DNA of 10,215 nt from NCBI GenBank assembly GCA_029932645.1, contig JAOZPR010000017.1, positions 4,810 to 15,024 on the forward strand. Reading direction: 5' to 3'. Of the stretch, positions 1 to 10,215 are shown one piece after another. Origin of the DNA: Candidatus Aenigmatarchaeota archaeon. GTDB taxonomy: Archaea > Aenigmatarchaeota > Aenigmatarchaeia > GW2011-AR5 > JAGGXF01. How positions within the stretch are numbered: position 1 is the first letter of the stretch; every line of letters starts with the position of its first letter. The translations under genes were made by a program, and so were the position numbers. The notes below the pieces were generated by a model, which ran no database searches, was not told the origin of the DNA, and saw only the letters and a program-made list of their open reading frames with translations.

Positions 1-8
1 AAATAATA

Positions 9-135
9 TGCCGGAGGCGAGTTTCGAACTCGCGACCTCTACGTTTCTGCGCTTTTGATTTTGTCATTGCTGCAAGAACAGCTCAAAGCTCATAAAACTT
101 ATGAGCGTAGCGCTCTACCACTGAGCTACTCCGGC
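9..135 (-). tRNA. tRNA-Met(CAT), elongator type, intron at position 37/38, no encoded CCA
   Basis: Reverse complement folds as GCCGGAG-TA-GCTC AGTGGTA GAGC-G-CTACG CTCATA [intron] A CGTAG-AGGTC-GCGAG TTCGAAA CTCGC-CTCCGGC-A. Anticodon CAT is at 103..101. The G1-C72 pair and GCCGG start fit archaeal elongator Met rather than initiator (A1-U72) or Ile2. Confidence 0.95.
45..99 (-). other. 55-nt tRNA intron with relaxed bulge-helix-bulge and an internal box C'/D'-like K-turn
   Basis: Removing 99..45 restores a 7-nt anticodon loop CTCATAA closed by CTACG/CGTAG. The intron ends pair in BHB register (GTTTT-a-TGA with TCAAAAGC), but only 2 of 4 central-helix pairs form. Confidence 0.88.
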
Positions 136-515
136 ATCTGTTCGCTTTTGTTCATCTTTTCGTTTCTTTTGACCTCATAAAAAAGTCTTTTGGCGTCTTC
201 TGCTGTTTTTGCCTCGGCATCGCCAAAAATGTGTGGATGTCGCCTTATCATCTTTTCCTTCAGTTCTTTTAGGGCTTGTTCCAGTGTGAATAAGCCTTCT
301 TCCTCTGCTATCTCTGTTATAAGCAATGTGCTGAATAAGATATCTCCTATCTCTTCCCTGAGATTTTCATTGTCTTCGTTTTCTATGGCCTCTGCGAGTT
401 CCTGTGCCTCATCCAACAAATCTTGTTTTAAACTTTTTATGGTTTGCTCGCGGTCCCATGGACATTCTTTCCTTAGTTTGTGTACGAGTTCTCTGATATC
501 ATTTATATTTGCCAT
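126..515 (-). CDS. mazG: MazG-family nucleoside triphosphate pyrophosphohydrolase (single domain)
   Basis: Contains LRKECPWDREQT, EAQELAEAI, LREEIGDILF and KMIRRHPHIF, which are MazG signatures. The stop codon lies inside the tRNA 5' end. Confidence 0.92.
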   Translation of the reverse strand: MANINDIRELVHKLRKECPWDREQTIKSLKQDLLDEAQELAEAIENEDNENLREEIGDILFSTLLITEIAEEEGLFTLEQALKELKEKMIRRHPHIFGDAEAKTAEDAKRLFYEVKRNEKMNKSEQMPE

Positions 516-532
516 GATAACACATCTTTTGG

Positions 533-1480
533 CTATCTAATCAAGCCGAACTGTGCCAGGAGAGCTTCTAACTGTATTAATTCGTTGCTGCCCTCGGTCA
601 GCCTGAATTCATATTCCCCTGTTTTGGCGACTAGCTCCATCTTCTTTTTGTCTGATATTTGCAAAGAGAATATCTCCTTATGAATCTGCTTTATGACGTC
701 TTCGCCTGAAAGGCCCTGCTCAAACAATATGGAAATCAGGATTTTTCTGGCCTGCGTGAATTTGCCCTTCAGCGCAAGATTTAGCATCGCCGTGATTTGC
801 TTTGGTTCTGCCTTGCCAGCAGTTTCGAGTATGATTTTTGATGTTACCTTTTTGCTTGAGATGGCTGCTGTTTGTAGAATATTAACAGCCTTTCTCATAT
901 CACCTTCGCTGAGCTCGAACACCATACCAAGTGATTTCGAATCTATGGTCAGCTTTTCTGCCTTTTGAATCCTTTTCAAATAGTCTGTGGCTTCGTCTTT
1001 CGTGAGCCGGGAGAAGCGAAAGACAGCACACCTGCTCTGGATTGGCAGTATGATTTTAGAAGAGTAGTTAGCAGCAAGTATAAACCGGCATATGCCAGCA
1101 AAGTTCTCCATTGTTCTTCTCAGCGCCTGCTGCGCATCTCTGGTGAGAGCATCTGCTTCATCAAGATATATTATCTTAAAAGAGTCCCCTATGGCTCTGG
1201 TCCTTGCAAAGTCCTTGACTTTTGTCCTTATGGTATCTATTCCACGCTCGTCAGATGCATTCAGCTCGAGAAAGTTTGAGTGCCAATGCTCTCCAAAAAA
1301 TGCCCTGGCTATGCAGAGTGCTGCGGTAGTCTTGCCTGTTCCGGCCGGTCCTGCAAAAAGGCAGTGCGGCAGTGAGCGCTTTTTAACAAAGGATTCAAGC
1401 CTGTTCACGATTTCTTTTTGCCCAGCCATTTCTTCGAGCTTTTTCGGCCTGTATTTCTCGGTCCATATCTCTTCAAACAT
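533..1480 (-). CDS. rfcS: Replication factor C small subunit (clamp loader), intein-free
   Basis: Contains WTEKYRP, Walker A GPAGTGKTT, ELNASDERGID, Walker B LDEAD, QQALRRTME and the SRC motif; 315 aa. Confidence 0.97.
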   Translation of the reverse strand: MFEEIWTEKYRPKKLEEMAGQKEIVNRLESFVKKRSLPHCLFAGPAGTGKTTAALCIARAFFGEHWHSNFLELNASDERGIDTIRTKVKDFARTRAIGDSFKIIYLDEADALTRDAQQALRRTMENFAGICRFILAANYSSKIILPIQSRCAVFRFSRLTKDEATDYLKRIQKAEKLTIDSKSLGMVFELSEGDMRKAVNILQTAAISSKKVTSKIILETAGKAEPKQITAMLNLALKGKFTQARKILISILFEQGLSGEDVIKQIHKEIFSLQISDKKKMELVAKTGEYEFRLTEGSNELIQLEALLAQFGLIR

Positions 1481-1499
1481 ATAATCACTTTCCCCGCCA

Positions 1500-1540
1500 C
1501 TTTAATAAATTTCATAGATAATCTCTTAAATCTTTATAAG
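1500..1540. promoter_or_regulatory. Divergent archaeal TATA-like promoters for rfcS (minus) and the transglutaminase-like gene (plus)
   Basis: Plus strand: AAATC-TTTATAAG (TATA-like 1533-1540), about 24 nt before ATG 1564. Minus strand: GAAA-TTTATTAAAG (about 1509..1500), about 20 nt before ATG 1480. The spacing suggests leaderless or short-leader mRNAs. Confidence 0.5.
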
Positions 1541-1563
1541 TGCGCGCGAGTTAATTTAATATA

Positions 1564-3369
1564 ATGAGAAAAATTTTTATAACTCTTCTAATGTTATTCA
1601 TATTTTTTTTAGCTGTTAATATCGCTTTCGCAGCCTCGAAAAACGTCGAGAAGTTTGATGTTGAATTTGTCAAAAGCGGAACATTATATGTCAGCGGCGC
1701 TGTTCGGGATATTGACTTGGAGTTGTATATACCGCAAAAAGGCTTGGAGAGCATGGAGGTATTTCCAGACAATTATGAACAGATAAGGGATGAATATGAT
1801 AATACGATGATAAGAATACACTGGGACAACCCTTCTGGCATCGAGAAGTATAGGGTTAAATTTAGCATAAAGAACGAGGCAAAGCATTTCAGGGACACTG
1901 AATTCATGGGCTATTGGTATCAACATCTGGAAAAGGCCTTGGAAGAGACGCCACTCACAAGGCAGACAGATGAGATGAGGCAGCTGGCATATGCTGATGA
2001 GACAGACCTTGAGAAACTGGTCAGGCTGACCACATGGGCAAAAAGAAATCTAAAGTATGAGCGGGATCCACTGAAGAAGCAGACCAAATCTTCTGAATGG
2101 ATGTTTAAATATCGCAGGGGCGCGTGCGGAGAATATTCTAATCTCTTGACAGCGCTGCTTCGCAGCGCGCAGATTCCTGTTCGATATGTTGTCGGTTATG
2201 CTTATTCCCCTGAAACAACCAATGGCACTGCTCTTGAATCACACGCATGGATAGAAGCCCTTATTGACGGCAGGTGGGTTCCTGCTGACCCGACATGGTT
2301 AGAGGTCGGCTACCTGGATGCTACGCATCTTGTTTTCGCCCACCTACAGGACAGCAATTTCACAGAGAGTATACACTGGCACGGCTCAGGAAATGTGGAA
2401 TGGAAAAAGAATGATATAGAATATAGCATTTTATCTATAGAAGAAAAAAAGCCAAGGCCATTGGCGCTGACTGTCACGCCTGTCAAAGCAAACCAGTATG
2501 GTCTTATAACAGTTGACGTGACAGGCGAATGCTCTATGGTTGACATAGAAGCTCAATCATGCGTCGACAGCATGCACAGACCTGTTTTTGAGATATATGC
2601 TCCAAGGAGGATGTTTTGGCTCTGCCCTGACCAGACTGTTTACTGGCTTTTCCAAGCGCATGCTTTGGGTAATGACTATAAATGCGCTATCACGGTTTAT
2701 GACCAGTCTGATGCAACGGCTGAAAAAGAAATTATTGTAACAGGGAGCAAAGAGACAGAACAAACAATTCTAGACGCGCCTGACCAAGTCTTGGTAAACC
2801 AAGAGTTGGTTATAAAATCAGACAGCGGAGGGCTATTCTTTTCACCAAATCTTACCAGCGCCAAGCAGGGAAGGGAATGGTCAGTTACGCTAAAAACACC
2901 AGGAGCATATAACTTTTATTTTTTCTCTTCTGCGCTTGTCGGAGAAAAAAGCGTTGATGTTGTGACAAAAAAAGAGACAAGCCTATATGTATATAGCCCA
3001 AGAAAAGTTACTGTTGGCCAGAACTTTTCCGTATCTGTTAATGTAAAAAATCTCGTGAGCAAAAAGATTTTTCCTGTCGTGCGATTAATATTTATTAACC
3101 AGACACTTGAAGAAAGAGCAGTTCTCGGTCCTCTTCAGGAAGATAATATAACGTTTGAACTGTCTGCTAACCAGCCAGGCACTTATGAGCTTATTGTGCT
3201 AACTGAATCGAATTATCTGAGCAGCTACACAACAGAAATAACCATAGAAGAGCCGAAAACAATCGTAACAGAGTCAACGAAGATTGCCAAAAGCGCGCTG
3301 GAAAAGTTGCTGGACTTTTTCGAAGTCCTCGGCCAATACCTCAAGAGCGCACTGGGAAAGTATATATGA
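1564..3369 (+). CDS. Secreted transglutaminase-like (TGc) domain protein with C-terminal beta-rich/Ig-like (CARDB-like) regions
   Basis: N-terminal signal peptide MRKIFITLLMLFIFFLAVNIAFA. Cys-His-Asp triad motifs GACGEYS, SHAWIE and WVPADPTW. The C-terminal segment VGQNFSVSVNVKN...GTYELIV looks Ig-like. Confidence 0.85.
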   Translation: MRKIFITLLMLFIFFLAVNIAFAASKNVEKFDVEFVKSGTLYVSGAVRDIDLELYIPQKGLESMEVFPDNYEQIRDEYDNTMIRIHWDNPSGIEKYRVKFSIKNEAKHFRDTEFMGYWYQHLEKALEETPLTRQTDEMRQLAYADETDLEKLVRLTTWAKRNLKYERDPLKKQTKSSEWMFKYRRGACGEYSNLLTALLRSAQIPVRYVVGYAYSPETTNGTALESHAWIEALIDGRWVPADPTWLEVGYLDATHLVFAHLQDSNFTESIHWHGSGNVEWKKNDIEYSILSIEEKKPRPLALTVTPVKANQYGLITVDVTGECSMVDIEAQSCVDSMHRPVFEIYAPRRMFWLCPDQTVYWLFQAHALGNDYKCAITVYDQSDATAEKEIIVTGSKETEQTILDAPDQVLVNQELVIKSDSGGLFFSPNLTSAKQGREWSVTLKTPGAYNFYFFSSALVGEKSVDVVTKKETSLYVYSPRKVTVGQNFSVSVNVKNLVSKKIFPVVRLIFINQTLEERAVLGPLQEDNITFELSANQPGTYELIVLTESNYLSSYTTEITIEEPKTIVTESTKIAKSALEKLLDFFEVLGQYLKSALGKYI

Positions 3370-3396
3370 TGATGCATGATGCTAAATGGGAAGGAA

Positions 3397-3514
3397 GTGT
3401 CTATAATAATAGGAAGTAATAGAATCTCAGGAAAGCAGAGCTTTCCTGGATTTCCCAGAAACCTTCTGGTTTCTGCGGAAAACTGCGAACGAAGTGAGTG
3501 GTGTCTATGATAAT
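3397..3514. repeat. Intergenic tandem-hairpin element flanked by 14-nt near-identical direct repeats
   Basis: Hairpins CAGGAAAGC-aga-GCTTTCCTG (3428-3448) and CAGAAACC-ttct-GGTTTCTG (3456-3475). Direct repeats GTGTCTATAATAAT (3397-3410) and GTGTCTATGATAAT (3501-3514). Confidence 0.7.
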
Positions 3515-4046
3515 CACGATATCTGGAACACCTGGCACAGGTAAAACAAGCATAGCCAGGATTCTCGCAAAGCTCATGGGATGCAAACTCGTTGCTATCA
3601 ATAAGTTTGTGGATGAGCACAAACTTTCTGAAGGCAAAGACAAGGCTGGCTCAAAAATTGTTGACGTAGCCAAACTGAAAAAAGAAATGGAAAAACATCT
3701 GAAAAAATTCAAGGACGACATAATTATAGAAGGTCATCTTGCTCACTTCCTGCGCGCTGATTTCTGTGTCGTGCTGCGCTGCGACCCGATGGTGCTGGAC
3801 AAGCGGCTTAAGAAGAAAGCGTGGCGCAAAGCCAAGATAAAAGAGAACGTGCAGGCAGAGATTTTGGACGTTATTTTGGCCGAGGCGCTTGCGAATAAGA
3901 AGATAAAATGTTTGCTAGAGTTAGACAATACAATGCTTGCCCCTAAGAAATGTGCTAAAAAAATTCTGCGCCTTATTAAGAAAGCAAAGCCGCACAGGGA
4001 GAATGTGCAGTGGCTGAAGAAATATGCGAAGATAATATCAAACTAA
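3507..4046 (+). CDS. AK6/Fap7 (hCINAP)-family adenylate kinase/ATPase
   Basis: P-loop ISGTPGTGKTS, plus IIEGHLAHF, VVLRCDP and KIKENVQAEILD. ATG 3507 (preceded by GGTG) is preferred over the ORF-track GTG at 3498. Confidence 0.88.
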   Translation: MIITISGTPGTGKTSIARILAKLMGCKLVAINKFVDEHKLSEGKDKAGSKIVDVAKLKKEMEKHLKKFKDDIIIEGHLAHFLRADFCVVLRCDPMVLDKRLKKKAWRKAKIKENVQAEILDVILAEALANKKIKCLLELDNTMLAPKKCAKKILRLIKKAKPHRENVQWLKKYAKIISN

Positions 4047-4065
4047 ACCATTAAAAAGTTTTCTC

Positions 4066-4884
4066 GTGTATTTTTATACTTGGTGGTTGGCTGTGAGAAC
4101 GTTCATATTGATAACTGCGCTGACAGCGCTGTTCCTGGGTGTCGGATACTTTTTTGCAGGCACAACAGGAATGCTGATAGGCTTGGTCGTGGCTTTCATC
4201 ACGAACTTTCTTGCCTACTGGTATTCTGACAGGATTGTTCTGACTATGTACAGGGCAAAGCCGCTGTCGGACGCGAAAATAAAAGAAATGGTGTCGAGGC
4301 TTGCCGCGAAAGCGGGACTGCCAGAACCAAAGCTTTACATTGCTGACCTGCCTGTCCCGAATGCATTCGCAACCGGCCGTTGTCCAGCAAAAGCTGCTAT
4401 ATGCGTGACCCGCGGCTTATTGGACCTGTTAAAAAAAGATGAGATAGAGGGAGTCCTCGCCCATGAAATGAGCCACATAAAGCATCGTGACACTCTGATT
4501 CAGACAATGTCAGCCACGATAGCCGGCGCTATAACATGGTTGGGATATCTATTTTGGTTTGGTGATTCACGCAACAGGAGCATTTTTAGTTACTTGCTTT
4601 TGTTCTTTCTCGTTCCAATAGCAGCCACGCTAATAAGGATGGCGATATCTCGAGACCGGGAATTTCGCGCAGACAAGACAGGAGCTCACTTGTCGAGCCC
4701 GTTCTCGCTCGCGAGTGCGCTGGAAAAGATATCATCCATCGCAAAGAAAAATCCGATAAGGGGGAATGCATCGACGTCTTCGATGTTCATAGTAAATCCA
4801 TTTTCATTGTCAGGCTTAGAAGCACTGTTCTCAACACACCCGCCGACAGAAGAACGTGTCAGGCGGCTCCGTGGAATGCTCTGA
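4066..4884 (+). CDS. htpX: Membrane zinc metalloprotease HtpX (peptidase M48); true start probably TTG 4087 or GTG 4093
   Basis: Contains PNAFATG, HExxH motif LAHEMSH, ISRDREFRAD and LFSTHPP, with four hydrophobic segments. Confidence 0.93.
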   Translation: MYFYTWWLAVRTFILITALTALFLGVGYFFAGTTGMLIGLVVAFITNFLAYWYSDRIVLTMYRAKPLSDAKIKEMVSRLAAKAGLPEPKLYIADLPVPNAFATGRCPAKAAICVTRGLLDLLKKDEIEGVLAHEMSHIKHRDTLIQTMSATIAGAITWLGYLFWFGDSRNRSIFSYLLLFFLVPIAATLIRMAISRDREFRADKTGAHLSSPFSLASALEKISSIAKKNPIRGNASTSSMFIVNPFSLSGLEALFSTHPPTEERVRRLRGML

Positions 4885-4894
4885 GCAACGGCGT

Positions 4895-4908
4895 GAAAAC
4901 TTTTAATA
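4895..4908 (+). promoter_or_regulatory. Putative BRE-TATA for rpl40e
   Basis: GAAAAC-TTTTAATA lies about 50 nt upstream of ATG 4960. An SD-like AGGTGA is at 4949-4954. Confidence 0.5.
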
Positions 4909-4959
4909 GTTAACAGGCAAATTAAAAGACACGACATATGATTCGCAAAGGTGAAAAGC

Positions 4960-5145
4960 ATGCCAAAGAAGATTTCACACGACGCCATGGAAAGATTGTT
5001 TCACAGGCAGTATATTTGTATGAGGTGTAATGCTAAAATACGGGCTAACCCACAGAAGGTCAAGGCCGGTAAGGTCAAGTGTAGGAAATGCGGATACAAG
5101 GGCCTCAGGCCAAAGAAGAAAGAGATGAAGGCTGCTGCAAAGTAA
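4960..5145 (+). CDS. rpl40e: 50S ribosomal protein L40e
   Basis: Zn ribbon ICMRCNA...[16 protein letters not shown]. The start at ATG 4960 follows AGGTGA; the ORF-track GTG at 4951 is part of the SD. Confidence 0.92.
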
Positions 5146-5207
5146 TGCGGGTGTAATTCTATGCAGTTTTTTAATAGTTTACTATTAATTACTAATTAGG
5201 TAATTAT

Positions 5208-5420
5208 ATGTTAGATCTTTTAGGATTAGAAAAAGGTAAAAAATATTTTATGTATGAGGAAGGTACTGCTGGTCGTATTAAAGTAACGTGTCTAGCTATT
5301 ACAGGTGGACACGGAGTTAAAAATGTGTATCTAAGACCTGAATATGAAGGCCGCTTTAAGGGGGACCTTAAAATCCCTATTAGCGAGACCGGCTATTCTT
5401 TTAGTCCTATAGAATCCTAA
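5208..5420 (+). CDS. Small hypothetical protein (70 aa)
   Basis: The ORF fills an otherwise empty gap on the same strand as its neighbours, with an ATG start and an upstream TATA-like TTTTAATA. No family was recognised. Confidence 0.55.
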   Translation: MLDLLGLEKGKKYFMYEEGTAGRIKVTCLAITGGHGVKNVYLRPEYEGRFKGDLKIPISETGYSFSPIES

Positions 5421-5441
5421 CTTGTCTTATGTTTGCGGCGC

Positions 5442-5464
5442 GCTTTGCGCAAAGCTTTTTAAAG
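5442..5464 (+). promoter_or_regulatory. Putative BRE-TATA of EF-1alpha overlapped by a perfect 14-bp palindrome
   Basis: GCTTTGCGCAAAGC (5442-5455) is directly followed by TTTTTAAAG (5456-5464). Confidence 0.55.
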
Positions 5465-5497
5465 ACTTCTAATATATATTTCTTTGATTTGTCAGAA

Positions 5498-5635
5498 GGA
5501 GCCGTATAGTGTTAGTTTTGGCTAGTGGCTCTAACTAATCGTTTAGGACATACCATAGGACATGCTACATCATATCTTATACCATATGCTAGATTATGTG
5601 TTGCTGTATGGTATGTCATATAGGGGGTATCACAT
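5498..5635 (+). other. Candidate structured 5' leader (or small ncRNA) upstream of EF-1alpha
   Basis: Hairpin GGAGCC/GGCTCT (5498-5532). A long stem is closed by the perfect 11-bp GACATACCATA/TATGGTATGTC (5547-5557/5607-5617). SD-like GGGGGT at 5623-5628. Confidence 0.5.
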
Positions 5636-6904
5636 ATGGCAGAGAAAAAGCCGCATCTTAACTTGGTCACTATTGGTCACGTAGACCACGGAAAATCTAC
5701 CTTAGTTGGCAGAATATTGTATGATTCCGGTGCCATCCGAGATGACCAGTTAAGAAAACTAAAGGATTTGGCAAAAGAGCTCAAGAAGCAGACATTTGAG
5801 TTCGCATTTGTTATGGACAAGCTGAAAGAGGAAAGAGAAAGAGGACTTACGATTGATCTGATGCACCAGAGATTCGACACGAAGAACTATTATTTCACCA
5901 TAATAGACTGTCCAGGACACAGGGACTTTATTAAGAATATGATTACAGGAACATCCCAGGCAGACGGTGCTATACTTGTGGTGTCAGCAAAGGACGGTGT
6001 TCAGGAGCAGACAAAGGAGCACGCTTACCTGGCAAAGGTTTTGGGCGTGGGTCAGATGATTGTTGCTATCAACAAGATGGATGAAATCAAATATGATGAA
6101 AAGCGATACAACGAGGTCAAAGATCAGGTAAGCAAGCTGTTGACTGGTATAGGGTTTGATGTAAAAGAAGTGCCTTTCATACCAACTTCTGCTTTTGTTG
6201 GCGACAATGTTGTCAAGAAGTCAGAAAACACAACATGGTATAAAGGTCCTACAATTGTAGACGCTCTTGACTTGTTCAAAGCACCTGAACAGCCAGTAGA
6301 CAAGCCTTTAAGACTGCCAGTACAAGACGTTTACTCTATCACAGGTGTCGGAACAGTGCCTGTGGGCAGGGTTGAAACAGGGGTACTTAAAGCAGGCGAA
6401 AAGGTTGTTTTTGTCCCATCTGGAACTGTAGGTGAGGTCAAGACCATAGAGATGCACCATGAGCAAATACCAGAGGCAAAGCCAGGAGACAATGTGGGTT
6501 TCAACATACGTGGTGTTGACAAGAAATCTATCAAGAGGGGAGACGTTGTGTGTCACGAGGCTGACGCAGCCAAAGCTGTAACAGAGTTCACAGGGCAGAT
6601 AATTGTTTTGAACCACCCTTCTGTGATTTCAAAGGGTTACACACCGGTGTTCCATTGCCACACAGCACAGGTTGCTTGCACGATTGTTGAGATAGTGAAG
6701 AAACTAGACCCAAAAACAGGCGCGGTGGTACAAGAAAACCCGGACTTCATCAAGACAGGTGATGCAGCCGTGGTTAAGATAAAGCCTACCAAGCCTTTGG
6801 TCATTGAAAAGCAATCTGACATACCTCAGTTGGCCAGATTCGCTATAAGGGACATGGGTCAGACAGTTGCAGCAGGCGTCTGCATTGATACGGTCACAAA
6901 ATAA
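5636..6904 (+). CDS. tuf: Translation elongation factor EF-1alpha (archaeal)
   Basis: Contains [42 protein letters not shown] and [14 protein letters not shown]; 422 aa. Confidence 0.99.
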
Positions 6905-6920
6905 GCTAAACAAAGCTCTA

Positions 6921-6956
6921 GAATAGGCTATTGCCTATTCACTTTCTTTTTATTTT
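6921..6956 (+). terminator. Hairpin plus T-rich tract after tuf
   Basis: GAATAGGC-tatt-GCCTATTC (8-bp stem, 6921-6940) is followed by ACTTTCTTTTTATTTT. Confidence 0.65.
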
Positions 6957-7017
6957 AATTCGCTTTCTATTTCTCTTCGTTTATTAGAATATTCGAACAT
7001 ATATTCCTGCTCACCAA

Positions 7018-7033
7018 AAACTATATATAGTTC
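7018..7033. promoter_or_regulatory. NrdR box 1, coinciding with a TATA-like element
   Basis: AAACTATATATAGTTC matches the core of the NrdR-box consensus acaCwAtATaTwGtgt and is preceded by CCAAAAA. Confidence 0.65.
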
Positions 7034-7042
7034 TGCTGTGTA

Positions 7043-7058
7043 ATAGCATATGTTGTGT
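7043..7058. promoter_or_regulatory. NrdR box 2 (degenerate)
   Basis: In ATAGCATATGTTGTGT the right half matches the consensus. It starts 32 bp before box 3, the usual tandem spacing. Confidence 0.6.
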
Positions 7059-7074
7059 TTGTTGGGGGTAATAA

Positions 7075-7090
7075 ACACAATATATAGTGT
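7075..7090. promoter_or_regulatory. NrdR box 3 (consensus)
   Basis: ACACAATATATAGTGT fully matches acaCwAtATaTwGtgt, 15 nt before the nrdR ATG. Confidence 0.88.
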
Positions 7091-7105
7091 TATTGATGAG
7101 TGACT

Positions 7106-7552
7106 ATGCAATGTCCCTACTGTTCTAGTAATGACACGAAGGTTATTGATAGCAGGGAGACTGACGGCTCTACGCGGCGGCGGCGCGAATGCTTGAAGTG
7201 CGGCAACCGTTTTACCACATATGAGCGAGTAGAGGACATCCAGTTCATGGTGATAAAAAAGGACGGTCGGCGGGAACAGTTCAACAGGGAGAAAATCAAG
7301 ACAGGTATAACCAAAGCGTGCGAAAAAAGGCCTATCAGTATGGAGAAAATAGAGCAGGTCGTAGACAAGATAGAGGCTGATCTGCGCCGGATGGGAAAGA
7401 CAGAGATAAAGAGCAGGGTTATTGGTAAGATGGTAGTGCGTGAGCTGAAGCATCTGGACAAGGTCGCGTACATACGTTTTGCTTCTGTCTACCAAGAATT
7501 CGATGATTTGGAATCTTTTGAGAACGAACTTAGGAAGTTAAAGAAGAAATAA
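7106..7552 (+). CDS. nrdR: Transcriptional repressor NrdR (Zn ribbon + ATP cone)
   Basis: Contains MQCPYC...KVIDSR...[35 protein letters not shown] and [16 protein letters not shown] 7106 is preferred over GTG 7100. Confidence 0.97.
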
Positions 7553-7597
7553 AGACGAGGATAAAAATGGCTAAGATGACAAAGAGGAGGGTATAAA

Positions 7598-10215
7598 ATG
7601 ACCATAAGAAAAATAAAGAAAAGGGACGGAAGGATTGTTGATTTTGACCAGGAAAAGATAACCAATGCCATATTCAAGGCTGCCCGTGCAGTTGGTGGCG
7701 AGGACAGAAAGAGAGCAGAATATTTATCAGATGAAGTTGTGAAGATACTTGAGAAGCGCTTTGACGGAAAAAAGGCTGGTGTTGAAGACATACAGGATAT
7801 TGTTGAAAAGGTGCTTATTGAGAACGGCCACGCTAAAACGGCGAAAGCTTACATACTTTACAGGGAGCAGCATAAGGAGTTCAGGGATTTCAAAAAGATG
7901 ATTTCTGAAGTCAGCATGATTGATGCATATCTGGATGAAAAGGATTGGCGTGTTAGGGAAAACAGCAATATGACATATTCCCTTCAAGGAATGAACTTTC
8001 ACATATCTTCTAAGATGGTTTCTAGCTATTGGCTACAAAAGATATATCCGCCGGAAATCAGAAGGGCACACACAAGCGGCGATTTCCATATACATGATCT
8101 TGGAATTTTTGGTGCTTACTGCGTTGGCTGGGACTTAAAAGACCTTCTCATATCTGGCTTTGGCGGTGTCCCTGGAAAAGTTGAGAGCAAGTCAGCAAAG
8201 CATTTTCGCGTTGCTCTTGGTCAGATAATAAACTTTTTTTACACGTTACAAGGAGAGGCTGCTGGTGCCCAAGCTTTTAGCAACTTTGACTCGCTTTTGG
8301 CGCCGTTCATAAGATATGATAAGCTTGATTATAAACAGGTCAAGCAGGCGATGCAGGAGTTTCTATTTAATATTAATGTGCCGACAAGGGTGGGATTTCA
8401 GTGTGTGTCGGAAGATACTGAAATATTAACTCCAGACGGCTGGAAAGGGTATGATGAGGTAAAGAAGGGAGACCTTATTAAGACATTTAATATAAAAACT
8501 GGGGAGATAGAAAACCAACGAGTTAAGAGGCTGTTTAAAAGACATTATAAAGGAGTTATGTATAACCTGAAGAACCGTATTCAAGACCAGTTAATATCAC
8601 CAAAACACAGAGTCGTGAGAAAAAAATTTCAGAGTAACGACTATATATTGGAACCGATTGAAGAAGTTTGTAAATTAAAATCTCCTTTTATTATTCCAAT
8701 CGCCGGAAGGAACAAAAACAAGGACGCGAAAATCAGCGATGAACAAATAAAACTGATGGCATGGATTATAAGCGAGGGAACCATAGAGCGACCCGGAAAA
8801 CACAGGTGCTGCTATAGGGTTAGTATATATCAGTCTAAAGAGAAAAACAAAAAGAACTATGAAGAAATTGTTAAACTGTTGAAACATTTTAAATTAAAAT
8901 ATTATGAGAGCGAATCTGCTTCGCTCGGCAACAAGGTTGCAAGACTTAGACTCAATGCGGAAAGTTCAAGAAAGATTCACAAATGGTTTGGAACCAGGGA
9001 CAGTGTTGGTTTCATCCCTGACATACTGCTGAATATGAGCGAGAGACAGTCCAAATTATTTATCCACACTTACCTCAAGGCAGACGGTTTTGAAAATTGC
9101 AAGATAGCGACAACGAAGCCTGGGATTTTAGATTCTTTGCAGACGATTGCCGTCAATGCTGGATATGGCTTCACGGTTTTGAAAAGAAAGCCGACTATCG
9201 GCAAAAAGGACGTCTATGTTCTGAGATTAATTAAACAGAAAGAGTCCTATATTCAGAAAGTCGAGAAGGTGCGGTATGACGGAATCATATGGTGTCCAAA
9301 TACAAAAAATGAAACCATAATAGCGAGGAGAAGAGGAAAAGTTTTTATAACAGGAAACACTCCTTTCACAAATATTACGCTTGATTTAGGCATGCCCGGC
9401 TACATGAAACAGGAGCCCGTGATAATCGGTGGCAAGCCCATGGATGCTGTGTATGGCGATTTTCAGGAAGAGCTTGACATGCTGAACAGGGCGTTTGCCG
9501 AGGTCATGCTCGATGGCGATGCAAAGGGCAGGGTCTTCACGTTCCCGATACCAACTTATAATATTACAAAGGACTTTGACTGGGGTAACAAAAAATACGA
9601 ACCAATATGGGAGATGACTGCCAAGTATGGCGTGCCATACTTTGCCAACTTCATAAACAGCGACATGAAGCCTGATGATGTTAGGAGTATGTGTCCGCTA
9701 GATGGCGAAGAAAAGGTATTGATAAAATCAAATAGAGGAAGGGGGTTGGAATACTCAAGCATTAGAAACATCTATGAAGGTAATTCTAAGACTGAGGAAT
9801 ATGAAATTTACAGTGATGGAAAATTTGTAAAAGGCAAGTTTAACAAATTCCCAAACCAAAAAATGATTGAAATTGCTCTCGAAAATGGTCATAAAATAAA
9901 AATGTCTAGTGAACATCTCAATTTTGTAATGAGAGGGCCAGACGCGGTGGTAGAAGAATTGAAAGGAGAGCAATTGGAAGAAGGTATGTATCTTCCCTAT
10001 TCTCTTAATATGTACGAAGGAAACGGTGGAAATGCTGACTTAGGATATTTTGTAGGTGCTTATGCGGGTGATGGATCATTAGATAGAGAAACAACAGTTG
10101 TGTTTTCTTTAGGAGACGGAGAAAAAAAGACTGTTGCAGAAAAACTAAAACAAATTGCCGAAAAATATTTTGGGGCGCGTTGTACAACAAAGGAGTATGA
10201 CGACACTAAACTCTT
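7598..10215 (+). CDS. nrdD: Anaerobic (class III) ribonucleoside-triphosphate reductase with N-terminal ATP cone and at least two inteins; 3' end beyond the window
   Basis: Translated by hand from ATG 7598 (SD GAGGAGG) with no stop to the window end. ATP cone IKKRDGRIVDFDQEKI...VEDIQDIVEKVL, then DWRVRENSN, GDFHIHDLG, YCVGWDL, EAAGAQAFSNFD, PTRVGFQ|intein|TPFTNITLD, FTFPIPTYN, KYGVPYFANF and DDVRSMC. Confidence 0.96.
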   Translation, partial: MTIRKIKKRDGRIVDFDQEKITNAIFKAARAVGGEDRKRAEYLSDEVVKILEKRFDGKKAGVEDIQDIVEKVLIENGHAKTAKAYILYREQHKEFRDFKKMISEVSMIDAYLDEKDWRVRENSNMTYSLQGMNFHISSKMVSSYWLQKIYPPEIRRAHTSGDFHIHDLGIFGAYCVGWDLKDLLISGFGGVPGKVESKSAKHFRVALGQIINFFYTLQGEAAGAQAFSNFDSLLAPFIRYDKLDYKQVKQAMQEFLFNINVPTRVGFQCVSEDTEILTPDGWKGYDEVKKGDLIKTFNIKTGEIENQRVKRLFKRHYKGVMYNLKNRIQDQLISPKHRVVRKKFQSNDYILEPIEEVCKLKSPFIIPIAGRNKNKDAKISDEQIKLMAWIISEGTIERPGKHRCCYRVSIYQSKEKNKKNYEEIVKLLKHFKLKYYESESASLGNKVARLRLNAESSRKIHKWFGTRDSVGFIPDILLNMSERQSKLFIHTYLKADGFENCKIATTKPGILDSLQTIAVNAGYGFTVLKRKPTIGKKDVYVLRLIKQKESYIQKVEKVRYDGIIWCPNTKNETIIARRRGKVFITGNTPFTNITLDLGMPGYMKQEPVIIGGKPMDAVYGDFQEELDMLNRAFAEVMLDGDAKGRVFTFPIPTYNITKDFDWGNKKYEPIWEMTAKYGVPYFANFINSDMKPDDVRSMCPLDGEEKVLIKSNRGRGLEYSSIRNIYEGNSKTEEYEIYSDGKFVKGKFNKFPNQKMIEIALENGHKIKMSSEHLNFVMRGPDAVVEELKGEQLEEGMYLPYSLNMYEGNGGNADLGYFVGAYAGDGSLDRETTVVFSLGDGEKKTVAEKLKQIAEKYFGARCTTKEYDDTKL
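8402..9358 (+). mobile_element. Intein 1 in NrdD (319 aa) with LAGLIDADG homing-endonuclease domain
   Basis: Starts CVSEDTEILTPDGW; block B ISPKHRV; LAGLIDADG-like LMAWIISEG and FIHTYLKADG; block F YDGIIWCP; ends FITGN with +1 Thr. The exteins rejoin as RVGFQ-TPFTN. Confidence 0.93.
9692..10215 (+). mobile_element. Intein 2 in NrdD (partial) with LAGLIDADG domain; first residue is Cys (9692) or Pro (9695)
   Basis: NrdD similarity breaks at DVRSM-C, where SMCCRL is expected. It is followed by PLDGEEKVLI (block A-like), ENGHKIKMSSEH (block B) and LGYFVGAYAGDGS (block C, about 10040-10078). The DNA is visibly more AT-rich than the extein. Confidence 0.9.

Follow-up and report, generated by a model that had tools for sequence, protein, structure and literature searches.

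The locus raises the question of whether an archaeal tRNA intron can guide the modification of the very tRNA from which it is cut. The window, that is, the whole stretch of 10,215 nucleotides analysed, carries on its minus strand (135..9) a tRNA identified by Rfam RF00005 (E 2.5e-11 in a search of the window). ARAGORN with introns switched on calls it tRNA-Met(cat) with a 55-nt intron, and a tRNA search of the window without introns called none. We read it as the elongator tRNA-Met(CAU), because the three G–C anticodon-stem pairs of initiators are absent and the N. equitans orthologue is annotated as such. On the minus strand, positions 1–37 form the 5′ exon (100..135; RF00005, ARAGORN -i, and the sequence itself), the intron (45..99; ARAGORN with introns, sequence) lies at the canonical 37/38 site, and positions 38–73 form the 3′ exon (9..44; Rfam, ARAGORN).

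Next to the tRNA, the RFC small subunit (533..1480) is followed downstream by a MazG-family frame (126..515, minus strand) that ends at 128..126 and overlaps the 5′ end of the tRNA by ten bases; the tRNA may therefore be cut from mRNA. Elsewhere in the window (7100..10215, plus strand), an NrdR-like gene precedes one for the anaerobic ribonucleotide reductase NrdD, in which the match is broken; NrdD residues 734–858 give a weak intein-splicing match, below the cut-off, and ahead of them, near residue 272, an insertion resembles an intein by eye.

The initial annotation had described in this intron an antisense element flanked by C/D-like boxes, and re-reading of the minus strand found its positions for guide, boxes, stem, bulge, and CAGA to be correct. 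The guide UUAUGAGC (95..88) is, as had been claimed, the exact complement of GCUCAUAA (106..99), comprising G31 (106), C32, U33, C34 (103), A35, U36, A37 (100), and A99; this eighth target base is intron position +1, however, and does not belong to the exon. G91, the fifth base upstream of box D, indeed lies opposite C34. A lone spacer base (U87), unpaired with position 30, separates the guide from the box D/D′ UUGA (83..86). The box is followed by a canonical K-turn stem (69..82) of GCUG (82..79) and CAGC (72..69) with a 6-nt loop and a possible fifth U–G pair, and then by the 3-nt bulge AAU (68..66) and the box C/C′ AUGACAA (67..61). The bulge shares two letters with the start of box C, which is normal for such a K-turn. 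All these elements lie on the minus strand, and the module reads, in order, exon 31–37, five bases, guide, one base, UUGA, 4-bp stem-loop, AAU, (AU)GACAA, and splice strand. The last is the 3′ strand of a relaxed bulge–helix–bulge splice motif (45..55, minus strand; sequence, scored structure), where only C32–G47 and U33–A48 pair in the central helix, and the outer helix joins 98..94 with 51..55. Among 139 introns of this type (see below), the two-pair central helix occurs in seven, and all four pairs in 54.

Two further candidates within the intron were rejected. The CAGA at 49..46, suggested earlier as a second D-like box, occupies intron positions −5 to −2 in the splice strand facing positions 32–35 and shows no D-box conservation, which rules it out as such. 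Similarly, a hidden bipartite sRNA is ruled out, as the intron has one D…C pair only, an Rfam C/D family search of the window gave no match, and the intron was not among the results of a genome-wide scan for the four-box pattern.

How far could chance account for the complementarity? An 8-mer complement arises in 30 out of 20,000 dinucleotide shuffles of this intron alone, a rate that gives some room to the idea that the complementarity is accidental or a structural by-product (e.g., a copy of the splice strand UGAG) and the boxes incidental; introns of this kind have a splice strand that can itself pair with 32–35, and the AUGA of the guide resembles box C. A 7-nt guide with NNGA in register and a downstream RUGA appears in none of the 20,000 shuffles (six for a 6-nt guide, 38 for a 5-nt guide). 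The folding z-score of the whole segment is only −0.85, and therefore stability alone would not flag the element. Judged at the level of sequence, it is conservation in relatives, beyond single-intron shuffles, that settles the module as real.

For a guide-blind sample, an exon-only pattern was applied to 151 genomes of the window's phylum, of which 79 matched. Chance matches and matches running into other tRNAs were dropped, leaving 65 elongator-type and 17 initiator introns; a long elongator intron (G102), whose displayed start shows the guide, was left out of the 65. The full strict module is present in 57 of the 65 elongator introns, compared to 0.39 expected from shuffles. The guide pairs with positions 32–35 in 64 introns, NNGA follows it in 62, and RUGA lies downstream of D in 62; part of the module is missing in eight introns, and in three the third position of D is not G. 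Exon position 31 and the guide base facing it change in concert (G–C in 37 introns, A–U in 21, U–A in six, a mismatch in one), and both tRNAs with G37 have C opposite in the guide. More than one state of position 31 occurs inside each of the families f2, f16, f21, and f22; therefore the switch at this position happened several times, though kin are not independent, here or in any of the counts. In family f21 (L157–L159, L161–L163), U31 stands opposite U39 in the elongator tRNA-Met, and the guide has switched to the matching A. U31 opposite U39 is a trait of eukaryotic elongator tRNA-Met.

The module was found in none of the 17 initiator tRNA introns of the same phylum sample. These serve as a control for chance only, given that Cm34 is reported on initiator tRNA of two euryarchaea in the available text of Wolff (2020). 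By the same strict rule, the module is present in 8/8 introns of Nanobdellota, 13/14 of Hadarchaeota, 18/19 of Micrarchaeota (leaving out one row that is another tRNA), and 0/50 Met introns of Thermoplasmatota; four genomes of these samples came via a motif scan, not as blind draws, and beyond the window's phylum this sampling covered these four phyla. Taken together, the comparative counts confirm the module of the tRNA-Met intron as a real conserved feature and not a chance one, and the alignment with related introns bears out the initial annotation, since the guide, the D box, box C, the 3-nt-bulge register, and the +5 position on C34 are conserved and change together with the exon. A by-product would explain neither this frequency nor the three-state covariation at position 31, untouched by the splice motif. 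It would explain neither the lack of the module in initiator and Thermoplasmatota introns, which also need a splice motif, nor the retargeting of guides in paralogues. Unless the introns were parsed wrongly in a systematic way, the comparative counts refute this explanation, which we consider extremely improbable.

Across all GTDB species, the motif scan yielded at least 119 stretches. Among the matches listed, 91 have a module-type intron, three from Poseidoniales are partial, without the full module, and 25 were dropped as chance matches beside other, mostly bacterial, tRNAs. Records labelled Methanosarcinales were rejected as evidence of spread outside DPANN, as the single record tested belongs to the phylum sample that includes N. 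equitans. Three observations concern introns that depart from the common pattern. One clade of Thermoplasmatota (L261–L271) has a semi-conserved stretch UGAGCGC / UGACGUGC in Met introns without the full module, which might represent either what is left of the module or the place where a separate guide pairs. Elongator-type Met introns of L290 (Hadarchaeota) and L324 (Micrarchaeota) lack the module, though it is the rule in both phyla, and are candidates for trans-guide replacement or loss of Cm34. Many relatives (L002, L003, L013, L016, L018, L194, L195) have a second tRNA-Met intron, in the D-loop or the anticodon stem, which must be removed as well.

The geometry of the module was analysed in a pool of 139 distinct introns (65 blind and 74 motif-selected). 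In 86 of them the interval from D to the first RUGA is long enough for a stem, and in the 3-nt-bulge register the first two pairs form in 83 of the 86, compared to 3–14 when slid by one or two bases; C–G, G–C, A–U, and U–A are all used, with several pair types at each stem position. The D-to-C distance is mostly 3–27 nt, the short members (3–8 nt) being K-loop-like. The pair beyond the sheared pairs is U–A in 52, C–G in 18, A·G in 18, and A–U in 17 introns (n = 138); the A–U pair which the initial annotation had placed there, counted here as U–A (52 of 138), is thus the commonest one, but no conserved pair. The spacer base is unpaired with position 30 in 109 of the 139 introns, as expected if, in line with C/D RNP structures, Nop5 displaces it. 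The role of helix 9′ is treated in the available text of Yang (2020; PMC7229835).

These data allow us to place the element relative to known guide classes. The intron has box D (NUGA) and box C (RUGA) in the K-turn register with the 3-nt bulge, an antisense ending one base before D, a target at +5, and compensatory changes, all characteristic of box C/D guides. It differs from the canonical bipartite class, with its terminal C/D and internal C′/D′ motifs and a guide–target helix of 9–12 bp, as it has a single D…C pair and 8 bp. In the pool, the usable guide–target pairing is 4–11 bp (mode 7), and it is at most 7 bp in 70 of the 139 introns; according to the available part of Dennis (2015), at least 9 bp were required for C/D guide–target pairing. 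The tRNA-Met intron thus appears to work like a box C/D guide outside the canonical bipartite family.

The same layout recurs in other tRNAs of this genome. Introns of tRNA-Trp(CCA) (contig C29:1107-1230; guide CUGGAGC) and tRNA-Leu(CAA) (contig C10:23582-23744; guide CUUGAGU) have the Met-type arrangement, each with seven Watson–Crick pairs and +5 on C34. The retargeting of the guides in the Trp and Leu introns implies that AUGAG in the Met guide is not a mere box C look-alike. In relatives, the Trp pattern gave nine matches among 61 genomes, seven of them with the antisense UGGAG by eye; for Leu(CAA), the antisense CUUGAGU was seen, also by eye, in five of 17 matches, the rest being chance matches, cut off, or without it. 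In Pyrococcus, position-34 guides are predicted for four tRNAs, including Leu-CAA, Met, and Trp (Breuer, 2021, available text).

Two more introns of the genome deserve mention. The tRNA-Leu(UAG) intron (contig C28:4040-4215) has a 6-nt antisense to 32–37 and a downstream AUGA, with no good D box in register, and is possibly a decayed module. The anticodon intron of tRNA-Ser(UGA) (contig C10:21676-21939) contains a complete four-box C/D sRNA starting near 21807, with a D′ guide similar to the one in N. equitans sRNA13, for which 16S rRNA 1373 is the predicted target; the search for the corresponding rRNA motif in the assembly, as a test of this target, gave none. As for a separate trans-acting Met guide, the search of the genome for a Met-anticodon guide with NNGA gave 11 matches, including the tRNA-Met intron, and none of the 11 falls within the three four-box candidates.

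The genome (719 kb, 89% complete) belongs to a family whose introns are most similar to those in records named Aenigmatarchaeota. A C/D guide depends on its protein partners, and the genome encodes them, in agreement with the expectation of the initial annotation. L7Ae (a 124-aa frame) and Nop5 (325 aa, residues 52–325 aligning to a solved archaeal Nop5) are open, as are the reading frames of EndA and RtcB. The fibrillarin gene, adjoining Nop5, is split in the assembly by a 1-nt frameshift (contig C27 near 6870; L150, about 1523). Contigs of run X1, the possible source of the assembly, have the same frameshift, contigs of runs X3 and X4 end at this site, and in run X2, from another study (depth 70), an extra base restores the frame, with eight substitutions in 1,301 bases. 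Fibrillarin is open in five out of five relatives and matched in 150 of the 151 genomes of the phylum; we attribute the frameshift either to an error in the assembly or to a strain-level allele. Thus, the three proteins expected of the guide class are encoded, fibrillarin according to run X2 and the relatives. In the same genome (89% complete), no SpoU/TrmL-family gene was found, and FtsJ had no match over the cut-off.

The split fibrillarin gene might be taken to favour another explanation, in which L7Ae binds the antisense and the K-turn as a folding switch, so that splicing is delayed or regulated and no methyl group is added. This is weakened by the intact gene in the 99% identical run and by its near-universal occurrence in the phylum. 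That occurrence makes a co-occurrence test uninformative there; in Nanobdellota (61 genomes, 46 with a fibrillarin match), the module is found in eight genomes, all fibrillarin-bearing, and in none of the 15 without a match, a weak association (p ~0.09) pointing against the switch.

We propose that the intron would act as a natural single-motif (“halfmer”) box C/D guide for its own C34, mainly in cis on the unspliced precursor. Guide-directed formation of Cm34 by any route, cis and trans combined, is highly probable, with roughly double weight on the cis route, which taken by itself is somewhat better than an even prospect. In the first step, exon positions 31–37, whose pairing with the guide is conserved, would pair in the nascent transcript before the 3′ exon is made, yielding a hairpin of 7–8 bp. 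L7Ae would then bind the D/stem-loop/C kink-turn, whose geometry is evident in the intron, as expected from knowledge of the family. Nop5–fibrillarin would load and methylate C34 opposite the +5 base, in the register present in the intron. Finally, the RNA would refold into the anticodon stem and the splice motif, and EndA and RtcB would splice it. The guide helix and the splice motif exclude each other because they share bases, and the proposed order is methylation followed by splicing. As for the product, Cm34 would favour the reading of AUG over AUA, according to the available text of Wolff (2020).

Predicted folds are consistent with the cis hairpin. The C34–G91 pair has a predicted probability of 0.985, 0.94, and 0.67 at 37, 60, and 80 °C, respectively. 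The guide fold reaches −40.6 kcal/mol versus −32.6 kcal/mol for the splice fold, both predicted without proteins and leaving out the contributions of the K-turn, the splice motif, and proteins. The guide helix always takes position 31 from the anticodon stem. The initial annotation had favoured action in trans or as the excised circle because of the 3-nt loop between target and guide. This preference is not upheld, as the cis hairpin dominates the predicted fold and spacers of relatives tend to stabilize it. Without the last pair the hairpin keeps 7 bp and its loop grows to 5 nt, at a cost of 0.2 kcal/mol; the 3-nt loop therefore does not force action in trans. Spacers of at least six bases stabilize the hairpin beyond their own shuffles in 87 out of 100 cases (p ≤ 0.05 in 27, p ≥ 0.95 in none). 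Seven of the eight long spacers (26–74 nt or 20 nt) fold back, three of them leaving 27–32 bases unpaired; the long-spacer rows L182 and L089 are mis-parsed or short.

The mutual exclusion of guide helix and splice motif and the higher stability of the naked guide fold would equally suit the folding switch, as would the fact that box C reaches into the final six bases of the intron in 17 of 138 cases, and a 2026 preprint in which, as far as its available text goes, K-loop RNAs repress excision of their host introns in mammals. At the same time, a brake on splicing needs neither a fixed one-base gap placing C34 at +5 in Met, Trp, and Leu introns, nor a restriction to elongator as opposed to initiator introns. 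Hence, we regard a switch without methylation as improbable.

A closer competitor retains both the halfmer guide and the Cm34 product and has the guide act in trans, as the excised linear or circular intron or as the intron of another precursor. RtcB is encoded in the genome; the orthologous intron of N. equitans occurs as a stable and abundant RNA (coverage 31,500; Randau, 2012; PMC3491384), reviews report action of the Trp intron in trans in vitro, and monopartite guides methylate 8-bp substrates in trans in vitro (Wang and Ye, 2022; PMC9670817), all as given in the available parts of these sources. The pairing next to the splice site gives a mixed picture: in 53 introns with +1 other than A, the guide pairs with +1 in 15, and the base facing 38/+1 is U, which would face A38, in 27, the latter as expected for a spliced target. 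In 14 of the 139 introns, the complementarity runs to loops shorter than 3 nt, unusable in cis. On the other hand, an 8-bp duplex in trans yields only −8.8 kcal/mol and must open G31–C39, and half of the introns (70/139) offer 7 bp or less. In an intact precursor, its own exon is predicted to occupy the guide. The tendency of spacers to fold back, closing the cis hairpin, and the shortest intron (25 nt, L182), which stops pairing at C34, where a cis loop must begin, likewise speak against trans. We therefore consider predominant action in trans unlikely, although clearly less so than the switch. The preferred reading remains self-guided methylation in cis, and on a wider scale we see about an even chance that DPANN and Hadarchaeota share a half-size self-targeting tRNA-intron cassette, with the guide rewritten per anticodon (Met, Trp, Leu-CAA) and cis wobble methylation serving as a pre-splicing checkpoint by competition with the splice motif.

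If true, archaea would have their first natural halfmer guide, selection would have a direct reason to retain these introns, and the idea could be tested with a 127-nt transcript and three standard proteins. It bears on several questions raised in the literature, cited here as far as the sources were available. Whether single-motif C/D guides work in cells was asked by Yang (2020; PMC7229835), and their activity is disputed in vitro: single-motif RNPs were active but non-specific according to Hardin and Batey (2006; PMC1635284), which Yang (2020; PMC7229835) blamed on an over-long duplex, and monopartite K-turn or K-loop guides with L7Ae showed strict specificity on 8–11-bp substrates (Yang, 2020, PMC7229835; Wang and Ye, 2022, PMC9670817). 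The choice between cis and trans for an intronic guide was called open for tRNA-Trp by Grosjean (2008). With respect to intron retention in archaea, reviews cite the Trp intron as the unique one with a modifying function, and the 2024 intron-dependency review states that Haloferax survives without the Trp guide.

The available portions of Breuer (2021), Yoshihisa (2014), the 2024 intron-dependency review, Hori (2014), and Dennis (2015) name Trp as the only intronic guide or name none, and nothing on the tRNA-Met intron was found in those of Rose (2020), Yip (2013), and Su (2013). The literature search, with most subscription papers outside it, found no paper with the self-target or a halfmer family. 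Hence, the principle of an intron guiding its own Cm34 (in Trp) and the N. equitans RNA are already known, while the Met self-target and the halfmer family are apparently new.

The closest described RNA is that of N. equitans, which also answers the question of the initial annotation about an earlier description in DPANN: the 66-nt intron of its elongator tRNA-Met was reported in 2012 as a stable, abundant putative C/D sRNA with “no prediction” of a target (Randau, 2012; PMC3491384, available text). That intron is orthologous and resembles the one in the window (UAUGAGC, one base, CUGA, a stem-loop, AUGAUCU). Unlike our reading, the available text treats it as a single case, with no halfmer description and no target; the orphan RNA would thus gain a target. 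According to the legend, its box C has a T-to-G change at position 30, which by our count corresponds to GGGAUGA (29–35), three bases upstream of the conserved register (32–38).

Similarly, the euryarchaeal pre-tRNA-Trp intron (Haloferax volcanii; Pyrococcus sR50) is described in the available reviews as a nested C/D RNA for its own Cm34, and, like it, the intron in the window has a guide in the 37/38 intron, its own C34 as the target, and the +5 rule. The sR50-type RNA differs in being bipartite, about 100 nt long in Haloferax, having C34 as well as U39 as targets, and being active in trans in vitro. The intron in the window has one motif, one 7–8-nt guide, and one site in tRNA-Met (also in Leu-CAA and a minimal Trp); it lacks a second guide for position 39, the facing base pairing in 48 of 112 introns.

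The free-standing Haloferax sR-tMet and Pyrococcus sR49 share with it the target base and the intron-containing pre-tRNA-Met as the substrate, and are separate genes (Grosjean, 2008; Hori, 2014; available parts), whereas the guide in the window is inside the intron. An intronic Met guide thus contradicts the statement that the guide for Cm34 of tRNA-Met is never intronic, the Trp guide being always intronic and the Met guide “always exonic” (Grosjean, 2008, available part). Finally, while natural guides have two motif sets according to the available text of Wang and Ye (2022; PMC9670817), the engineered MMG4 and MMG5 have, like this family, one C/D set as a K-turn or K-loop and one guide (PMC9670817, PMC7229835, PMC1635284, available parts). 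They are laboratory constructs with 12-nt guides assayed in trans, whereas the module in the window is natural, conserved, shorter, and tethered to its target.
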